NCBI GenBank assembly: GCA_905203475.1
Contig: CAJKWD010000003.1
Coordinates: 1 to 63,451, forward strand
Length of the DNA stretch: 63,451 nt
Source: an uncultured Acholeplasmataceae bacterium
GTDB lineage: Bacteria; Bacillota_I; Bacilli_A; RF39; UBA660
Direction: 5' to 3'
In this document: one piece after another, positions 1-63,451 of the stretch
How the letters are laid out: each line of letters begins with the position of its first letter
Position numbering within the stretch: the first letter of the stretch is position 1
Made by a program: the position numbers and the translations under genes
Notes under the pieces: model-generated
What the model was told of the DNA's origin: nothing
Database searches by the model: none
Seen by the model: only the letters and a program-made list of their open reading frames with translations

Positions 1-939
1 GATGGAGTCCCAGTAGGACCACTTCCAAGTGATGGAGTAGATATGGGAGGACAAGTTGTAGAGTTAGTGACCTCAGGAGACGGATTATACGAAGATCAAT
101 ATGAAAGTGGAAGATATATCTATCGAGGAAGTGAACCAGATAATTACATTCAGTTTAATAATGAATTATGGAGAATTATAGCCAAAGAGACAGATGGAAC
201 CTATAAGATTATTAGAGATGAATTATTGCCACAAAACGAAAATTATACAACCATGGCATATGATTCCAGCTATCATCGTACAACAGAAAAGAATACATAT
301 TGTACAAATTCATTTCATGGATGTGGAGTGTTTGCAGCAGTATCAGGAACATTCCAAACACCAGATGGAAAGTATAGTGGAACAGTGACAGAAGATTCCA
401 GTATAAAACAGTATTTAAATGATACATATTATCCAACATTAACTGGAACAGCGAAGACACAAATGCAAAGTCATACTTTCAATATAGGAAGTGTACAATA
501 TTTAGATGAAAGTGGAAATGATAGTATCGCAAAGAATATCGCTGGAGAAAAAATGTACCAATGGACAGGAAATGTAGGACTTGTGAATGTCAGTGATTTA
601 TTGAGAGCAAGTACAAATATCGCATGTACATCGGCAACAAATCAATATGAACAGTTAGATCAAAAAAATTCAGCACCAATTGTAACATGTGATAGTAATT
701 TTTTATTAAATGATTTTTCTTTACCAGTTTCTTATTGGACAATTAATGCAGCTTCTATGGAGTCTCAAAACAACTCATTTTATGTTTGGTTTGCAGCATA
801 TGATGATGGTATGGGGGTTTTTGGTTATGATTATGCGCGTTTTGGTGGCACAGGTATCCGTCCAGTTGTATTCTTAAAATCATCTATTCAAGTCACTGGA
901 GGAAATGGTACAAAATCAAATCCATACATTATACAGTAA
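1..939 (+). CDS. Secreted/surface hypothetical protein, 5'-truncated by window edge
   Basis: Frame 1 is open from base 1 to the stop at 939. Thr/Asn/Gly-rich, no cytoplasmic enzyme motifs. A hairpin plus T-run follows the stop (939-963). Confidence 0.55.
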   Translation, partial: DGVPVGPLPSDGVDMGGQVVELVTSGDGLYEDQYESGRYIYRGSEPDNYIQFNNELWRIIAKETDGTYKIIRDELLPQNENYTTMAYDSSYHRTTEKNTYCTNSFHGCGVFAAVSGTFQTPDGKYSGTVTEDSSIKQYLNDTYYPTLTGTAKTQMQSHTFNIGSVQYLDESGNDSIAKNIAGEKMYQWTGNVGLVNVSDLLRASTNIACTSATNQYEQLDQKNSAPIVTCDSNFLLNDFSLPVSYWTINAASMESQNNSFYVWFAAYDDGMGVFGYDYARFGGTGIRPVVFLKSSIQVTGGNGTKSNPYIIQ

Positions 940-1000
940 ACAAGTAAGCGATTACTTGTTTTTATATGAATAATTCGGTATAATGAATGCGGTGAAGTGT

Positions 1001-1711
1001 ATGCAGAGATATTTTGCTTTAGAGAGGATTAGAAATGAATTTACTTTAAGTAAGGAAGATTGTTTTCATATCTTACGTGTGATGAGATTAAAAGAGGATG
1101 AACAAATAGAAATTGTCCATGATGGAAATGTTTATCTATGTACTTTAAAAGATGTAAATATAGCAGTTCGTTTTGTAATTGAAAAAATAATTGAAAGAGG
1201 TAAAGACGAACGTGGTATGATTGTTGTTGCACCATTTTTGAAAGAGACAAAAATGAGTTATATTTTACAAAAGGGAACGGAAATGGGAGCTACTGAATTT
1301 ATCTTTTTCCCTGCTCATTATGGAGTAATTAAGATGGATGAAGAAAAATTACAGAAGAGAACTGCACGATGGAAGAAAATCGTAAAAGAAGCGAGTGAAC
1401 AATCAAAAAGAACTTCTATTCCAATAGTTCGTTCAATTTCTAATTTACAAGAATTAGAGGGAATAGAAGGTGTTAAGTTTGTGTGTAGTACACGAGAAAA
1501 GAAAGAAACTTTGAAAATGTTTTTGCAATCACAGTCTGATTGTGATACACTTGTATTAGTAATTGGTCCTGAAGGAGGACTAGATGAAGAAGAAGAAAAA
1601 CAACTAAACGATATGGGATTTACAAGTGTTTCATTAGGCTCTAGAATTCTTCGTGTAGAAAGTGTTCCATTATTTGTGTTAAGTTGTTTTAACTATGAAT
1701 TTATGGAGTGA
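1001..1711 (+). CDS. rsmE: 16S rRNA (uracil1498-N3)-methyltransferase RsmE
   Basis: N-terminus MQRYF typical of RsmE. C-terminal GPEGG...LG.RILR(V)E(S/T) SPOUT motif. The ATG at 1001 follows GGTGA. Confidence 0.85.
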   Translation: MQRYFALERIRNEFTLSKEDCFHILRVMRLKEDEQIEIVHDGNVYLCTLKDVNIAVRFVIEKIIERGKDERGMIVVAPFLKETKMSYILQKGTEMGATEFIFFPAHYGVIKMDEEKLQKRTARWKKIVKEASEQSKRTSIPIVRSISNLQELEGIEGVKFVCSTREKKETLKMFLQSQSDCDTLVLVIGPEGGLDEEEEKQLNDMGFTSVSLGSRILRVESVPLFVLSCFNYEFME

Positions 1712-1716
1712 TTGGT

Positions 1717-2520
1717 ATGAATATAATAAATACATTTGTTCATAGTGAGTTGTTTTTTTACGCACTCATTGTTTTGTTTGTTATTGTTTTAATTATCTTT
1801 GGAATTGTTGTATATATCGAATGTCGAAAGTTAAAAATCAATGAAGAACAATTAGGAGTAGAGAAACCACAAGAGACACCAAAACCAAAAATAGAAAAGG
1901 TAGAAAAAGAAAAGATAGAACCGAAACATGAGGAAGAGATTGAAGTATTACAACCACAAGAAGAGATTACAAAGATAGAAACAAAAGAACCTGAACAAAA
2001 GTTAGAAAATACATCTTCTTTAGAAATAGAGCGTTTATTAGCTCGTATGAAGGAAGATTTAAAAAATGAAGAATCAAATCCAGAAAGATTTGAAAGAGAA
2101 CAAGAAGAACAAGCAATTATCAGTTATGAAGAATTAGTACAAGCTGTTAAAAATCAAGAAAATATGGATATTGATAGTCAAACACCAATTAGTAACCGTG
2201 AATTAGAAAAGCAAATTGAGAAAATGAAACAACATGAAAAAGAACAAGAAGAAAAGAAGAGTGGTTTTCATACCAGTCAATTTATTTCTCCTGTATATGG
2301 AGTTCAAAAAGAAAAAAAGCAGGTTCCTGATTTAAAAAAGGAATTGAATCAATTTCAACATGAATTTCAATTTGATATAGAAGATATAAATAGATCTGAG
2401 AAGAAAGAGTCGGAATTTTCTAAGATAGAAGAACATGTTGATACAAATACGAGTGATGAAGTAAATAAAAATGTAGAATTTTTAGATTCTTTAAAAGAGT
2501 TTAGAAAAAATTTAGAATAG
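1717..2520 (+). CDS. Membrane-anchored Glu/Lys-rich hypothetical protein
   Basis: One N-terminal TM helix, then a low-complexity E/K-rich region. The ATG at 1717 follows GGAGTG. Hairpin terminator after the stop. Confidence 0.6.
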   Translation: MNIINTFVHSELFFYALIVLFVIVLIIFGIVVYIECRKLKINEEQLGVEKPQETPKPKIEKVEKEKIEPKHEEEIEVLQPQEEITKIETKEPEQKLENTSSLEIERLLARMKEDLKNEESNPERFEREQEEQAIISYEELVQAVKNQENMDIDSQTPISNRELEKQIEKMKQHEKEQEEKKSGFHTSQFISPVYGVQKEKKQVPDLKKELNQFQHEFQFDIEDINRSEKKESEFSKIEEHVDTNTSDEVNKNVEFLDSLKEFRKNLE

Positions 2521-2553
2521 GTCATCTGACCTATTTTTAGTAAGGAGTGAAAT

Positions 2554-3861
2554 ATGTTAATTTCAATATATACGTTAGGGTGTAAAGTAAATACCTATGA
2601 ATCTAATGTAATTATGGAACAGTTTCAAAAATTAGGCTATCAACAAGCTAAAGAAAACGCGGATGTAGTTGTAATTAATACTTGTAGTGTTACGAATACA
2701 GCAAGTCGTAAGTCTATTAAAATGATTCATCAGGCTATACGTAAAAATCCCAATGCTGTTGTTGTGGTTTGTGGCTGTATGAGTCAAGTTGAAACAGATG
2801 AAATAAAGAAAATTGAAGTAGTTCATGTTATATTAGGTAACTGGGGCAAAAGTCATATTCCTGACTTTGTCAAAGAATATTTAGATAAAAAAGAACAGAT
2901 TATTTCTATTAAACCTTTAGAAACAGTTCAATTTGAATGTATGCAGCTAGAGAATTTTAATCGTACTAGAGCTTTTATTAAAATTCAAGATGGTTGTGAA
3001 AATTTCTGTAGTTATTGTATTATTCCTTATGCTAGAGGACATGTAAGAAGCAGAAGCAAAGAAGATATCATGAAAGAAGCTAAAAGCCTCATTCAAAATG
3101 GACATCATGAAATTGTTTTAACAGGAATTCATACTGGACATTATGGTAGTGACTTAAACGATTATCACTTTAGTGATTTGTTGTATGATTTATTACAAAT
3201 TGAAGGATTAGAACGTCTTCGCATTTCTTCTATTGAAATGAATGAAATTACAGATGAGGTTATTGCTCTTATGAAGCAGTATCCAGTTTTAGTAGATCAT
3301 ATGCATATTCCACTACAAAGTGGTTGTGATAAGATTTTAAAATTGATGCATCGTAAATACAACTTGAAAGAGTTTGAAAAGAAATTAGAAGATATTCGTG
3401 CTGTTCGTCCTGAAATATCAATTACGACAGATGTGATTGTTGGTTTTCCGACTGAGACAGAAGAAGATTTTCAGGAAACTATAGAAACTGTTCAGAAATT
3501 TCAGTTTTCTAAGATTCATGTATTTCCATATTCGCGTCGTAAAGGAACCGTAGCGGATGAAATGGATGGACAAATTGATGAGAAAGTAAAAAAAGATAGA
3601 ACAAGACGTTTAATTGCAATTTCAGAACAATTAGAGAGAAAGTATCATGAGAAATTTTTAGATCGAACTGTTACAGTAATTCCAGAAACTTATAAAGATG
3701 GTATGCTAATGGGACATACTGGTAATTATTTATTGGTTAAAGTACTTGGAGATGAAAGTTTATTACATCAGACGATTGCAGTAAAATTGACAGGGGTAGA
3801 TGGACTTTATATGACAGGTATTTTGGTATCTTCTTTGTCAGATAGTTCTGTTTTATGTTAA
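2554..3861 (+). CDS. mtaB: tRNA t6A37 methylthiotransferase MtaB (radical SAM)
   Basis: N-terminal YTLGCKVN.YES (UPF0004 domain), CxxxCxxC radical-SAM motif (CENFCSYC), C-terminal TRAM-like region. Confidence 0.88.
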   Translation: MLISIYTLGCKVNTYESNVIMEQFQKLGYQQAKENADVVVINTCSVTNTASRKSIKMIHQAIRKNPNAVVVVCGCMSQVETDEIKKIEVVHVILGNWGKSHIPDFVKEYLDKKEQIISIKPLETVQFECMQLENFNRTRAFIKIQDGCENFCSYCIIPYARGHVRSRSKEDIMKEAKSLIQNGHHEIVLTGIHTGHYGSDLNDYHFSDLLYDLLQIEGLERLRISSIEMNEITDEVIALMKQYPVLVDHMHIPLQSGCDKILKLMHRKYNLKEFEKKLEDIRAVRPEISITTDVIVGFPTETEEDFQETIETVQKFQFSKIHVFPYSRRKGTVADEMDGQIDEKVKKDRTRRLIAISEQLERKYHEKFLDRTVTVIPETYKDGMLMGHTGNYLLVKVLGDESLLHQTIAVKLTGVDGLYMTGILVSSLSDSSVLC

Positions 3862-3885
3862 AATAAAGAAGAAGAGGGGATGACT

Positions 3886-4839
3886 ATGAAATTTAGTGTG
3901 ATTGTAGCTGTTGATCCGAATAGGCAGACAGTAAAAAAATTATTAGATACATTAAAAGTACAGACTTATACAAATTATGAAGTGATTTTGGTGGTAGATG
4001 ATCAAGCAATTAGCTTACACCAACTAATCACTCCGTATTTAACCGATCCACGTTTTCACATGGTATTAAAAACATATCGTGGTGTGGCAGCAGCTCGTAA
4101 TTTTGGAATGGAAAATAGTTCTGGAGATTATATTCTATTTTGCGATGATGATGATTATGTGGATTCTGATTTCTTAGAACAATTATCTGTTGCTGCAATA
4201 GATAATCCAGGTATTGATATGATTAAATATCAACCTCAATTAGTTGATGCGAATGGTCAGGTACTTCGTCGTATATTTGATACTGCCTTTTCAAGATTGA
4301 CAACATTAGAAGCATTCCGTATTTTAATTCAAGGAGATTATGTTGAGCCAGCTGTTTTATATGCATATCGTTCTGCTTTTTTAAAGGAACATAAATTGTT
4401 ATTTCAAGAAGGAAAAAGTGAATGTGATTTCGGGTTTGTTCCACTTGCCTTGGTATATGCGAAAATGATTATGAGTTTAACATATGCTGGCTTTTATTTC
4501 ACAAAAAGAAATCATAGACAATTCGTTACGAGTTCTGAACAGGCAACACGTATTGTGTATGATACGTTGTTTCAATATGATTATATGATGAAGAAAATAG
4601 ATACAGATGAAACAATTTCTGATGAATTAAAGAAAACCTTTTTCGATTATATTTCTTATAATGTGATATTAAAAGGAACACTTCTTCCTGATGACGCGAT
4701 TCCAGCTTATACATTGGAACTAAACAAAAGAAGTGTTACTAAATATTTACATGCTAATACCATTTCAAAATTTATTACTAAAATGAAAATCGAAAGAGAT
4801 ATGGATGCTTTCATTAAAAAGAATAAGACTAAAAAATAG
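3886..4839 (+). CDS. Glycosyltransferase family 2
   Basis: FSVIVAV...Q(T)Y.NYEVILVVDD and a DDDD motif typical of GT-A/GT2. Confidence 0.75.
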   Translation: MKFSVIVAVDPNRQTVKKLLDTLKVQTYTNYEVILVVDDQAISLHQLITPYLTDPRFHMVLKTYRGVAAARNFGMENSSGDYILFCDDDDYVDSDFLEQLSVAAIDNPGIDMIKYQPQLVDANGQVLRRIFDTAFSRLTTLEAFRILIQGDYVEPAVLYAYRSAFLKEHKLLFQEGKSECDFGFVPLALVYAKMIMSLTYAGFYFTKRNHRQFVTSSEQATRIVYDTLFQYDYMMKKIDTDETISDELKKTFFDYISYNVILKGTLLPDDAIPAYTLELNKRSVTKYLHANTISKFITKMKIERDMDAFIKKNKTKK

Positions 4840-4847
4840 GTGATAGT

Positions 4848-5357
4848 ATGTTTGTTTCCATTGTAGTTTTGTGTAATAGTGAACGTGTAAATGCATTAAA
4901 AGAACGATTAGATGTTATTTTAAAACGTGTTTCATTTTCATATGAATTAGTTTTTGTCTTTCGTTCTCGCTCTGTTTATTTAGAAAAACGTCCAAAGGAT
5001 TGTGCTAAATTTGTATGTCTACAAAATTTCTGTGGGACTAGAAAACAAATAAAAAAAGTATTAGATGTAATAGAAGGAAATTATGTTGCTGTTTTGTCTC
5101 CAGATATTAAAAATAGTCCATATTATATGGTAGATAGCTTAGAATTAATGGAAACAAATTCATATGATATGGTTACAATGATAGATGAAGTATTACCTTA
5201 TTCTTCTGTTCAAAAATTCATTACGAAAATAAAACATATTTTATTTCCTACGAACGTATTTTATGTTTGTAAACGAAGTGTACTAGAAAAGAAAGCGTTA
5301 AACAAAGATATATCTAATTGCTCTGTTTATTATTTACCTTATGAAATAGAAAAATAA
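4848..5357 (+). CDS. Hypothetical protein (short GT-A-like N-terminus)
   Basis: ORF with AGGTGA RBS, downstream of the GT2 gene. No clear catalytic motif. Confidence 0.5.
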   Translation: MFVSIVVLCNSERVNALKERLDVILKRVSFSYELVFVFRSRSVYLEKRPKDCAKFVCLQNFCGTRKQIKKVLDVIEGNYVAVLSPDIKNSPYYMVDSLELMETNSYDMVTMIDEVLPYSSVQKFITKIKHILFPTNVFYVCKRSVLEKKALNKDISNCSVYYLPYEIEK

Positions 5358-5378
5358 AAAAGATTGTCATGAATTTTA

Positions 5379-5432
5379 TTGACATTCTTTTTTTCATGCG
5401 TTATACTTTAAATAGTAGTAACCATTACTACT
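5379..5432 (+). promoter_or_regulatory. Sigma-A-type promoter plus 19-bp palindromic operator upstream of the Fur-family gene
   Basis: TTGACA (5379-5384), 17-nt spacer, TATACT (5402-5407). A perfect inverted repeat AGTAGTAA-cca-TTACTACT (5414-5432) lies just downstream of the -10. Confidence 0.6.
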
Positions 5433-5446
5433 TATGAGGTGATGAC

Positions 5447-5854
5447 ATGCGCTATTCCAAACAAAGAGAAACCATATTGAGTGTCGTAAATCATAGTAGT
5501 GATCATCCTACTGCAGAAATGGTTTATCAGGAGGTAAAAAAGGAGATTCCTAATATCAGTCTAGGAACAGTATACCGTAATTTGAATGCTCTAGCAGATG
5601 CATCTCAAATCAAAAGAATTAGTATTCCAAAAGATGTTGATCATTATGATCACCGCCATGATGAACATTATCATTTTTGTTGTACAGAATGTCATCAATT
5701 ATATGATTTGCCAGGGACTACAATTTACCAATTAATTCATCAGTTAGAACAAGAAGAAATGGTAAAGATTGTGGATTATGAAGTTCTCTTTTATGGAATC
5801 TGCACAAAGTGTCTAAAAGGAAAGGAAGAGAGTTATGGAATTAAAAGGAAGTAA
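5447..5854 (+). CDS. Fur-family transcriptional regulator (PerR-like)
   Basis: R..I......HP.A..VY......[11 protein letters not shown] winged-helix signature, HxH and two CxxC pairs. Sits at the head of an rbr/SOR operon. Confidence 0.85.
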
Positions 5855-6374
5855 AACAGAACAAAATTTAATGACTGCATTTGCAGGAGAAAGTCAAGCA
5901 AGAAATAAATATACTTATTTCGCTTCAAAAGCTAAAAAAGAAGGATTTGAACAAATTGCTGCAATTTTTGAAGAAACTGCTAACAATGAAAAAGAACATG
6001 CTAAAATGTGGTTTAAATTATTAGAAGGTGGACAAATTAAATCAACTGCTGAAAACTTACTAGCAGCTGCTGAAGGTGAAAACTACGAATGGACTGATAT
6101 GTATAAAAATATGGCAAAAGATGCAAAAGAAGAAGGTTTTGATCATATCGCATATCTATTCGAAGAAGTTGCTAAAATTGAAGAACACCATGAAAATAGA
6201 TATCGTGCATTACTTGAAAATGTAAAAGAAGAAAGAGTATTTAAAAAAGACGGAGAACAAATGTGGATTTGTAGAAATTGTGGACATGTTCATTTTGGTG
6301 CTGAAGCTCCAGAAGTTTGTCCAGTATGTGCACATCCAAAAGCATATTTTGAATTAAGATGTGAAAATTATTAA
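5835..6374 (+). CDS. rbr: Rubrerythrin
   Basis: [20 protein letters not shown] diiron four-helix-bundle motifs plus a C-terminal rubredoxin CxxC...CxxC. Confidence 0.93.
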
Positions 6375-6402
6375 TAGATAATACTTTTCATAGGAGAATA
6401 GA

Positions 6403-6765
6403 ATGATGAAGTTTTATTATGATAAAGAAAATGATATTGTTTTGCATTCTATGAATGCAAAAGAATGTCCGCAATTGGAAGAATTAGTTCCTAATACAAC
6501 GGAAGCTGCATTGGAAAAACATATTCCAATGGTAACTGCTTTAGAAAACGGTACCGCAATTCAAGTAGGAAGTACGTTGCATCCTTCTTTAGAAGAACAT
6601 TATATCGAATGGATTTATGTTGAATTAAAGAAAGGTGGAATAGAAATTCCATTTGCTTGGAATGAAGAACCAAAAGTAGTAATTCCATATGCTAAAGAAG
6701 ATATTGTAGCTGTGTATAGTTATTGTAATTTACATGGTTTATGGAAATTAGAAGATTTGTCTTAG
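6403..6765 (+). CDS. Superoxide reductase (desulfoferrodoxin/neelaredoxin family, 1Fe class)
   Basis: EKHIP, HP..EEHYI.WI and C.LHG.W ligand motifs. Confidence 0.8.
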   Translation: MMKFYYDKENDIVLHSMNAKECPQLEELVPNTTEAALEKHIPMVTALENGTAIQVGSTLHPSLEEHYIEWIYVELKKGGIEIPFAWNEEPKVVIPYAKEDIVAVYSYCNLHGLWKLEDLS

Positions 6766-6825
6766 TTATGTTCTAGACAAATCTTTTTTTTCGTGCTAAC
6801 ATTTTTATAGATAATAGGTGATAGT

Positions 6826-7656
6826 ATGAAAGACGAAAATAATCAAAATTTATTTGAAACTGTATTTCAAGGAGTAGAACCACCAAAAGATACAAATATA
6901 AACGATGGAACAGTGAATACTGAAAATATAAAAGAAGCAATCAAAGCACCTGAAATACATTCAGATGAGCCATCAGCACGAGAATCACAACCGAGTCCGG
7001 TAGAACAATCATCAGTAGTGAATCCGGCGGTGATAACAGATCAAACAGAGTTAAACGCACAATCAATTTCAACTACAGAAATGCCAGTTTCTGAAAATAT
7101 ACAAGGATTACAAACAATACAATCTGATATTTCAGAACAAATATCAGTTCCAATAGAAACAGATCCAGCGATTGATTCTAAAGAGATATCAACAGATAAA
7201 ACACCTGTTGATGATAAAAAATTAAATCCTCTTGTCCGTTTGATTGTCTATTTATTATTGCTTGCTGCCGTTTTATTTTCTCTTTATAATTTAATTGTTG
7301 TACCAATTATGAAAACAGCACAAGAAAAAGAAGTGGAGCATGCAAGATTAGAAAAAGTGGAAGATTATTTAAAAGCTGTTGAAGTAAGTCTTCAATCTAA
7401 TTCTGATTTACAGAAGATGGAAACTTGTCAAATTGTGTCATCAGGAAAATATTGTACTACAGATGAGGATATCATAGATGAGAGTAGTGCTTTAAAAGTA
7501 CAAACGAAACAAACTGTTGAGGGTGGCATGTTATTTTTTAGAGATGGCCTGGTCTATAGTGGATATGTTTATTTAGATGGTCATACATTTGATATTCAAG
7601 ATGGTGTTGTTAAAGAAAAAGAAGTAATAGAAGAAACACCAGAAGAAGAACAATAA
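6826..7656 (+). CDS. Hypothetical bitopic membrane protein
   Basis: Disordered S/T/E/P-rich N-terminal half, one TM helix, ~100-aa C-terminal domain, then a terminator. Confidence 0.55.
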   Translation: MKDENNQNLFETVFQGVEPPKDTNINDGTVNTENIKEAIKAPEIHSDEPSARESQPSPVEQSSVVNPAVITDQTELNAQSISTTEMPVSENIQGLQTIQSDISEQISVPIETDPAIDSKEISTDKTPVDDKKLNPLVRLIVYLLLLAAVLFSLYNLIVVPIMKTAQEKEVEHARLEKVEDYLKAVEVSLQSNSDLQKMETCQIVSSGKYCTTDEDIIDESSALKVQTKQTVEGGMLFFRDGLVYSGYVYLDGHTFDIQDGVVKEKEVIEETPEEEQ

Positions 7657-7683
7657 AAAAACTCCGTAATGGAGTTTTTTTAT
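7657..7683. terminator. Bidirectional rho-independent terminator between convergent genes
   Basis: A-run, hairpin ACTCC-gtaat-GGAGT, T-run. Confidence 0.7.
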
Positions 7684-8222
7684 AAGAATGTATGTATTTT
7701 ATAGCATAGCGTTTTCCACAAAGTATGTTTTGGAGTTTCAATTTTTTCTGGTTCATCAAAAATTGAAATCGCGTTTTCTTTTAAAAACTTTTTTTCTTGT
7801 AAATTGAAGTCATTACCAAATACATAAGCACCACGTTTTAATTGACAAGTTCTTTTTTCTTTGATGTATTCATTACAAGTTTCGTTTTCTGTTTTCTCAT
7901 ATACTGGTGCAATTAAATGCGTATCGGGTACTACTACAATATCTAGTAATTGTAATCCCAATTTCATTTTGTATAAAATATTTGCCATATTTTTTTCAAT
8001 GTAAACAGATAATTTTTCGTTCAAATTAGACATTGTTTTGAAAAAACTTTTTGTGAATTTGTTTAAATCAATTGTTTTTCCAAGTTGTTCTAAATGTAAG
8101 TATAAATTAAAGAATTGATTTACTTCTTCTAAATGAACCTCTTTTTGTTTCTTTAAAGTAGAAAGATAATTCTTAACATCACTTTCTAATACATTTGATT
8201 TTAAAGTCTGCTCAGTTTCCAT
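7680..8222 (-). CDS. Hypothetical cytoplasmic protein
   Basis: 180-aa ORF with AAGGAGAG RBS upstream on the minus strand. One of the few minus-strand genes in this part of the window. Confidence 0.55.
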   Translation of the reverse strand: METEQTLKSNVLESDVKNYLSTLKKQKEVHLEEVNQFFNLYLHLEQLGKTIDLNKFTKSFFKTMSNLNEKLSVYIEKNMANILYKMKLGLQLLDIVVVPDTHLIAPVYEKTENETCNEYIKEKRTCQLKRGAYVFGNDFNLQEKKFLKENAISIFDEPEKIETPKHTLWKTLCYKIHTFL

Positions 8223-8352
8223 ATTTCTCTCCTTTTTTTGTGAAACGACTCATATTATACCACATATTTTTATCATGTTCAAATTTTTTGACATCATACA
8301 TGTAAAGTCATGTTTTTGGGAAAATAGGTGATACTAGTTATTGGTGAGATAT

Positions 8353-9135
8353 ATGAAGATATTATATACTGGTGCAACAAGTGGAATTGCTAGGGAAGTG
8401 GTTACTTATTTAAAACACGATAGACAAATATACTGGTATTTAACTGTGCATACAAAGGAACAATTGAAACATACAAAAAAATTTTATGAACGGTGTAAAA
8501 ATATTACAGTGATGAAATTGGATATTACCAATAAAAAAGATTATCACCAATTGGATCAATTAGATATCGATCTTGTAATTCATAATGCGGCAGTTGGTTT
8601 TGGTGGTAGTCTATTTGATATACCTATAGAAAAGGTAAAAGAAAATTATGATACCAATGTTTTTGGAACATTACAATTAACACAATATTTATTTTTAAAG
8701 TTTCAACAACAAAAGCATGGTAGAATGATTTTTATGGCTTCTTTAGCGGGGATATTGCCACTTTCTTTTATTGGCAGTTATGCATCTAGTAAAGCGAGTT
8801 TGATTATGATGGCGAGGATTTTAAAGAATGAAGCAAAGTTATTAGACTTTCCATTAGATGTGATTATCATTGAACCGGGATTGTATCATACTGGCTTTAA
8901 TCAATGGTTATTTGAAAGTAAAGATACTTATATGCAGAATGATAGTTTTCAATTTCAAAGAGAGCGTATTGAAAAAAGAGAAAAATTACTGTTGCAATTT
9001 TTAGAAAAGAAAAACATGAAATCGATTGTCAAACAAATTTCTCATGCGATATATGATCCATATCCACTATCTATATATCGAGCTCCTTTTTTTCAAAGTA
9101 TAGGTGCAAAGATATATCAAATTTTATTTTGGTAA
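8353..9135 (+). CDS. SDR-family oxidoreductase
   Basis: TGATSGIA Rossmann motif, NAAVG, S...YxxxK (YASSK) catalytic motif. Confidence 0.85.
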   Translation: MKILYTGATSGIAREVVTYLKHDRQIYWYLTVHTKEQLKHTKKFYERCKNITVMKLDITNKKDYHQLDQLDIDLVIHNAAVGFGGSLFDIPIEKVKENYDTNVFGTLQLTQYLFLKFQQQKHGRMIFMASLAGILPLSFIGSYASSKASLIMMARILKNEAKLLDFPLDVIIIEPGLYHTGFNQWLFESKDTYMQNDSFQFQRERIEKREKLLLQFLEKKNMKSIVKQISHAIYDPYPLSIYRAPFFQSIGAKIYQILFW

Positions 9136-9186
9136 TTGCATTTTTCTACTTGTTTCGCTATACTAAAGAAGAAGGTAGATGATATC

Positions 9187-9660
9187 ATGAAGCAAATAGG
9201 AGTTATTATATTGGGGTGTTTTGTTTTATTATTAGCAGGATGCCAAAAACAAGAGGAGCGAGTTGTTTATGAATGCAGTTTGTGGGGAAGTTTGGAATTT
9301 TATGATGCTTCTTATGTGACTGAAATTTACAGCAAGGATCAGAAACATGTATCTAAGATTCATGTTACAAATTCTTATAGTGCTAGATGGGAAGATGTTG
9401 ATAACACAAGTTTGATGGAACAGTTAAATGCCGAAAAGTCTAGTATGTATGATACATATGAACAAGTTAGTTATGAAATTCATCAATTTGGAAATAATAT
9501 TACTGCAGAGCAGTATTTAACGTTGACAGAAAAGAATTTAAAACAGTTAGAACAAGATGAACAATATCAACAAATGATGCGTGATCACAAGCTTCCCATG
9601 GATGATTATGTCAAGTGGCTGACAAATCAAAATTATCAATGTCAAAACAAAAATAGTTGA
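9187..9660 (+). CDS. Lipoprotein, unknown function
   Basis: Signal peptide with lipobox LLAGC (MKQIGVIILGCFVLLLAGCQ). Confidence 0.65.
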   Translation: MKQIGVIILGCFVLLLAGCQKQEERVVYECSLWGSLEFYDASYVTEIYSKDQKHVSKIHVTNSYSARWEDVDNTSLMEQLNAEKSSMYDTYEQVSYEIHQFGNNITAEQYLTLTEKNLKQLEQDEQYQQMMRDHKLPMDDYVKWLTNQNYQCQNKNS

Positions 9661-9688
9661 TTGACAATCTGCTCGGATATGATATAAT
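9661..9688 (+). promoter_or_regulatory. Near-consensus extended -10 promoter driving the three tandem subunit genes
   Basis: TTGACA (9661-9666), 16-nt spacer, TGaTATAAT (9680-9688). Confidence 0.65.
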
Positions 9689-9720
9689 TGTTATAGTAAA
9701 AATAGGAGGAAGTAGAAGTT

Positions 9721-10224
9721 ATGGAAAAAAAGAATTATGTTATTATTGCATTAGTATGTGCCATTGCAGTTATGGCTGTTGGTTACTCATTACTTGCGCA
9801 AACATTAACAATCAATGGTACTGCTACAATCACAAGTAACTGGAATGTAGCAATTACAAATATTACTGAAGGAGATAATCAAGGTACAACAGCTACAAAT
9901 AAAACACCTGCCAAATACACTGGTACTTCAGCAACATTTGATGTTGAACTTGTAAAACCAGGCGATAAAATGGTTTACGATATTACAGTGTCAAACACAG
10001 GTACTTTAAATGCAAAATTAACAGGTCTTACTGTAAATCCATCTGTAACTGCAGAATCTGGAATTTATTATAAAGTAACTGGTGTAACACAAGATGTTAC
10101 AACATTAGATGCTGATAATACAAATACTGTTACTGTAGAAGTAGGATGGGCAGCTGGAGATACAACAACTCCAACAGAAAAAACTGTTCCATTAACAGTA
10201 AATTTAGTTTATACACAATATTAG
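9721..10224 (+). CDS. TasA/camelysin-like small secreted subunit, paralog 1
   Basis: N-terminal signal/anchor, conserved TLTINGTATITSNWNVAITNITEG strand, core FDVELVKPGDKMVYDITVSNTGTLNAKL. GGAGG RBS. Confidence 0.7.
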   Translation: MEKKNYVIIALVCAIAVMAVGYSLLAQTLTINGTATITSNWNVAITNITEGDNQGTTATNKTPAKYTGTSATFDVELVKPGDKMVYDITVSNTGTLNAKLTGLTVNPSVTAESGIYYKVTGVTQDVTTLDADNTNTVTVEVGWAAGDTTTPTEKTVPLTVNLVYTQY

Positions 10225-10244
10225 AAAGAAGGAGAGTTTAAATA

Positions 10245-10751
10245 ATGGAAACTAAAGGAAGAAATATTATTATTGGTACTTTACTTGCTGCTGTAGCAAT
10301 CATGGCAGTAGGTTATGCAGCATTAGCACAAACATTACAAATTAATGGTACTGCTACAATTACAAGTAACTGGGATGTAGCAATTACAAATATTACAGAA
10401 GGTACTCCAACAGGTACTGCAACAAATAAAACACCTGCAACACACAATGGTACATCAGCAACATTTGATGTTAACCTTGTAAAACCAGGTGATAAAATGG
10501 TTTATGAAGTAACTGTTCACAATGGTGGTACTTTAAATGCAAAATTAACAGGTCTTACTGTAAGTCCACAAGATCCTGCAGATAATGGTATTTACTATAA
10601 AGTAACTGGTGTAACTGAAAATACAACTACACTTGATGCTGGAGAAGACAATGTTATTACAGTAGAAGTAGGATGGGTATCAACAGATACAACAATGCCT
10701 ACACAAAAAACGCAAGAACTTACAGTTAACTTAACTTATACACAATATTAA
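10245..10751 (+). CDS. TasA/camelysin-like small secreted subunit, paralog 2
   Basis: Same architecture as paralog 1. AAGGAGAG RBS. Confidence 0.7.
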   Translation: METKGRNIIIGTLLAAVAIMAVGYAALAQTLQINGTATITSNWDVAITNITEGTPTGTATNKTPATHNGTSATFDVNLVKPGDKMVYEVTVHNGGTLNAKLTGLTVSPQDPADNGIYYKVTGVTENTTTLDAGEDNVITVEVGWVSTDTTMPTQKTQELTVNLTYTQY

Positions 10752-10771
10752 TAGTATGAAGGAGAAAAAAT

Positions 10772-11284
10772 ATGGATTCAAATAAAGGTAGAAATATTGT
10801 GATTGGTGCTTTACTTGCTGCTGTAGCAATTATGGCAGTAGGTTATGCAGCATTAGCACAAACATTAACAATTAATGGTACTGCAAGTATTTCAAGTACT
10901 TGGAATGTAGCGATTACTGATATTACTGAAGGTGAAGCTACTGGTACGGCAACAAATGCAGAAGGAAGTCCAACTCATGATGGTACTTCAGCAACTTTCA
11001 ATGTTAATCTTGTAAAACCTGGAGATAAAATGGTTTATGAGATTACAGTTCACAATGGTGGATCATTAAATGCCAAATTAACTGGTTTAACAGTTACACC
11101 TGAAACACCAGCTTCAACTGGAATTTATTATAAAGTAACTGGTGTTACTGTTAATTCAACAACATTGAATGCAGGAGCAGACAATAAAATTACTGTTGAA
11201 GTAGGATGGAATGCAGCAGATACAACAATGCCTGCACAAAAAACACAACCACTTACAGTTAATTTAACTTATACACAAGTATAA
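10772..11284 (+). CDS. TasA/camelysin-like small secreted subunit, paralog 3
   Basis: Same architecture. The 5' ~65 nt are nearly identical to paralog 2 at DNA level. Confidence 0.7.
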   Translation: MDSNKGRNIVIGALLAAVAIMAVGYAALAQTLTINGTASISSTWNVAITDITEGEATGTATNAEGSPTHDGTSATFNVNLVKPGDKMVYEITVHNGGSLNAKLTGLTVTPETPASTGIYYKVTGVTVNSTTLNAGADNKITVEVGWNAADTTMPAQKTQPLTVNLTYTQV

Positions 11285-11299
11285 AAAAGAATACAGGGG

Positions 11300-11317
11300 A
11301 AGGCGACCTGCCTTTTT
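11300..11317 (+). terminator. Weak hairpin plus T5 (possible attenuating terminator between subunit genes and peptidase gene)
   Basis: AAGGC-gacct-GCCTT followed by TTTTT. The stem is short, so it is probably leaky. Confidence 0.35.
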
Positions 11318-11351
11318 CCTTATCAGGAGGTCAAGATAAGGAAGGTAATAT

Positions 11352-12518
11352 ATGAAAAAAATAAATAGTAAAATATGGGTGGTCTATGGAATTCTAATCG
11401 TATATTTATTCTTACTTATCTTATTTCCACCCTTATTTAAATCAGGTATATATACAAAATTAATTCAACAAATTTTATGGTTTGGACTAGCTTTCTATTG
11501 TTATTATGCATCTGATAAAGAATCATTTCGGAATCGTGATAAAACAGGTAAGATCCAAATTGTAGTTATTTTTACGATTATATATCTGATGGTATACTTT
11601 GTTTTAGGATTGCTTTTTGGCTATAAAAGAAGTCCATATGCACATACCTTTTCAGCAATATTAACAAATATTTGGGTATTTATTCCAGTTATAATGTTTC
11701 AGGAATATATCCGTGCTGTTTTGGTACGTTTTACTAAAAGAAATGAAACATTATTAGTAATCATTTTCTTGTTGTTTAGTTTGATTGAATTAAATTATGG
11801 TTCAATGGGAGCTTCTTTTGCTACCAAAGAATCAGCGTTTAAATATATTTCATCAACATTATTACCAACGTTAACAAGAAATGCTTTATTTACATATTTT
11901 GCGTTAGTATGTGATTACTGGCCGAGTATGATTTTTAGAACAGCTGTCATGGCTATGAATGTTTTATTACCAATCTTTCCAGATCTAGATTGGTTCGTTA
12001 CAGGACTTTTAGAGTTATCGACTTATGTAATTATGTTTATTAGTGTTAATTACATGAATGATCTATCAAAACGTGTAACAGTTAGAACAACTCGAAGAGC
12101 ACAACGAACGTCGAATCCAAAAGTAACAATACCATTATTGGTAGTATTATTGGTATTTGTCTGTTTCGTAGCTGGATTCTTTACTTATCGACCAATTGCA
12201 ATTGTATCAGATAGTATGGTTCCAAAATTTGCTCGTGGTGATGCAGTCGTTGTAAAAAAATTGTCTAACAAAGAGAAAAAGTCATTACAGAAAAATGATA
12301 TTATCCAATATTCTCTTGATGGTAGAACAATTGTCCATCGCATTCATAAAAAAATAAAAGATGAAAATGGAAATATTACATATCAAACAAAGGGAGATAA
12401 TAACAATGCTCCAGATGATAAATTAGTTACTTTAAAACAGGTAAAAGGAAAAGTAACATTTGTAGTTCCTTATGCCGGATGGCCATCTGTTTTAATTTAT
12501 GATTTCTTAAAGGAATAG
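11352..12518 (+). CDS. Fusion protein: polytopic membrane domain (~8 TM, unknown family) plus ER/archaeal-type signal peptidase I (SipW/Sec11-like)
   Basis: The C-terminal ~120 aa carry SDSMVP (Ser box), GDAVVV, IVHRI (His box) and TKGDNN..D. The N-terminal ~270 aa consist of consecutive hydrophobic helices. Confidence 0.8.
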   Translation: MKKINSKIWVVYGILIVYLFLLILFPPLFKSGIYTKLIQQILWFGLAFYCYYASDKESFRNRDKTGKIQIVVIFTIIYLMVYFVLGLLFGYKRSPYAHTFSAILTNIWVFIPVIMFQEYIRAVLVRFTKRNETLLVIIFLLFSLIELNYGSMGASFATKESAFKYISSTLLPTLTRNALFTYFALVCDYWPSMIFRTAVMAMNVLLPIFPDLDWFVTGLLELSTYVIMFISVNYMNDLSKRVTVRTTRRAQRTSNPKVTIPLLVVLLVFVCFVAGFFTYRPIAIVSDSMVPKFARGDAVVVKKLSNKEKKSLQKNDIIQYSLDGRTIVHRIHKKIKDENGNITYQTKGDNNNAPDDKLVTLKQVKGKVTFVVPYAGWPSVLIYDFLKE

Positions 12519-12526
12519 GTGAGAAA

Positions 12527-13612
12527 ATGAAAGATAAAAAGGGACATATCACAGAAATATTAAATACGAGACTGATGCGTTTCTTATTGATATTTCTTGC
12601 ATTAATACTTTTATTCTTATCTTTGAAAATGGGAATTGATTCTCTTTCATGGAAGAGTAAAAGAAATACAGATAATGTACTTTATTCATATAATATTAAA
12701 AAGGGATATTCTTATGCAGCAAATTTAACTCCGAATGAATTTATTGATGAGAATCCTCAAGGTATGAATCAATTATATATATCAAAGTTAATTAATAATT
12801 TTGATGTTGTGATGAATTATTCTTATTCAGCAAGCAAACCATTAAATTTAAAATATCAATATAAGATTGTTTCATCTATTGTTGGAGAATATCATAATAC
12901 TCCAGATGGTGAAAAAGCAGAAGTATGGGTAAAAGAGTTCCCTGTTACAAATCCCGTTGAAAAGACAGTGAACAATAGTAATTCATTCAATATTCAAGAG
13001 AAATTTACGGTAGATTTTCATTATTATGACAATTACGTAAAAGAATTCATGAGACAAGTCGGTGTTACAATTGATGCTTATTTAAAATTAGAGTTACAAG
13101 TAACTACTGATGGAGAATTAAAAGATAACATGAATACACTTCATGACACACAAACAGTTACCATGAAGATTCCATTAAATGAAGATGTATTTGCAATTTC
13201 TGGAGATAGTAATAAGACTGTAAATAAAAATATTTCTGGTATTGATACTTATGTTGAGAAAGTAAATCCAGGAAAACTAGTTGTATGTGTTATCATGCTT
13301 GTGATTTCCATTTCAATTTTAGCTTATGTATTACGTAATTTATTTAAAGGTGTTAAGAAAGATGAATATCAGAGTCAAAAAGATAAGATCTTAAAGGAAT
13401 ATGGAGATATCATTGTTGAGACTACAAGTCCAGTTGACTTCGGTGAATATCAAGTAATTAGTGTTAAGAACTTTAATGAAATGATTGATCTAGAAGAAGA
13501 ATTACATGTTCCAATTCTTTATTTCGAACCAGCGGTTGGTGAAGAGTCTTGGTTTATGTTAATTCATGACAAGGTACTTTATAAATATGAATTAAAACAA
13601 GGTGATGAATAA
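12527..13612 (+). CDS. Two-TM membrane protein with large external domain and cytoplasmic tail (DUF5305-like by recollection)
   Basis: TM helices at about aa 16-38 and aa 250-272. ~210-aa N/S/Y-rich loop between them and a ~90-aa acidic C-terminal tail. Only 8 nt separate it from the peptidase-fusion gene. Confidence 0.6.
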   Translation: MKDKKGHITEILNTRLMRFLLIFLALILLFLSLKMGIDSLSWKSKRNTDNVLYSYNIKKGYSYAANLTPNEFIDENPQGMNQLYISKLINNFDVVMNYSYSASKPLNLKYQYKIVSSIVGEYHNTPDGEKAEVWVKEFPVTNPVEKTVNNSNSFNIQEKFTVDFHYYDNYVKEFMRQVGVTIDAYLKLELQVTTDGELKDNMNTLHDTQTVTMKIPLNEDVFAISGDSNKTVNKNISGIDTYVEKVNPGKLVVCVIMLVISISILAYVLRNLFKGVKKDEYQSQKDKILKEYGDIIVETTSPVDFGEYQVISVKNFNEMIDLEEELHVPILYFEPAVGEESWFMLIHDKVLYKYELKQGDE

Positions 13613-13652
13613 TACCTTGTTTTTTTATTCTGGAAGCCCATTATAAAAATAT

Positions 13653-13681
13653 TTGAAATATAATATACATTGTGGTACAAT
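13653..13681 (+). promoter_or_regulatory. Extended -10 promoter for the fourth subunit gene
   Basis: TTGAAA (13653-13658), 17-nt spacer, TGgTACAAT (13673-13681). It follows the hairpin terminator of the preceding gene. Confidence 0.55.
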
Positions 13682-13708
13682 GATAGTATAAAGTACGGAG
13701 GTATGAAT

Positions 13709-14218
13709 ATGAATAAAAAAGCGGGTAAAAATACCGTCATTGGATTTTTAGTTGTTGCAATTTTAATTATGGCAGCGGGATATGCACTTTTAAGCTCTCA
13801 GTTAAAGATTACTGGAACAGCTGAGGTTACAAGTAGTTGGAATGTTGCAATTACTGCTATTACAGAAGGTACTGCAATTGGTACGGCTAAAAATAGAACC
13901 CCAGCAACATCAACAGGTACAACAGCAACATTTGATGTTGAATTGCAAAAACCAGGAGATAGTATGACTTATGATATTACTATTTCAAATAAAGGATCAT
14001 TAAATGCTGTATTAGATTCTATGGTAATTACACCTGGTGAAGGTGGCAGTGAGGCAATTACATATTCAGTTACTGGAGTAACCAAAGGAACACGATTAGA
14101 TGTAGATACAACAAATACTGTAACAGTAAAAGTAGAATGGGATGATAGTCTTTCTACTATGCCAGAAGTTACTACTAAGACATTAACAGTTACTTTAAAT
14201 TATGTACAACAAGATTAA
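13709..14218 (+). CDS. TasA/camelysin-like small secreted subunit, divergent paralog 4
   Basis: Same layout: LKITGTAEVTSSWNVAITAITEG and FDVELQKPGDSMTYDITISNKGSLNAVL. The ATG at 13709 is 7 nt after GGAGG. Confidence 0.7.
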   Translation: MNKKAGKNTVIGFLVVAILIMAAGYALLSSQLKITGTAEVTSSWNVAITAITEGTAIGTAKNRTPATSTGTTATFDVELQKPGDSMTYDITISNKGSLNAVLDSMVITPGEGGSEAITYSVTGVTKGTRLDVDTTNTVTVKVEWDDSLSTMPEVTTKTLTVTLNYVQQD

Positions 14219-14278
14219 GGCTTTATTTGGCCTTTTTTATTTGTTATGATATAATACCTTGTAGATAGGAGAGTAGTT

Positions 14279-16369
14279 ATGGGAAAGAAGATGATTTTAG
14301 CAACAACTTTATTAGTTGCTCTTCCAGCAACTCATGTAAATGCGTTAGAGGAAAAAGCAACTGTAAGTGAAATACCGGAAACATCAATCCAACAATCACA
14401 AGAGCAAGAAAAAGTAGAGACTCCAAATGAATCCAATACAAATTCTGAATATACAGAATCAACAATTCCTGAGGTACCAGAAGAAACAACGACAAATAAT
14501 CAAGTAGTAACGGAACAACCTAGTGAATCACCTGTTATTTCTGTAAAATTAACAGGATTTCAAGTGATAAATGGTGAGACTTATTATTTTGATGAGCCTG
14601 GTCATAAAGTAACAGGATTACATAAAATTGGAGATTTTAAATATTATTTTGAAGCAGATGGTAGATTATTTAAGGATGGTTTTAAAGTACTAGATGGTAA
14701 TACCTATTTCTTTAGTCGCGTTGATGGAAGAATGAGAACAGGAATGTTTGAAGTAGATACGCCGTTAAATATGTATTATTTTGATGAGACAACAGGTATT
14801 ATGCAAACAGGATTACATAAAATTGGGGAATACACTTATTACTTTGAAAGTGATGGAAAATTATTTCATAATGGTGTCAAAGAAATCAATGGTAAAAAAT
14901 ATTTCTTTAGTAGAGTAGATGGACGTATGCGTTATGGATTATTTGAAGTAGATACGCCGAACAATTACTATTACTTTGATGAGAATACTGGCGAAATGAT
15001 TACTGGATTACAAAAAATTGGAACATATTACTACTATTTTGAAGAAAATGGCTCATTATATCGTAATGGATTTAAAGTGTTAAATGGTAATACTTATTTC
15101 TTTAGTCGTGTCGATGGTAGAATGAGAACCGGAATGTTTGAAGTAGATACGCCGTTAAATATGTATTATTTTGATGAGACAACAGGTATTATGCAAACAG
15201 GATTACATAAAATTGGGGAATACACTTATTACTTTGAAAGTGATGGAAAATTATTTCATAATGGTGTCAAAGAAATCAATGGTAAAAAATATTTCTTTAG
15301 TAGAGTAGATGGACGTATGCGTTATGGATTATTTGAAGTAGATACGCCGAACAATTACTATTACTTTGATGAGAATACTGGCGAAATGATTACTGGATTA
15401 AAGAAGATTGGAGATAAATATTATTATTTTGAAGAAAATGGTCCATTATATCGTGGGGGATTTAAAGTACTAGATGGTAAAACTTATTTCTTTAGTCGTG
15501 TTGATGGTAATCGACGTACTGGAATGTTTAGCATAGACGGTGTTTATTACTATTTTGATGAAAACTCTGGAGAAATGCAAACAGGATATCAAGTAATTAA
15601 TGGAATGACATATTATTTCAACGAAGATGGTTCATTATATAATGGCTTTTACACGGTCAATGGGAATAAATATTACATGCAACCAGATGGTACTAGAGCA
15701 GTTGGTTGGCATACTTTGCAAGGAGTGAAATATTACTTTAATGCTAATGGTATGTTAATTGCTAGTAATGCGAAATTTATTATCGATGTTTCCAGTTGGC
15801 AAGGGGTCATTGATTGGGATGCAGTAAAAGCAGAAGGTAAAGTAGATGGTGTCATTCTACGTATGGCAATTAATGATGTTTTAGTAGATACACAATTTGA
15901 ACGTAATTTAAGAGAATTACAACGTTTGGGTATACCTTTTGGTGTTTATCTTTATAGTTATGCGGAAAATGGGACAGAAGCAAAAATGGAAGCTGATTGG
16001 ATGGTAACATTACTTAGAAGATATAATATTCAACCTGCTTTAGGAGTTTATTATGATATTGAAGAGTGGACCCATTTAACACCAAGTGATTTTGATTCAA
16101 TTATTCCTACTTTTGTAAATACAGTAAAACAAGCAGGATATTCTAATGTTGGTATTTATGCTTCTAAAAACTATATTAATACTTATTTTAGCGATGCGGT
16201 GAAGCCATATGTTACTTGGGTAGCACAATATTATTATCAATGTAATTATCAAGGAAGTTATCAAATGTGGCAATATGGTGGTGGAAATGAAGGAGAATAT
16301 GTTGCTGGTATTAATGGTAGAGTTGATTCTAATGTATGGAGTGACTCCTTCGAAAAAATTGTTTCATAA
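14279..16369 (+). CDS. Secreted GH25 muramidase (lysozyme) with N-terminal cell-wall/choline-binding-type repeats
   Basis: Signal peptide, then ~20 aromatic-rich ~20-aa repeats (G..YYFD..G.M.TG). C-terminal IIDVSSWQG.IDW...K....GVILR GH25 signature. Confidence 0.85.
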   Translation: MGKKMILATTLLVALPATHVNALEEKATVSEIPETSIQQSQEQEKVETPNESNTNSEYTESTIPEVPEETTTNNQVVTEQPSESPVISVKLTGFQVINGETYYFDEPGHKVTGLHKIGDFKYYFEADGRLFKDGFKVLDGNTYFFSRVDGRMRTGMFEVDTPLNMYYFDETTGIMQTGLHKIGEYTYYFESDGKLFHNGVKEINGKKYFFSRVDGRMRYGLFEVDTPNNYYYFDENTGEMITGLQKIGTYYYYFEENGSLYRNGFKVLNGNTYFFSRVDGRMRTGMFEVDTPLNMYYFDETTGIMQTGLHKIGEYTYYFESDGKLFHNGVKEINGKKYFFSRVDGRMRYGLFEVDTPNNYYYFDENTGEMITGLKKIGDKYYYFEENGPLYRGGFKVLDGKTYFFSRVDGNRRTGMFSIDGVYYYFDENSGEMQTGYQVINGMTYYFNEDGSLYNGFYTVNGNKYYMQPDGTRAVGWHTLQGVKYYFNANGMLIASNAKFIIDVSSWQGVIDWDAVKAEGKVDGVILRMAINDVLVDTQFERNLRELQRLGIPFGVYLYSYAENGTEAKMEADWMVTLLRRYNIQPALGVYYDIEEWTHLTPSDFDSIIPTFVNTVKQAGYSNVGIYASKNYINTYFSDAVKPYVTWVAQYYYQCNYQGSYQMWQYGGGNEGEYVAGINGRVDSNVWSDSFEKIVS
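14681..15460 (+). repeat. Intragenic tandem duplication, 390-bp unit x2 (third copy degenerate)
   Basis: 14741-15010 is identical to 15131-15400 by direct reading. The flanks differ by a few substitutions. Confidence 0.9.
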
Positions 16370-16442
16370 AAGTAACAGAGAGTTCTGTTGCTTTTTTTAT
16401 AATGAAAAATACTTGTTTTAAAAAGAAATATTCAAAAAAGTA

Positions 16443-16471
16443 TTGTCAAAATGCATTGATTTTGTTATAAT
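16443..16471 (+). promoter_or_regulatory. Promoter for tRNA-Met
   Basis: TTGTCA, 17-nt spacer, TGtTATAAT, about 18 nt upstream of the tRNA 5' end. Confidence 0.55.
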
Positions 16472-16489
16472 TAATTCGTTGACTGAAAT

Positions 16490-16566
16490 GGCGATGTAGC
16501 TCAGCTGGCTAGAGCGTCTGGTTCATACCCAGAAGGTCGAGGGTTCGATCCCCCCCGTCGCTACCA
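16490..16566 (+). tRNA. tRNA-Met (anticodon CAT), 3' CCA encoded
   Basis: Cloverleaf readable by eye: acceptor GGCGATG/CGTCGCT, D-arm GCTC-AGCTGGCTA-GAGC, anticodon stem TCTGG/CCAGA with loop TTCATAC, T-loop TTCGATC. A terminator hairpin follows. CAT could also be an Ile-lysidine or initiator tRNA. Confidence 0.85.
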
Positions 16567-16669
16567 CTAAGCATAGAAAACTAGATTGAAACCGTCTAGT
16601 TTTTTCTTTTATTATTTTTTAAGAGATGATATAATGAAGTTATAAAAAAATAGTAAAGTGAGGAAAACT

Positions 16670-17083
16670 ATGTTAGAAGAACAAGTCAAAGAAGTACTTC
16701 AAATCTATCAATTAAAAAAAGAAAAAGCAATTATATTTGGACATCCGAAAGTAAAAATGAATTGGATCTTGCCATTACCTGGAGTAACAGTCGCATCATT
16801 TGATCAATTTCAACCATTCTTTCTTTATTTTGATGAATTGGGAATTTCTTTTTTTCCATTAGATATCAATCAAAATTATCGTGCAATCGGAAGATCTTTT
16901 CTTTCTTGGAACGATATAGATTATTTTCAGTTTAAGAAAGGTTTATTGGAAGATGAAATACAAATACAACTACAAGGTCAAAAAATAGCAATGAAACTCA
17001 CGAAAAAGAAAGCAATGAATCCATGGGTGAAAGAAAATATGAATTATTTAAAAGACAAGAATTATTTTTATAAGGGTGAGTAA
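16670..17083 (+). CDS. Hypothetical protein
   Basis: ORF whose ATG is 6 nt after GAGGA. No recognisable motif. Confidence 0.5.
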   Translation: MLEEQVKEVLQIYQLKKEKAIIFGHPKVKMNWILPLPGVTVASFDQFQPFFLYFDELGISFFPLDINQNYRAIGRSFLSWNDIDYFQFKKGLLEDEIQIQLQGQKIAMKLTKKKAMNPWVKENMNYLKDKNYFYKGE

Positions 17084-17085
17084 TT

Positions 17086-17754
17086 ATGAAAACAATACTA
17101 ATCATCGAAGACGATCAAAATATTCATGAAATGCTAAAAACATTATTAAAACAAAATGGTTATGAAATAAAAAGTGCTTATTCTGGTACAGAAGCATTAC
17201 TTGTCCATGATCAAACAGTAGATCTTATCCTATTGGATTTAATGTTACCAGGAAAGTCAGGAGAGGAAATTATTCGTGAGTTAAAACAGATTCATGATGT
17301 TCCAATCATTGTCACAAGTGCTTTAAGTGATCTTGATAAGAAACTAAATTTATTCGAATTAGGAGCAGATGATTACGTGACAAAGCCATTTTCTAATGAT
17401 GAATTATTAGCTCGTATCAAAGTTCATCTTAGAAACAATCAAAAAGAAGCACAAGACGTGATACAAGTGGGGGATCTATCGCTGAATAAAAAAACACATC
17501 AAGCGATTTGTCATCATGTTGAACTTCATTTATCAAAAATAGAATTTGATATTTTAGAGTTATTGATGAGAAACCATCATCAGGTCGTTACTAAGAGTAT
17601 GATTTTTGATACAGTTTGGGATACTATGGATTCTGCAGATGAGAATACATTAAATGTTCATATTAGTAAAATTAGGAATAAATTAAAAAAGGCAAATCCA
17701 AACAAAGAATACATAAAAACGATTTGGAGTATTGGCTATCAATTGAAAAATTAA
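17086..17754 (+). CDS. OmpR-family response regulator
   Basis: Receiver domain (DD..., LLDLMLPG, K) plus winged-helix trans_reg_C (GYQL at the C-terminus). Confidence 0.9.
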   Translation: MKTILIIEDDQNIHEMLKTLLKQNGYEIKSAYSGTEALLVHDQTVDLILLDLMLPGKSGEEIIRELKQIHDVPIIVTSALSDLDKKLNLFELGADDYVTKPFSNDELLARIKVHLRNNQKEAQDVIQVGDLSLNKKTHQAICHHVELHLSKIEFDILELLMRNHHQVVTKSMIFDTVWDTMDSADENTLNVHISKIRNKLKKANPNKEYIKTIWSIGYQLKN

Positions 17755-17827
17755 TAAAAATTTAAGAATTGTGTTAAGAGTTTTTTAACACTTTTTTTGT
17801 ATAATGAAATAGGAAAGGGAGATAAAG

Positions 17828-18748
17828 ATGAAAGAAGTTGTATTAAAAACACATAACTTAACTAAAAAATATAAAAAATTTACCGCACTTGATCACGTAA
17901 ATATTACCATTCATCGTGGAGATATTTATGGTTTAATTGGTCGTAATGGAGCTGGTAAGACGACACTTATGAAAGTCATTACGACACTCGCTCCAAAAAC
18001 AGAAGGAGTATTTGAATTGTTTGGATCAGGAGAAGATATAACAGAAACAAAACGTAGAATTGGATGTTTAATTGAAAATCCTGCTTTTTTTGGGAAATTA
18101 ACAGCTTATCAAAACTTGGAGTACTATGCGATACAAAAGGGAATTGTCGATAAAGAACAAATTGATAAAGCCCTAGAATTGGTTGATTTAACAAAACAGA
18201 AAAACAAGAAATTTAAGAATTTCTCACTGGGAATGAAACAGAGATTGGGAATTGCTCTTGCGATATTAGATCACCCTGATTTTATTATTTTAGATGAACC
18301 AATTAACGGATTAGATCCAATTGGTATTAAAGAACTTCGCGATACATTTAAAAAGTTAAATGAAGAACATAATATTACGATTTTAATTTCCAGCCATATA
18401 TTATCGGAATTATATTTACTAGCGAATCGTTTTTGTTTTATTGAACAGGGTCGTGTTTTAAAAGAAATTACAAAAGAAGAATTGGATTTAGCGTGTAGTA
18501 AATGTATTGTTATCAAAGTATTAGATACGAAAAAAGCAGCCGTTGTTTTAGAAAAAGAACTGTATACAACGAATTATAAAGTAATTGATGAACAGGAGAT
18601 TCGACTTTACGATTATTTAAATCAAGTTGCGAAAGTAAATAAAGTATTATCTAAAAACGATGTTGATGTGATGGCAATCTACGAATCAGGTATTTCGTTA
18701 GAAGAGTATTTTGATACTTTAATTAAAGGTGGTGAAGAATATGATTAA
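17828..18748 (+). CDS. ABC transporter ATP-binding protein (ABC-2/lantibiotic-bacitracin immunity type)
   Basis: Walker A GRNGAGKTT, signature FSLGMKQR, Walker B FIILDEP. Confidence 0.9.
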   Translation: MKEVVLKTHNLTKKYKKFTALDHVNITIHRGDIYGLIGRNGAGKTTLMKVITTLAPKTEGVFELFGSGEDITETKRRIGCLIENPAFFGKLTAYQNLEYYAIQKGIVDKEQIDKALELVDLTKQKNKKFKNFSLGMKQRLGIALAILDHPDFIILDEPINGLDPIGIKELRDTFKKLNEEHNITILISSHILSELYLLANRFCFIEQGRVLKEITKEELDLACSKCIVIKVLDTKKAAVVLEKELYTTNYKVIDEQEIRLYDYLNQVAKVNKVLSKNDVDVMAIYESGISLEEYFDTLIKGGEEYD

Positions 18749-19580
18749 TATGATCAAAGCAGATTTATATCGCATATTCAAGGGGAAAGCACTTTATATT
18801 TGTGTGCTTGTAATACTCCTTCTAGCTACCATTAGTTGTTATGAAATGTCTCCAGGAAGAATTGGCGTACAAACGGGGTATACGACAGAAAGCAGTATGC
18901 AAGACCAAGAAACGATAGATAAGATCAATGATACCAATTCTTTACAAGAAACAAGAGAAATTATGAAAGAAACGGGTTCTTTTCCTGTAGATCAATCTCA
19001 GATGGGAGCCAATGCGAATTTATATTATTTCTTTATTGTTGTAGTAGTCATTGTTCTTGTCACGGATTTATCTAATTCTACGGTTAAAAACACATTATCT
19101 TCAGCGATTTCAAGAAAAAAATATTACTTCGCAAAATTATGTACTTGTCTTTTACTATGTACAGGTCTGATTCTCATAAATAATTATGGAAGTTATCTGA
19201 TTAATCTCATGATGAATGGAAGTAATTTTTCGTCGGGAATTTTAGAAATTACAAAACTAACAGTACTACAATTACCAATGATGTATGGTATAATAAGTTT
19301 GTTAGTTTGTATTGGATTTTTGTTCCGTAAAACTGCAACTTTTAATGGAATTACACTTCCATTCATTATGGTAGTACAAATGATAATCATGGGAATCTCT
19401 ACGTTATTTGAATTAAATGTAGATAAGATATTGAGTTATGAGTTTCAATATGTATTAATGAATTTGGTATCAAATCCAACAACAACTTATCTAATACAAA
19501 CACTGATTCTTGCTTTTAGCTATATTGTGATATTTAATTTGATTGGATATTACGCTTTCAAAAAAGCAGAAATTAAATAG
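18741..19580 (+). CDS. ABC-2 type transporter permease
   Basis: Six hydrophobic helices. Overlaps the ATPase gene stop. Confidence 0.7.
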   Translation: MINMIKADLYRIFKGKALYICVLVILLLATISCYEMSPGRIGVQTGYTTESSMQDQETIDKINDTNSLQETREIMKETGSFPVDQSQMGANANLYYFFIVVVVIVLVTDLSNSTVKNTLSSAISRKKYYFAKLCTCLLLCTGLILINNYGSYLINLMMNGSNFSSGILEITKLTVLQLPMMYGIISLLVCIGFLFRKTATFNGITLPFIMVVQMIIMGISTLFELNVDKILSYEFQYVLMNLVSNPTTTYLIQTLILAFSYIVIFNLIGYYAFKKAEIK

Positions 19581-19595
19581 AGAGGTAGTGAGCGT

Positions 19596-20495
19596 ATGGG
19601 ACTAATTGTAATCATGTTATGTATGATTGTATTGATCCTTGCTTGCTATCTTTTTTTCATGCAAAGGGAATTAAGACGATTACAAAAAGAACTGAGTACA
19701 GTTTTAACAGAAAAGACCAATGCAGTTGTGCATACAGAATTTTCTTCAAAGGAAATAAAAAAGCTTGTCCAAACAATCAATCAACAAGTCATACTTGTAA
19801 AGCAAAAAGAGAGTATGGTAGAACATCAAAATCACCAGTTTACCAAGATGATACGTAATATCTCTCATGATCTTAGAACACCACTTACTTCTGCGTTAGG
19901 TTATATTGATATTTTACAAAAAAGTGATTGTTCAGAAGAAGAAAAATTAAAAAACTTAAAAATTATAGAAGAAAGATTACAAAGATTATCAGAATTAATT
20001 GAGTCTTTCTTTGCATTTGCGAAAATTATTTCTGATGAAGGAAATATAGAAATGGATGTTGTAAATGTCATTGCAGTCATTGAAAAATCAATCTCACATC
20101 ATTATGATGATTTCTCAAGTGCAAAAAGAATGATTCGATTTCAAACTACGAAAAGAAAAATTTCTATGATTTCGAATGAAACGATGTTATTAAGAGTATT
20201 TGATAATTTGATTCGCAATGCTTATAAACATAGTCGTGGAGATTTAGAAATTCAAGTAACAGTAGGAAAAGAAATGACAATTCTATTTCAAAATAAATTA
20301 TTGTACCCGGAATTAGATGTCAATAAAATATTTGATGAATTTTATACGGTTGATATTTCTAGAACAAGAGGAAATACAGGATTGGGGTTAGCGATTGCAA
20401 AAGAGTTCGTAGAACAATTGGGTGGTCATATCTTTGCTAGAAAGAAACAGAAACAGTTACAAATACTTCTCACATTTCCATTAAAAGAGAAATAG
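19596..20495 (+). CDS. Sensor histidine kinase with minimal (single-TM) input region
   Basis: H-box SHDLRTPL, N-box and G-box (GLGLAI). Only one N-terminal TM helix precedes the HisKA domain. Confidence 0.88.
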   Translation: MGLIVIMLCMIVLILACYLFFMQRELRRLQKELSTVLTEKTNAVVHTEFSSKEIKKLVQTINQQVILVKQKESMVEHQNHQFTKMIRNISHDLRTPLTSALGYIDILQKSDCSEEEKLKNLKIIEERLQRLSELIESFFAFAKIISDEGNIEMDVVNVIAVIEKSISHHYDDFSSAKRMIRFQTTKRKISMISNETMLLRVFDNLIRNAYKHSRGDLEIQVTVGKEMTILFQNKLLYPELDVNKIFDEFYTVDISRTRGNTGLGLAIAKEFVEQLGGHIFARKKQKQLQILLTFPLKEK

Positions 20496-20510
20496 AAAGA
20501 GGGAGGCTAA

Positions 20511-21263
20511 ATGCGTGATATTGATTGGTTGATATTTTTATTTCTTGGTGTTTTTCTTCTTTTTCTCCTTGTTTTGTATGTTTTGAAAAAGAAGTTTCAA
20601 ATGACAAACAAACGATTTCTCATCTGTCTTACTGTCTCTCTTTTGCTTGCGTTGTTTCTTTTTGTAGTGGTTTTTCTTTTGTATCGCTATAACTATATTC
20701 CACATAAAAGGTATAGTAATGAACAATTTTCTATTCCCACTTATCAAAGTAAGATGGATCGTGATGAAGATGGGATCGATGATCAGACTGATATTTTAAA
20801 TAGTGTAAAGGAATATATCGCAACGAAACCAAAATATAAAAGTAAATACTATGTCGGTGGATATCCAGATGATGAATACGGAGTATGTACTGATGTCGTT
20901 GCTTTTGGATTAAAAGGAGCAGGATATGATTTAAGAAAATTAGTCTACGAAGATATTCTTTCCCATCCAGATGATTATGGTATTGATATCGTTGACAAAG
21001 ATATTGATTTCCGGAGAGTTCGTAATCTAAAAGTCTATTTTGAACATCACGCCATTCGTCTTACAACGGATATTACCAAAATAGAAGCGTGGCAAGGTGG
21101 AGATATTGTTGTTTTTGAAAACCATATAGGAATGATATCAGATAAGAGGAATCAAAAAGGAATTCCATTTATTATTCATCATATTAGTAATTATCAAAGT
21201 AATTATGAAGAAGATATATTAGAAATTAGAAAAGATATTGTTGGACATTATCGCATGAGTTAA
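20511..21263 (+). CDS. DUF1287-like membrane-anchored protein
   Basis: Two N-terminal TM helices. The C-terminal domain has the YGVCTDVV...GDIVVF...HIG pattern, recalled for DUF1287/NlpC-like folds. Confidence 0.5.
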   Translation: MRDIDWLIFLFLGVFLLFLLVLYVLKKKFQMTNKRFLICLTVSLLLALFLFVVVFLLYRYNYIPHKRYSNEQFSIPTYQSKMDRDEDGIDDQTDILNSVKEYIATKPKYKSKYYVGGYPDDEYGVCTDVVAFGLKGAGYDLRKLVYEDILSHPDDYGIDIVDKDIDFRRVRNLKVYFEHHAIRLTTDITKIEAWQGGDIVVFENHIGMISDKRNQKGIPFIIHHISNYQSNYEEDILEIRKDIVGHYRMS

Positions 21264-21299
21264 AAAAATAAATGGTTTGTATGAAAGGAAGACGATACT

Positions 21300-21659
21300 A
21301 TGAACCTGGTAGTGACATTGTTTTTGGTTTTTATCATTACAATGATGATTTCTTTTTTATTTGAACAATTGGATCGTAAATACGATTTGAGATTGAAATA
21401 TTTCTCTGTTGTCGCAAAAAACAAATTTTTATACTATGCTATTTTCACACTGTGGGGAGTCATTTTACTTTTCTTAATTCTTTTTACATATCCAACGCAT
21501 CACTATGGAAAGTTTCTTTTTGTGATCGTTTACTTTTCCTTGTTTCTCTGTTTCTATCATCATATGAAAGATTGGAAGATGGCACACAGTATTTACATCG
21601 AACATGCGAAATTACTGATCAAAGCCAAAGAAAAAGAGAGAAAGAAAAGGAAAAAATAG
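21300..21659 (+). CDS. Small membrane protein
   Basis: Three or four hydrophobic helices and a K/R-rich tail. Confidence 0.5.
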   Translation: MNLVVTLFLVFIITMMISFLFEQLDRKYDLRLKYFSVVAKNKFLYYAIFTLWGVILLFLILFTYPTHHYGKFLFVIVYFSLFLCFYHHMKDWKMAHSIYIEHAKLLIKAKEKERKKRKK

Positions 21660-21670
21660 GGAGGAATGAT

Positions 21671-22111
21671 ATGAGTTTAGGAAATGATTTATTGCAAGCG
21701 AGAAAGAAATCTGGTTTATCACCGGAGATGGTTGCAGAGAAGTTAGGGGTTCGTAGGCAGACAATATCTAATTGGGAAACAGGTGAGACGATTCCTAACC
21801 TTGATCACTTAAAAAAACTAGCACGCCTTTATCAATTACCACTAGATCAAATTTATTCTCAGTTATGTCAAATAGAACACGTCATTGAAACTTCAGATGA
21901 GAAAACAGACGGGAAAATTGATTGGACGAATGCTTGGGGAAAGAAGTATCCCATTTTAGTAAGATATCAAAGTGAAGTGAATATTCCAAAGTATGCGAAA
22001 GAAATTCGTAGGTTGTTTCATGAATTACAACAAGAATACCACTATAATGAATTAGAGGCCATGTTGGTTTTGAAAGATATTTTATATCATGAATGGAAAG
22101 ATCATAAATAG
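21671..22111 (+). CDS. XRE-family HTH protein with C-terminal extension
   Basis: LGVRRQTISNWETGETIPNL HTH_3 signature. The ATG at 21671 follows GGGAGGA. The longer ORF (21452) overlaps the previous gene and was rejected. Confidence 0.75.
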   Translation: MSLGNDLLQARKKSGLSPEMVAEKLGVRRQTISNWETGETIPNLDHLKKLARLYQLPLDQIYSQLCQIEHVIETSDEKTDGKIDWTNAWGKKYPILVRYQSEVNIPKYAKEIRRLFHELQQEYHYNELEAMLVLKDILYHEWKDHK

Positions 22112-22158
22112 TGTTTTTATTTTGTTGTATAATAAATTTATAGATAGGAGAGTTATTT

Positions 22159-22791
22159 ATGTTAGAAGGAATACAAGTGTTATGTCATAGTAGTATTCGT
22201 ATTAAAAGAGATAGGACGATTTATTTTGATCCATTTCAAATAAAGCAAGATTATAATGATGCGGATATTGTCTTTATTACACATGATCATTATGATCATT
22301 ATTCAGAAGAAGATTTAAAGAGGGTAGTAAAGAGGGATACTGTTGTTGTCGCACCAATGGATTTAAAAGAAAAGTTATTAAATCATGGTTTTCAGATAGA
22401 ACAGATGATTCTTGTAGAACCGAATCAAACTTATCAAGTAAAAGGAATCGAGGTGCATACGATTCCTGCTTATAATACCAATAAAGCATTCCATAAGAAA
22501 GAATACGGTTGGGTAGGATATTTGATCATATTAGATGGAATTACTTATTATATAGCAGGAGATACGGATATTACAGAGGAAAATAAAAAAGTAAGATGTG
22601 ATGTTGCTTTTGTACCAGTAGGTGGTACTTATACGATGACTTATGAAGAAGCTGCTCGTCTTGTTAATCAGATTCATCCTAAGATTGCTGTTCCAATCCA
22701 TTATGGAAGTATTGTTGGCACAAAAGAAGATGGAAAGAAGTTTTCTGAGTTATTAGATCCAGATATTACATGTCAAATCTTTATTTCATAA
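22159..22791 (+). CDS. MBL-fold metallo-hydrolase
   Basis: ITHDHYDH metal-binding motif (HxHxDH). Confidence 0.8.
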   Translation: MLEGIQVLCHSSIRIKRDRTIYFDPFQIKQDYNDADIVFITHDHYDHYSEEDLKRVVKRDTVVVAPMDLKEKLLNHGFQIEQMILVEPNQTYQVKGIEVHTIPAYNTNKAFHKKEYGWVGYLIILDGITYYIAGDTDITEENKKVRCDVAFVPVGGTYTMTYEEAARLVNQIHPKIAVPIHYGSIVGTKEDGKKFSELLDPDITCQIFIS

Positions 22792-22940
22792 ACAAATCGT
22801 AGATAGAAAAATAGTGTCGATCAGAAGATATCAAAATACGATAGAAGAGCACTTTACAAAATATACTTCTCATAGTATATTAAAATTGTAAAAGATAAAT
22901 CATATACTTTTATATACTAGAAATAAGAAAGGGTGATGAT

Positions 22941-23504
22941 ATGAGAAAAGATATTAAGACAACAGAAGCTATTTTTCCAATGCCAGTTTTAATGATTGCG
23001 ACATATAATGAAGATGGTAGTGTCGATGTTATGAATGCTGCTTGGGGTACGATGTTAGATAGAAATCAAGTCATATTAAATTTAACAGAAACCCATAAGA
23101 CAGTAAAAAATATGAAGATGAGGAAAGCATTTACAGTGAGTATTGCCGATGTGGATCATGTCAAAGAAGCTGATTATTTTGGCATTGTATCAGGAAATAA
23201 CACACCAGATAAGTTTGAAAAGAGTGGACTTACTTACACCCATTCTGAACATGTAGATGCTCCAATTATCAATGAATTTCCATTATGTATGGAATGTGAA
23301 TTTATCGAATATCAAGATGATGAATACGGTTGTGGTGTCATTGGTAAAGTAGTGAATGTCACCGCTGATGAACATGTTTTCACAGATGGACAAGTAGATA
23401 TTGAAAAAGTAAATGCCATTGCCTTTGATCCATATACGCATGGATACTATAAAGTAACAGGAAGAGTAGGAGAAGCCTTTAAAGACGGTTTACAATTAAA
23501 ATAG
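22941..23504 (+). CDS. Flavin reductase-like (FMN-binding split-barrel) protein
   Basis: The P..L.......G..NVM.A.W pattern typical of the flavin reductase domain. Confidence 0.7.
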   Translation: MRKDIKTTEAIFPMPVLMIATYNEDGSVDVMNAAWGTMLDRNQVILNLTETHKTVKNMKMRKAFTVSIADVDHVKEADYFGIVSGNNTPDKFEKSGLTYTHSEHVDAPIINEFPLCMECEFIEYQDDEYGCGVIGKVVNVTADEHVFTDGQVDIEKVNAIAFDPYTHGYYKVTGRVGEAFKDGLQLK

Positions 23505-23604
23505 ATTATCAGAGCTGATAATCTTTTTTTGTAAAGTTTTACCAAACATCAAAAAGTTATTTCAACGAACAAATGTTTGTGTTAAAATAAGAGTGGTGGT
23601 AGAA

Positions 23605-25101
23605 ATGGAACCTGTTTATTTATGTATTGATTTAAAAAGTTTTTATGCTTCAGTAGAGTGTGTCGAAAGAGGATTAGATCCCTTAACGACCAATTTAGTT
23701 GTTGCTGATTCCTCTAGAACAGAAAAGACCATTTGTTTGGCTATTAGTCCTTCTTTAAAGCAATATGGACTGGGAGGTAGAGCAAGACTATTTGAAGTCG
23801 TACAAAAAGTAAAAGAAATCAATTACCAACGAAAAAGAAAAAAACATTATCGATCTTTTACTGGTAAATCTTACAACGATATAGAGTTAAAAGAAGATTT
23901 AAAAAAAGAGTTAGATTTTATCATTGCTCCCCCTAGAATGGCTTATTATATGGAATATTCTACTAGGATTTACAATATTTATTTAAAACATATGGCTCCA
24001 GAAGATATTTTTGTGTATTCGATCGACGAAGTTTTTTGTGATATTACAAATTATTTAAAATATGGTTCATTGACTGCAAAAGAATTTGTTACCAATCTGA
24101 TTCAAGAAGTGTACGAAGAAACAGGAATTACTGCAACCGCAGGAATTGGAAGTAATCTTTTTCTCGCTAAAGTAGCAATGGATGTTGTGGCCAAACGCCA
24201 AAAGCCTAATGCTTATGGAGTAAGAATTGCAGAGTTAGATGAAATGACTTATCGTAAAGAATTATGGAGTCATCAACCGATTACGGATATTTGGCGAGTA
24301 GGAAGAGGAATTGCCAATAAATTACATCAATACCACATCGATACGATGGGAGATATTGCGAGATGCTCTATCGAAAATGAAGATTTATTATATCGTCTAT
24401 TCGGAGTTAATGCGGAAATTTTGATCGATCATGCTTGGGGGTATGAACCATGTACGATGAAATCTATCAAAAATTATAAACCTACTTCTAAAAGTATTCA
24501 TTCAGGTCAAGTATTATCCTGCCCCTATACTTATGAAAAAGCAAAGTTAATTGTACGAGAAATGGCAGATTTACTAGCCCTTGATTTAGTATCTAAAAAA
24601 TTAGTGACAGATCAATTAACTTTGACGATTGGCTATGATATTAAAAACATCACAGATCGCAATATTCCCTATAATGGAGAAGTTGTAACAGATATGTACG
24701 GTCGTAAGATTCCCAAACACACCCATGGCACCATTCATATTTCTCATAAAACATCATCTTCTAAAGAAATTATGAAACAGATGATAACACTCTTTGAACA
24801 AATTACCAATCGTTATTTACTCATAAAAAGAATTCATATGAGCGCCATTCATGTCACAAAAGAAGAACTAGAAAACAAGAAAGCGCATTACGAGCAGTTG
24901 GAATTATTTACGAGTGTAGAAGTACAAAGCAAGCGAATTGATCAAGAGAAAAAAGAAGAACAAGAAGAGAGAATCTTACAAGAGGTGTTATTAAATATGA
25001 AAGAAAAATATGGAAAGAATGCGATTTTAAAAGGAATGAATTTAAAAGAAGGAGCAACTACCAAAGAGAGAAACGTACAAATAGGTGGTCATCATGCTTA
25101 A
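23605..25101 (+). CDS. Y-family DNA polymerase (UmuC/UvrX/DinB-like)
   Basis: N-terminal CIDLKSFYASVE, SIDEVF catalytic motif, little-finger region. Confidence 0.88.
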   Translation: MEPVYLCIDLKSFYASVECVERGLDPLTTNLVVADSSRTEKTICLAISPSLKQYGLGGRARLFEVVQKVKEINYQRKRKKHYRSFTGKSYNDIELKEDLKKELDFIIAPPRMAYYMEYSTRIYNIYLKHMAPEDIFVYSIDEVFCDITNYLKYGSLTAKEFVTNLIQEVYEETGITATAGIGSNLFLAKVAMDVVAKRQKPNAYGVRIAELDEMTYRKELWSHQPITDIWRVGRGIANKLHQYHIDTMGDIARCSIENEDLLYRLFGVNAEILIDHAWGYEPCTMKSIKNYKPTSKSIHSGQVLSCPYTYEKAKLIVREMADLLALDLVSKKLVTDQLTLTIGYDIKNITDRNIPYNGEVVTDMYGRKIPKHTHGTIHISHKTSSSKEIMKQMITLFEQITNRYLLIKRIHMSAIHVTKEELENKKAHYEQLELFTSVEVQSKRIDQEKKEEQEERILQEVLLNMKEKYGKNAILKGMNLKEGATTKERNVQIGGHHA

Positions 25102-25498
25102 TTATGAAGATATCATTCACTTACCCCATCATATTTCTAAAAAAAGACCACAGATGCCATTATCTCAAAGAGCAGCTATTTTTGCTCCTTTTTCTGCCCT
25201 TACTGGTTATGAAGATAAAATTAGAGAGACTAGTAGAATGGTCAATCAGAAAATAGAACTGTCAAGTGAAGAACAAGAATTGTTAAATCAGAAATTTGCA
25301 TTGATATGGAATTGTCATAAAAATCAAGAAGTAATGATTACTTATTTTGTCAAAGATCTTAAAAAACAAGGTGGTACTTACTTAAGTGTTGTAGGAAAAA
25401 TAAGAAGATTAGATCTTGTTTCAGAGTATTTTATATTACAGGATAAAAGGAAAATTAAATTAGGTGATATCATTGATATTCAACTTTATGATGCGTGA
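25094..25498 (+). CDS. YolD-like protein (accessory partner of Y-family polymerase)
   Basis: Size, overlap with the polymerase gene, and a RA.IF.PF.AL.G motif recalled for the YolD family. Confidence 0.65.
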   Translation: MLNYEDIIHLPHHISKKRPQMPLSQRAAIFAPFSALTGYEDKIRETSRMVNQKIELSSEEQELLNQKFALIWNCHKNQEVMITYFVKDLKKQGGTYLSVVGKIRRLDLVSEYFILQDKRKIKLGDIIDIQLYDA

Positions 25499-25583
25499 TG
25501 TGATTGTATGAGAAAAGAAAATGTGGTAAAATTTTGAGTAGTATCATAAATCATAATCAAAGAGATTGATTAGAAAAGGAGAG

Positions 25584-28157
25584 ATGTCTGTGCTTAGATT
25601 AAAAAAGATTCATAAAGTGTATCAAACAGATAGTTTTAAGCAAGTTGCTTTAGATGAAATTAGTCTTGATTTTCGTAAAAATGAGTTTGCTTCTATTTTA
25701 GGACCGAGTGGAAGTGGAAAGACAACACTATTAAATATTATTGGTGGATTAGATCAATATACTTCTGGAGATTTAGTAATTAATGGAATTAGTACTAAGA
25801 AGTATAAAGACAGAGACTGGGACACTTATCGTAATCACAGAGTAGGATTTGTTTTCCAGAGTTATAATTTAATTCCCCATCAATCTGTTTTAGCAAACGT
25901 TGAACTTGCACTTACGTTAAGTGGTGTCTCTAAAAAAGAGAGAAGAAAAAGAGCAATCGAATCATTAAAAAAAGTAGGTCTAGAAGATCATATCCATAAA
26001 AAACCAAATCAATTATCAGGAGGGCAGATGCAACGTGTAGCGATTGCTAGAGCTCTTGTAAATAATCCAGATATTTTACTTTTAGACGAACCAACTGGTG
26101 CTTTAGATACCAAAACGAGTATTCAGATTATGGAATTAATCAAAGAAGTTGCCAATGATAAATTAGTGATTATGGTAACCCATAATCCCGATTTAGCACA
26201 TCAATATTCCACTCGTATTATCGAATTAAAAGATGGAAAAGTAACTCATGATTCCAATCCATACGACGAGGAGAAAGAAAAGAGAGAATCATTAGAAACA
26301 AGGAAAAAGAAAAATAAAAAAACATCGATGAATTTAAAAACAGCGCTTTCTTTATCACTTGATAATTTAATGACCAAAAAAGGGCGTACATTATTAACTG
26401 CTTTTGCTGGAAGTATTGGTATTATTGGAATTGCTTTAATTTTATCTCTTTCTAGTGGAGTTAGTCATTATATTTCAAAAGTACAGGAAGAAACTCTTAC
26501 TTCTTATCCACTGACAATCCAAGAAAGTTCTTTGGATTTGACATCTGCCATTTCTGAACATACAGAAGAAGTAAAAAAGAAAGAAAATAGAAGTCTAGAT
26601 AAAATTTATTCTAATAACACAATGACAGATATGTTATCGTTAATCAGTAGTAAAGTCACGTCTAATAATTTAAAAGAATTTAAGAATTATTTAGAAAGTG
26701 ACAAAAGTAATATCAAAGATTATATGACAGCGATTGATTATAGTTATAATTTAAACTTACAGTTGTTTAAAGGAGATACTTCTGATGGAGTTGTCCAAGT
26801 AAATCCCAATACGGTATTACAGAGTATGGGCTTTGATAATTCTGGAGCAAGTTCTACTAGTTTTGTATTAGGGGATGTTTTTTCTAAACTATTTGAAAAT
26901 AATAAAATCAATAATAATATGTATCAAGTCATCAGTGGAAGAATGCCATCTAATTACAATGAAGTGGTTCTATTAGTGGATAAAAACAATCAGATCAGTG
27001 ATTATGTGTTATATGCACTTGGTTTAAAAGATCAAAGTGAATTAGAACAATTCTATCAAAAAATAAGTAATGGAGAAGAAATTAAAACAGAAGAAGTTAC
27101 TTATGACTATGATGATTTAATTGGCCTTACTTATAAAGTGTTATTAAATACAGATTATTATGAAAAAGTAAACGGTATTTGGATCGATAAAAGAGATGAT
27201 GAAAACTATTTAAAAGAAAAATTAGAAAATAGTGATGAAATTAAAATTGTTGGAATCGTGAAACCAAATGAGGAATGGTCAGGAGCGGTATCGACAACAG
27301 GTGGTGTTTTATATACAGATGCATTAGAAAAACATGTGATAGAAAAAATCAACGAAAGTGAGATTGTCAAAGAGCAAAAAGAAAATCCAGAGACAAATGT
27401 TCTAACAGGTCTTGATTTCTCTAACGAAGAATTTAGTATGGAAAACTTAACACCTGCTCAACAACAGTATTTATATTCTCTATCAGCGGATGAGCTTGCT
27501 GATGTGGTATTACGTTATCGTGAACAGGCAAATGCGACTTATGACAGTGTTATGCATGATTTGGGGGCAGTTGATTTAGAAAGTCCAAGTGCGATTAATA
27601 TCTATGCTAAAGACTTTGAATCCAAAGATGAAATCAAACAAATCATAGAAAATTATAACAAGCAACAAGAAACAGATGGAAAAGAAGAAAATGTCATCCG
27701 CTATAATGATCTTGTTGGAATGTTAATGTCATCCGTGACTGATATTGTCGATATGATTAGTTATGTATTAATTGGTTTTGTATCCATTTCCCTTGTTGTA
27801 TCAAGTATTATGATTGGTATTATTACTTATATTTCTGTTCTAGAAAGAACCAAAGAAATTGGTATTTTAAGAGCGATTGGAGCAAGTAAGAAAGATATCA
27901 GTCGTGTCTTTAATGCTGAAACATTAATTGTCGGTTTCACAGCTGGTGTGATTGGGATTGGTGTTACCGTTCTTCTCAATATTCCAATTAATATGATTAT
28001 TGCCCATTTAGCAGGAGTAGAAAGTTTAAGTAGTTTACCAATTGTTGGCGGTATTATATTAATTATGATTAGTATGTTACTGACAATTATCGCTGGATTA
28101 ATCCCTGCTAGATTAGCAAGTAAAAAAGACCCAGTTGAGTCTCTTAGAAGTGAATAA
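25584..28157 (+). CDS. Fused ABC ATPase plus FtsX/MacB-type permease
   Basis: N-terminal Walker A GPSGSGKTT, LSGGQMQRVAIARA, LLLDEPTGALD. Large extracytoplasmic region and a C-terminal FtsX 4-TM module. The start could instead be the GTG at 25590. Confidence 0.85.
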   Translation: MSVLRLKKIHKVYQTDSFKQVALDEISLDFRKNEFASILGPSGSGKTTLLNIIGGLDQYTSGDLVINGISTKKYKDRDWDTYRNHRVGFVFQSYNLIPHQSVLANVELALTLSGVSKKERRKRAIESLKKVGLEDHIHKKPNQLSGGQMQRVAIARALVNNPDILLLDEPTGALDTKTSIQIMELIKEVANDKLVIMVTHNPDLAHQYSTRIIELKDGKVTHDSNPYDEEKEKRESLETRKKKNKKTSMNLKTALSLSLDNLMTKKGRTLLTAFAGSIGIIGIALILSLSSGVSHYISKVQEETLTSYPLTIQESSLDLTSAISEHTEEVKKKENRSLDKIYSNNTMTDMLSLISSKVTSNNLKEFKNYLESDKSNIKDYMTAIDYSYNLNLQLFKGDTSDGVVQVNPNTVLQSMGFDNSGASSTSFVLGDVFSKLFENNKINNNMYQVISGRMPSNYNEVVLLVDKNNQISDYVLYALGLKDQSELEQFYQKISNGEEIKTEEVTYDYDDLIGLTYKVLLNTDYYEKVNGIWIDKRDDENYLKEKLENSDEIKIVGIVKPNEEWSGAVSTTGGVLYTDALEKHVIEKINESEIVKEQKENPETNVLTGLDFSNEEFSMENLTPAQQQYLYSLSADELADVVLRYREQANATYDSVMHDLGAVDLESPSAINIYAKDFESKDEIKQIIENYNKQQETDGKEENVIRYNDLVGMLMSSVTDIVDMISYVLIGFVSISLVVSSIMIGIITYISVLERTKEIGILRAIGASKKDISRVFNAETLIVGFTAGVIGIGVTVLLNIPINMIIAHLAGVESLSSLPIVGGIILIMISMLLTIIAGLIPARLASKKDPVESLRSE

Positions 28158-28242
28158 GAGTTTTAAAAACTCTTTTTCTTTTAGAAGTAAATGCATGTGT
28201 GATAATAGGTGTATATTATTTTATAATGAAAGAAGGCAACAT

Positions 28243-28836
28243 ATGGAACAAGAATCAAGATATGTGTATCATGGCAGTACACAGCAAGGCTTAAAAATAA
28301 TTAAAAAAAATATGAGTTCTCATGGCAAATCATGGGTATATGGTGCTTTATCGAAAGCAATTGCGACAATTTTTATTAGTGATAAAGGATGTGATCTCTA
28401 TTATTCTTTAAGTGGAGCTGGTACAAAAGAAAGTCCTGTGATATTAGTGGAAAGAAAAGAAGGTATGTTTGAAGAAATCTTTCATATGTCTGGTTCTTTA
28501 TATACATTGTCTGGTAAAAACTTTATATCAGAAAAAACAGGATGGTCAGCGGAAGTGGTGAGCGAATATGATGAAGAGGTCATCCGTGAAGAACGCATTG
28601 ATCATGTGTTTGAAAAGTTGAAAGAGTTCAATGATCAAGGAGAAATCAAACTGTATTTATTTCCTGATAGACCAGATTTTATTCCTAAAGATAACAGTGA
28701 CTTAATACCTAAAGTTATAAAATGGAAAAATAATGGTATCAATATAGATCAGTTTTTCCAGTTGTATCCAGAATTAAAAGAAACATATTTAAGAAGACTT
28801 GAGGAAGTAAACTCAAAAGAAAGTGTATTCAAATAG
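28243..28836 (+). CDS. Hypothetical protein
   Basis: ORF from the ATG at 28243. No recognised motif. Confidence 0.5.
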   Translation: MEQESRYVYHGSTQQGLKIIKKNMSSHGKSWVYGALSKAIATIFISDKGCDLYYSLSGAGTKESPVILVERKEGMFEEIFHMSGSLYTLSGKNFISEKTGWSAEVVSEYDEEVIREERIDHVFEKLKEFNDQGEIKLYLFPDRPDFIPKDNSDLIPKVIKWKNNGINIDQFFQLYPELKETYLRRLEEVNSKESVFK

Positions 28837-28867
28837 TTTTTTTGAGAAGGAATCATAAATAAGAATA

Positions 28868-29404
28868 TCAGATAGACTTGATATTCTTATTTTTATATTC
28901 ATCTTTTAATATTTGATCGATTATCTCAGGGCTTTCTTTGCAATCATTCTCTAACCATTTCTTGATAATCGCATTTAATCCTGACATAAAAAATTCAAAG
29001 TGATAGTCAATGTATTGATTGTTGTATATGAGCTTTGAAAGATTTGTATCATATTCTTTAATGATAAAACGGCTTTCTCCATTTAATTTAAAATAAGTTT
29101 TATAAAGATTTTGATTCTCCTTAATATGTTGAAATAGTTTTAAATAGTTATTGGTATTGTTTCTTGTTTCTCGTTCTTCTTGGTATAACATAGATACATC
29201 TTCTTCAATTTGTTCTGTAATTTTATTAGCTAAATCATAAATATCTAAATAATTCGCATAAAAAGTAGAACGATTGAGATTGGCTCGTTCACAAATTTCA
29301 GTGACAGAAATTTGATGAATTTCTTTAGACTGTATCAGTTGAATAAACACTTTTTGTATTTTTTTCTGTGATTCTTTTTTTCTTTTATTATTTGGCGTAT
29401 TCAT
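28868..29404 (-). CDS. TetR-family transcriptional regulator
   Basis: N-terminal HTH (ISVTEICERANLNRSTFYANY). Start taken at MNTPNN. Confidence 0.8.
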   Translation of the reverse strand: MNTPNNKRKKESQKKIQKVFIQLIQSKEIHQISVTEICERANLNRSTFYANYLDIYDLANKITEQIEEDVSMLYQEERETRNNTNNYLKLFQHIKENQNLYKTYFKLNGESRFIIKEYDTNLSKLIYNNQYIDYHFEFFMSGLNAIIKKWLENDCKESPEIIDQILKDEYKNKNIKSI

Positions 29405-29524
29405 TGTTCTCTCTCCTTTATTCCAACAAATGTCGTAAAATTGATGATTGTTTTTCTCGCTTGTTTTTATTATACTGAAATTGTAAAAAGCAAACAAGTG
29501 TTGTGTTAAAAGAAAGGAGAATAT

Positions 29525-29722
29525 ATGGCAAAATCAAAATTAGTAGAAGCAAATAAAAAAATTGAAAAAGCAGTTGTTGGAGGTTACAAGAAGTTAGAAG
29601 ATACGGTTGTTGGTAGTTATCAAAAAATAGAAGATAAGTTTGTTGATCAATTTCTAACCAAAGATGGAGAAACTGTAGAAGAAGCAAAAGCAAGATTAAA
29701 AGAAGAATCAAAAAATAAATAG
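29525..29722 (+). CDS. Small Lys/Glu-rich protein with an internal repeat
   Basis: Internal repeat VVGGYKKLEDTVVGSYQKIED. AGGAGA RBS. Divergent from the TetR gene. Confidence 0.5.
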   Translation: MAKSKLVEANKKIEKAVVGGYKKLEDTVVGSYQKIEDKFVDQFLTKDGETVEEAKARLKEESKNK

Positions 29723-29736
29723 TAGTGGAGGGAATT

Positions 29737-30132
29737 ATGAAGAAAGAAACGTTATTAGAAATTATTTTAGGAACAACAGGTGGGCTTGTATTTGCAATCG
29801 GAATGTGTATGTCCTTGATTCCAGAATGGAATTTGTTTCAAGTAGGTGTGGTTGTATCTGTTATTGGATTTTTCATTTTATTATGCATTATTCCAGTGTA
29901 TCGTTCTAATCATCCTAAAAAAGAACATACTCCAATTCAATGGGATATTGTACTTACTTGGGTGATTGGTGTAGTTGGAGCACTCATTATGGGATTTGGT
30001 ATGAGTAAAGTAATGGTTGAGACACCAAGTCAAACAGATTTATTACTTGGAATTGTGATTGGAATCGTGGGTTTACTCATCTGTGTTTTCGACTACCCAA
30101 TCTATTCTTATTTAAAAGATAACAAAAAATAG
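29737..30132 (+). CDS. Small 4-TM membrane protein
   Basis: Hydrophobic helices. GGAGGG RBS. Confidence 0.55.
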   Translation: MKKETLLEIILGTTGGLVFAIGMCMSLIPEWNLFQVGVVVSVIGFFILLCIIPVYRSNHPKKEHTPIQWDIVLTWVIGVVGALIMGFGMSKVMVETPSQTDLLLGIVIGIVGLLICVFDYPIYSYLKDNKK

Positions 30133-30181
30133 GAGATGGTATCTCCTTTTTCGTGTATTGCTTGTTTAGGTAGGTGTAATT

Positions 30182-31051
30182 ATGAAAAAAATGGTTTATC
30201 GTATTTTATTTCCAAACAAAGTGTTATCTGCTTTCTTTTTTTGTCTTGGTTTTGGTCTTTTAATTTATGTGTTTTGGTTTCATCTTAAAGAAACACCCTT
30301 ATCTTATATTAGTTATACTTTATCGACTTATTCTCTCATTTTATTTTGTATTTGGTTTTATAAAGCTTGTAAATATAGTATTCATTACGTAAAAAAGAAG
30401 AATAAATTATATCATTTATACCAAAACCATTCTAAACAGATTACAACCGTGATGTTATATGTTTCGGGAATTATGAATTTGATCTATGGCTTATTTAAAT
30501 TAATTACTGGCATTTTTTATCACTCTTTTTGGTTTATTACATTTGCGATATATTACTTAATGCTTTGTTTTATGAAGATATCATTGGTACGTAGTGTTAA
30601 GAATGATTCTTTTAGAAAACAGTTAAAAGAAGAATATCAAAAATTAAAAACAACTGGTGTAGTTATTTTACTATTGAATATTGTACTAGATGGTATGATT
30701 ATATTAATGATTCATGAAAATGAAACGGTACAATATCCAGGCTATTTAATTTATATTATGGCTTTATATGATTTTTACTTAATGATCCATGCAATTGTGC
30801 ATATGATCAAATATCGCAAAAATCATAGTCCTGTTATGATAGCGAATAAATGTATTAATTTTACTGTTGCAATGATATCGATGATTTCTTTAGAAGTTGC
30901 AATGATATATGAGTTTGGAAGGAATGATAGTGAATTTAAATTATTGATGATATCATGGAGTGGATTTGCCGTAATTTTTATTAATGTTGTAATGTCGATT
31001 TGGATGATTGTAAAAGCAAATAGATGGCTAAAAAATATTCAAAAAAGTTAG
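30182..31051 (+). CDS. Polytopic membrane protein
   Basis: About 7 hydrophobic helices. No recognised motif. Confidence 0.55.
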   Translation: MKKMVYRILFPNKVLSAFFFCLGFGLLIYVFWFHLKETPLSYISYTLSTYSLILFCIWFYKACKYSIHYVKKKNKLYHLYQNHSKQITTVMLYVSGIMNLIYGLFKLITGIFYHSFWFITFAIYYLMLCFMKISLVRSVKNDSFRKQLKEEYQKLKTTGVVILLLNIVLDGMIILMIHENETVQYPGYLIYIMALYDFYLMIHAIVHMIKYRKNHSPVMIANKCINFTVAMISMISLEVAMIYEFGRNDSEFKLLMISWSGFAVIFINVVMSIWMIVKANRWLKNIQKS

Positions 31052-31131
31052 AGAATACTCTAATCTTTTATTTGAGACAAAAGTGAGATATAATAAAGGT
31101 GTATCAAAGTAATTATTAAAGGAGGAATCAT

Positions 31132-31431
31132 ATGAATTTAACAATTAATATTTATTATACAGGGGTTAATGGAAGTGCTAAGAAATTTGCTTCCGAAATG
31201 GTATCAAGTGGTTTAGTTGAAAGAATTAGAAATGAAGAAGGAAATTTAAAATATGAATATTTCTTTCCTATGGATGACCCAGAAACAGTATTGTTAATTG
31301 ATCGATGGGAAAATCAAGAAGCTTTGGATCAACATCATAAAACAGAAATGATGGAAGAAATTGCAGAGTTGAGAAAAAAATATAACTTACATATGCGTGT
31401 AGAACAATTTGTAGGAAGAGAAAAAAACTAG
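31132..31431 (+). CDS. ABM-domain (antibiotic biosynthesis monooxygenase-like) protein
   Basis: ~100-aa ferredoxin-like pattern: L.YE.F......V.L.E.W.....L..H. Confidence 0.6.
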   Translation: MNLTINIYYTGVNGSAKKFASEMVSSGLVERIRNEEGNLKYEYFFPMDDPETVLLIDRWENQEALDQHHKTEMMEEIAELRKKYNLHMRVEQFVGREKN

Positions 31432-31489
31432 AGCCTCTAGTTTTTTTGTATTTAATTATTGTATAATAAAAGAAAAGGAGCATTGGAAT

Positions 31490-32437
31490 ATGAAGATTGT
31501 ATTATTAGAAAGTTTAGGTGTTTCTGATTCTTTTTTAGAACAGCAAAGAAAGAAATTAGAAACATTGGGTCACCAGTTTTTATCTTATGAGAAGACGAAT
31601 GATTTAGACGTATTAAAAGAAAGATGTCATGATGCTGATGTTTTTATGCTTGCAAATATGCCACTTTCTAAAGAAGTAATTGATCAAGCAGATCAATTAA
31701 AGATGGTAGATGTCGCATTTACAGGCGTAGATCATCTTCCTCTTACTACACTTCATGAAAGAGGTATTGTGGTGTGTAATACTTCGGGATATGCGACAAA
31801 GGCAGTTGCAGAATTGACATTAAGTTTTATGATTCAATTACTGAGAAATACCAAAGAAGTAGAAGTTTGTCTTAGAAATGGAGAAACAAAAGATGGTTTG
31901 ATTGGCCATTTATTATATGGAAAGACGGTCGGTATTGTCGGAGCTGGAACGATTGGAAAACAAGTTGCTTTCCTTTGTAAATGTTTTGGTTGTCATGTAA
32001 TTTGTACGAATCCTAGCGTTGTACAATGTGAATCTATTGATGAACAAGTAGATTTTAATACATTATTAGAGCGTTCTGATATTGTGACATTACATTGTCC
32101 TTTGACGGAAAAGACGAGACATATGATGAACCGAGATGCTTTTATGAAAATGAAAAAGAGCGCAGTATTTATCAATACAGCCCGTGGTGGAATTGTCGAT
32201 GAAATAGCCTTAAAAGAAGCATTAGATCATCGTTTTATTGCTGGTGCAGCAAGTGATGTGTTTTCGCAAGAACCACCACTATCTAAAGATAATCCACTGT
32301 TTGCATGTCCACATTTTATTGTGACACCTCATATTGGGTATGCGACAGATGAATCCTTGGAAGAAAGAGCCCAAATGACTTTTGAAAATTTATATGCATG
32401 GTTAGATGGAAAACCAATTCGTATGATTCAAAAATAG
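31490..32437 (+). CDS. D-isomer-specific 2-hydroxyacid dehydrogenase family protein
   Basis: NAD-binding GIVGAGTIG, catalytic R...E...H region (TPHIG). Confidence 0.85.
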   Translation: MKIVLLESLGVSDSFLEQQRKKLETLGHQFLSYEKTNDLDVLKERCHDADVFMLANMPLSKEVIDQADQLKMVDVAFTGVDHLPLTTLHERGIVVCNTSGYATKAVAELTLSFMIQLLRNTKEVEVCLRNGETKDGLIGHLLYGKTVGIVGAGTIGKQVAFLCKCFGCHVICTNPSVVQCESIDEQVDFNTLLERSDIVTLHCPLTEKTRHMMNRDAFMKMKKSAVFINTARGGIVDEIALKEALDHRFIAGAASDVFSQEPPLSKDNPLFACPHFIVTPHIGYATDESLEERAQMTFENLYAWLDGKPIRMIQK

Positions 32438-32454
32438 AAAGGAGAGATTGCGTT

Positions 32455-33792
32455 ATGGAACAGACATCTTTATTTGAACAACCTATGAATGAACCACTCG
32501 CATCTCGTATGCGTCCTAGAGATTTAAGTGAATTTGTAGGTCAAACACATCTTCTAGGAGAGAATAAAATTCTCCGTAAAATGATAGAAAGCGATCATGT
32601 TCCATCGATGATCTTCTGGGGCCCTCCGGGAGTTGGAAAAACGACATTAGCCCGTATTATTGCTCATGTTACTCAATCACAATTTATTAATTTTTCGGCT
32701 GTGACTTCTGGAATTAAAGAAATTAAAAAAGTCATGGAAGATGCAGAAAAAAATAAAAAATTAGGAGTGACGACGATTGTCTTTGTCGATGAAATCCACC
32801 GTTTTAATAAAGCTCAACAAGATGCCTTTTTACCATTTGTCGAGAAAGGTTCTATTATATTAATTGGGGCAACGACCGAAAATCCATCTTTTGAAGTCAA
32901 TAACGCTTTACTTTCTAGATGTCGTGTTTTTGTCTTAAAAGAATTATCAAGTGATGATATTTTAGAACTATTAAAAAGAGCATTACATGATGAAAGAGGA
33001 TTTGGCAATCTTAAAATTGATATTTCAGAAGATGATTTAAAAATGATTGCGAATTTTGCCAATGGAGATGCGAGAAGTGCTTTGACAAGCTTAGATATGT
33101 TAGTTATTAATGGGGATGTGGATCAAAATGGAATCATTCATATTTCTGAAGATACAATAGAAGAGTGTTTTACAAAAAAGACATTAATGTATGATAAAAA
33201 TGGTGAAGAGCATTATAACATTATCTCTGCACTCCATAAGTCGATGCGTAATAGTGATCCCGATGCAGCTGTTTATTGGTTAGCCCGTATGTTAGAAGGG
33301 GGAGAAGATCCAATTTATATTGCCAGAAGAATTACTAGATTTGCTTCTGAAGATATTGGTCTTGCAGATACGAATGCTTTAAATGTCGCAATCAATGTCT
33401 ATCATGCTTGTCATTTTATTGGAATGCCAGAGTGTAATGTCCATCTTGCAGAGGCAGTGATCTACATGTCTTTAGCACCTAAGTCTAATGCTTGTGATGT
33501 CGCTTACATGCTTGCTAGTAAAGATGCGAGAGAGACAATTGCTGAACCTGTTCCCCTTGTTATTAGAAATGCTCCAACCAAACTGATGAGAGAATTGGAC
33601 TATGGAAAAGGATATCAGTTTGCTCATGACTATGACAATAAATTAACGACAATGGAGTGCCTTCCACCATCTTTAGTTGGTAGAACATATTATCAACCAG
33701 GTAAATATGGTAGTGAAATCAAATTAAAAGAGCGTTTAGAAAAATTAAAAAAATGGAAACAAGTACATAGAGAAATGGAAAAGAAAAACTAG
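32455..33792 (+). CDS. rarA: Replication-associated recombination protein A (RarA/MgsA)
   Basis: PLA.RMRP..L.EFVGQ.HL, Walker A GPPGVGKTT, DEIHRFNK.QQD, C-terminal MgsA domain. Confidence 0.92.
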   Translation: MEQTSLFEQPMNEPLASRMRPRDLSEFVGQTHLLGENKILRKMIESDHVPSMIFWGPPGVGKTTLARIIAHVTQSQFINFSAVTSGIKEIKKVMEDAEKNKKLGVTTIVFVDEIHRFNKAQQDAFLPFVEKGSIILIGATTENPSFEVNNALLSRCRVFVLKELSSDDILELLKRALHDERGFGNLKIDISEDDLKMIANFANGDARSALTSLDMLVINGDVDQNGIIHISEDTIEECFTKKTLMYDKNGEEHYNIISALHKSMRNSDPDAAVYWLARMLEGGEDPIYIARRITRFASEDIGLADTNALNVAINVYHACHFIGMPECNVHLAEAVIYMSLAPKSNACDVAYMLASKDARETIAEPVPLVIRNAPTKLMRELDYGKGYQFAHDYDNKLTTMECLPPSLVGRTYYQPGKYGSEIKLKERLEKLKKWKQVHREMEKKN

Positions 33793-33793
33793 T

Positions 33794-34285
33794 ATGAAAA
33801 TAAAATACATTATTATATTTATATTATTAGCGCTTGTCTTCATAATGAGTTTTATAATTCTTTCTAATAAGCATCATAAAAGTACAACAAAAGATATAAA
33901 TAAAATCAAGCAGAAACAAGAAGAAGGTGATAATATCAGATTAAATATGACGGTAAATCATACAGCTTATACAGTTGTGTTAGAAGATAATGAGACAGCA
34001 AGAGAACTTGTTCGTATGCTTCCTCTGACATTAGAGATGAATGAATTAAATGGTAATGAGAAATACTATTATTTTGATACTTCATTTTCTACGAATGAAG
34101 AAAACATTGGGATGATTCAAAATGGAGATTTGATGATTTATGGAAATAATTGTCTCGTATTATTTTATGATTCCTTTTCTACTACTTATCGATATACGAG
34201 AGTAGGATATGTAGAAAATGCTGAAAATCTTGCTAGTATATTAGGAAATAGCGCTATAACGATTACATTGGAACAAAAGAAATAG
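33794..34285 (+). CDS. Membrane-anchored cyclophilin-like fold protein
   Basis: N-terminal TM helix, then the NETA.EL...LPLTL.M.EL.GNEKY pattern recalled for the cyclophilin-like family. Confidence 0.5.
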   Translation: MKIKYIIIFILLALVFIMSFIILSNKHHKSTTKDINKIKQKQEEGDNIRLNMTVNHTAYTVVLEDNETARELVRMLPLTLEMNELNGNEKYYYFDTSFSTNEENIGMIQNGDLMIYGNNCLVLFYDSFSTTYRYTRVGYVENAENLASILGNSAITITLEQKK

Positions 34286-34305
34286 AGAAATCTATTTCTT
34301 TTTTA

Positions 34306-34346
34306 TTGACAACTGTCATATACTGTTATATACTGTGTATAACAGT
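34306..34346 (+). promoter_or_regulatory. Promoter overlapped by an inverted-repeat operator (GntR/YtrA-type autoregulation)
   Basis: TTGACA (34306-34311), 17-nt spacer, TATACT (34329-34334). Inverted repeat ACTGTTATA-tactgtg-TATAACAGT (34322-34346). Confidence 0.6.
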
Positions 34347-34358
34347 TGAGGTGATATC

Positions 34359-34739
34359 ATGAAATTAGTGATTAGTAATAGTAGTTCTGTTCCTATTTAT
34401 GAGCAAATTAAAAATGCAATCATAGAACAGATTATGAGTGGTGAATTAGAAGAAAATGAAGCGCTTCCTTCTATTCGCAGTCTAGCTCAAGATATCAAAA
34501 TTAGTGTCATGACCATAAAAAAATCGTACGATGAACTTGAAAAAGAAGGTTATATTATTTCTAGACAAGGAAAGGGTACTTTTGTCGCACCAAAAAATAT
34601 GGAATTATTAAAGGAACAAAAGCAAAAAGAAATAGAAACCTATCTTTCTAAGATCATTGATATTAGTCACTGTTATCAAATTTCAAAAGATGAAATTATC
34701 GATCTTTTCGAATTCATGTATGGGAGTGAAGAAAAATGA
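34359..34739 (+). CDS. GntR-family (YtrA subfamily) transcriptional regulator
   Basis: PIYEQI...I...I..G.L.....LPS.R.LA....IS..T..K.Y..L. Short C-terminus typical of YtrA. Confidence 0.85.
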   Translation: MKLVISNSSSVPIYEQIKNAIIEQIMSGELEENEALPSIRSLAQDIKISVMTIKKSYDELEKEGYIISRQGKGTFVAPKNMELLKEQKQKEIETYLSKIIDISHCYQISKDEIIDLFEFMYGSEEK

Positions 34740-35566
34740 ACAATGTGATTCAAATTAATCAACTTGTAAAGAAGTATCAAAATTTTCAATTAGGACCATT
34801 AACGGTTTCTATTCCAAAGGGAATGATTATTGGTTTAATTGGAGAAAATGGTGCAGGTAAAACAACATTGATGAAGTCAATGCTAGGAATTATTCATCCT
34901 GATTCGGGAGATATTCAAATGAAAGAAGAACATGTTGGTGTTGTCCTAGATCAATCTTTTTTTCCTGAATTATTGACTGCCAATGATATTCATTTGATTA
35001 TGAAAGATATTTATTCGACTTGGGATCAAACATTATTTTTTGATTATTTAAAGCGATTTCAATTGCCAAAAAATAAAATGATAAAAGAAATGTCCAAAGG
35101 AATGAGAAAGAAACTAGAAATTGTTACCGCACTTTCTCATCATCCATCTTTATTGATATTAGATGAACCAACCAGTGGTTTAGATCCTGTTGTAAGAAAT
35201 GAAGTATTAGATTTATTTTTAGAGTTTATTCAAGATGAACAACATACGATCTTATTCTCAACACATATTACTAGTGATCTAGAACATATTTCTGACTATA
35301 TTATTTTTTTAGATCAAGGACAAATCGTATTACAAGAAGAAAGAAATATTCTACAAAATGATTATGGTATTTTAAAATGTGGTTTAAAAGAGTTTGAACA
35401 AGTAGATCCTAAAGATTATTTATATTATAAAAAGGGAAAGTATCAATGTGAAATGCTTATTAAAGAGAAAGATAAAATACTGAAAAAATATAAGAATATG
35501 GTGATTGATCCAATTACATTAGAAGAATTAATGATACTTACAATTAAGGGGGTAAAATCATGCTAG
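34736..35566 (+). CDS. ABC transporter ATP-binding protein
   Basis: Walker A GENGAGKTT, signature SKGMRKK, Walker B LILDEPTSGLD. 4-nt overlap with the GntR gene. Confidence 0.9.
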   Translation: MNNVIQINQLVKKYQNFQLGPLTVSIPKGMIIGLIGENGAGKTTLMKSMLGIIHPDSGDIQMKEEHVGVVLDQSFFPELLTANDIHLIMKDIYSTWDQTLFFDYLKRFQLPKNKMIKEMSKGMRKKLEIVTALSHHPSLLILDEPTSGLDPVVRNEVLDLFLEFIQDEQHTILFSTHITSDLEHISDYIIFLDQGQIVLQEERNILQNDYGILKCGLKEFEQVDPKDYLYYKKGKYQCEMLIKEKDKILKKYKNMVIDPITLEELMILTIKGVKSC

Positions 35567-36192
35567 GTCTAATCAAAAAAGATTTATTGATTATGAAAAA
35601 TAATTTAAAATATTTTTTATTGATGATTCTTGTGTTTGCATTTTTTGCGAAAGAAAGTAATATCATTTATTTTATTCCAATCTTTATTAGCATCATGATT
35701 TTTATCACAACATTTAGTTATGATGATTATAATAAATGGAATACTTATGCGATTACTTTACCACTGTCTAGAAAAAAGATTGTACTGGCAAAATATGTGA
35801 CTAGTCTATTACTTATGATAGGAACTGTATTGATTACATTTTTACTTTCATTTCTTGTTGGTACAGTCAATCATTCATTTCATTTTGATGAAGTATTTCC
35901 AATGATATTTGGAGGATTATTTGCTCTTGTTTTACTCCAATCATTTATGTATCCACTCATCTATAAATTCGGAACAGAAAAGGGTAGAATCGGTTTATTT
36001 GTAGGTGTATTTGCAGTCAGTGGACTTGTAGGTTACCTAATAAACCGTGTAAAAATTAATCCAACTGCACTCACTGGTTTTATTCAGTTCTTTAATCAAT
36101 ATGGAATCTTATTACTCTCTATTGTAATGGTGATTCTATTTGTAGGTTCTTATTTTGTTTCCAAGGGAATCTATTTGAAGAAAGAGTTTTAA
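35560..36192 (+). CDS. ABC-2 type permease
   Basis: Six hydrophobic helices. Overlaps the ATPase gene. Confidence 0.7.
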   Translation: MLGLIKKDLLIMKNNLKYFLLMILVFAFFAKESNIIYFIPIFISIMIFITTFSYDDYNKWNTYAITLPLSRKKIVLAKYVTSLLLMIGTVLITFLLSFLVGTVNHSFHFDEVFPMIFGGLFALVLLQSFMYPLIYKFGTEKGRIGLFVGVFAVSGLVGYLINRVKINPTALTGFIQFFNQYGILLLSIVMVILFVGSYFVSKGIYLKKEF

Positions 36193-36207
36193 ATTCTTTC
36201 TTTTTTT
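36167..36207 (+). repeat. 41-bp direct repeat, copy 1 (3' end of the permease gene plus downstream T-run)
   Basis: GAATCTATTTGAAGAAAGAGTTTTAAATTCTTTCTTTTTTT, identical to 37103-37143. Confidence 0.9.
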
Positions 36208-36282
36208 GTTAGAAAATCAAGAATTTTAAAGTATAAAAAAAGAGGAGGAGAAAATATATAAACTCTCAGTGTTGAATCTGAG

Positions 36283-36939
36283 TTATTTTTTTAGAATATT
36301 CTCTTTCACCCATAATATATCTTCTATGGATTTATTAATATTAAATCTCCCATTACCAATTGGATAAAATATGGAATAACATTTATATTCTTTTCCATTG
36401 ATTTTTTTTATAAATTCTTTTTTTCGACATTGTGAAACTGATATTTTTTCGTTAAGAAAAACTGTACTAACTTGGTTTCCAAATAAAATGATTACTTTAG
36501 GATTGATTATTTCTATCTCTTTTTCTAACCAACTTAGATATTGTTTATATACTGTATTTGGAATAGGCCTAGCATTAAGTTGTGTACATTTACCTAAATT
36601 CGTGATAAAGATTTTATTTTTTTTCACTTCGTTATATACTTTTTCAGCAAATTCTTCATCCCACTCACTTGATTTTTTGTTTTTAATTTCATTATATATA
36701 TCAATATCAAATAGATTCGTTGCAACAAATAAGTCCCAAATGTTTTTTGTTCCAATCCATGGAGCTCTAATACCATTCCAAGACGGATCAGAAGCAATAT
36801 TTTTTGATGTTGGGTTCATAAAAACGAAGCATATATCTGGATTTTTATCACATCCACCAAAGTTAATTGATTTCAATGATTGATCTCCATAAACTTGTTG
36901 CATCTTTTCATATTCTTTTTTTAATTCTTCTAAGCCCAT
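36283..36939 (-). CDS. Uracil-DNA glycosylase superfamily protein (family uncertain)
   Basis: Motif-A-like FVFMNPT, plus overall size and pattern (ITNL.KC..., LFG). Start MGLEEL chosen; an alternative start lies at 36972. Confidence 0.5.
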   Translation of the reverse strand: MGLEELKKEYEKMQQVYGDQSLKSINFGGCDKNPDICFVFMNPTSKNIASDPSWNGIRAPWIGTKNIWDLFVATNLFDIDIYNEIKNKKSSEWDEEFAEKVYNEVKKNKIFITNLGKCTQLNARPIPNTVYKQYLSWLEKEIEIINPKVIILFGNQVSTVFLNEKISVSQCRKKEFIKKINGKEYKCYSIFYPIGNGRFNINKSIEDILWVKENILKK

Positions 36940-37102
36940 ATACGCCTCCAAAAAACTTATTTCATACACCATTATAGCATATATCAGACTTTGTTTGGAA
37001 GCTAATATAAAAAAGTGAATGGAGTGATAAATCGCATAATACTGTTAGGGGTCTTTCTTGTAATTTGATATACTGAATATTAAAATTTCTTCCTTTTTCA
37101 GA

Positions 37103-37143
37103 GAATCTATTTGAAGAAAGAGTTTTAAATTCTTTCTTTTTTT
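37103..37143 (+). repeat. 41-bp direct repeat, copy 2
   Basis: Identical to 36167-36207. The ~20 nt upstream are a degenerate copy of the permease 3' coding sequence. Confidence 0.9.
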
Positions 37144-37168
37144 TGATATACTAATAGTAGGTGAGATC

Positions 37169-39361
37169 ATGAAACAAGTTATTTTGAAAATTGGGGGAAT
37201 GAGTTGTAGTGCTTGTTCTAACGGTTTGGAAAAATATTTAAATAAACAAGAAAAAATAGAGAGTGCAACTGTGAATTTAGTTCTTGCACAAGCAAAGATT
37301 GTATATGAAGATACACTATCTATTTCTGATATCGAACAGATGGTAGAAGATTCTGGATTTGAAAGTCTAGGTGTCTATGATCCAAAAAAAGAAGAGAAAG
37401 AACAAGGAATTCCTAAGTCATTTTATATCTTCTTAATTCTAGCACTCATTCTTTTATATATTTCTATGGCGCATATGGTTGGTCTTCCAACCTTAACATA
37501 TTTGAATATGGATTTATATCCTAAAGTATATGGAATTACTTTATTATTATTGACCATTCCATTTCTCTTTTATGGAAGAGATCTATTCCAAAGTGGTATC
37601 AAAAATATCATCCATAAAACACCAAATATGGATACTCTGGTTACCATTGGTGTCTTTAGTAGTTTTTTATATAGCTGTTACAGCTTATTACAGGTATTTT
37701 TAGTGGATACAAGTGCCGTTCATCATCTTTATTTTGAATCTGCTGCGATTGTTATTTTCTTTGTCAAAATGGGACGTTTATTAGATGATAGAAGTAAAGC
37801 AAAAACGAAAGAAGCAATTCAAGAATTAGTTCAAATAACACCTGAGAGCGCACTACTCTTAACGGAACATGGAGAACGAGAAGTAACCATTGATGAAGTG
37901 AAAGTAGGCGATATCTTAATTGTCAAACCAGGAATGAAATTAGCTGTTGATGGGGTTGTTACAAGTGGTAAGTCCCATGTTGATGAGTCCTTTGTGACAG
38001 GAGAATCAAAACCAGTCACAAAAGAAAAAGGAAGTTCTGTTGTGGCAGGAAGTATGAACTATGATGGATACTTAGAATATGAGGCAAAACGCATCGGAAA
38101 AGATTCCACAATATCAGAAATTGTTAATTTAGTCATCGAAGCAACCAATACCAAAGCCCCAATTGCTCGTATAGCCGATACCATCAGTGGTTATTTTGTC
38201 CCAGCCATTATTATTATTGCAATTTTAACCCTCTTTGGTTATTTATTACTTGGATATCCGTTATCAGAAGCAGTGATTTCTTTTGTAACCGTTTTAGTTG
38301 TTGCTTGTCCATGTGCTTTAGGACTTGCAACCCCACTAGCTATTGTCGTTAGTATGGGAACGAGTGCTAAACAAGGTATTTTAATTAAGACCAGTGAAAC
38401 ATTAGAAAATGCCCATAAAGTAGATAAAATTATCTTTGATAAAACAGGAACATTAACCTATGGAAATTTACGTATTTCACATATGGTTACGAATATGAAT
38501 GTACAGGAATTACTATCCATGGTTGGTAGTCTAGAAGAAAAATCAACACATCCGATTCGCAATGCTTTTCTTATAGAACTAGAACAACAACAGATTCATA
38601 AAAAAGAAGTAGAACAATTCCAAAATATCGCAGGAATTGGATTATCTGGTGTCATCGATGGTAAAGAAATTTATGTTGGAAATCAAAAACTATTTTCTAA
38701 ATTAAAAATAGAAGAAAAATACAAGCAAGAAAAAGAAACATGGACGAAGAAAGGAAATAGTTTAGTATATGTCTTTATTGAAAAGAAAGCAGTTGCTTTA
38801 TTTGGAGTATCAGATATTGTACGTGAAGATGCCAAAGAGACAATTCATACACTACAAGAAGAGGGTAAAGAAATTGTCATGTTAACCGGAGATGATGAAG
38901 TAACAGCTTCTGTCATTGCCAAAAAATTAGGAATTACGCATGTGATTGCTGGTGTCATGCCAAAAGAGAAAACAAAAATGATTCGCACATGGAAAGAGCA
39001 AAACGAAAAAGTGATGATGGTAGGGGATGGAATTAACGATGCACCATCTTTAAGTGAAGCAACGATTGGTGTTAGTATTCATAGTGGAACAGATATTGCC
39101 ATGAATTCTGCTGATGTTATTTTAATGAGAGATGATCTGAAAGGCCTCATAACACTATTAAAAATCAGTAAAAAGACTTATCGCAATATCAAACAGAACT
39201 TATTTTGGGCATTTTTCTATAATGCATTGATGATTCCAATTGCCATTGGATTTTTAAAACCACTCGGTATTACTATGAATCCAATGTTTGCAGGACTGGC
39301 CATGACGTTTAGTAGTTTGACTGTTATTTTAAATGCACTGCGTTTAAAACATATTTCATAG
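37169..39361 (+). CDS. copA: Copper-translocating P1B-type ATPase
   Basis: N-terminal HMA domain GMSCSAC, TGES, CPC ([11 protein letters not shown]), [15 protein letters not shown]. Confidence 0.92.
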
Positions 39362-39375
39362 AAAGAGGGAATAAA

Positions 39376-40071
39376 ATGATAAAATTAGTATTAGTAAGAC
39401 ATGGACAAAGTATTTGGAATTTAGAAAATCGCTTTACTGGATGGACAGATGTTCCATTATCAGATCAAGGTATCAAAGAGGCCAAAGAAGCGGGAATGGT
39501 GTTAAAAGAAAAAGGATTTACATTTGATTTAGCATTCACTTCTGTTTTAAAAAGAGCCGAAGATACGCTAGATTATATATTAAAAGAGATGAATTTAAGT
39601 GATATTGAAATTCGTCACAGTTGGCGATTAAATGAAAGACATTATGGTGCTTTACAAGGGCTCAATAAAGATGATACAAAGAAGAAATACGGAGAAGAAC
39701 AAGTCAAGTTATGGAGACGTAGTGCAGATGTAAGACCCCCTGCTTTAACAAAAGAAGATGAACGTTATCCAGGACATGACCCCAAATACAAAGATTTAAC
39801 AGAAGAAGAATTACCGACAACAGAAAATTTAATCGACACGATAAACCGTGTTATTCATTATTGGAATACAGATATTAAACAAGAATTAGAAAATGGTAGA
39901 CAGGTAATTATAGTCGCTCATGGTAATAGTTTAAGAGGACTTATGAAGTATTTAGACAACATGAGTGATGAAGAAGTGATGAATTTAGAAATTGAAACAG
40001 GAAATCCCATTCTGTATGAATTACATGATGATTTAACACCAATTCGCCATTACTATTTAAAACAAAAATAA
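39376..40071 (+). CDS. gpmA: 2,3-bisphosphoglycerate-dependent phosphoglycerate mutase
   Basis: LVRHGQS.WN..N.FTGW.DV.LS, RHYG.LQG.NK, AHGNSLR. Confidence 0.93.
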
Positions 40072-40168
40072 AAAAATATTTAATATCTATTAGGCAGTTT
40101 TAGCTGCCTTTTTTAGTTGCGTTCAATTATGTTTTTTGATATGATGAGAAAGTAGAAAGTAGGAACTT

Positions 40169-41401
40169 ATGAGAAAATATATCTGTATTTTTTTTACCAT
40201 TTTATGTTTTTTCCCAGCCGTAGTAATAGCTAGTGAAGTGCCTGAAATTTCATCGGAAGCAGCCGTTCTTTATCAGTTGAATGAAGATAAAGTAATCTAT
40301 GAGAAAAATAGTCATGAAAAACTAGCTCCAGCTAGTCTTACGAAAGTGATGACTGTATTGGTTGCTGTAGAAAAGATAGATCATTTAGATCAAAAAGTGA
40401 CTTTGACCGATGAAATGTTTCGAGGACTAAAAGAAGAAAATGCTTCAATTGCTGGTTTTTACGTAGGAGAAACGGTTACTTATCGTGATTTACTCTACGG
40501 TGCTTTATTTCCATCGGGAGGAGATGCGACGCAAGCTCTAGCCATTCTTCTTTATGATAATAAAGAAAATTTTGTTACCCGTATGAATGAAAAAGCAAAA
40601 GAGATTGGAATGAAAAATACGCATTTTGAAAATGAGACTGGCTTACCAGATGATAATCATTATTCCACGGCTTCTGATATGGCATTGCTTTTAAAAACAG
40701 CACTTCAAAACAAGGTATTTTATGAATTATTTACAACAAAAGAATATACAACGAGTAATGGAAAACATACTTGGATACCATCTTATTTAAAAACTGCAAA
40801 TACTTATGGAATTACAGTAGATTCTATTTTAGGAGGAAAAACAGGATTTACCAATGAGGCTGGATATTGTCTAGCTAGTATCGCAACCTATGATGATGTT
40901 GATTATTTACTTGTTACATTACATGCTCCTACTGATGGAAGTAGAGCAGGAGCTGTCATCAATAGTATGCGTATTTATAACTATTTTGGTACAAACTATG
41001 GATATACAACGATTGCCAAAAAGAATACACCCATCTATACTGTGAAGACGAAGAAGTATGCTGACAAAAAAGAAGTGACAGTGATACCACATGATGATAT
41101 TTCATATTATTTACCAAAAGAAATAGATCAATCACAATTGAAAATATCTTATGATGGAATCGAAGAAGCTGGTTATACAACTGAGAAAAATAATAAAGCG
41201 GGTACAATTACATATACTTATCAAGGAAACGTTTTAGGAAAAGTCCCAGTTTACTTTTCACAAGATGTTTCATTTGATACAATGTTTTTTCTAAAGTATA
41301 ATTGGTATTGGTTTGCTGGATGTTTTATTTTCATTGTAATTATAATTAAAATGACAAGAAAAAGACGTCGTAAAAAGAAGCATAAGAAAACACATAAATA
41401 A
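40169..41401 (+). CDS. D-alanyl-D-alanine carboxypeptidase (S11, PBP5-like)
   Basis: Signal peptide, SLTK (SxxK), KTGFT (KTG), C-terminal TM anchor and basic tail. Confidence 0.85.
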   Translation: MRKYICIFFTILCFFPAVVIASEVPEISSEAAVLYQLNEDKVIYEKNSHEKLAPASLTKVMTVLVAVEKIDHLDQKVTLTDEMFRGLKEENASIAGFYVGETVTYRDLLYGALFPSGGDATQALAILLYDNKENFVTRMNEKAKEIGMKNTHFENETGLPDDNHYSTASDMALLLKTALQNKVFYELFTTKEYTTSNGKHTWIPSYLKTANTYGITVDSILGGKTGFTNEAGYCLASIATYDDVDYLLVTLHAPTDGSRAGAVINSMRIYNYFGTNYGYTTIAKKNTPIYTVKTKKYADKKEVTVIPHDDISYYLPKEIDQSQLKISYDGIEEAGYTTEKNNKAGTITYTYQGNVLGKVPVYFSQDVSFDTMFFLKYNWYWFAGCFIFIVIIIKMTRKRRRKKKHKKTHK

Positions 41402-41453
41402 TTGTTTGAATATAGGATTTGTGTTATACTAACAGAAAAAAGAAGGGATGATT

Positions 41454-42056
41454 ATGAAATATTTAAATCGTATTTTAATTGTTTTGTTTGTTGTGATTGA
41501 TGGTTGGTATGTTTACGATCGAATTAGCCGTGGAGTTTATGATCGTTTAGAAATTGCACTTGCTGTGATTCCAGTTTTATTAGGACCGTGGTTGATTCAT
41601 AAAATATTACATTATCAAATGTCAGATACATTAAAATTTGTCTATTACTTATTTACATTTGCTTGTGTCATGTTAGGAAGTGTTTTAAATTTATATAATA
41701 TTCCGGAAACGATGTGGTTTGATAAAGTAACACACTTTATTTCTGGATTCTTAACTTCAATTGTCGCATTGATGTTAATAAAGTATGGAAAGGTATCTGT
41801 CAAAAGCAAGTGGTTTATTCCTGTATACATTGTTATATTTAGTGTTGGTGTAGCTGGTTGTTGGGAATTCTTAGAATATTTCATGGATATGATTACTGGT
41901 GGGGATACGCAACATGTTTTAACGACTGGAATCGATGATTCCATGGGAGATATGTTAGTAGCAACACTTGCAAGTATTATGTTTGCAATCTATTATTATT
42001 ATCAAGTTCATTTTGCTAAAACAAATAGAATTGAAACACTAGTAGATCATTTATAG
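41454..42056 (+). CDS. Polytopic membrane protein (possibly YjdF/DUF2238-like)
   Basis: Five or six TM helices and a DKV.HF.SGF pattern. Family assignment is tentative. Confidence 0.45.
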   Translation: MKYLNRILIVLFVVIDGWYVYDRISRGVYDRLEIALAVIPVLLGPWLIHKILHYQMSDTLKFVYYLFTFACVMLGSVLNLYNIPETMWFDKVTHFISGFLTSIVALMLIKYGKVSVKSKWFIPVYIVIFSVGVAGCWEFLEYFMDMITGGDTQHVLTTGIDDSMGDMLVATLASIMFAIYYYYQVHFAKTNRIETLVDHL

Positions 42057-42070
42057 AAAAGAGGAAGTAT

Positions 42071-42586
42071 ATGTTACAGATTAAAAAGAATATATTTCAA
42101 GTTCAATATATAGATATGAACTTTAGACAAAGAATATATGAAAAAGAAAGTATTGTCTCTATTATGATAGATATTTCATTTTATCCAAGAGAATTAGATG
42201 GTGAAATTGTGTCGGGAACTTTTTCTGTTTTAGTAGACACGAACCAAATTCATTGTTTACAAGATTTAGAAAACAAAACATTTGATCAAGAAGTAAAAGT
42301 ATCAGCGGCTATTTCCCGCAATGGCAGTTGGGAACACTACGATGCTTATGATGGAATCTTAACTTTTATGAATTTAGATCATAACCGTATTGATTTTCAT
42401 TTAGAAAGTAAGAAAAATGAATTAGAATTAGATGGCTGTGCTACCATCATTAGTTTATATTCTACAAGTAGTAATGAAGAAACTTTAAAACAAAATTTTC
42501 AAATGAGTGATTTTTATCCAACAGTGATTAAAAAGAACATACAAAATCGTGAAATATTAAAATACTATGTAAAAAATAAAGAATAG
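42071..42586 (+). CDS. Hypothetical protein
   Basis: ORF with GAGGAAG RBS. No recognised motif. Confidence 0.5.
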   Translation: MLQIKKNIFQVQYIDMNFRQRIYEKESIVSIMIDISFYPRELDGEIVSGTFSVLVDTNQIHCLQDLENKTFDQEVKVSAAISRNGSWEHYDAYDGILTFMNLDHNRIDFHLESKKNELELDGCATIISLYSTSSNEETLKQNFQMSDFYPTVIKKNIQNREILKYYVKNKE

Positions 42587-42602
42587 AAAAGTAGGTGTAA
42601 CT

Positions 42603-43229
42603 ATGAGTCAAAGAATGAAGAAAACATTATTGTTTGGTTCCATCGGATTATTTTTATTATTGACTCTGTTAGTAACATTGAAACTGACTACTTCCATTGA
42701 TACTGCTTTTTCTAAATGGGTATTTCAATTTCACAATCCTATTTTAACTTCTTTTTTTCGTTTTATTACTGATTTTGGATACGTGAAAATTTTACTTGTG
42801 TTATTAGTGATTATCCTGATTGTATTTCACAAGTATCGATTTGCTTATATTTTACCTATTCATGTGTTGTTTGTTGTATTTGTAAATATGATTTTAAAAA
42901 ATATTATCGATAGACCACGCCCAGACTTGATTCGTTTAATAGATGAAGTCGGATTTAGTTTTCCTTCTGGGCATGCTATGGTAACAATGGTGACATATGG
43001 TTATTTAATATATGTTGTTGATCATTATATAAAACAGAGATGGTTAAAATACACTTTGATTGGATTCCTTATTTTTATTATTCTATCAGTAGGAATATCA
43101 CGTATTTATTTAGGTGTTCATTATTTAACAGATGTATTGGCTGGATATAGTATTTCTTTATTTTATTTAATGATTGTAACCAAATTAAAAATATTTTCAC
43201 TAGGAGATGCACATGACAGTATGGATTGA
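42603..43229 (+). CDS. PAP2-family phosphatase
   Basis: K....RPRP, PSGH, SR...G.H...D motifs. Confidence 0.85.
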   Translation: MSQRMKKTLLFGSIGLFLLLTLLVTLKLTTSIDTAFSKWVFQFHNPILTSFFRFITDFGYVKILLVLLVIILIVFHKYRFAYILPIHVLFVVFVNMILKNIIDRPRPDLIRLIDEVGFSFPSGHAMVTMVTYGYLIYVVDHYIKQRWLKYTLIGFLIFIILSVGISRIYLGVHYLTDVLAGYSISLFYLMIVTKLKIFSLGDAHDSMD

Positions 43230-43647
43230 TGGTGATGCTTGTCCTGATATCTCTGATATTCTTGACCTATGTCATAAGTATCAAACACCTGTATGTATTG
43301 TATGTGATGATTCTCATGAGTTTCAAAATGTAGATGAAGTGACAGTAGTTAGTACAGGATTTCAAAGCGCTGATATGTATTTATTAAATCATATTGATAA
43401 TCGTGATTTTGTGATTACAGGGGATTATGGAATTGCTACAATTGCACTTTCTAAACAATGTATAGTATTACATCCGAATGGTAATTTTTATACTCAGGAT
43501 ACGATTGATCAATTATTGTATCAAAGACATGTATATAGTAAAATGAGACGGCAAAATCAGAAAACACCACATAGTAAAAAACGTAGTGCTGCTGTTCGCT
43601 TTCATTTTTTAGAACAAGTAGAATCTGTTTTACAGACAAGTAGGTGA
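43213..43647 (+). CDS. YaiI/YqxD (UPF0178/DUF188) family protein
   Basis: N-terminal WIDGDACP and overall size. Confidence 0.7.
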   Translation: MTVWIDGDACPDISDILDLCHKYQTPVCIVCDDSHEFQNVDEVTVVSTGFQSADMYLLNHIDNRDFVITGDYGIATIALSKQCIVLHPNGNFYTQDTIDQLLYQRHVYSKMRRQNQKTPHSKKRSAAVRFHFLEQVESVLQTSR

Positions 43648-43648
43648 T

Positions 43649-45310
43649 ATGATGAAAACAGATATGGAAATTACAGAATCATATCAAGGGATTCCTATTT
43701 CTTCTTTAGCACAAAAATTAGGTGTAGCATCTTATTTTGAGCCTTATGGTAAATGGAAAGGGAAAATTGATTTATCAATTTATCATACATTAAAAGATAA
43801 GGAAGATGGAAAGCTTATTTTAGTTACTAGTACGTCTCCCACTCCAATGGGAGAAGGGAAGACGACCATGGTAATTGGATTACACGATGCTCTTTGCCAG
43901 TTAGGATATCGTAGTCTAGCAACCTTAAGAGAGCCTTCTTTAGGTCCTGTTTTCGGAATTAAGGGAGGAGCTACTGGTGGAGGCTATGCCCAAGTGTATC
44001 CCATGGATGAAATAAATCTTCATTTTACAGGAGATATGCATGCGATTACAAGTGCCAATAACTTACTTTCGGCTGCGATTGATAATCATATATATCAAGG
44101 AAATGAACTTCATATTAACCCTGATAAAATTGTTCATCCTCGTTGTTTGGATATCAATGATCGTAATTTAAGAGAGATTGAAGTAGGGCTTGGTAAGCAA
44201 GGTGTTTGTCATCGAGAACACTTTGTTATTACAGTAGCAACTGAATTGATGGCTATTTTATGTCTATCTGATTCTCTTGCTGATTTAAAACGACGAATTG
44301 GAAATATGTTAATTGCCTATGATGTAGAAAATAATCCTGTTTATGTATCTGATTTACATGTAGAAGATGCGATGACAATTTTGTTAAAAGATGCTTTAAA
44401 ACCCAATTTAGTCCAAACTTTAGAAGAAAATCCAGTATTAATTCATGGAGGACCATTTGCCAATATTGCTCATGGTTGTAATTCGTTATTAGCAACGAAA
44501 TTAGCTTTAAAATTATCAGATTATGTAGTGACAGAAGCGGGTTTTGGCAGTGATTTAGGAGCAGAAAAGTTTTTAGATATCAAATGTCCAAAGGGAAATT
44601 TAAAACCGAATGTGATTGTTTTAAATATGACAATCCGTAGTATGAAATATCATGGTGGTATTTCTAAAGAGCAATTAGAACAAGAAAATCTAGAAGCTTT
44701 AGAAAAGGGAATGGCTAATTTAAAAGCTCATTTGGAAAATATGAAAAAATATACAAGCCACGTTGTTGTATGTATCAATCACTTTCCAACGGATACGAAA
44801 AAAGAACTATCTTTGGTAAAGAAAGTATTAGAATCATTATCGGTTCCATATGCTTGTTCTACGGCTTATCAAGAAGGAGGAAAAGGCTCTATTGAATTGG
44901 CTAAGAAGGTATTGCAATTATGTCAATTAGAACCTGATTTTCATCCTCTCTATGATATGAATTTATCTTTGAGGCAAAAGATAGAAACTGTGGTCAAAGA
45001 AATTTATCATGCTAAGGAAGTACATTATCAAAAAGGAGTAGTAGAAAAATTAAAAGAATATGAGAATATGGGGGCCATGTTAGAACCAGTTTGTATTGCA
45101 AAAACACAATATTCATTTAGTGATGATGCGACAAAACTGGGTGATCCACGTAACTTTAAAGTTGAAGTAAAAGATGTGAAATGGAATCGTGGGGCAGAAT
45201 TTGTAGTAGTATATATGGGAAATATTATGACAATGCCAGGACTTTCTAAAAAGCCTGCTATGACATCTATGCATATTACAAATGATGGTCATATTTCGGG
45301 GTTGTTTTAG
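43649..45310 (+). CDS. fhs: Formate-tetrahydrofolate ligase
   Basis: TPTP.GEGKTT P-loop, EPSLGP.FG.KGGA.GGGY, C-terminal MPGL. Confidence 0.95.
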   Translation: MMKTDMEITESYQGIPISSLAQKLGVASYFEPYGKWKGKIDLSIYHTLKDKEDGKLILVTSTSPTPMGEGKTTMVIGLHDALCQLGYRSLATLREPSLGPVFGIKGGATGGGYAQVYPMDEINLHFTGDMHAITSANNLLSAAIDNHIYQGNELHINPDKIVHPRCLDINDRNLREIEVGLGKQGVCHREHFVITVATELMAILCLSDSLADLKRRIGNMLIAYDVENNPVYVSDLHVEDAMTILLKDALKPNLVQTLEENPVLIHGGPFANIAHGCNSLLATKLALKLSDYVVTEAGFGSDLGAEKFLDIKCPKGNLKPNVIVLNMTIRSMKYHGGISKEQLEQENLEALEKGMANLKAHLENMKKYTSHVVVCINHFPTDTKKELSLVKKVLESLSVPYACSTAYQEGGKGSIELAKKVLQLCQLEPDFHPLYDMNLSLRQKIETVVKEIYHAKEVHYQKGVVEKLKEYENMGAMLEPVCIAKTQYSFSDDATKLGDPRNFKVEVKDVKWNRGAEFVVVYMGNIMTMPGLSKKPAMTSMHITNDGHISGLF

Positions 45311-45324
45311 AAAGGTTGAATGCT

Positions 45325-46194
45325 ATGAATGATAAAATATGGAATGAATTAGAGCATATTTTAGAATATACGAAAGAAGATATAGTTCATTTAATTATAA
45401 AGTTATATGAGTCTTCTAGTTATAAAGTGCCAATCATAAGAAGATCTATTTATTTAGAACAGGAAAACGCAGAACAATTATTTTTAGATTTTTTAAGAAC
45501 TAAATTAGGAGATTCTTATTATCAAATTGGTAAGGAAGCAATACAAAACCGTATTTTTCGAACAGAAAATGAAAAGGGTGAAAAATATACAAGGTCTGGG
45601 TTAGACGCTAGTCATGAATTTTATCAAATAGAATTAAATTATAATTTATCAGATGTTGTTACTTATGCTCATGAATATACTCATTATTTACAAACAAATG
45701 AGAATATTACTATATTTATGTTAGGAGAAACTATTCCTATTTTTATTGAGCAGTTAGCAACATTTTATTTGAAAGAGTTATTTCCTAATGAATCTCGTGT
45801 GTATTTGTGTGACTTTGAGCGCTATCAATGGAATAAAGAATATATAAATAACGAGTATGTTTGTCTCTGTGAAGAACATCTTTATACCCATTATTCTCTA
45901 TTAACGATGAGATATATTTTAGGATTATTAATTGCTTGTAAGTTATATCGTGATTATTTATTATCTCCTAAGAGATCATTAGAAGAAGCGAAAGCTTTCT
46001 TCCTGGCGATAGAACAAAATGATTTTGAAGAAGCAATGCATACTGTTGGATTAAATATTCACTATAAGAATCATAAGTTATATTATTCTGAAGATGTTGT
46101 AAGAGAGTTAATAGCAGTTTATCAGCAACATTATCAACAACTATTAAATGAGTATTATGAATTACGTGGTAAGCGTTTGAAATTCTGGAAATAA
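45325..46194 (+). CDS. Hypothetical protein with HExxH motif (possible zinc metallopeptidase fold)
   Basis: YAHEYTHYL, with a downstream Glu-containing segment. No signal peptide. Confidence 0.45.
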   Translation: MNDKIWNELEHILEYTKEDIVHLIIKLYESSSYKVPIIRRSIYLEQENAEQLFLDFLRTKLGDSYYQIGKEAIQNRIFRTENEKGEKYTRSGLDASHEFYQIELNYNLSDVVTYAHEYTHYLQTNENITIFMLGETIPIFIEQLATFYLKELFPNESRVYLCDFERYQWNKEYINNEYVCLCEEHLYTHYSLLTMRYILGLLIACKLYRDYLLSPKRSLEEAKAFFLAIEQNDFEEAMHTVGLNIHYKNHKLYYSEDVVRELIAVYQQHYQQLLNEYYELRGKRLKFWK

Positions 46195-46244
46195 AGAAGC
46201 ATATTTTGTTTCTTTTTTTGATTATGGGAAATTATGGGAAGCAA

Positions 46245-46298
46245 TTGACATATGACAACTTGTCATGTTAAAATGAACAAGTATGACAATTTGTCATA
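46245..46298 (+). promoter_or_regulatory. Promoter with two palindromic TetR-type operators
   Basis: TTGACA (46245-46250) and TAAAAT (46269-46274). O1 ATGACAA-c-TTGTCAT (46252-46266) lies inside the spacer. O2 TATGACAA-t-TTGTCATA (46282-46298) lies downstream. Confidence 0.65.
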
Positions 46299-46321
46299 TG
46301 CTAATAGAGTGAGGTGATATC

Positions 46322-46939
46322 ATGCCGACACAAACATTTTTTCATCTTCCAAAAGAAAAACAAAAAACACTATTAAAAGCAGCTATGAATGAGTTTACCC
46401 ATCATTCTTTTGCCCATGCTTCTATTAATCAAATTATTAAAGAAGCATCTATTCCAAGAGGCAGCTTTTATATGTATTTTCAGGATAAGGAAGATTTATA
46501 TTTTTATTTACTTGAACAATCACGTATCCGTTTTCAAAAACAACTTTTTATGATAATCGATGAAGAACATGGAGATTTGTTTTGTACTTTTGAACGACTG
46601 TTTGAATCTATCATTGATTATTGCTCTAAAAAAAGTCATCGTTTGTTTTTTAAACAAGTATTTGCTAATATCAATAGTCGTTCTGAAAAACGATTGTTTC
46701 CAGTAAAGACAAATGTTTTTGATCCTAAAAATACGCACAAATTATTTTTAGATAAAATTGATGTTCGCAAATTAAATGTTCAATGTGAAGAAGATTTAGA
46801 AGAAATAGTTGGTCTGTTGTTTGGTATGACACTTCATACACTTATCTCTTCTTTTGCTTTGGATAAGCAGAAAGAAGAGATTATGGTTTCTTATCGAAGA
46901 AAATTAACACTATTAAAGTATGGTATGGAAAAGAAATAG
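46322..46939 (+). CDS. TetR-family transcriptional regulator
   Basis: N-terminal HTH (ASINQIIKEASIPRGSFYMYF). Confidence 0.85.
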   Translation: MPTQTFFHLPKEKQKTLLKAAMNEFTHHSFAHASINQIIKEASIPRGSFYMYFQDKEDLYFYLLEQSRIRFQKQLFMIIDEEHGDLFCTFERLFESIIDYCSKKSHRLFFKQVFANINSRSEKRLFPVKTNVFDPKNTHKLFLDKIDVRKLNVQCEEDLEEIVGLLFGMTLHTLISSFALDKQKEEIMVSYRRKLTLLKYGMEKK

Positions 46940-46954
46940 AAAGGATTAGAGGTT

Positions 46955-49195
46955 ATGGTTCGAATTATAAAACACTTATGTAGATATTGGTATTCTGTTT
47001 TGATTGTCATTGCTCTTTTATTTGTGCAAGCAGCATGTGATTTATCATTACCAGAATATACTTCACGTATTGTAAATACAGGAATTCAAGAAGGTGGTAT
47101 TGAAGATAATACACCAGAAGCAATTTCTAAAAATAGTTTTGAAGATATCTTACTTTTCTTAGATGAAAAAGATAGTAAATTTGTTCAAAATCAATATGAT
47201 GTTGTTTCTAAAGACGAGGCAACGAAAGAGCAATTAGAAACCTATCCAAAATTAGAAAAACAAGATATTTATGTGTTAAAAGATATTTCTAAAGAAAATC
47301 ATGAAAAATTAAATCAATTATTACAAAAGCCATTAACATATTTATTATTATTTAGTGGTGATACTGAAGAAGGGGCAAAAATTGAAGAACAAGTATTAAA
47401 GAATTTACCTGAACAATTTGCATCAATTCCCAATATGACAGTTATGAAATTGTTTGAAATGATGCCTCAGGAACAGCGTCAAGATGTGATGAAACAACTT
47501 GATCAAAAAATGAAAGATATGCCAGATACCATGCTAGAACAAAGTGCTGTTCAATTTGTAAAAGCAGAGTATCAAAAATTAGGTATGGATACAGATAGCA
47601 TTCAAACGAATTACATTTTTATATCTGGGTTAAAAATGCTTGGTTTGGCACTTGTATCTATGGTGGCAACTGTAATGGTTGGATTCTTAGGATCTCGTAT
47701 TGCTGCTAGACTTGCTCGTGATCTTAGAAATCAAGTATTCAAAAAAGTGGTTGACTTCTCAGAAAGTGAGATGAAACAGTTTTCAACAGCTAGTTTAATT
47801 ACACGTAGTACGAATGATATTCAACAAGTTCAAATGTTATTAGTTTTCTTACTACGTACTATTTTCTATGCTCCTATTATCGCAATCGGAGGAGTAGTAA
47901 AAGTACTAGCAACGGGTACTGGTATGGCATGGATTATTGCTGTAGCAGTTATGGCCATTGCAACATTAGTTATTGTATTATTTGCCATTGCAATGCCTAA
48001 ATTCAAACGCGTTCAAAAATTGATTGACCGTTTAAATTTAGTAACTCGTGAAATTTTAACAGGACTTCCTGTTATTCGTGCATTTGCTAAAGAGAAACAT
48101 GAAGAAGCTCGTTTTGATAAAGCAAATAAAGATTTAAAAAATAATCAATTATTTATTGTGCGTGTTATGGCAACCATGATGCCACTTATGATGTTTACGA
48201 TGAATTCTATTGCTGTTTTAATTGTCTGGGAAGCTGCTAAGGGAATTAATAGTGGTATTATGCAAGTTGGAGATATGATGGCATTTATTCAATATACAAT
48301 GCAAATTATTATGTCATTCTTAATGATTTCTATTGTATCAATTATGCTTCCACGTGCTATTGTCAGCATTGGTCGTATTGATGAAGTATTAAAAACGCCA
48401 TTTACTATTTTAAATCCAAAGCATAAAAAAGAACCAACAGAGGTTGGAACAGTTGAATTTAAAGATGTTTCATTCCGTTATCCTGATTCTGATGGATATA
48501 TGTTACATCATATTAATTTTAAAGCCAATAAAGGAGAAACAGTGGCCTTTATTGGATCTACTGGTAGTGGTAAATCGACTTTGATTAATTTAATTCCACG
48601 TTTCTTTGAAGCTAGTAAGGGAGAAGTGCTAGTCGATGGAGTGAATGTCAAAGATTTAGATCAAAAAGATTTACGTGATAAAATTGGATATGTTCCACAG
48701 ACAGGTATTCTATTCTCAGGTACTATTGCTTCTAACTTACGTTATGGAAAAGAAGATGCAAGTGAAAAAGAAATTCATGAAGCATTAGATATTGCTCAAG
48801 CATCTGAATTTGTCAATAAGTTAGAAAAGGGAATTGAAAATCCAATTAGTCAAGGTGGTACAAATGTCAGTGGAGGTCAAAAACAACGTTTATCAATTGC
48901 TCGTGCAGTTATTAAAAAACCAGAAATTTATATTTTTGATGATAGTTTTTCAGCACTTGACTTTAAAACTGACGCCGCACTTCGTAAAGCTTTAAGAGAA
49001 AAAACAAAGGGAAGCACAATGTTAATTGTCGCTCAACGTATTAGTACAATTATGAATGCAGATAAAATTGTCGTATTAGATGATGGTAATGTTGTCGGTA
49101 CTGGTACACATCAAGAATTGTTAAAAACATGTGATGTATATCGTGAAATCGCATTATCACAATTGTCAAAGGAGGAATTAGATTATGAAGGGTAA
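46955..49195 (+). CDS. ABC exporter, fused TMD-NBD, with a long extracytoplasmic insertion after TM1
   Basis: Six-TM exporter domain, Walker A GSTGSGKST, VSGGQKQR, IFDDSFSALD. Confidence 0.9.
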   Translation: MVRIIKHLCRYWYSVLIVIALLFVQAACDLSLPEYTSRIVNTGIQEGGIEDNTPEAISKNSFEDILLFLDEKDSKFVQNQYDVVSKDEATKEQLETYPKLEKQDIYVLKDISKENHEKLNQLLQKPLTYLLLFSGDTEEGAKIEEQVLKNLPEQFASIPNMTVMKLFEMMPQEQRQDVMKQLDQKMKDMPDTMLEQSAVQFVKAEYQKLGMDTDSIQTNYIFISGLKMLGLALVSMVATVMVGFLGSRIAARLARDLRNQVFKKVVDFSESEMKQFSTASLITRSTNDIQQVQMLLVFLLRTIFYAPIIAIGGVVKVLATGTGMAWIIAVAVMAIATLVIVLFAIAMPKFKRVQKLIDRLNLVTREILTGLPVIRAFAKEKHEEARFDKANKDLKNNQLFIVRVMATMMPLMMFTMNSIAVLIVWEAAKGINSGIMQVGDMMAFIQYTMQIIMSFLMISIVSIMLPRAIVSIGRIDEVLKTPFTILNPKHKKEPTEVGTVEFKDVSFRYPDSDGYMLHHINFKANKGETVAFIGSTGSGKSTLINLIPRFFEASKGEVLVDGVNVKDLDQKDLRDKIGYVPQTGILFSGTIASNLRYGKEDASEKEIHEALDIAQASEFVNKLEKGIENPISQGGTNVSGGQKQRLSIARAVIKKPEIYIFDDSFSALDFKTDAALRKALREKTKGSTMLIVAQRISTIMNADKIVVLDDGNVVGTGTHQELLKTCDVYREIALSQLSKEELDYEG

Positions 49196-50984
49196 AAATC
49201 ATGCACCAAGTTCCGAAAGAGCAAAAGACTTTAAAGGAACATTAAAACAACTTGCACATTATCTATCTCCTTATAAATACTATATCTTTACAGTTGTATT
49301 ATTTGCTATCTTAAGTGCTACATTCTCAATTATTGGACCAAAGATCATGGGAGAGGCAACAACGGAGATATTTAATGGTTTAGTTAGTAAAATCAGTGGT
49401 GGAAGTGGAATCGATTTTTCTAAGATTGGTCGTATTCTTATTTTCTTGTTAGGATTATATGCAGTGAGTGCTGTATGTAATTTTATTCAAAACTTTATTA
49501 TGTCTGGTGTCAGTCAAAAGATCGCCTATGGATTAAGAAAATCCATTAGTGAAAAATTAAATCGTTTACCGATGAAATATTTTGATCATAAAACACATGG
49601 AGAAATATTAAGTAGAGTAACGAACGATGTCGATACAGTAAGTTCTAACTTAGATCAGTGTATGACTCAAATGATTACTTCAATTACAACTTTGATTGGA
49701 GTTGTGATTATGATGCTTACAATCTCTCCATTGATGACATTAGCTGTTTTAGTAATTATTCCTGTTGCCCTTATTTTACTTGCCTTTATTGTTAGTCATT
49801 CCCAGAAGTACTTCGAAAGACAACAAGAATATTTAGGACATGTAAATGGAAAAGTAGAAGAAGTATATGGTGGTCATAACATTGTAAAGGCATTTAATGG
49901 GGAAGAAGAAGCTGTAGAAGAATTTAAAGTATTAAATCAAACTCTTTATCGTTCTGCATGGAAAAGTCAATTTTTCTCAGGAATTATGATGCCTCTTATG
50001 AATTTTATTGGTAACTTAGGATATGTAGTAGTATCTATTTTGGGGGGATATCTTGTTATTCAAAATACAATTTCTGTCGGAGATATTCAAAGTTTCATTC
50101 AATATGTTCGTAACTTTATGAATCCACTTTCTAATGTGGCACAAATTGTTAACTTAATTCAAGCAACGATTGCTGCTGCGGAAAGAGTATTTGAATTCTT
50201 AGGAGAAGAAGAGGAAGTAAAGGAAACAGAACATCCAGTATCTACCGAAAACTTAAATGGAAATGTAACTTTTTCACATGTTCAATTTGGATATGATTCT
50301 GATAGAACGATTATCAAAGATTTTAACGCAACTGTAAAACAGGGACAAAAGGTTGCAATTGTCGGTCCTACAGGAGCAGGAAAGACAACTATGGTAAAAT
50401 TACTAATGCGTTTCTATGATGTGAATAAAGGTAGTATTCAAATTGATGGCCATGACATTAAAGACTTTAAACGTCAAGATTTAAGACGTATGTTTGGGAT
50501 GGTATTACAAGATACATGGCTATTCTCTGGTACGATTGAAGATAACGTGAAATATGGAAAAATGGATGCTACATTTGAAGATGTAGAAAAAGCATGTCGT
50601 GAAGCTCACGCCGATCATTTTATTAAAACACTTCCAGAAAGTTATCATATGGTAATTAATGAGGAAGGAAATAATATTAGCCAAGGGCAAAAACAACTTT
50701 TAACAATTGCCCGTGTAATCCTTGCTGATCCAAAAATCTTAATTTTAGATGAAGCAACGAGTAGTGTTGATACAAGAACAGAAGAATATATACAAAAAGC
50801 AATGGATGAACTTATGAAGAATAGAACAAGCTTTATCATTGCCCATAGATTATCAACGATTCGTAATGCCGATTTAATCTTAGTCATGGATCATGGTGAT
50901 ATTGTAGAACAAGGAAACCACGAAGAATTATTAAAGAAAAATGGTTTCTATGCAAAATTATATAATTCACAATTTGAAGAATAA
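49185..50984 (+). CDS. ABC exporter, fused TMD-NBD (heterodimer partner)
   Basis: Walker A GPTGAGKTT, ISQGQKQL, ILDEATSSVD. Overlaps the previous gene by 11 nt. Confidence 0.9.
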   Translation: MKGKNHAPSSERAKDFKGTLKQLAHYLSPYKYYIFTVVLFAILSATFSIIGPKIMGEATTEIFNGLVSKISGGSGIDFSKIGRILIFLLGLYAVSAVCNFIQNFIMSGVSQKIAYGLRKSISEKLNRLPMKYFDHKTHGEILSRVTNDVDTVSSNLDQCMTQMITSITTLIGVVIMMLTISPLMTLAVLVIIPVALILLAFIVSHSQKYFERQQEYLGHVNGKVEEVYGGHNIVKAFNGEEEAVEEFKVLNQTLYRSAWKSQFFSGIMMPLMNFIGNLGYVVVSILGGYLVIQNTISVGDIQSFIQYVRNFMNPLSNVAQIVNLIQATIAAAERVFEFLGEEEEVKETEHPVSTENLNGNVTFSHVQFGYDSDRTIIKDFNATVKQGQKVAIVGPTGAGKTTMVKLLMRFYDVNKGSIQIDGHDIKDFKRQDLRRMFGMVLQDTWLFSGTIEDNVKYGKMDATFEDVEKACREAHADHFIKTLPESYHMVINEEGNNISQGQKQLLTIARVILADPKILILDEATSSVDTRTEEYIQKAMDELMKNRTSFIIAHRLSTIRNADLILVMDHGDIVEQGNHEELLKKNGFYAKLYNSQFEE

Positions 50985-51067
50985 AGTTCAGAAGTACAAC
51001 TTAGCTGGTTGTACTTCTTTTTTGTTCATGTTACAATAACAATAGGAATAATAAGAGGGGTATTGAT

Positions 51068-51670
51068 ATGTTTCGAAGCCGTAATTACAAAGATCAAGAA
51101 GTAGAAATTTTACATCCATATGAAATGGAAGATATATTAGAAGATGATTCTTCTATCACAATGGAAAGTTCCAAAAGAGAGCATAAATTATTATTACCAG
51201 TGATTGTCTTTTTATTAATTGTGGGAATTGGCGGATATTTTATGTTGAGTTCCTTTGGCGTTTTCGGTGCTAGTAAAACATTATGCACAAAACAAGAAAC
51301 AAGTCATCATATCTCTATACATGATCAATATCAACTTTCTTTTGAAAATAACTTATTAACATCATTTACTTATGAAGATGAAATGCAATTACCAACATCT
51401 TCATCGGGAATGGATCGTTATTATTTTGAGAGCCGTAAGACGATGTTAGCGTTTCAATCTAATAAAATTAAAAATCAACATGGTGTGATTGTGTCTTCTG
51501 AATTAGTTGATACTTTTTATCATTTAGTTGTAAAGGTTCCACTGCGCAAGATTGATAATGTGATGGTGCAAATGGTGGATAATGAGGAAGATATATTGGA
51601 ATTGGATATGTCAAAACAGGATGTTTTGCAAATGATGGCGGAAAACGGGTATCAATGTCAGACAGCATAA
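51068..51670 (+). CDS. Bitopic membrane hypothetical protein
   Basis: One TM helix at about aa 40-62 and a ~135-aa external domain. Confidence 0.5.
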   Translation: MFRSRNYKDQEVEILHPYEMEDILEDDSSITMESSKREHKLLLPVIVFLLIVGIGGYFMLSSFGVFGASKTLCTKQETSHHISIHDQYQLSFENNLLTSFTYEDEMQLPTSSSGMDRYYFESRKTMLAFQSNKIKNQHGVIVSSELVDTFYHLVVKVPLRKIDNVMVQMVDNEEDILELDMSKQDVLQMMAENGYQCQTA

Positions 51671-51777
51671 TACGAATATAGGTTGACACCTTTTTCTTTT
51701 TTTGTGTCAATAAGGGCAACAGATTTGAATAGAATGTGGTATAATGTATTCGTTTACGACTTAGAGGAGATGGTATT

Positions 51778-52590
51778 ATGTTATATTTACAAGTTATTAT
51801 TTTAGGAATTATTCAAGGAATTGCAGAGTTTTTGCCAATTTCTTCTAGCGCTCATTTAATTATATTCCGTGATATTTTTGGAATTGGAAGCTCAATGGGT
51901 TCAGATATTACAATGGCCTTTGATATTGCTCTTCATTTAGGAACTTTACTTGCTATTGGTTTATTCTTTTTTAAAGACTTTTTAAGAATTTTAGTAAATG
52001 GATTTACAAAACCAAAAAGTAAAGACGGAAAGTTAATGTGGTTTATTTTACTAGCATGTATTCCAGCTGCTGTTTTTGGTATTTTATTAGAAGAAACAGT
52101 GGAGAATGCATTGCGTGGTAATTTTGTATTAATTGCGATTGCTCTTATCTTTATGGGGATTATCATATATTTATGTGATTATTACTTTAAGCAGAAAAAA
52201 GGTTTTGAGGAAATGACTTGGCTAGATGCTTTAGTGATTGGATGTGCACAAGTTTTCGCATTAATCCCAGGTTTTTCTCGTAGTGGAACGACGATTGCGG
52301 CAGCACGTGCGAGAGGAATGAACCGTGAAGATGCAGCTAAATTTTCATTCTATTTATCTGCGCCAGTAGTAGCAGGGGCAGTATTACTTACATTCTTAAA
52401 AGATTCGACTATGGCTTTAATTCAAGCAAACGTAGGAATCTTTGTACTAGGAGTTTTAATTTCTTTCCTTGCGGGATTAATTTGTATTAAATTCTTATTG
52501 AAATACTTAAAATCACATGACTTTAAAATATTTATGTGGTACCGTATTGCTTTAGGTATTATTGTCTTACTTTGTTTATTAGTAATGTAA
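51778..52590 (+). CDS. uppP: Undecaprenyl-diphosphate phosphatase
   Basis: GIIQGI.EFLPISSS.HL and PG.SRSG.TI motifs. Confidence 0.92.
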   Translation: MLYLQVIILGIIQGIAEFLPISSSAHLIIFRDIFGIGSSMGSDITMAFDIALHLGTLLAIGLFFFKDFLRILVNGFTKPKSKDGKLMWFILLACIPAAVFGILLEETVENALRGNFVLIAIALIFMGIIIYLCDYYFKQKKGFEEMTWLDALVIGCAQVFALIPGFSRSGTTIAAARARGMNREDAAKFSFYLSAPVVAGAVLLTFLKDSTMALIQANVGIFVLGVLISFLAGLICIKFLLKYLKSHDFKIFMWYRIALGIIVLLCLLVM

Positions 52591-52620
52591 AACATGAAAT
52601 TTTCATGTTTTATTTTTTTA
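52589..52620 (+). terminator. Rho-independent terminator after uppP
   Basis: Palindrome AAACATGAAA/TTTCATGTTT followed by a T-run. Confidence 0.7.
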
Positions 52621-52660
52621 ATTTATAGTATAAAATATAGACATAAGGAAGAGAGAACGA

Positions 52661-53437
52661 ATGATTACTAATTTTCAAAAGCAAAGTCGTAAAGATGATG
52701 TCAAACTGTTAGTTTGGATTGTTGTAGGCTTTTTATTTATAGCTTGGTTTTGCAGCCCTCCTGGAAACAAATTGTTACAACTTTGTTTTTGGGGAAATAA
52801 TACTAAGTATTTCATCACTAAACTTTTCAGTGATAATAGTTCTACTGAGTATATATTTCATAGAAATAATGCTGTTTATCTTGCAAAAATGTATCCAGAT
52901 AAACCAACGGCTTTGAAAGAAATGAATAAAGCCATTGAAACCCTTCCTTCTTTTGCATCTGATGCAGAGCTTAGAAATCTATATAAAGATCGTGCAGAAA
53001 TAAGATTATTTCTTGGAGATCACAAAGGTGCATTAAATGACTTTATTAATTCTGATTTAATATCTTTTAGTGACAATTTAAAAGTCGCAATGCTTTTTAA
53101 AGTCGCGGGAAATTACAAAGAAGCTATGAATTACTGCAATGCTATGCTTAACCAAGATCCGTTTGCATATGCAGGTTTTGCATGTATGGCTGAAATATAT
53201 TTATCTGTTGACAGACCTGATGTGGCGTTAAGAGTTTGGAACTTAGCCTTAGATAGAAATAAAAATAATCCGCGTGCTTATGTTGATAGAGCTCTTGTAA
53301 AAAAAGCAATGGGAGATTTGAGCGGATATAATACTGATTTGAAGCTTGCAAGAGAATATTCTCCTGCAATAAGTGAAGAAGATTCTATTATTGAAGATTC
53401 TTTACATCCAAAAATTCTTGCTCTGTCAGTAAGATAA
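52661..53437 (+). CDS. TPR-repeat protein with an N-terminal membrane anchor
   Basis: One TM helix, then several 34-aa TPR-like units (A...Y......A..D...A........P....A). Confidence 0.65.
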   Translation: MITNFQKQSRKDDVKLLVWIVVGFLFIAWFCSPPGNKLLQLCFWGNNTKYFITKLFSDNSSTEYIFHRNNAVYLAKMYPDKPTALKEMNKAIETLPSFASDAELRNLYKDRAEIRLFLGDHKGALNDFINSDLISFSDNLKVAMLFKVAGNYKEAMNYCNAMLNQDPFAYAGFACMAEIYLSVDRPDVALRVWNLALDRNKNNPRAYVDRALVKKAMGDLSGYNTDLKLAREYSPAISEEDSIIEDSLHPKILALSVR

Positions 53438-53516
53438 ATCTTAATATTTAATTTATACTCTGTTTGCTTTTTTTGTTTTAAAATTATATTAAGAAAGTAG
53501 CCAGCGGAGTGGAGAA

Positions 53517-55139
53517 ATGAAATATTCCGAATACTCAGTAGTAATTGTAGGAAGCGGTGCTGCAGGTTTATATGCAGCGTTAAAAATATCACAGCAGATA
53601 AATTTACCCGAAGGAGTTCTGCTGTTAACAAAATCATATCTTGGAAACAGCAATTCGCTTTATGCACAAGGTGGGATAGTCGGTGTTTTGCACCAAAATC
53701 CAGAAGACTGTGTTGAGAAACATGTAGAAGATACATTAACAGCTGGGGCTGGACTAAGTGATAGAAGCACTGTTGAATATATCTCTGAAGCCTCTGATGA
53801 AGTGATTAATGATTTAATTGAAAATGGGGTAGATTTTGATAGAAATGCTGATGGTGAGCTTACTTTTACACTTGAAGCAGCTCACAGCATACGTAGAATT
53901 TTGCATGCTGGCGGCGATGCTACCGGACGTGGTATTACAGAAGCCCTGTGTCGCGAAGTGAGAGCAGATGAGAACATCGTAGTTATGGAGAATGCTGTAG
54001 CAGCAGAACTGCTTGTAGACTCAGATCAGGAATGTAAAGGGGTTATCGTTTATAATGAGCTAACCGGTGAGCATGAAATTGTTTATACTTCTGCTCTGGT
54101 GCTTGCAACAGGTGGTTTAGGACAACTATATAAATATACAACAAATCCGGATGGAGCTACCGGTGACGGTATAGATTTGGCATATAATGCTGGTGCAATT
54201 ATTCAGGATATGGAGTTTGTACAATTCCATCCTACTGCTTTGGCATTAAGTCCAGAAAGTAAAGATAGATTTTTGATATCCGAGGCCGTAAGGGGTGAGG
54301 GTGCAAGGCTTATAAATAACCATGGAATGGAATTTATGTCAAAATATCATGATAAACGAGAATTGGCTCCTAGAGATATTGTAACAAGAGCAATTTACAG
54401 TGAAATGAATAAAGAACATAAGTTTAACGTCTTTTTAAATGCTTCAATGATTGATCATATGAAGTTATTTAAAAGATTTCCTACTATTTCAAAGAGATGT
54501 GGCGAGTGTGGTATAGATATTTCTGCAAAACCTATACCTGTAGCTCCAGCTGCACATTATAGTATGGGGGGAATAAAAGCTAGTGTTGAGGGAAGGACTT
54601 CAATCAGAGGCTTGTATGCAATAGGAGAATGTGCTTCTACAGGACTTCATGGGGCAAATAGACTCGCAAGTAATTCTCTGCTTGAATGCGTTGTATGTGC
54701 TTATGAATTAGCAGATTATCTATCTTTTGCAAATCTCGCCATACCTAAAAAAATTGATGAAAATATAAGACGTATTATTGATATATATTCCCAGCCTTTG
54801 AGCGAAGCAGATTATAACATTGAGCTTTTGAAAGCAAATCTAAAAGATATTATGTGGAATAATGTTGGAATAATACGTTCTGAGGAAAACTTGCTAAAAG
54901 CACGCAAAGAAGTAGAAAATTTGAAAAAAGCTTTTAAGAGAACAAGAAAGTGCTTGAATAAAGAAGAGTATGAGTATAGAAATATGCTCAGTGTTGCGTC
55001 ATTAATAATTGATTCTGCTCTATCACGTAAAGAATCAAGAGGTGCCCACTGTCGTTCGGACTACTCTCAGCTTGATAGGGTAGCACGCCATACTAATTTA
55101 TTAAAAAATGAAGAGAAGGAGCTTATAAATGTTAAATAA
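53517..55139 (+). CDS. nadB: L-aspartate oxidase
   Basis: VVIVGSGAAGL FAD motif, RGEGA.L.N, HY.MGGI, C-terminal ESRG.H.R.D. Confidence 0.93.
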   Translation: MKYSEYSVVIVGSGAAGLYAALKISQQINLPEGVLLLTKSYLGNSNSLYAQGGIVGVLHQNPEDCVEKHVEDTLTAGAGLSDRSTVEYISEASDEVINDLIENGVDFDRNADGELTFTLEAAHSIRRILHAGGDATGRGITEALCREVRADENIVVMENAVAAELLVDSDQECKGVIVYNELTGEHEIVYTSALVLATGGLGQLYKYTTNPDGATGDGIDLAYNAGAIIQDMEFVQFHPTALALSPESKDRFLISEAVRGEGARLINNHGMEFMSKYHDKRELAPRDIVTRAIYSEMNKEHKFNVFLNASMIDHMKLFKRFPTISKRCGECGIDISAKPIPVAPAAHYSMGGIKASVEGRTSIRGLYAIGECASTGLHGANRLASNSLLECVVCAYELADYLSFANLAIPKKIDENIRRIIDIYSQPLSEADYNIELLKANLKDIMWNNVGIIRSEENLLKARKEVENLKKAFKRTRKCLNKEEYEYRNMLSVASLIIDSALSRKESRGAHCRSDYSQLDRVARHTNLLKNEEKELINVK

Positions 55140-55959
55140 TTTTTTTATAGAAGAACACGTTAAGGCTGCATTACAGGAAGATATTGGTTTTGGTGATATT
55201 ACAACAGATTATTTAACATCAGAAGATGATATGATGAGCTGTGAACTTAATACCAGAGCAGACGGAATATTCTGTGGTAAAAATGTCTTTGAAACTGTAT
55301 TTAGACTGCTTTCTCCAAAAGTAAATATAAAATTTTATTTTAATGATGGTGATGTAATCAGTAAGGGGGATAAAATTGCTGATATAGAAGGCCCTGCGAG
55401 ATATATTTTGATGGGTGAACGAACGGCCTTAAATTATGTTCAAAGGATGAGCGGTATTGCGACAGAAACAAATAAATATCAGAAAGCAGTAGGAGAGTAT
55501 AAGGCCAAGATAGTTGACACAAGAAAAACTACTCCTGGCTTTAGAGCTTTTGAAAAATATTCTGTTAAGACTGGTGGAGGCAGCTTGCATCGTTTTAATC
55601 TCGCAGATTGTGCGATGATAAAAGATAATCATATTAAATTTTCAGGTTCTCTTACAGAAGCAGTAACAAGGTTAAAAAAACATATATCTCATGCTCATAA
55701 AATTGAGGTAGAATGTGATACTCTTGAGCAAGTTAAGGAAGCTCTTGATTGTGGTGTTGATATTATAATGCTTGATAACATGGGGCTTGATACAATGCGT
55801 GAAGGGGTTCGTTTGATAAACGGAAAAGCAATTATTGAAGCTAGTGGAAATGTTAATTTAAATACAGTTCATGACATTGCTGCAACTGGAGTTGATATTA
55901 TCTCATCAAGCGCAATTGTTGCTAAGGCGCCTACATTGGACTTAGGTTTAGATATGTAA
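55129..55959 (+). CDS. nadC: Nicotinate-nucleotide diphosphorylase (carboxylating)
   Basis: L.ED.G.GDIT, GER.ALN..QR.SGIAT, DTRKT.PG.R, IMLDN. Confidence 0.93.
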   Translation: MLNNFFIEEHVKAALQEDIGFGDITTDYLTSEDDMMSCELNTRADGIFCGKNVFETVFRLLSPKVNIKFYFNDGDVISKGDKIADIEGPARYILMGERTALNYVQRMSGIATETNKYQKAVGEYKAKIVDTRKTTPGFRAFEKYSVKTGGGSLHRFNLADCAMIKDNHIKFSGSLTEAVTRLKKHISHAHKIEVECDTLEQVKEALDCGVDIIMLDNMGLDTMREGVRLINGKAIIEASGNVNLNTVHDIAATGVDIISSSAIVAKAPTLDLGLDM

Positions 55960-56226
55960 TCAATACTCATTTTTGAGCTTGGACACATCTCGCTCAAGCG
56001 TGTTGTTTTTGTCTTTTAAATTTTTAACATTAGTATTGAGCTTACGTGTCTGTTGTTTAAGCTTATTAATTTCAAGTTTGAGAGTACGGATTTGAGATTG
56101 AATCTTAGTAATATCATCTTCAAATTCTCTATGCTGTTTTTCGAAGTTACGGTGCTCCTGCTGAGCATCTGCAGCCTTAAAGTGGGTATACAATTTGGGT
56201 GTGTAGTAATTAAAAGTTATTTTCAT
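55960..56226 (-). CDS. Small coiled-coil protein
   Basis: 88 aa with heptad-like K/E/L/N repeats. AGAAGGACGA RBS-like sequence upstream. Its stop codon abuts the nadC stop. Confidence 0.45.
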   Translation of the reverse strand: MKITFNYYTPKLYTHFKAADAQQEHRNFEKQHREFEDDITKIQSQIRTLKLEINKLKQQTRKLNTNVKNLKDKNNTLERDVSKLKNEY

Positions 56227-56310
56227 TATTCGTCCTTCTATTTTATATATTAAATTAAAACTTGAAAATAAAAAAAATGCTATTTATATGATAAAATTAA
56301 TTTAAAGCGC

Positions 56311-56384
56311 CTCCTTGTAGCTCAGTTGGATAGAGCGCAGGTCTCCGAAGCCTGAGGTCATGGGTTCAATTCCCGTCAAGGAGG
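56311..56384 (+). tRNA. tRNA-Arg (anticodon CCG), no encoded CCA
   Basis: Acceptor CTCCTTG/CAAGGAG, D-arm GCTC-AGTTGGATA-GAGC, anticodon stem CAGGT/GCCTG with loop CTCCGAA, T-arm ATGGG-TTCAATT-CCCGT. The 5' boundary is uncertain by 1 nt. Confidence 0.8.
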
Positions 56385-56442
56385 TTTTATTTATATATAA
56401 AATATGTTATACTTTAAAAAAAGTACTTGGAATTAGAGGATA

Positions 56443-58338
56443 TTGCCTGTGGGCTTTTTCGATAATATAAGAAAGTTTAAACATCAGCTCGATCATGTAG
56501 AATCAACAGTATATTCCGGCAAGCAGTCTTTGCTTGAAGTGTATGAAATTAATGCAAAACTGGAAGCAGAAATAGAATTAAGAACAAGAGAGCTTGATAG
56601 AGCTAATAGACAGATGCTTACTCTTCAGCATATATGGGATATGATGAATTCTTCAAAGCCTCTATCCAGTGTATTAAATGCAATAGTTAATAGTCTTCAG
56701 GGGGAATTGGGGTATTTATACAGCTTTATTGTAAAAGAAAAAGCTGATAATAATGGTAAATATTTGCAGATTGTTGCATCTTCACGCGACGATTTAGATA
56801 TTAAGTTTTCTGAAAAGTTTAAGTGTAATGTTTCTGATTTTCGCATGAATTTTCCCGAAATTAATGAAATTAAAAATGCAGTAAAAAATAATCAAATATA
56901 TCAGTCTACAAATCTTTCAGAGCTGGTATGCGGCTTTATCCCGGAGCTTGATACAAATAAAGTTGAAGAATTTTTAAGAGAAGCTAAGATGAAATCATAT
57001 ATTTTAGTCCCTCTAATGTCAAAACAAACTCACTTTGGTTCGCTGCTTGTTTTTTCTTCAAGAGAAACTGTTAGTGGAAGTGAATTGAATTTCTTAAGTT
57101 TATTTGCAAAGCAGATTGAGCTTGCAATAACCATTGCAGATTTGTTTCAAGCTGTTAAAGAACAAGCCATTACTGATGGGATGACAGGACTTTATAATAG
57201 ACGATATTTTGAAGAATTTATAAAAAAAGAAGCTGTACGTGCAGACAGACAAGGGCAAAAATTTACAGTAATCGGGCTTGATTTAGACCATCTAAAACAG
57301 ATTAATGATGCATACGGGCATAATTATGGCGACATAGCAATAAAAGCTATAGCTGAAGTTCTTAAAAATAATGCAAGGTCAATTGATATTGCTGCAAGAA
57401 TGGGGGGAGAAGAATTTAACCTCCTGTTACCAGGGGTAGATTCTGCTGGCGGTTGTATTGCTGCTGAACGTATAAGAAAGGCTATAGAAGCGGTAGAATT
57501 AGAGAAAATCGGCAGAATAACGGCAAGCTTAGGTGTTGCAACTTACCTAGAGCATTCTGAAGACATAGAAGAACTGCTTGAAATTACTGATAGGGCAATG
57601 TATGAATCAAAGCGCAACGGCAGAAACCGTGTAACAATTGCAAGACCCGCATATGAAACATCCTGGCAGGAGATTGCAGTAAATACATTTATCGATATTT
57701 TATCAAAACATAGGATACCTGTAGATGATTCAACATCCAGACTTTTGACCAAAAAGCTTCAAGAGATGAATATCAATAATGAAAAGCTTTATCAAGTAGC
57801 AGATGCGCTTGTTGCAACATATAATCCAGAGCATATTGAAGGAGGCGTTAAACAAAAGGTTGATTTGGCTGCGCTTCTAGCAAAACGTTTTGATTTATCT
57901 AAAGATGCAATTGATAGGCTTAAAGTAGCAGTATTGCTTTATGATATAGGTAATACAATGCTGCCAAAAGAGATATTGAGAAAAAAAGAACCTTTAAATG
58001 ACGATGATAAAGCTTCTATAAAACAGCATCCATTAATAGCAGCTCGTGAAATTTTAAAGCCAATATCAAATGTAACAGATGTTCTACCGATTATAGAAAA
58101 ACATCATGAAAACTGGAATGGAACTGGCTATCCTGCAAAAATTTCAGGAGAGGCAATTCCTATTGAATCACAAATAATTTTAATAGTAGATTCTTATTTT
58201 GCCCTATTAGAGAAAAGACCATATAGAGAGGCTATGTCGAAAGAAGAGGCTCTTAATATTATTGAGCAGGAAATTAACCAGAAATGGAGTCAGAAGCTTG
58301 CGCAGGAGTTTATTGGCATTGTTAAGAATGAGGAATAG
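56443..58338 (+). CDS. GAF-GGDEF-HD-GYP multidomain c-di-GMP protein
   Basis: Coiled-coil and GAF-like N-terminus. GGDEF domain with RSID I-site, 5-residue linker and GGEEF. C-terminal HHENWNGTGYP. TTG start; the exact start is uncertain. Confidence 0.85.
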   Translation: MPVGFFDNIRKFKHQLDHVESTVYSGKQSLLEVYEINAKLEAEIELRTRELDRANRQMLTLQHIWDMMNSSKPLSSVLNAIVNSLQGELGYLYSFIVKEKADNNGKYLQIVASSRDDLDIKFSEKFKCNVSDFRMNFPEINEIKNAVKNNQIYQSTNLSELVCGFIPELDTNKVEEFLREAKMKSYILVPLMSKQTHFGSLLVFSSRETVSGSELNFLSLFAKQIELAITIADLFQAVKEQAITDGMTGLYNRRYFEEFIKKEAVRADRQGQKFTVIGLDLDHLKQINDAYGHNYGDIAIKAIAEVLKNNARSIDIAARMGGEEFNLLLPGVDSAGGCIAAERIRKAIEAVELEKIGRITASLGVATYLEHSEDIEELLEITDRAMYESKRNGRNRVTIARPAYETSWQEIAVNTFIDILSKHRIPVDDSTSRLLTKKLQEMNINNEKLYQVADALVATYNPEHIEGGVKQKVDLAALLAKRFDLSKDAIDRLKVAVLLYDIGNTMLPKEILRKKEPLNDDDKASIKQHPLIAAREILKPISNVTDVLPIIEKHHENWNGTGYPAKISGEAIPIESQIILIVDSYFALLEKRPYREAMSKEEALNIIEQEINQKWSQKLAQEFIGIVKNEE

Positions 58339-58344
58339 GTATTA

Positions 58345-58857
58345 ATGATTGAGCTTCTAATTTTATTTGAGTTGAGCAAGAAAGTGTTAACAATGTATGG
58401 TGTTTCAAAAGAAATCAGAAATACATTCTCTGTTTTAACAACCCCTAGTTATGGAACCATAAAACCCGCTTTAACGCGGTTAGAAACCTCTGGCTTTGTC
58501 AAAACTCAAAAAACAATGTCTAAAGGCGGAAGACCATCTGTTTATTATTCTATTACACCATCAGGTATAGATGAGCTCAAACGCCTTTTAACTGCACCTC
58601 CAGGGGAAAATCCTATCCAGTTTTTGACATCTGCTAGAATAAAACTTGCGTGCGCAGATGTTCTTGATAATATACAACAGCTAGCTTTATTTAGCCAATT
58701 AAAGAAGAAGGCAGAAAGTATACTAATAGATACAAAAAATCTTGTTTCATCTAAAGATTTGTCGTATTTTCCGAGTATGGTATTTGATAACCTGATTTGT
58801 GAGTACAGGAACTTCATATCACTTCTGGAGGGATTTGAACATGCCGGCCGTAGTTAG
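58345..58857 (+). CDS. PadR-like winged-helix transcriptional regulator
   Basis: N-terminal wHTH pattern (YG..K.I.......S.G.I.P.L..LE..G.V) and a helical C-terminal domain. Confidence 0.5.
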   Translation: MIELLILFELSKKVLTMYGVSKEIRNTFSVLTTPSYGTIKPALTRLETSGFVKTQKTMSKGGRPSVYYSITPSGIDELKRLLTAPPGENPIQFLTSARIKLACADVLDNIQQLALFSQLKKKAESILIDTKNLVSSKDLSYFPSMVFDNLICEYRNFISLLEGFEHAGRS

Positions 58858-60109
58858 CAGCGTAGTGCAGGGCTCAATAGCAGATGAACTAGCAATTGAA
58901 GAAGGCGATATTTTGCTCTCAATTGATGGTGAAAAACTGCTGGATATGATTGATTACAGGTTTTTGTGTAAAAATGAGTTTATAACTATTGAAATCCAGA
59001 AAAAAAATGGCGAAATTGAAGAAATAGAGCTTGAAAAAGACTTTGATGAAGATTTAGGAATAGTTTTCGAAAGTGCTGTTTTTGATAGAGTTAAACCGTG
59101 TTTAAATAACTGTATATTCTGTTTCGTCGCACAGCAGCCAAAAGGGCTTAGAAAGACTCTTTATATTAAGGATGATGATTATAGACTCTCTTATCTGCAA
59201 GGTACGTATATAACTACAACCAATTTAAGTGAAAGTGATAAAGAAAGAATTTCCAGGTTACATTTAGGTCCGTTCTATGTATCTGTACATACAACAAATC
59301 CTGATTTGCGTGTAAAAATGCTGAGAAATCTAAATGCCGGTAAAATTATGGATAATCTTAGATGGTTTAAAGAGAACGAAATTCCCTTCCATACGCAAAT
59401 CGTTTTGTGCCCCGGATATAATGACGGTAAGGAGTTAAGACGTACTCTGGAAGATTTGTCTTCTTTAGGAGAAGCTGTTCTTTCTATTGCTATTGTGCCG
59501 GTAGGGGTAACACAATTTAGACAATCAGAACTCAAAACTGTAAATGCGGTTATAGCAAGAGAAACTATTGAGATAGCCTCAAATTATCCAAAGGCCTGCT
59601 GTTCTGATGAATTTTTTCTATTAGCCGGCCAAGATATACCTTCTGCAGATTACTATGGTAATTTTTCACAGCTGGATGATGGAGTAGGTTCTTTGCGAAC
59701 ATTAATGGATGATTTTGATACTTTTGAACTTCCTGACAGACTAGGGAAAAAGTTATCAATAGCTTTTGCTTGTTCTGTTGCTGCAGAGTCAGCTTTTAAA
59801 TATATTTCATCAAAACTAAATAAAATTAAAAATCTGCACACCTCTGTGCATCCTGTGAAATCAACATATTGGGGTAAAAACATTACAGTTGCAGGACTTA
59901 TTACATCAGAAGATTTAATTAATGCTATCATAAATATTAATGCAGATTATATTATAGTACCATCTATCATGTTGAAGCCTTATTCTGACTTATTTTTGGA
60001 TGGAAATTCGCTGGATTATGTGATTGAAAAGACCGGAAAGAACATATTTGTTGCCGAAAATAATTATTCTCTTTGCGAAGTTATAGATTTGATAAATGAG
60101 TATGTGTAA
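58841..60109 (+). CDS. PDZ plus DUF512-like (radical-SAM-related) protein
   Basis: N-terminal PDZ-like segment (GSIADELAIEEGDILLSIDG), Cys cluster CLNNCIFCF, conserved C-terminal region. The ATG at 58841 follows GGAGGG. Confidence 0.6.
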   Translation: MPAVVSSVVQGSIADELAIEEGDILLSIDGEKLLDMIDYRFLCKNEFITIEIQKKNGEIEEIELEKDFDEDLGIVFESAVFDRVKPCLNNCIFCFVAQQPKGLRKTLYIKDDDYRLSYLQGTYITTTNLSESDKERISRLHLGPFYVSVHTTNPDLRVKMLRNLNAGKIMDNLRWFKENEIPFHTQIVLCPGYNDGKELRRTLEDLSSLGEAVLSIAIVPVGVTQFRQSELKTVNAVIARETIEIASNYPKACCSDEFFLLAGQDIPSADYYGNFSQLDDGVGSLRTLMDDFDTFELPDRLGKKLSIAFACSVAAESAFKYISSKLNKIKNLHTSVHPVKSTYWGKNITVAGLITSEDLINAIININADYIIVPSIMLKPYSDLFLDGNSLDYVIEKTGKNIFVAENNYSLCEVIDLINEYV

Positions 60110-60214
60110 TAAATATCAGTAAGACGGGTAATATACTATGAATTAGGTGTATTATTTAATAGAGTCGTGGGGGACAATTATATAATACATACTACCCCGA
60201 TAGGAGGATTAATA

Positions 60215-60901
60215 ATGAGTACAGCAGTAAGCGCAGAGAAGAAGACTATTAGTGTTATCATAATAGAGGATTTCAAGCTCACCCGTGTTGGTTTACGGTG
60301 TGCACTTAACTCTAATGAGGATATTAAAGTTGTTGCAGAAAGTGATAATGCATTAGACGGTTTGAAATTAATAGAACAATACACTCCTGACATAGTTCTG
60401 ATGGACTTAGGGCTTGCCGGCATGAATGGGATAGAAGCTACTGTAAAAGTGAAAGAAATGAATAAAGAAATTAAAGTTATAGCTTTGACTTCACATGACA
60501 GAGAAGAAGAAGTTATTGCAGCTCTTTCTTCCGGTGCAATGGCATACTGCCTCAAAGATATTGATCCATCAAAATTAGCAGACGTTATTCGTGATGTTAA
60601 CAACGGAGTATGCTGGCTAGATCCTGTAATTGCCAGAAAGGTTCTTGACTCATTCCCTAAGCAGGAAACTATAGGCATTTTGAAAGATAAAGCTGCTGAA
60701 GAAGGCAGAGTCCCTCTTACAGAAAGAGAATTTGAAGTACTAAAGCATCTCGTAGATGGCAAAAGCAACACCGAAATTGCTAAAGAATTAATAGTAAGCG
60801 TGCATACTGCAAAAGCTCATGTTTGTTCTATTCTCCAGAAAATGTGTGTAAATGACCGTGTTCAAGCCGCCGTTAAAGCTGTAAAAGAAGGACTTGTGTA
60901 A
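60215..60901 (+). CDS. NarL/LuxR-family response regulator (no adjacent kinase)
   Basis: Receiver domain (IIIED, LMDLGL, T, K) plus C-terminal LuxR HTH (LTEREFEVL..L..G.SN.EIA..L..S..T.K.H). Confidence 0.88.
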   Translation: MSTAVSAEKKTISVIIIEDFKLTRVGLRCALNSNEDIKVVAESDNALDGLKLIEQYTPDIVLMDLGLAGMNGIEATVKVKEMNKEIKVIALTSHDREEEVIAALSSGAMAYCLKDIDPSKLADVIRDVNNGVCWLDPVIARKVLDSFPKQETIGILKDKAAEEGRVPLTEREFEVLKHLVDGKSNTEIAKELIVSVHTAKAHVCSILQKMCVNDRVQAAVKAVKEGLV

Positions 60902-60930
60902 TTATTAACAATTTATTGAAAATTGGTTAT

Positions 60931-60958
60931 CAAGGCAGTTATATAACTGCCTTGTTTT
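60931..60958 (+). terminator. Rho-independent terminator
   Basis: Perfect palindrome CAAGGCAGTTATATAACTGCCTTG followed by TTTT. Confidence 0.75.
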
Positions 60959-61009
60959 GTAATAAGTATATTTATGATAGTATTTTAATAAGTGATGAGG
61001 GTTTAAAAT

Positions 61010-61762
61010 TTGTCAATAAAAATAGCTGTTACAGGAAAAAGCGGAAGCGGAAAAACTACTATAACTAAAGCTTTATTAGAAATTTTGCAGGATAAATTCC
61101 CAGAAAAATCAATTTTACTATTTGATAACGATTTATCCAGTGAGTTAGCGCACTCATTCGGTTTAGATATCCGTAATACAATCTATGGCATACGCAGCGG
61201 TAAGCATGAGTATAAAACGGGGATTCCTGAAGGAATGACAAAACACGAATATGTAGAATGGGCTATGGAGGATATTATTGTTTCTTTAAATGATAATGTC
61301 GATATTATAGTGTCCTGGTTTGTAGGCGCAAAAGATTGCAGATGCCCTATTACATCACAAATAAATGATGCCTGCCAACGTTTGATAGAAAGATATGATT
61401 TTGTTATTTTTGATTGTGAATTTGACTTAAAATATCTAAGTCAGCTCGTGGATACAGATATTAATCTAGCTTTAATTGTAACTAATCCGTCAATTGATTC
61501 CATACACCTTGCCAAAAGAATATCTGAATTTTCTGCAAAATATGCTGCTGGCGGACAGCTGGGTATTGTTGTTAATAAGGTAAAAAATGAAGATATGAAT
61601 ATAATTGCGGAGCAGCTAGCAGAGGCGGAAATTGATATACTTGGGTCAATTCCTTTTGATGAAAGTCTGGCAAGTGGTAAATTAGATAGGAAATCTAAGT
61701 TGGTAAGTGATGCTGTTGAACAATTCTATTTTAGACTGAATTTGCCGCAGGAGAATAATTGA
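61010..61762 (+). CDS. ParA/MinD/CooC-like P-loop ATPase
   Basis: N-terminal IAVTGKSGSGKTT Walker A and a later hydrophobic-D Walker B (FVIFDCE). TTG start. 4-nt ATGA overlap with folD. Confidence 0.65.
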   Translation: MSIKIAVTGKSGSGKTTITKALLEILQDKFPEKSILLFDNDLSSELAHSFGLDIRNTIYGIRSGKHEYKTGIPEGMTKHEYVEWAMEDIIVSLNDNVDIIVSWFVGAKDCRCPITSQINDACQRLIERYDFVIFDCEFDLKYLSQLVDTDINLALIVTNPSIDSIHLAKRISEFSAKYAAGGQLGIVVNKVKNEDMNIIAEQLAEAEIDILGSIPFDESLASGKLDRKSKLVSDAVEQFYFRLNLPQENN

Positions 61763-62586
61763 TGATTCTTGATGGAAAAGCTGTATCAAAAAAAATACTG
61801 GACAATCTTAAAGTAAAGGTGGGTAACTTATCCAAACAGCCTCATCTGGTGGTTATTCTTGTTGGAAATAATCCTGCCAGCCAAATTTATGTAAAAAATA
61901 AAAAACTTGCAGCAGAAAATATAGGGATAAAATCTACTATTATAGAATTAGATTCTCAGATAAAAGAAACAGAGCTCCTTAATAAGATAGAACAATTGAA
62001 TAATGATTCCGATGTTACCGGTATTTTAGTTCAACTTCCTTTACCTGTTCATATTGATAAAAATAAGATTGTTACGGCTATTTCACCTAAAAAAGATGTA
62101 GATGGATTTACTCCGGAGAATGTTGGCAGACTAGCGATAGGTCTTGAGCCATATTTTTATCCGGCAACGCCTCAAGGTATTATAATGCTGCTTGATGAGT
62201 ACAATATTCCTATTGAAGGTGCTGATACTGTAATTATTGGGCGTTCAAATATTGTAGGTAAACCTATGGCGCAAATGCTTTTAAGAAGAAATGCCACTGT
62301 AACTATATGCCATTCTTATACTAAGAACATTGAAAGCAAAATAAAAACCGCCGATATAATTATATCTGCGGTTGGTAAAAAGATTGTAAGATGTAAGATG
62401 GTTAATAATAATTCTGTAATTGTTGACGTTGGAATCTTTAGGGATTCGAACGGCAAATTAACCGGTGATGTAGATTTTGATTTTGTATCACCTTCAGTGA
62501 AATATATTTCACCTGTACCTGGAGGGGTAGGCCCAATGACCATAGCCTCTTTGATGTATAATGCCTCCAAAGTATATGACAGGTAA
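61759..62586 (+). CDS. folD: Bifunctional methylenetetrahydrofolate dehydrogenase/cyclohydrolase
   Basis: ILDGK..., ..VG.NPAS..YV..K, GILVQLPLP, VIGRS.IVGKP, PVPGGVGPMT. Confidence 0.93.
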   Translation: MMILDGKAVSKKILDNLKVKVGNLSKQPHLVVILVGNNPASQIYVKNKKLAAENIGIKSTIIELDSQIKETELLNKIEQLNNDSDVTGILVQLPLPVHIDKNKIVTAISPKKDVDGFTPENVGRLAIGLEPYFYPATPQGIIMLLDEYNIPIEGADTVIIGRSNIVGKPMAQMLLRRNATVTICHSYTKNIESKIKTADIIISAVGKKIVRCKMVNNNSVIVDVGIFRDSNGKLTGDVDFDFVSPSVKYISPVPGGVGPMTIASLMYNASKVYDR

Positions 62587-62595
62587 TGCTTATTA

Positions 62596-63027
62596 CTATG
62601 ATTGCAGTAAGCCGGTGTCTTGGGCTGCACTTGTAGTCGCAGTCTTTTGACCTTCTTTCTGTGCACGTAACTGTTCTAACATAGATTCGTACATAGTCTG
62701 CATTGTGTCATATTCAACATCCATTTCTGCGAGTTCTAAAGAGAGCTCTTCATTATATTGTTTAACCTTAGCATGTGCATAAGCATCGGCTATCATTTCA
62801 TTTTTGTTGCCTTCAGCGACCCTTACGCCACCAACATTTAATTCTTTTGTATTATCAATGGCAGAGTCAAAAGCACTTTCCCATTTTTCTTCGTACTTAA
62901 CTTGTTTTTCAAGTTTAGCGCTATTTGCTTCATACTTACCACTCCAGAAAATTTGTTGCTGAGTGTAGTAATTAATGTCTGCATTAGTATTTAATAATGT
63001 TCCTAATAAAGCTGCTGTGTTTGCCAT
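62596..63027 (-). CDS. Helical hypothetical protein, divergent from the flagellin gene
   Basis: 143-aa ORF with AAAGGTATAGAAAG upstream on the minus strand. Predicted all-alpha, Q/E/A-rich. Confidence 0.5.
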   Translation of the reverse strand: MANTAALLGTLLNTNADINYYTQQQIFWSGKYEANSAKLEKQVKYEEKWESAFDSAIDNTKELNVGGVRVAEGNKNEMIADAYAHAKVKQYNEELSLELAEMDVEYDTMQTMYESMLEQLRAQKEGQKTATTSAAQDTGLLQS

Positions 63028-63269
63028 CTTTCTATACCTTTTTTATCTTACATATATATTAAGTATTTCAAAAATATCTAATTTCACAAAGGTATTTATT
63101 TGTTACAAAACTTAACATAGAAAAATTGTTTTGCGAATTAATGTAAACTTTTGTATATCATACATTGTAGTGTTAATAAATGTGATATATAATGTAGATA
63201 TGATATGTAGTGTCGCTAAAGATAATAAAAAGTGGCTAAAACCCTCTTGTAGTGCTGGATTGAGCTGTA

Positions 63270-63281
63270 GGGGGGGGGGGG
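63270..63281 (+). repeat. Homopolymeric G12 tract
   Basis: Twelve consecutive G read directly, 46 nt upstream of the flagellin ATG in otherwise AT-rich DNA. Confidence 0.95.
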
Positions 63282-63326
63282 CAGTAATAAGGCTATAACT
63301 GGTATTTTAAATACAGGGGGTATATA

Positions 63327-63451
63327 ATGATTACCCTAACCAGTGATGTAGCAGATTTAATTTTACAGCGTACATTAGGCGAAAATAGCCTAGGTCTGAA
63401 TAACTCAATCAACCGTATGACAACAGGTTACAAAGTTAATCAGGCAAAGGA
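63327..63451 (+). CDS. Flagellin-like protein, N-terminal fragment (3'-truncated by window edge)
   Basis: L..S..RM.TGY.VN.AKD matches the conserved flagellin N-terminal helix (L..S.ERLSSG.RIN.A.DD). GGGGG RBS 8 nt upstream. Confidence 0.6.
   Translation, partial: MITLTSDVADLILQRTLGENSLGLNNSINRMTTGYKVNQAK

Follow-up and report, generated by a model that had tools for sequence, protein, structure and literature searches.

The locus described here raises the question of why a signal peptidase encoded among the genes of putative fibre subunits should carry eight membrane helices in addition to its usual anchor. Prokaryotic type I signal peptidases are usually regarded as single-anchor enzymes, with multi-subunit membrane complexes occurring in eukaryotes only, and SipW and Sec11, at ~190 aa, are held in the membrane by one N-terminal anchor, to which SipW adds a C-terminal helix. 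The protein of interest lies in a stretch of 63,451 nucleotides from an uncultured Acholeplasmataceae bacterium, the whole of which is called the window below. An initial annotation had described it as a Ser/His signal peptidase of the SipW/Sec11 type fused to a polytopic domain without a known family, and had suggested that the extra domain might serve in substrate docking, in polymerization or as a channel that couples cleavage to fibre assembly. The features that bear on the question are collected in Table 1.

Table 1. Features of the operon and its surroundings; positions are those of the window
Feature	Position	Strand	Basis or remark
Promoter-like site, TTGACA / 16 nt / TATAAT, with TG extension	9661..9688	+	12/12 consensus; upstream of subunit 1
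AbpX/TasA-like subunit 1, 167 aa	9721..10224	+	PF12389 E=7e-4, just below gathering score
AbpX/TasA-like subunit 2, 168 aa	10245..10751	+	ORF, family profile vs AbpX
AbpX/TasA-like subunit 3, 170 aa	10772..11284	+	TasA NCBIfam E=2.5e-4, far below cutoff
Signal peptidase fusion ORF, 388 aa	11352..12518	+	ATG start
N-terminal 8-TM domain, aa 1-246	11352..12089	+	pLDDT-95 model, orphan fold, conserved residues
Basic cytoplasmic linker VTVRTTRRAQRTSN, aa 242-255	12075..12116	+	4 K+R, 0 D+E
Canonical signal peptidase anchor helix, aa 256-273	12117..12170	+	AlphaFold2 model, loop charges; predicted inside to outside
S26B (Sec11/SipW-type) catalytic domain	12171..12518	+	TIGR02228, SEC11A alignment, invariant residues
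Codons in the catalytic domain: Ser288; His329; Asp349; Asp355	12213-12215; 12336-12338; 12396-12398; 12414-12416	+	
DUF5305 protein, 361 aa	12527..13612	+	PF17231, E=5e-21
Terminator-like hairpin closing the five-gene operon	13594..13623	+	11-pair stem, then T run
Promoter-like site upstream of the subunit 4 gene	13653..13681	+	10/12 consensus, with TG
AbpX/TasA-like subunit 4, 171 aa from the ATG after GGAGG	13703..14218	+	ORF
Terminator-like hairpin after subunit 4	14217..14234	+	

The fusion protein

To judge from its profile matches and catalytic residues, the protein is a Ser/His signal peptidase I of the SipW/Sec11 type (MEROPS S26B, the archaeal/ER type), in agreement with the initial annotation; cleavage itself is predicted. 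The TIGR02228 model for archaeal-type signal peptidase I matches residues 262-380 (E=1.5e-22; 80.2 bits against a cutoff of 51.85), and the PF10502 score of 25.1 bits likewise exceeds its cutoff of 22.9. All four catalytic boxes that had been pointed out (IVSDSMVP, GDAVVV, IVHRIHK and TKGDNNNAPDD) are found in the ORF, and residues ~280-387 can be aligned with human SEC11A (7p2p_A; E=3e-11), pairing SDS288M with SGSM, VH329R with VHR and KGD349NN with KGDNN. The catalytic pair is Ser/His rather than Ser/Lys and is accompanied by conserved Asp residues, in register with Sec11. S288, H329, D349 and D355 are invariant among the 14 homologues compared, and the catalytic motifs are intact in 108 of 116 full-length representatives. 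The protein reaches only 67.4 bits with the SipW equivalog model NF046067, against a cutoff of 190, and is by this measure a relative of SipW and not a SipW orthologue. A full-length AlphaFold2 model was shallow, with a pLDDT below 50 in the Ser box (residues 277-298); its Foldseek matches were confined to the peptidase domain and were SEC11A/C and SipA of S. pyogenes. No second signal peptidase was found within the window by phmmer or by a scan for LepB motifs.

The peptidase domain is preceded by the single anchor helix (residues 256-273, PKVTIPLLVVLLVFVCFV) and the basic linker that the initial annotation had described, and both were recovered here. Upstream of these, two AlphaFold2 models place eight helices at residues 6-24, 32-53, 64-89, 100-126/128, 132-150, 159-187, 190-205 and 214-241/245. 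Together with the anchor this makes nine helices of membrane length, and a further, C-terminal helix (378-387) is short. Loops predicted to lie inside carry 11 Lys and Arg residues and those predicted outside carry 3, which fits a predicted topology with the N terminus inside, eight membrane passages, the linker inside, the anchor running from inside to outside, and the peptidase outside.

The expectation that the extra domain belongs to no known family was borne out. Modelled by itself with AlphaFold2, the domain gave a confident structure (pLDDT 95, pTM 0.91), and a Foldseek search of the PDB with this model, which the initial annotation had recommended, returned no match (best E=0.17, TM-score at most 0.23). 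No Pfam family was found across 45 diverse members, and NCBIfam gave no match; PF06703 matched one of the 45 at a noise level of E=2.3. A PDB sequence search with the N-domain profile produced only a chance match to an ABC transporter (E=0.31), a search of a plasmid collection with the N-domain gave nothing, and an internal 4+4 duplication was not detected when the two halves were compared by hhalign (E=0.037 over 25 columns).

The conserved residues of the domain are G86, G90, N106, E118, R121, Y182, P207 and P210. Across 119 diverse N-domains E118 and R121 are each conserved to 98%, and N106, E118 and R121 form a set of polar residues within TM4 that is conserved to 98-99%; no His, Cys, Ser or Asp is conserved to 70%. 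Highly conserved positions are found mostly at the outward-facing ends of TM3 and TM4 and in two outer loops; in the pLDDT-95 model these loops form short, paired strands. E118, R121 and Y182 are predicted to be buried in the membrane towards its inner leaflet. The outer loops are only 7-10 residues each, with almost no extracellular mass.

Two known families were considered for the domain and rejected. An element FQEYIRAV had been thought to recall faintly the CPBP/CAAX-protease motif; the element is real, but E118 and R121 are its only conserved residues, Q117 not being conserved, the motif is ExxR rather than EExxxR, and no connection to CPBP proteins emerged. The absence of the CPBP His motifs, already remarked, is confirmed (neither FxxxH nor HxxxN is present), PF02517 matched none of the 45 members, and the fold search gave no PDB match to a CPBP/Rce1-like protein, Rce1 being among the solved structures. 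The loose comparison with exosortases and archaeosortases (EpsH, ArtA) did not hold up either, with no exosortase match in Pfam among the 45 members, and it extends no further than the general notion of surface proteins being processed by a polytopic protein. Because it has no conserved His or Cys, the domain is neither CPBP-like nor exosortase-like.

The fusion is not a peculiarity of this genome. The N-domain profile matches at least 1,488 clusters (50% identity), and the fusion is present in 46 GTDB species genomes, mostly MAGs of gut Bacilli, where it occurs in related loci beside TasA-like genes as the initial annotation had asked to see. One could suppose that assembly or a frameshift joined a membrane-protein gene to a short sipW, or that a transporter was fused in this genome only, given that canonical SipW and Sec11 have only ~190 aa and that 31 of the 148 best new representatives fall below 340 aa. 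The probability of this is negligible. The short representatives end at scattered internal positions, as fragments at contig ends would, while 116 of the same 148 measure 360-400 aa; all 48 word-indexed N-domain homologues measure 361-398 aa and show the same architecture, with the peptidase domain marked by Pfam in most. Every related locus with a complete gene is fused, including loci in chromosome-level MAG records titled as hifiasm or metaFlye assemblies (two chromosome-level host records are ~1.3 and ~1.5 Mb). No split two-gene version was found among these loci, no stand-alone N-domain was seen among the database matches, and the possibility of a common transporter fused by chance, raised earlier, is rejected on the same evidence. 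Chance or assembly error is excluded as the origin of the fusion, and these comparisons point to the N-domain as an obligate and conserved component of the enzyme.

The operon and its fibre subunits

The genes at 9721-13612 are flanked by a promoter-like site and a terminator-like hairpin, the promoter-like sites of the region being consensus matches only, with no enrichment over shuffles in this AT-rich DNA. Among the 46 species genomes, the gene order is always TasA/AbpX-like subunit(s), fusion and DUF5305 wherever the contig reaches far enough, and these three are the only families present in at least 42 of 45 loci. A TapA homologue is absent here, with DUF5305 in its stead, and no sortase, LPXTG or SLH anchor is encoded within the operon.

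The DUF5305 gene begins 8 nt past the stop codon of the peptidase gene; it was found in 43 related loci, and in 39 of the 43 the spacing between the two genes is -44 to +31 nt. Neither this tightly coupled gene nor the likeness of the subunits to AbpX was mentioned in the initial annotation. TM-like stretches at residues ~10-42 and ~245-276 would place the ~200 aa that separate them outside and another ~85 aa in the cytoplasm, and a PDB sequence search with DUF5305 returned nothing. The part between the TM stretches has been described as a beta-sandwich (bioRxiv 10.64898/2026.01.04.697558), and a role accessory to the peptidase has been proposed (bioRxiv 10.64898/2026.01.04.697558; PMC11821415). 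We regard the DUF5305 protein as a putative accessory subunit of the peptidase.

Homology of the fibre subunits to AbpX follows from an hhalign comparison of the two families (probability 96.8%, E=2.7e-10, 153 columns); pairwise BLAST between a window subunit and AbpX is not significant, and significance comes from the profile comparison only. A PDB sequence search with a subunit returned nothing. The subunits have pI values of 4.3-4.7, and the mechanical ORF start of subunit 4 is a TTG at 13670, ahead of the ATG listed in Table 1. Their signal peptide, which in subunit 1 contains ..MAVGYSLLAQTLTINGTA.., is conserved to a much higher degree than a generic Sec signal: in an alignment of 104 subunit ORFs of related loci and one window subunit, M20 is conserved to 99%, G23 to 93%, Y24 to 98%, A25 to 93% and A26 to 87%. 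If cleavage is assumed to follow GYA, mature position 2 is F (57%) or L (43%) and position 4 is Q, T or S. The presumed donor strand begins within 1-4 residues of the predicted cleavage site, and the calcium-binding signature of AbpX, an acidic residue at donor-strand position 4, is absent. A donor-strand-only CBM2 protein is encoded in 16 related loci; it resembles a tip or cap, which implies ordered assembly.

Relation to known systems

The many-helix architecture has already been remarked in the literature, and the present protein is a further case of a barely described kind. In one sentence, Sleutel et al. (January 2026, bioRxiv 10.64898/2026.01.04.697558) noted a "ten-TM" signal peptidase I and a DUF5305 accessory protein at abpX loci. 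The neighbour of AbpX in P. abyssi (WP_338249487.1, L047:5876-7018) is similar in size to the present enzyme (380 aa compared with 388 aa) and likewise consists of a polytopic membrane domain of ~250 aa followed by an S26 domain. To our knowledge, nobody has offered an explanation for the extra membrane helices of the abpX-locus peptidase. The motifs GxxxGF, [Q/R]ExxR and [L/F]P[I/L][F/I]P are collinear in the P. abyssi enzyme and the present one, with N106 replaced by Thr in the former. As at abpX loci, the gene adjoins those of AbpX-family subunits, and it also adjoins a DUF5305 gene, an arrangement that the preprint reports for most abpX loci but not for P. abyssi (bioRxiv 10.64898/2026.01.04.697558). 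With the N-domain profile the P. abyssi enzyme attains 10.6 bits, a marginal similarity and a score that none of 2,000 shuffles reached (the reversed sequence gave -1.4). A profile-profile comparison by hhalign (E=0.013, probability 3%) is weak because a database search with the N-domain of P. abyssi gave no more than two nearly identical proteins from which to build the archaeal profile. Differences are also evident. We count nine TM helices here rather than the ten of the preprint, since the helix at the C terminus (378-387) lacks the length to cross the membrane; the subunits have Q, T or S in place of an acidic residue at position 4 and contain 8-11% Asp+Glu, compared with ~15% for AbpX; and the hosts are small-genome gut Bacilli, known from MAGs, rather than thermophiles or clostridia.

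With B. subtilis SipW (tapA-sipW-tasA) and the ER and archaeal Sec11 proteins the fusion shares its catalytic domain and Ser/His(/Asp) chemistry, and with SipW it also shares the arrangement in which a dedicated peptidase is encoded together with TasA-superfamily fibre subunits, but neither SipW nor Sec11 has the eight additional N-terminal helices. The eukaryotic signal peptidase complex (SPC; SEC11A/C, SPC12, SPC25 and SPC22/23; 7p2p, 7p2q) has a homologous catalytic subunit, surrounded by extra TM helices and by an accessory subunit with an extracytoplasmic domain, whereas the present enzyme carries its extra helices in cis, as a fusion. Neither Pfam, run on the 45 members, nor Foldseek revealed any resemblance of the N-domain to SPC12, SPC25 or SPC22/23 in sequence or fold, and the likeness to the SPC is a functional analogy only, not membership. 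In the haloarchaeal Tafi system, a dedicated S26 peptidase (TafD) and a DUF5305 protein (TafG) are again encoded with donor-strand fibre subunits, and TafD was shown by experiment to be required for the processing of TafA (PMC11821415). In contrast to the fusion, TafD has no N-terminal 8-TM bundle but four TM helices and, at its C terminus, a second extracellular domain, and its substrates, unlike those here, use the Tat pathway (PMC11821415).

Possible roles of the membrane domain

With somewhat better than even confidence, we consider the fusion to be a dedicated peptidase for the subunits of its own operon, in which the membrane domain and DUF5305 make up an SPC-like holoenzyme that recognizes cognate signal peptides. 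The subunits (three encoded upstream and one downstream) would be exported with the long, family-specific signal peptide, and they are presumably the substrates of the peptidase, which would cleave them on the outer side of the membrane, either between GYA and A[F/L]A (from the alignment with AbpX) or between A[F/L]A and Q (from the -3/-1 rule). The cut would release an N-terminal donor strand (..L-T-I-N-G-T-A..), and the freed strand would complete the fold of a neighbouring subunit, giving an extracellular fibre; AbpX fibres have been shown to form by donor-strand complementation (bioRxiv 10.64898/2026.01.04.697558). The eight extra helices would act as a built-in membrane scaffold that, with the anchor and the helix pair contributed by the translationally coupled DUF5305 protein, forms a multi-helix holoenzyme resembling the eukaryotic SPC; a complex of DUF5305 with the peptidase is presumed in this scheme. 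Conserved elements of the outer leaflet (G86xxxG90, the GYxxSPY loop, N106 and the LPIFPDLDW loop) would sit beside the active site and engage the signal peptide at its conserved end, so that recognition by the N-domain would provide substrate selectivity. The conserved cognate signal peptide favours a docking role of the N-domain over a channel. Residues E118, R121 and Y182, near the inner leaflet, are left unexplained by purely outer-face docking.

A more active role is conceivable, in which the 8-TM domain and DUF5305 form the membrane base of the fibre, holding the last-added subunit or a tethered precursor, coupling cleavage to donor-strand insertion and allowing growth at the cell-proximal end. 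This proposal overlaps the holoenzyme model, to which it adds an active part in assembly, and corresponds to the polymerization and coupling idea of the initial annotation. The donor strand lies within 1-4 residues of the cleavage site, and cleavage therefore necessarily exposes the polymerizing element; the operon has no sortase, LPXTG or SLH anchor, and the fibre must therefore be held by something else; and the tip- or cap-like CBM2 protein of 16 related loci and the ~200 aa of DUF5305 outside the membrane, a beta-sandwich according to the preprint (bioRxiv 10.64898/2026.01.04.697558), would fit as well. We nevertheless judge such a platform unlikely. Recombinant mature AbpX assembles by itself in vitro, with no accessory proteins (bioRxiv 10.64898/2026.01.04.697558), cannulae also polymerize without a chaperone (PMC12518558), and the 7-10-residue outer loops of the N-domain offer little with which to grip a subunit.

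A second, catalytic or transport activity of the N-domain, be it removal of the abundant cleaved signal peptides by intramembrane hydrolysis, proteolysis of the CPBP type, or passage of ions (e.g. Ca2+) at N106, E118 and R121, seems very improbable. Near-invariant polar residues in TM4 would be unusual for a purely structural helix, and assembly of AbpX is calcium-dependent (bioRxiv 10.64898/2026.01.04.697558). Against this stand the lack of any His, Cys, Ser or Asp at the 70% level, an ExxR in place of the CPBP motifs, the absence of protease and transporter matches in Pfam among the 45 diverse members, and a confident model that resembles no solved protease, transporter or channel; the subunits also lack the acidic position 4 of the donor strand through which AbpX binds Ca2+. 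Most probably, the eight extra helices are neither a second enzyme nor a transporter.

The boldest reading, for which we hold out little expectation, is that the 8-TM domain, the S26B peptidase and DUF5305 constitute an uncharacterised prokaryotic machine for fibre assembly, an SPC-like holoenzyme that would recognize a pilin-like, family-specific signal peptide within the membrane and couple its cleavage to donor-strand insertion at the fibre base. If true, this would be a third route to donor-strand or covalent pili, beside the chaperone-usher and sortase pathways, and one widespread in uncultured small-genome gut Bacilli, with carbohydrate-binding CBM2 tips in some lineages. Because Pfam and NCBIfam hold no model for the N-domain, these genes have been recognized only as signal peptidase I. 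The family, with its 1,488 or more clusters, provides a tractable model of the way in which accessory helices within the membrane influence the selection of signal peptides, and it bears on the processing, and perhaps the anchoring, of matrix fibres of the TasA/AbpX type. The fibres made by such operons, some of them tipped with CBM2, may be the main organelle of adhesion and colonization in uncultured gut Bacilli.

Catalytic domain, membrane topology and N-domain

The initial annotation placed the signal peptidase ORF exactly, and sequence comparison identifies its C-terminal third as a true type I signal peptidase domain of the archaeal/ER kind (Sec11/SipW, S26B). TIGR02228 covers residues 262-380 with 80.2 bits (cutoff 51.85), PF10502 exceeds its gathering score, and human SEC11A aligns with the catalytic domain (E=3e-11), pairing SDS288M with SGSM, VH329R with VHR and KGD349NN with KGDNN. 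All 14 homologues compared, some only 30% identical, keep Ser288, His329, Asp349 and Asp355. Against the SipW equivalog model the protein scores only 67 bits (cutoff 190), and it is thus no orthologue of SipW.

The catalytic domain follows an anchor helix (256-273), which is preceded by the basic linker VTVRTTRRAQRTSN and, before that, by eight predicted membrane helices. Two AlphaFold2 models, one full-length from a shallow alignment (pLDDT 76) and one of the N-domain from a deep alignment of 45 diverse sequences (pLDDT 95, pTM 0.91), concur on these helices and bear out the initial description of about eight extra helices, a basic linker and a single anchor. Outer loops 91-93 and 208-210 are predicted to form paired short strands. 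The loops predicted to lie inside carry 11 Lys and Arg residues and those outside carry 3; together with the helix models, this fits a topology with the N-terminus inside, eight spans, the linker inside, an in-to-out anchor and the catalytic domain outside.

Conservation was computed over 119 diverse N-domains, in which G86, G90, N106, E118, R121, Y182, P207 and P210 are at least 89% conserved. Conservation does not extend to Q117, and nowhere does a His, Cys, Ser or Asp attain 70%; the EExxxR and His motifs of CPBP proteases and the Cys/Arg/His set of exosortases are therefore absent, and the faint resemblance to the former noted in the initial annotation fell away. Its view that the domain belongs to no assigned family held up in profile and fold searches. 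Pfam and NCBIfam scans of the N-domain gave zero model matches, 45 diverse members scanned at E<=10 pointed to no consistent family, and the profile found nothing among PDB sequences. The pLDDT-95 model matched no PDB fold (best E=0.17, TM-score <=0.23), and a search for internal duplication detected none.

Distribution of the fusion and its gene neighborhood

A word-indexed search with residues 1-257 retrieved 48 proteins, every one of 361-398 aa, and an exhaustive HMM search of representatives (50% identity clusters), using an N-domain profile built from 11 sequences, matched 1,488 clusters at E<=1e-3 and 1,099 at E<=1e-10. Among the best 148 new representatives, 116 are 360-400 aa long, 108 of these 116 keep the S.SM, HR and GD.N boxes, and the short ones break off at various points within the architecture, in the manner of fragments. 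Scanning a single genome for each GTDB species found at least 46 loci, a lower bound because a single motif ([LV]PI[FI]P[DN]L[DN]W) was used. Nearly all come from gut or rumen MAGs with the labels uncultured Bacilli, Tenericutes or Mycoplasmatota, CAG:822 or Candidatus Coprosoma. Chromosome-level MAG records of ~1.3 and 1.5 Mb, with hifiasm or metaFlye assemblies named in their titles, are among them; the closest, OZ006994.1, shows 97% identity over the N-domain. The uniform length of the 48 homologues and the chromosome-level records counter the idea that the fusion was made by assembly, and an artefact is extremely improbable.

When all flanking ORFs of 45 related loci were clustered, no more than three families recurred in 42 or more of the loci: the fusion, the DUF5305 protein encoded immediately downstream, and the subunit family (~165-200 aa, 1-7 copies per locus). 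The initial annotation had asked whether the fusion, or a split version, is conserved next to TasA-like genes. The fusion does lie beside TasA/AbpX-like subunit genes in related loci, and wherever the gene is complete in the 46-locus set, N-domain and peptidase form one ORF, with no split two-gene version seen. In 39 of 43 loci the DUF5305 start lies -44 to +31 nt from the peptidase stop (187-633 nt in the other four), and nine loci have an identical 17-nt overlap; this spacing suggests that the two genes are translationally coupled. In the window, five genes (subunits 1-3, peptidase and DUF5305) lie between a promoter-like site and a terminator-like hairpin.

Coordinates of features in the window (promoter-like sites are consensus matches, not enriched over shuffles in this AT-rich region)
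Feature	Position	Strand	Remarks
Two ORFs resembling rubrerythrin and a desulfoferrodoxin/neelaredoxin-type protein	5835-6765		179 and 120 aa; translations read by eye
ORF upstream of lipoprotein-like gene	8341-9135		264 aa
Lipoprotein-like protein	9136-9660		174 aa; N-terminus ..LLLAGCQK..; no Pfam match
Promoter-like site	9661-9688		perfect match; 5' of five-gene operon
Polytopic signal peptidase ORF	11352-12518	+	ATG start, 388 aa
Peptidase-DUF5305 intergenic gap	12519-12526		8 nt
Terminator-like hairpin	13594-13623		3' of five-gene operon
Subunit 4	13703-14218		own promoter-like and terminator-like sites
GH25 muramidase	14279-16369		696 aa; 13 choline-binding repeat matches; own promoter-like and terminator-like sites
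tRNA gene	16490-16563		
tRNA gene	56311-56384		

The 264-aa and lipoprotein-like ORFs just upstream of the fibre operon are kept only where a relative's N-domain is at least 70% identical, and the muramidase gene directly 3' of the fibre locus, which has long near-identical internal repeats, is conserved in the closest relatives only. The two tRNA genes are the sole Rfam matches at gathering threshold in the 63,451-nt window, which lacks rRNA by the same search. The candidate rubrerythrin and desulfoferrodoxin/neelaredoxin-type genes would fit a strict anaerobe. Throughout the window (1-63451) G+C is 28-36%, GC skew is positive in all 2-kb bins and nearly all long ORFs are on the + strand, a pattern consistent with one replichore (leading strand) of a small genome low in G+C.

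Subunits and their signal peptides

The window subunits score just below threshold against Pfam camelysin/TasA, and their family profile aligns with the Pyrodictium AbpX family over 153 columns (hhalign probability 96.8%, E=2.7e-10). When one window subunit is aligned with 104 subunit ORFs of the 46 related loci (105 sequences in all), the signal peptide is much more conserved than a generic Sec signal: M20 (99%), two variable positions, G23 (93%), Y24 (98%), A25 (93%) and A26 (87%), continuing with [F/L]27, [A/S]28 and [Q/T]29, and then a donor-strand-like segment, L31-T-I33-N-G35-T-A37, and W43. The AbpX alignment (..TYA|QWSETLSLSATIS..) suggests cleavage after GYA, and a cut at A-[F/L]-A|Q agrees just as well with the -3/-1 rule. 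If the cut follows GYA, mature position 2 is F or L, whereas AbpX has an aromatic residue there. Position 4 is Q, T or S, in contrast to the acidic Ca-binding residue of AbpX, and Asp+Glu make up 8-11% of the residues, against about 15% in AbpX; the subunits are therefore AbpX homologues without its calcium signature.

In 16 of the 46 related loci, the window not among them, a gene for a ~295-320-aa protein lies just upstream of the polytopic peptidase (e.g. L008:7104-7991 and L010:6927-7892, two of the retrieved loci). Its product has the cognate signal peptide and donor strand (..SVGYSLLSQxLSVxGTA..), followed by two CBM2 modules (PF00553, E=1.6e-23) with a linker between them that is Pro/Asp-rich or made of GGES repeats; the acceptor jelly-roll domain is absent. 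The protein resembles a fibre tip or cap adhesin and thereby suggests that the fibres bind polysaccharide.

Proposed function and the Pyrodictium abyssi enzyme

The S26B peptidase is probably dedicated to the AbpX/TasA-like subunits of its operon, its putative substrates. In the Tafi system a dedicated peptidase, TafD, encoded next to the DUF5305 gene TafG, is needed for fibre-subunit processing (PMC11821415). A preprint of January 2026 about the AbpX of P. abyssi (bioRxiv 10.64898/2026.01.04.697558) notes that DUF5305 is sometimes fused to the peptidase. By the predicted topology, the enzyme would cut subunits at the outer membrane face, exposing the donor strand. The eight helices may be a built-in membrane scaffold that, with the anchor helix and two DUF5305 helices, would form a holoenzyme like the eukaryotic signal peptidase complex, and conserved parts of it in the outer leaflet (G86xxxG90, N106 and the GYxxSPY and LPIFPDLDW loops) could recognise the invariant M-x-x-G-Y-A-A end of the cognate signal peptide. 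We lean, somewhat better than evenly, towards this combination of scaffold, holoenzyme and signal-peptide recognition.

That combination leaves the conservation of E118, R121 and Y182, close to the inner leaflet, unexplained. The N-domain might instead take an active part in assembly or anchoring, as a platform at which cleavage is coupled to polymerisation, a reading we hold to be possible but a good deal less probable; a second catalytic or transport activity is quite unlikely. The observation made in the initial annotation is confirmed, and its interpretation as a whole is supported in part; the docking or polymerisation platform or coupling channel that it proposed would be candidate roles.

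In the P. abyssi locus (L047:5001-7018, AP028907.1), the gene after abpX (5876-7018) encodes a 380-aa protein that, like the window enzyme, has ~250 aa of polytopic sequence at its N-terminus and an S26 domain at its C-terminus, but it differs in having no DUF5305 neighbor. A 119-sequence N-domain profile gives the archaeal N-domain a marginal 10.6 bits, a score reached by 0 of 2,000 shuffles (maximum 5.3; reversed sequence -1.4), and hhalign returns E=0.013 yet a probability of 3%. Aligned motifs keep the same order in both, with GLxxGF, [Q/R]ExxR and [L/F]P[I/L][F/I]P each paired. The window N-domain and those of the preprint's peptidases likely form one family. The P. abyssi N-domain has almost no detectable relatives, as a database search with it found only two near-identical proteins; the archaeal domain is therefore far more divergent than the bacterial one.

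The polytopic architecture has already been remarked on once, in a single sentence of the AbpX preprint, and is a functionally uncharacterised and barely described kind of signal peptidase. What is new here is how large the family is, its residue signature and orphan high-confidence fold, the invariant gene order, tight gene coupling and conserved cognate signal peptide, and its prevalence in small-genome gut Bacilli.

Follow-up and report, generated by a model that had tools for sequence, protein, structure and literature searches.

To our knowledge, phase variation through simple-sequence repeats has been described almost only in cultured pathogens, belonging to the genera Neisseria, Haemophilus, Campylobacter, Helicobacter, Moraxella and Mycoplasma. 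In Neisseria meningitidis, the opc gene carries a poly-C tract in its promoter spacer, and its expression is set by the spacing between the -35 and -10 elements. Mycoplasma hyorhinis possesses a family of vlp paralogs coding for variable surface proteins, each with a poly-A promoter tract of its own, which allows independent and combinatorial ON/OFF switching. Expression set by a poly-G tract in the -35/-10 spacing has also been described for porA of N. meningitidis (van der Ende 1995, as quoted under reference 24 of PMC5084427). In Moraxella catarrhalis, a poly-G tract located 5' of the uspA1 ORF, and ranging from G6 to G12 between strains, determines the mRNA level; the latter differs by a factor of about 20 between G10 and G12, while the change of a single nucleotide in the flank shifts the optimum (PMC7302503). 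The promoter-proximal T-tract of sabA in Helicobacter pylori acts as a rheostat, its length shifting the axial alignment of the promoter and giving a graded output (PMC4081817). Action within a transcribed leader has precedents as well (PMC7302503, PMC12721329), examples being the uspA1 tract and the hmw repeats. As to flagella, poly-G tracts are the dominant contingency mechanism of Campylobacter jejuni, and flagellar phenotypes are among their targets (maf, flgR/flgS; PMC8355987). Finally, giant flagellins of more than 1000 aa, whose N and C termini are conserved and whose central region is enormous, have been described in marine gamma-proteobacteria (Thomson et al. 2018, as cited in PMC7018530). 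We know of no poly-G tract reported for these.

We have analyzed a 63,451-nt stretch of DNA, hereafter called the window, in which a run of twelve G precedes a giant flagellin gene. A parallel can be drawn with porA and opc: here again a G/C run of about 10-13 nt lies 5' of a surface-antigen gene, is accompanied by a -35-like hexamer and differs by one base between strains. However, a -35/-10 pair framing the tract is not found consistently in all the giant-flagellin paralogs, the target is a flagellin, and the host is an uncultured member of the non-photosynthetic cyanobacterial lineage. The vlp genes offer the likeness of a multigene family with a homopolymeric tract for each paralog, but they are clustered and encode small lipoproteins, whereas the giant flagellins are dispersed over eight contexts, reach 1300 aa and are preceded by poly-G. 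With uspA1, the resemblance lies in the flank-dependent optimum, which parallels a compensation observed here between a G12 tract followed by 6 nt and a G11 tract followed by 7 nt. On the other hand, uspA1 is a single adhesin gene of a proteobacterial pathogen, and the effect on the transcript that was demonstrated in that case is inferred for the giant flagellins. The sabA tract differs in being a T/A tract beside the -35 element, with a mechanism involving a UP-like element shown in vitro; the giant-flagellin tract is made of G and, relative to a CTATAA-type -10, would fall on the -35 position, overlapping it or taking its place. Unlike the tracts considered here, those of C. jejuni are mostly intragenic and frameshift accessory or regulatory genes instead of standing 5' of flagellin structural genes. 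Compared with the marine giant flagellins, those described below belong to another lineage, are encoded by several paralogs and contain GGxGxD-like central repeats.

The kind of mechanism considered here is thus well known. What is new is the lineage, the target, namely several giant flagellin structural genes, and the dispersed layout of multiple paralogs. Our literature search returned no paper linking Gastranaerophilales or Melainabacteria with simple-sequence repeats or phase variation; a survey of flagellins mentions no more than the presence of flagella and of diverse flagellins in Melainabacteria (PMC7018530). The same repeat signature as in the pathogens is now found in an uncultured and widespread lineage of gut commensals.

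The poly-G tract and the giant flagellin family

The tract consists of twelve uninterrupted G on the sense strand of the flagellin gene, 45 nt 5' of its ATG (Table 1). Reading nucleotides 62400-63451 confirmed the positions given by the initial annotation for TTGAGC, the G12, TAATAA, the 19-nt spacer and the ATG. The same annotation held such a tract to be very unlikely by chance, and this is borne out: in the window, whose G+C content is 31.5%, the number of runs of G12 or longer expected by chance is about 1e-4, and the G12 is far beyond this expectation. It is also the sole G/C run longer than 7 in these 63 kb, the runners-up being three G6 and one C7. In the genome records, the source is given as Candidatus Gastranaerophilales from the human gut ("CAG:196" lineage). 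Other labels present in the records are Melainabacteria, Vampirovibrio and, wrongly, 'Acinetobacter sp. CAG:196'.

The designation of the downstream gene as a flagellin gene proved correct. The 41 residues encoded in the window match the Pfam family Flagellin_N with an E-value of 2.8e-4, a match which misses the cut-off only because the window truncates the gene, and the full-length copies found elsewhere display both Flagellin_N (PF00669) and Flagellin_C (PF00700). One of them (L005) is named 'flagellin' by NCBI. The central region of the protein is rich in GGxGxD-like repeats, with faint HemolysinCabind matches.

A homology search with the full flagellin revealed several distinct giant flagellins on the same large contigs. 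There are at least four giant-flagellin paralogs of about 1300 aa per genome, this number being a minimum, and eight chromosomal contexts were found overall. In GCA_037067905.1 (2.25 Mb), the tract is G12 at the window-type locus (L005) and after metK (L077), and G11 after an O-methyltransferase gene (L078) and after a divergent TPR gene (L085). A contig of 2.18 Mb carries G17 at the window-type locus (L002), together with G11 after the RNase III gene (L079) and beside a peptidase M16 gene (L080); on a 2.26-Mb contig, G11 is found after dnaG-rpoD (L091). An extra context, after a radical-SAM gene, came from metagenome contigs (L066/L074, L071, L075, L076), and the TPR context was also found in L065, L067 and L070. 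Since the genes flanking the radical-SAM and TPR contexts sit on the large contigs of the same species, these extra type-1 contexts were assigned to that one species.

The initial annotation had advised a check of other surface and motility genes for G or C tracts. We found that the tract recurs before every giant-flagellin paralog examined, as a pure G11-G12 run located 46-78 nt before the ATG, and that poly-G is on the sense strand in all 12 contexts examined. The upstream regions fall into two types. Type 1, which comprises the window and two other contexts, reads ...GGATTGAGCTGTA-Gn-CAGTAATAAGGCTATAAC...AGGGGG-N6-ATG. Type 2, found in five contexts, reads ...TT(T/C)GACCCTTA-Gn-CAGAAATCCTATAAATAC...GGAGG-N7-ATG, the flanks of L077 and L091 being variants.

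Over their first 150 and last 100 residues, the paralogs share 87-99% identity (94-99% within the NCBI genome), but only 67-80% in the middle region. To judge from the sequences, like termini combined with divergent middles are the pattern that would be expected of antigenically different subunits sharing one export and assembly machinery. Frameshift switching within the gene itself was considered and rejected, as five flagellin coding sequences contain neither G/C runs of 6 or more nor A/T runs of 8 or more.

On the other side of the tract lies a divergent ORF of 143 aa (Table 1), with no match in Pfam or NCBIfam, whose product is indexed in 7823 blocks of public assemblies. The possibility that the tract is tied to this neighbour was rejected. 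Homologs of the 143-aa gene are present in 53 other species-level genomes, and at these 53 loci we found no G/C run of 6 or more within 420 nt upstream of the gene and no adjacent giant flagellin, only L029 having a conventional flagellin about 3 kb off. Moreover, interspecies homology around this gene ends at about 63115-63127, short of the tract. We conclude from both observations that the tract goes with the flagellin gene rather than with the neighbouring one.

Table 1. Position of the features surrounding the tract, counted from the first nucleotide of the window.
Feature	Position	Strand	Remarks
Divergent neighbour, 143-aa ORF	62596-63027	-	
Distal sigma-70-like candidate promoter, TTGTAG-17-TATAAT	63165-63193	+	inside a block conserved before flagellin genes of the order
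Tract-proximal module	63259-63313	+	zero substitutions in 22 same-species sequences
TTGAGC, -35-like hexamer	63260-63265	+	4 nt 5' of the tract
G12, candidate hypermutable element	63270-63281	+	G10, G11, G12 or G17 in other assemblies
TAATAA, -10 candidate of the initial annotation	63285-63290	+	19-nt spacer from TTGAGC; weak; not conserved in type-2 paralogs
CTATAA, candidate -10-like element	63293-63298	+	C(C/T)TATAA common to all paralog types and to most species
AGGGGG, Shine-Dalgarno sequence of the flagellin gene	63315-63320	+	6 nt before the ATG; kept in all type-1 copies
Giant flagellin gene, 5' end	63327-63451	+	cut by the window end; complete copies of 1306-1319 aa

Authenticity and length variation of the tract

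One would first wonder whether such a run could be a poly-G artefact of two-colour sequencing chemistry or an effect of the contig end, a caveat already raised by the initial annotation. In favour of this, the tract lies only 170 nt from the end of the window, the contig of the GTDB representative of the species (L011, UMGS1517) stops at the tract, where G20 and then 19 unrelated bases are read, and three short contigs stop 21-26 nt past it. However, the pure-G tract lies, with unchanged flanks, in the interior of contigs from about 25 independent assemblies, obtained in several studies and with several assemblers, among which three tract-bearing contigs exceed 2 Mb (2.18-2.26 Mb), and it is found at eight different loci and in three other species. 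The caveat is thereby refuted, and the probability that we leave to an artefact is negligible. The G20 end of L011 is a local misassembly, and the tract disturbs assembly but is not created by it. As for the window, it stops so close to the tract because the flagellin gene, repetitive and present in several copies, is a frequent breakpoint of contigs, as seen in L006-L010.

The tract-bearing set was made of ten contigs (L001-L010) holding the 143-aa neighbour gene and having nearly invariant flanks, of 11 more independent contigs retrieved by a gapped-pattern scan of metagenome contigs, and of three more from a later lookup. Over the window-type promoter, the tract was G11 in sixteen cases, G12 in six (window included), G10 in two and G17 in one. 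It was never interrupted, and with 10 to 17 G it is always long enough to slip, the length needed being about 8 nt or more for G/C. Tract length was found to differ between close relatives on constant flanks: three of the four pairs having identical 94+100-nt flanks differ in this respect, although some length differences could be consensus errors at a homopolymer, several contigs having a coverage of 2x or less. The G17 (L002) was read in a contig of long-read style. In another species, two samples gave an identical 1329-aa flagellin preceded by G10 in one case (L088) and by G11 in the other (L089).

These data also bear on the idea that the tract would serve as a fixed element in cis, by binding a protein, adopting an unusual DNA structure or folding into a two-tetrad G-quadruplex, the length noise being neutral or erroneous. 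The range G10-G12 is indeed narrow across paralogs and species in spite of their different flanks, and homopolymer length calls are error-prone at low coverage. Nevertheless, well-covered contigs differ too (G12 at about 40x and 56x, G11 at about 10x and 29x), stretches of 10 or more G are established to be intrinsically unstable through slipped-strand mispairing, and a run remaining uninterrupted over this length implies selection for the run itself. A fixed element is therefore unlikely in our opinion.

The tract is also specific. The 17 same-species loci contain no G/C run of 8 or more other than the flagellin tracts, 46-78 nt before the ATG, and no run of this length was found in 599 kb from the loci of 53 other Gastranaerophilales species, which amounts to an enrichment at surface-antigen genes over the background. 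Three further species possess G10-G12 before giant flagellins (G12 in L083, G10 in L088 and G11 in L089, G12 in L090), the proteins sharing only 49-58% identity. Two giant-flagellin loci of other species are devoid of a tract (L081/L082 and L084). Over such distances, a neutral homopolymer would be expected to shrink or to become interrupted; that 10-12 G have persisted without interruption therefore suggests that the run itself is under selection. Recurrence in the paralogs and in three species makes the phase-variation reading much stronger than it was from the window alone. Altogether, the tract is real, specific to giant flagellins, kept across paralogs and species, and polymorphic in length between near-identical haplotypes.

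Conserved surroundings and candidate promoters

Among 22 same-species sequences, the module containing the tract varies by tract length only (Table 1), with a single variable site following at 63314. By comparison, the 42 nt just upstream (63217-63258) contain 11 variable sites in the same 22 sequences, and position 63258, directly 5' of TTGAGC, has four alleles, TTGAGC itself being invariant. Most paralog types display a TTGNCC-like hexamer 4 nt 5' of the tract, the hexamers at the same position being TTGACC in L078, TTGCCT in L088 and TTCAAC in L083. The -35-like element noticed by the initial annotation is thus positionally conserved in most paralog types, and it lies where the substitution-free zone begins, at 63259.

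The immediate surroundings TA-Gn-YAG are common to the different types. Further downstream, C(C/T)TATAA, located 2-11 nt 3' of the tract, is the sole element common to all paralog types, in the form of GGCTATAAC in the window, CCTATAAAT in L077-L080 and L091, CTCTATAAT in L083 and CCTCTAAT in L088. In L077, the tract is G12 with a 6-nt flank and in L078-L080 it is G11 with a 7-nt flank, both being followed by the same CCTATAAAT. Judged on these alignments, the spacing appears compensated. Measured from the 5' end of the tract, C(C/T)TATAA is nevertheless 14, 17-20 or 22 nt away depending on the locus, and no single promoter geometry fits all loci.

The initial annotation had placed the tract in the spacer of a promoter formed by TTGAGC and TAATAA, the loss of two G giving the optimal 17 nt. 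Read as a sigma-70 promoter, this pair would be OFF or low with G12 (19 nt) and ON with G10-G11 (17-18 nt). The geometry is as described, the observed G10-G12 straddle 17-19 nt with the mode, G11, giving 18 nt, and the invariant TTGAGC stands at the 5' edge of the SNP-free zone. Supporting this idea, an analogous layout scores well in L083: there, no sigma-70-like site does better than TTCAAC-17-TATAAT, which spans the tract and is optimally spaced with the observed G12. However, TAATAA is devoid of the near-invariant final T of a -10 element, and even at G10 the pair TTGAGC-17-TAATAA scores only about 2 bits; the pair is not among the six best sigma-70-like sites of the region. In addition, the hexamer corresponding to TAATAA is AAATCC in the type-2 paralogs L078-L080, where the tract is kept. 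Sigma-70 spacers would reach 21-24 nt in the type-2 paralogs (24 nt), L088 and L090, and a good -10 at 16-19 nt is found only in L083 and, weakly, in L090. This particular pair is thus unsupported, and it is rather unlikely that the tract acts as its spacer. Of the phase-variation reading put forward in the annotation, what stands is a genuine and hypermutable-looking tract, the length of which differs between otherwise identical haplotypes, and what lacks support is the exact promoter pair.

Other candidates were considered in the vicinity of the tract. In the type-2 paralogs, TTGAGC-17-TATACT, located 3' of the tract, obtains the top PWM score, yet the start would fall inside or after the ribosome-binding site, and the site is not conserved in L091 (TTTAGA...TTTACC); it was rejected. 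A TTG-initiated ORF running across the tract from upstream (63131-63298) was judged spurious, since it lacks a ribosome-binding site. A sigma-28-type promoter 3' of the tract had been mentioned as a possibility, but matches to the consensus TAAA-N15-GCCGATAA reach at best 8-9/12 in all upstream regions, as in shuffled sequence, and we therefore rejected a canonical sigma-28 (FliA) class-3 promoter. C(C/T)TATAA resembles CCGATAA at 6/7 positions, without a TAAA partner. A small sigma factor with weak similarity to FliA/WhiG (48.7 bits, for a cut-off of 189.6) is encoded two genes from one paralog, at 7373-8017 of L085. Inspection of the sequence by eye revealed no sigma-54 -24/-12 elements in register, and a scan of viral contigs with the type-2 flanks found nothing.

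The best sigma-70-like site of the region is the distal TTGTAG-17-TATAAT, 77 nt upstream of the tract. It is top-scoring in both type-1 contexts (8.0 and 10.6 bits), with TTGTAG or TTGCGA as -35, and equivalents of the form TTGAAA/TTGAAT-17-TATAAT exist in L078, L079 and L088. The block AATGTG(G)CATATATAAT recurs around the distal sites, and the distal block (AATGTGGCATAT...AAGGATAT) also precedes Gastranaerophilales flagellin genes without a tract (L029, L084). The AAGGATAT motifs of this block are CsrA-like. If the distal promoter is used, the tract would be inside a leader of about 126 nt, at about +70, and it could act after initiation, on elongation, mRNA stability, processing or translation. 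Besides the score and the conservation of the distal site, the constant sense-strand orientation of poly-G and the precedents of uspA1 (PMC7302503) and of other repeats (PMC12721329) are consistent with such a role.

On the other hand, no stable or conserved RNA structure is predicted in the leader: the folds are no more stable than those of shuffled sequences (z-scores of -0.2, -0.2, -1.7, 0.05 and 0.23) and an Rfam search of the leader gave no match, which led us to reject a structured RNA leader or a known RNA family. TATAAT-like strings are also common in such AT-rich DNA, and variation is highest in the segment 63217-63258, which separates the tract from the distal block. A tract acting from a long leader is thus a reading that we regard as tentative, although quite conceivable. 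A tract located in the leader could still be phase-variable.

Proposed flagellin switching and possible recombination

We propose that the G12 is one of a family of hypermutable poly-G contingency tracts for phase or antigenic variation of flagellin, a reading to which we give a probability of roughly 0.6. Slipped-strand mispairing during replication would frequently add one or more G to each tract or remove them from it. Occurring within a conserved regulatory module just 5' of the gene, such a change would alter the amount of the corresponding flagellin; we infer this effect on expression from the position and the conservation of the tract, and give roughly equal weight to promoter geometry and to a leader effect as the route of action. 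By the former, tract length would set the spacing between the -35-like TTGNCC hexamer, or an upstream site, and the -10-like C(C/T)TATAA, either as in porA and vlp or with the tract occupying the -35 region of a CTATAA-type promoter. By the latter, the effect would take place within the transcribed leader, as for uspA1 or hmw. Independent switching at four or more loci would then make the population mixed in flagellar antigen type, and perhaps in motility, since the paralogs have filament-forming termini in common but are distinct in their exposed middles.

One could go further and assume that four to eight dispersed giant-flagellin genes, each with its own poly-G gate, provide combinatorial flagellar antigen switching by a non-classic route, an extension that is possible but doubtful. 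It is equally uncertain that the route would be neither a -35/-10 spacer nor sigma-28 and that single cells would stochastically express different sets of flagellins. Such a route could consist in replacement of the -35 element in a CTATAA-type promoter, or in an action through the non-template strand or the leader; the last two would explain why G is always on the sense strand.

Flagellin is the ligand of TLR5 and a major target of gut IgA. If the tracts switch expression, they would explain how such bacteria vary their dominant surface antigen in the gut.

A different role would be that of a recombination hot spot for gene conversion among the flagellin paralogs, in the manner of the G4 element located 5' of Neisseria pilE. 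The flanks of L077 are mosaic, with a type-2 sequence on the 3' side of the tract and one like those of type 1 and L083 on the 5' side; the motif ATTGAGCTG(G)TAG precedes the tract in type 1 but follows it in type 2; and the promoter and roughly the first 150 codons are far better conserved between paralogs than the middles. We nevertheless find this role very unlikely. With only one run of 11-12 G, a canonical three-tetrad G4 cannot be formed, and a pilE-type arrangement, with four runs of 3 or more G and silent donor cassettes, was not found around the single G10-12 run: every paralog is complete, with its own start codon and ribosome-binding site. Homogenised termini would, moreover, be expected for any flagellins that assemble together.

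In practice, giant-flagellin loci break short-read assemblies, and the window itself ends inside such a gene.

Mosaic and shared elements upstream of the flagellin genes

The regions upstream of the flagellin genes are mosaic on either side of the G tract, as seen when the window, which belongs to the type-1 class, is compared with L077 and L078, two same-species contexts of other giant-flagellin paralogs. In L077, the 5' flank of the tract is window-like or similar to that of L083, a locus from another species (GGCTCAAACCCTCT...), and the 3' flank is of type 2. Type 1 carries the 13-nt motif ATTGAGCTG(G)TAG on the 5' side of the tract; in type 2 this motif is found on the 3' side, at a distance of 24 nt.

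Further upstream, the blocks AATGTG(G)CATATATAAT and A(A/T)AGGATAT were found repeatedly, across species, 100-220 nt before flagellin starts. They are present at flagellin genes both with and without the G tract. The A(A/T)AGGATAT block is similar to a CsrA-type ARGGA site.

Coordinates of the features discussed
Feature	Location	Remark
Distal blocks	window 63176-63216; equivalents in L077-L080, L083, L088, L090, L091, L029, L084	
Mosaic upstream regions compared	L077 3887-3935; window 63234-63281; L078 3880-3934	
Giant flagellin, 5' end	window 63327-63451, continuing in L005 5781-9701	minus strand in L005
Split flagellin gene	L001 5779-9702	minus strand
143-aa protein gene	window 62596-63027	minus strand
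Small sigma factor gene	L085 7373-8017; L086 and L087 7346-8017	
Split GGDEF/HD-GYP gene	L004 14690-16578	
Chimeric contig end	L011 1-60	contig of GTDB species representative UMGS1517

The giant flagellin and its gene neighbours

The giant flagellin is 1306-1319 aa long, and its middle is filled with GGxGxD-like repeats, where faint matches to HemolysinCabind and DUF3060 are also found. Contig ends fall very often within this gene in short-read assemblies, that of the window among them. In the same-species contig L001, one in-frame stop codon divides it into 857 and 416 aa: the codon is TAA there and TCA in other strains (VNA*SNES vs VNASSNES). The split involves no homopolymer; it reflects a nonsense allele or else a mistake in the assembly.

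The divergent neighbouring gene encodes a 143-aa protein without any match in Pfam or NCBIfam. This protein is highly conserved, at 58-100% identity across 54 Gastranaerophilales species, as are the approximately 90 nt upstream of its gene (63028-63120). A flagellin gene adjoins it in the window's species only.

One flagellin paralog has, two genes upstream, a gene for a small sigma factor of 214-223 aa that overlaps the gcvPB start. The best specific NCBIfam similarity of this protein is to FliA/WhiG, with a score far under the cut-off. The protein is a candidate for a flagellar sigma factor in the lineage of the window's species.

Faults in assemblies and records

The L011 contig stops at the tract, which reads G20 there, and its last 19 bases have no relation to the locus; this is a chimeric contig end within a reference MAG. 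The GGDEF/HD-GYP gene, whole in the window (56443-58338) and coding for 629-631 aa, is found as pieces of 329 and 246 aa in the long-read-style contig L004, a split that is probably a consensus error. Finally, several public records of the Gastranaerophilales lineage, namely those behind L060 and L061 as well as members of a cluster, are labelled 'Acinetobacter sp.' (e.g. CAG:196, RUG672); the label is taxonomically wrong and lives on in the names of proteins.
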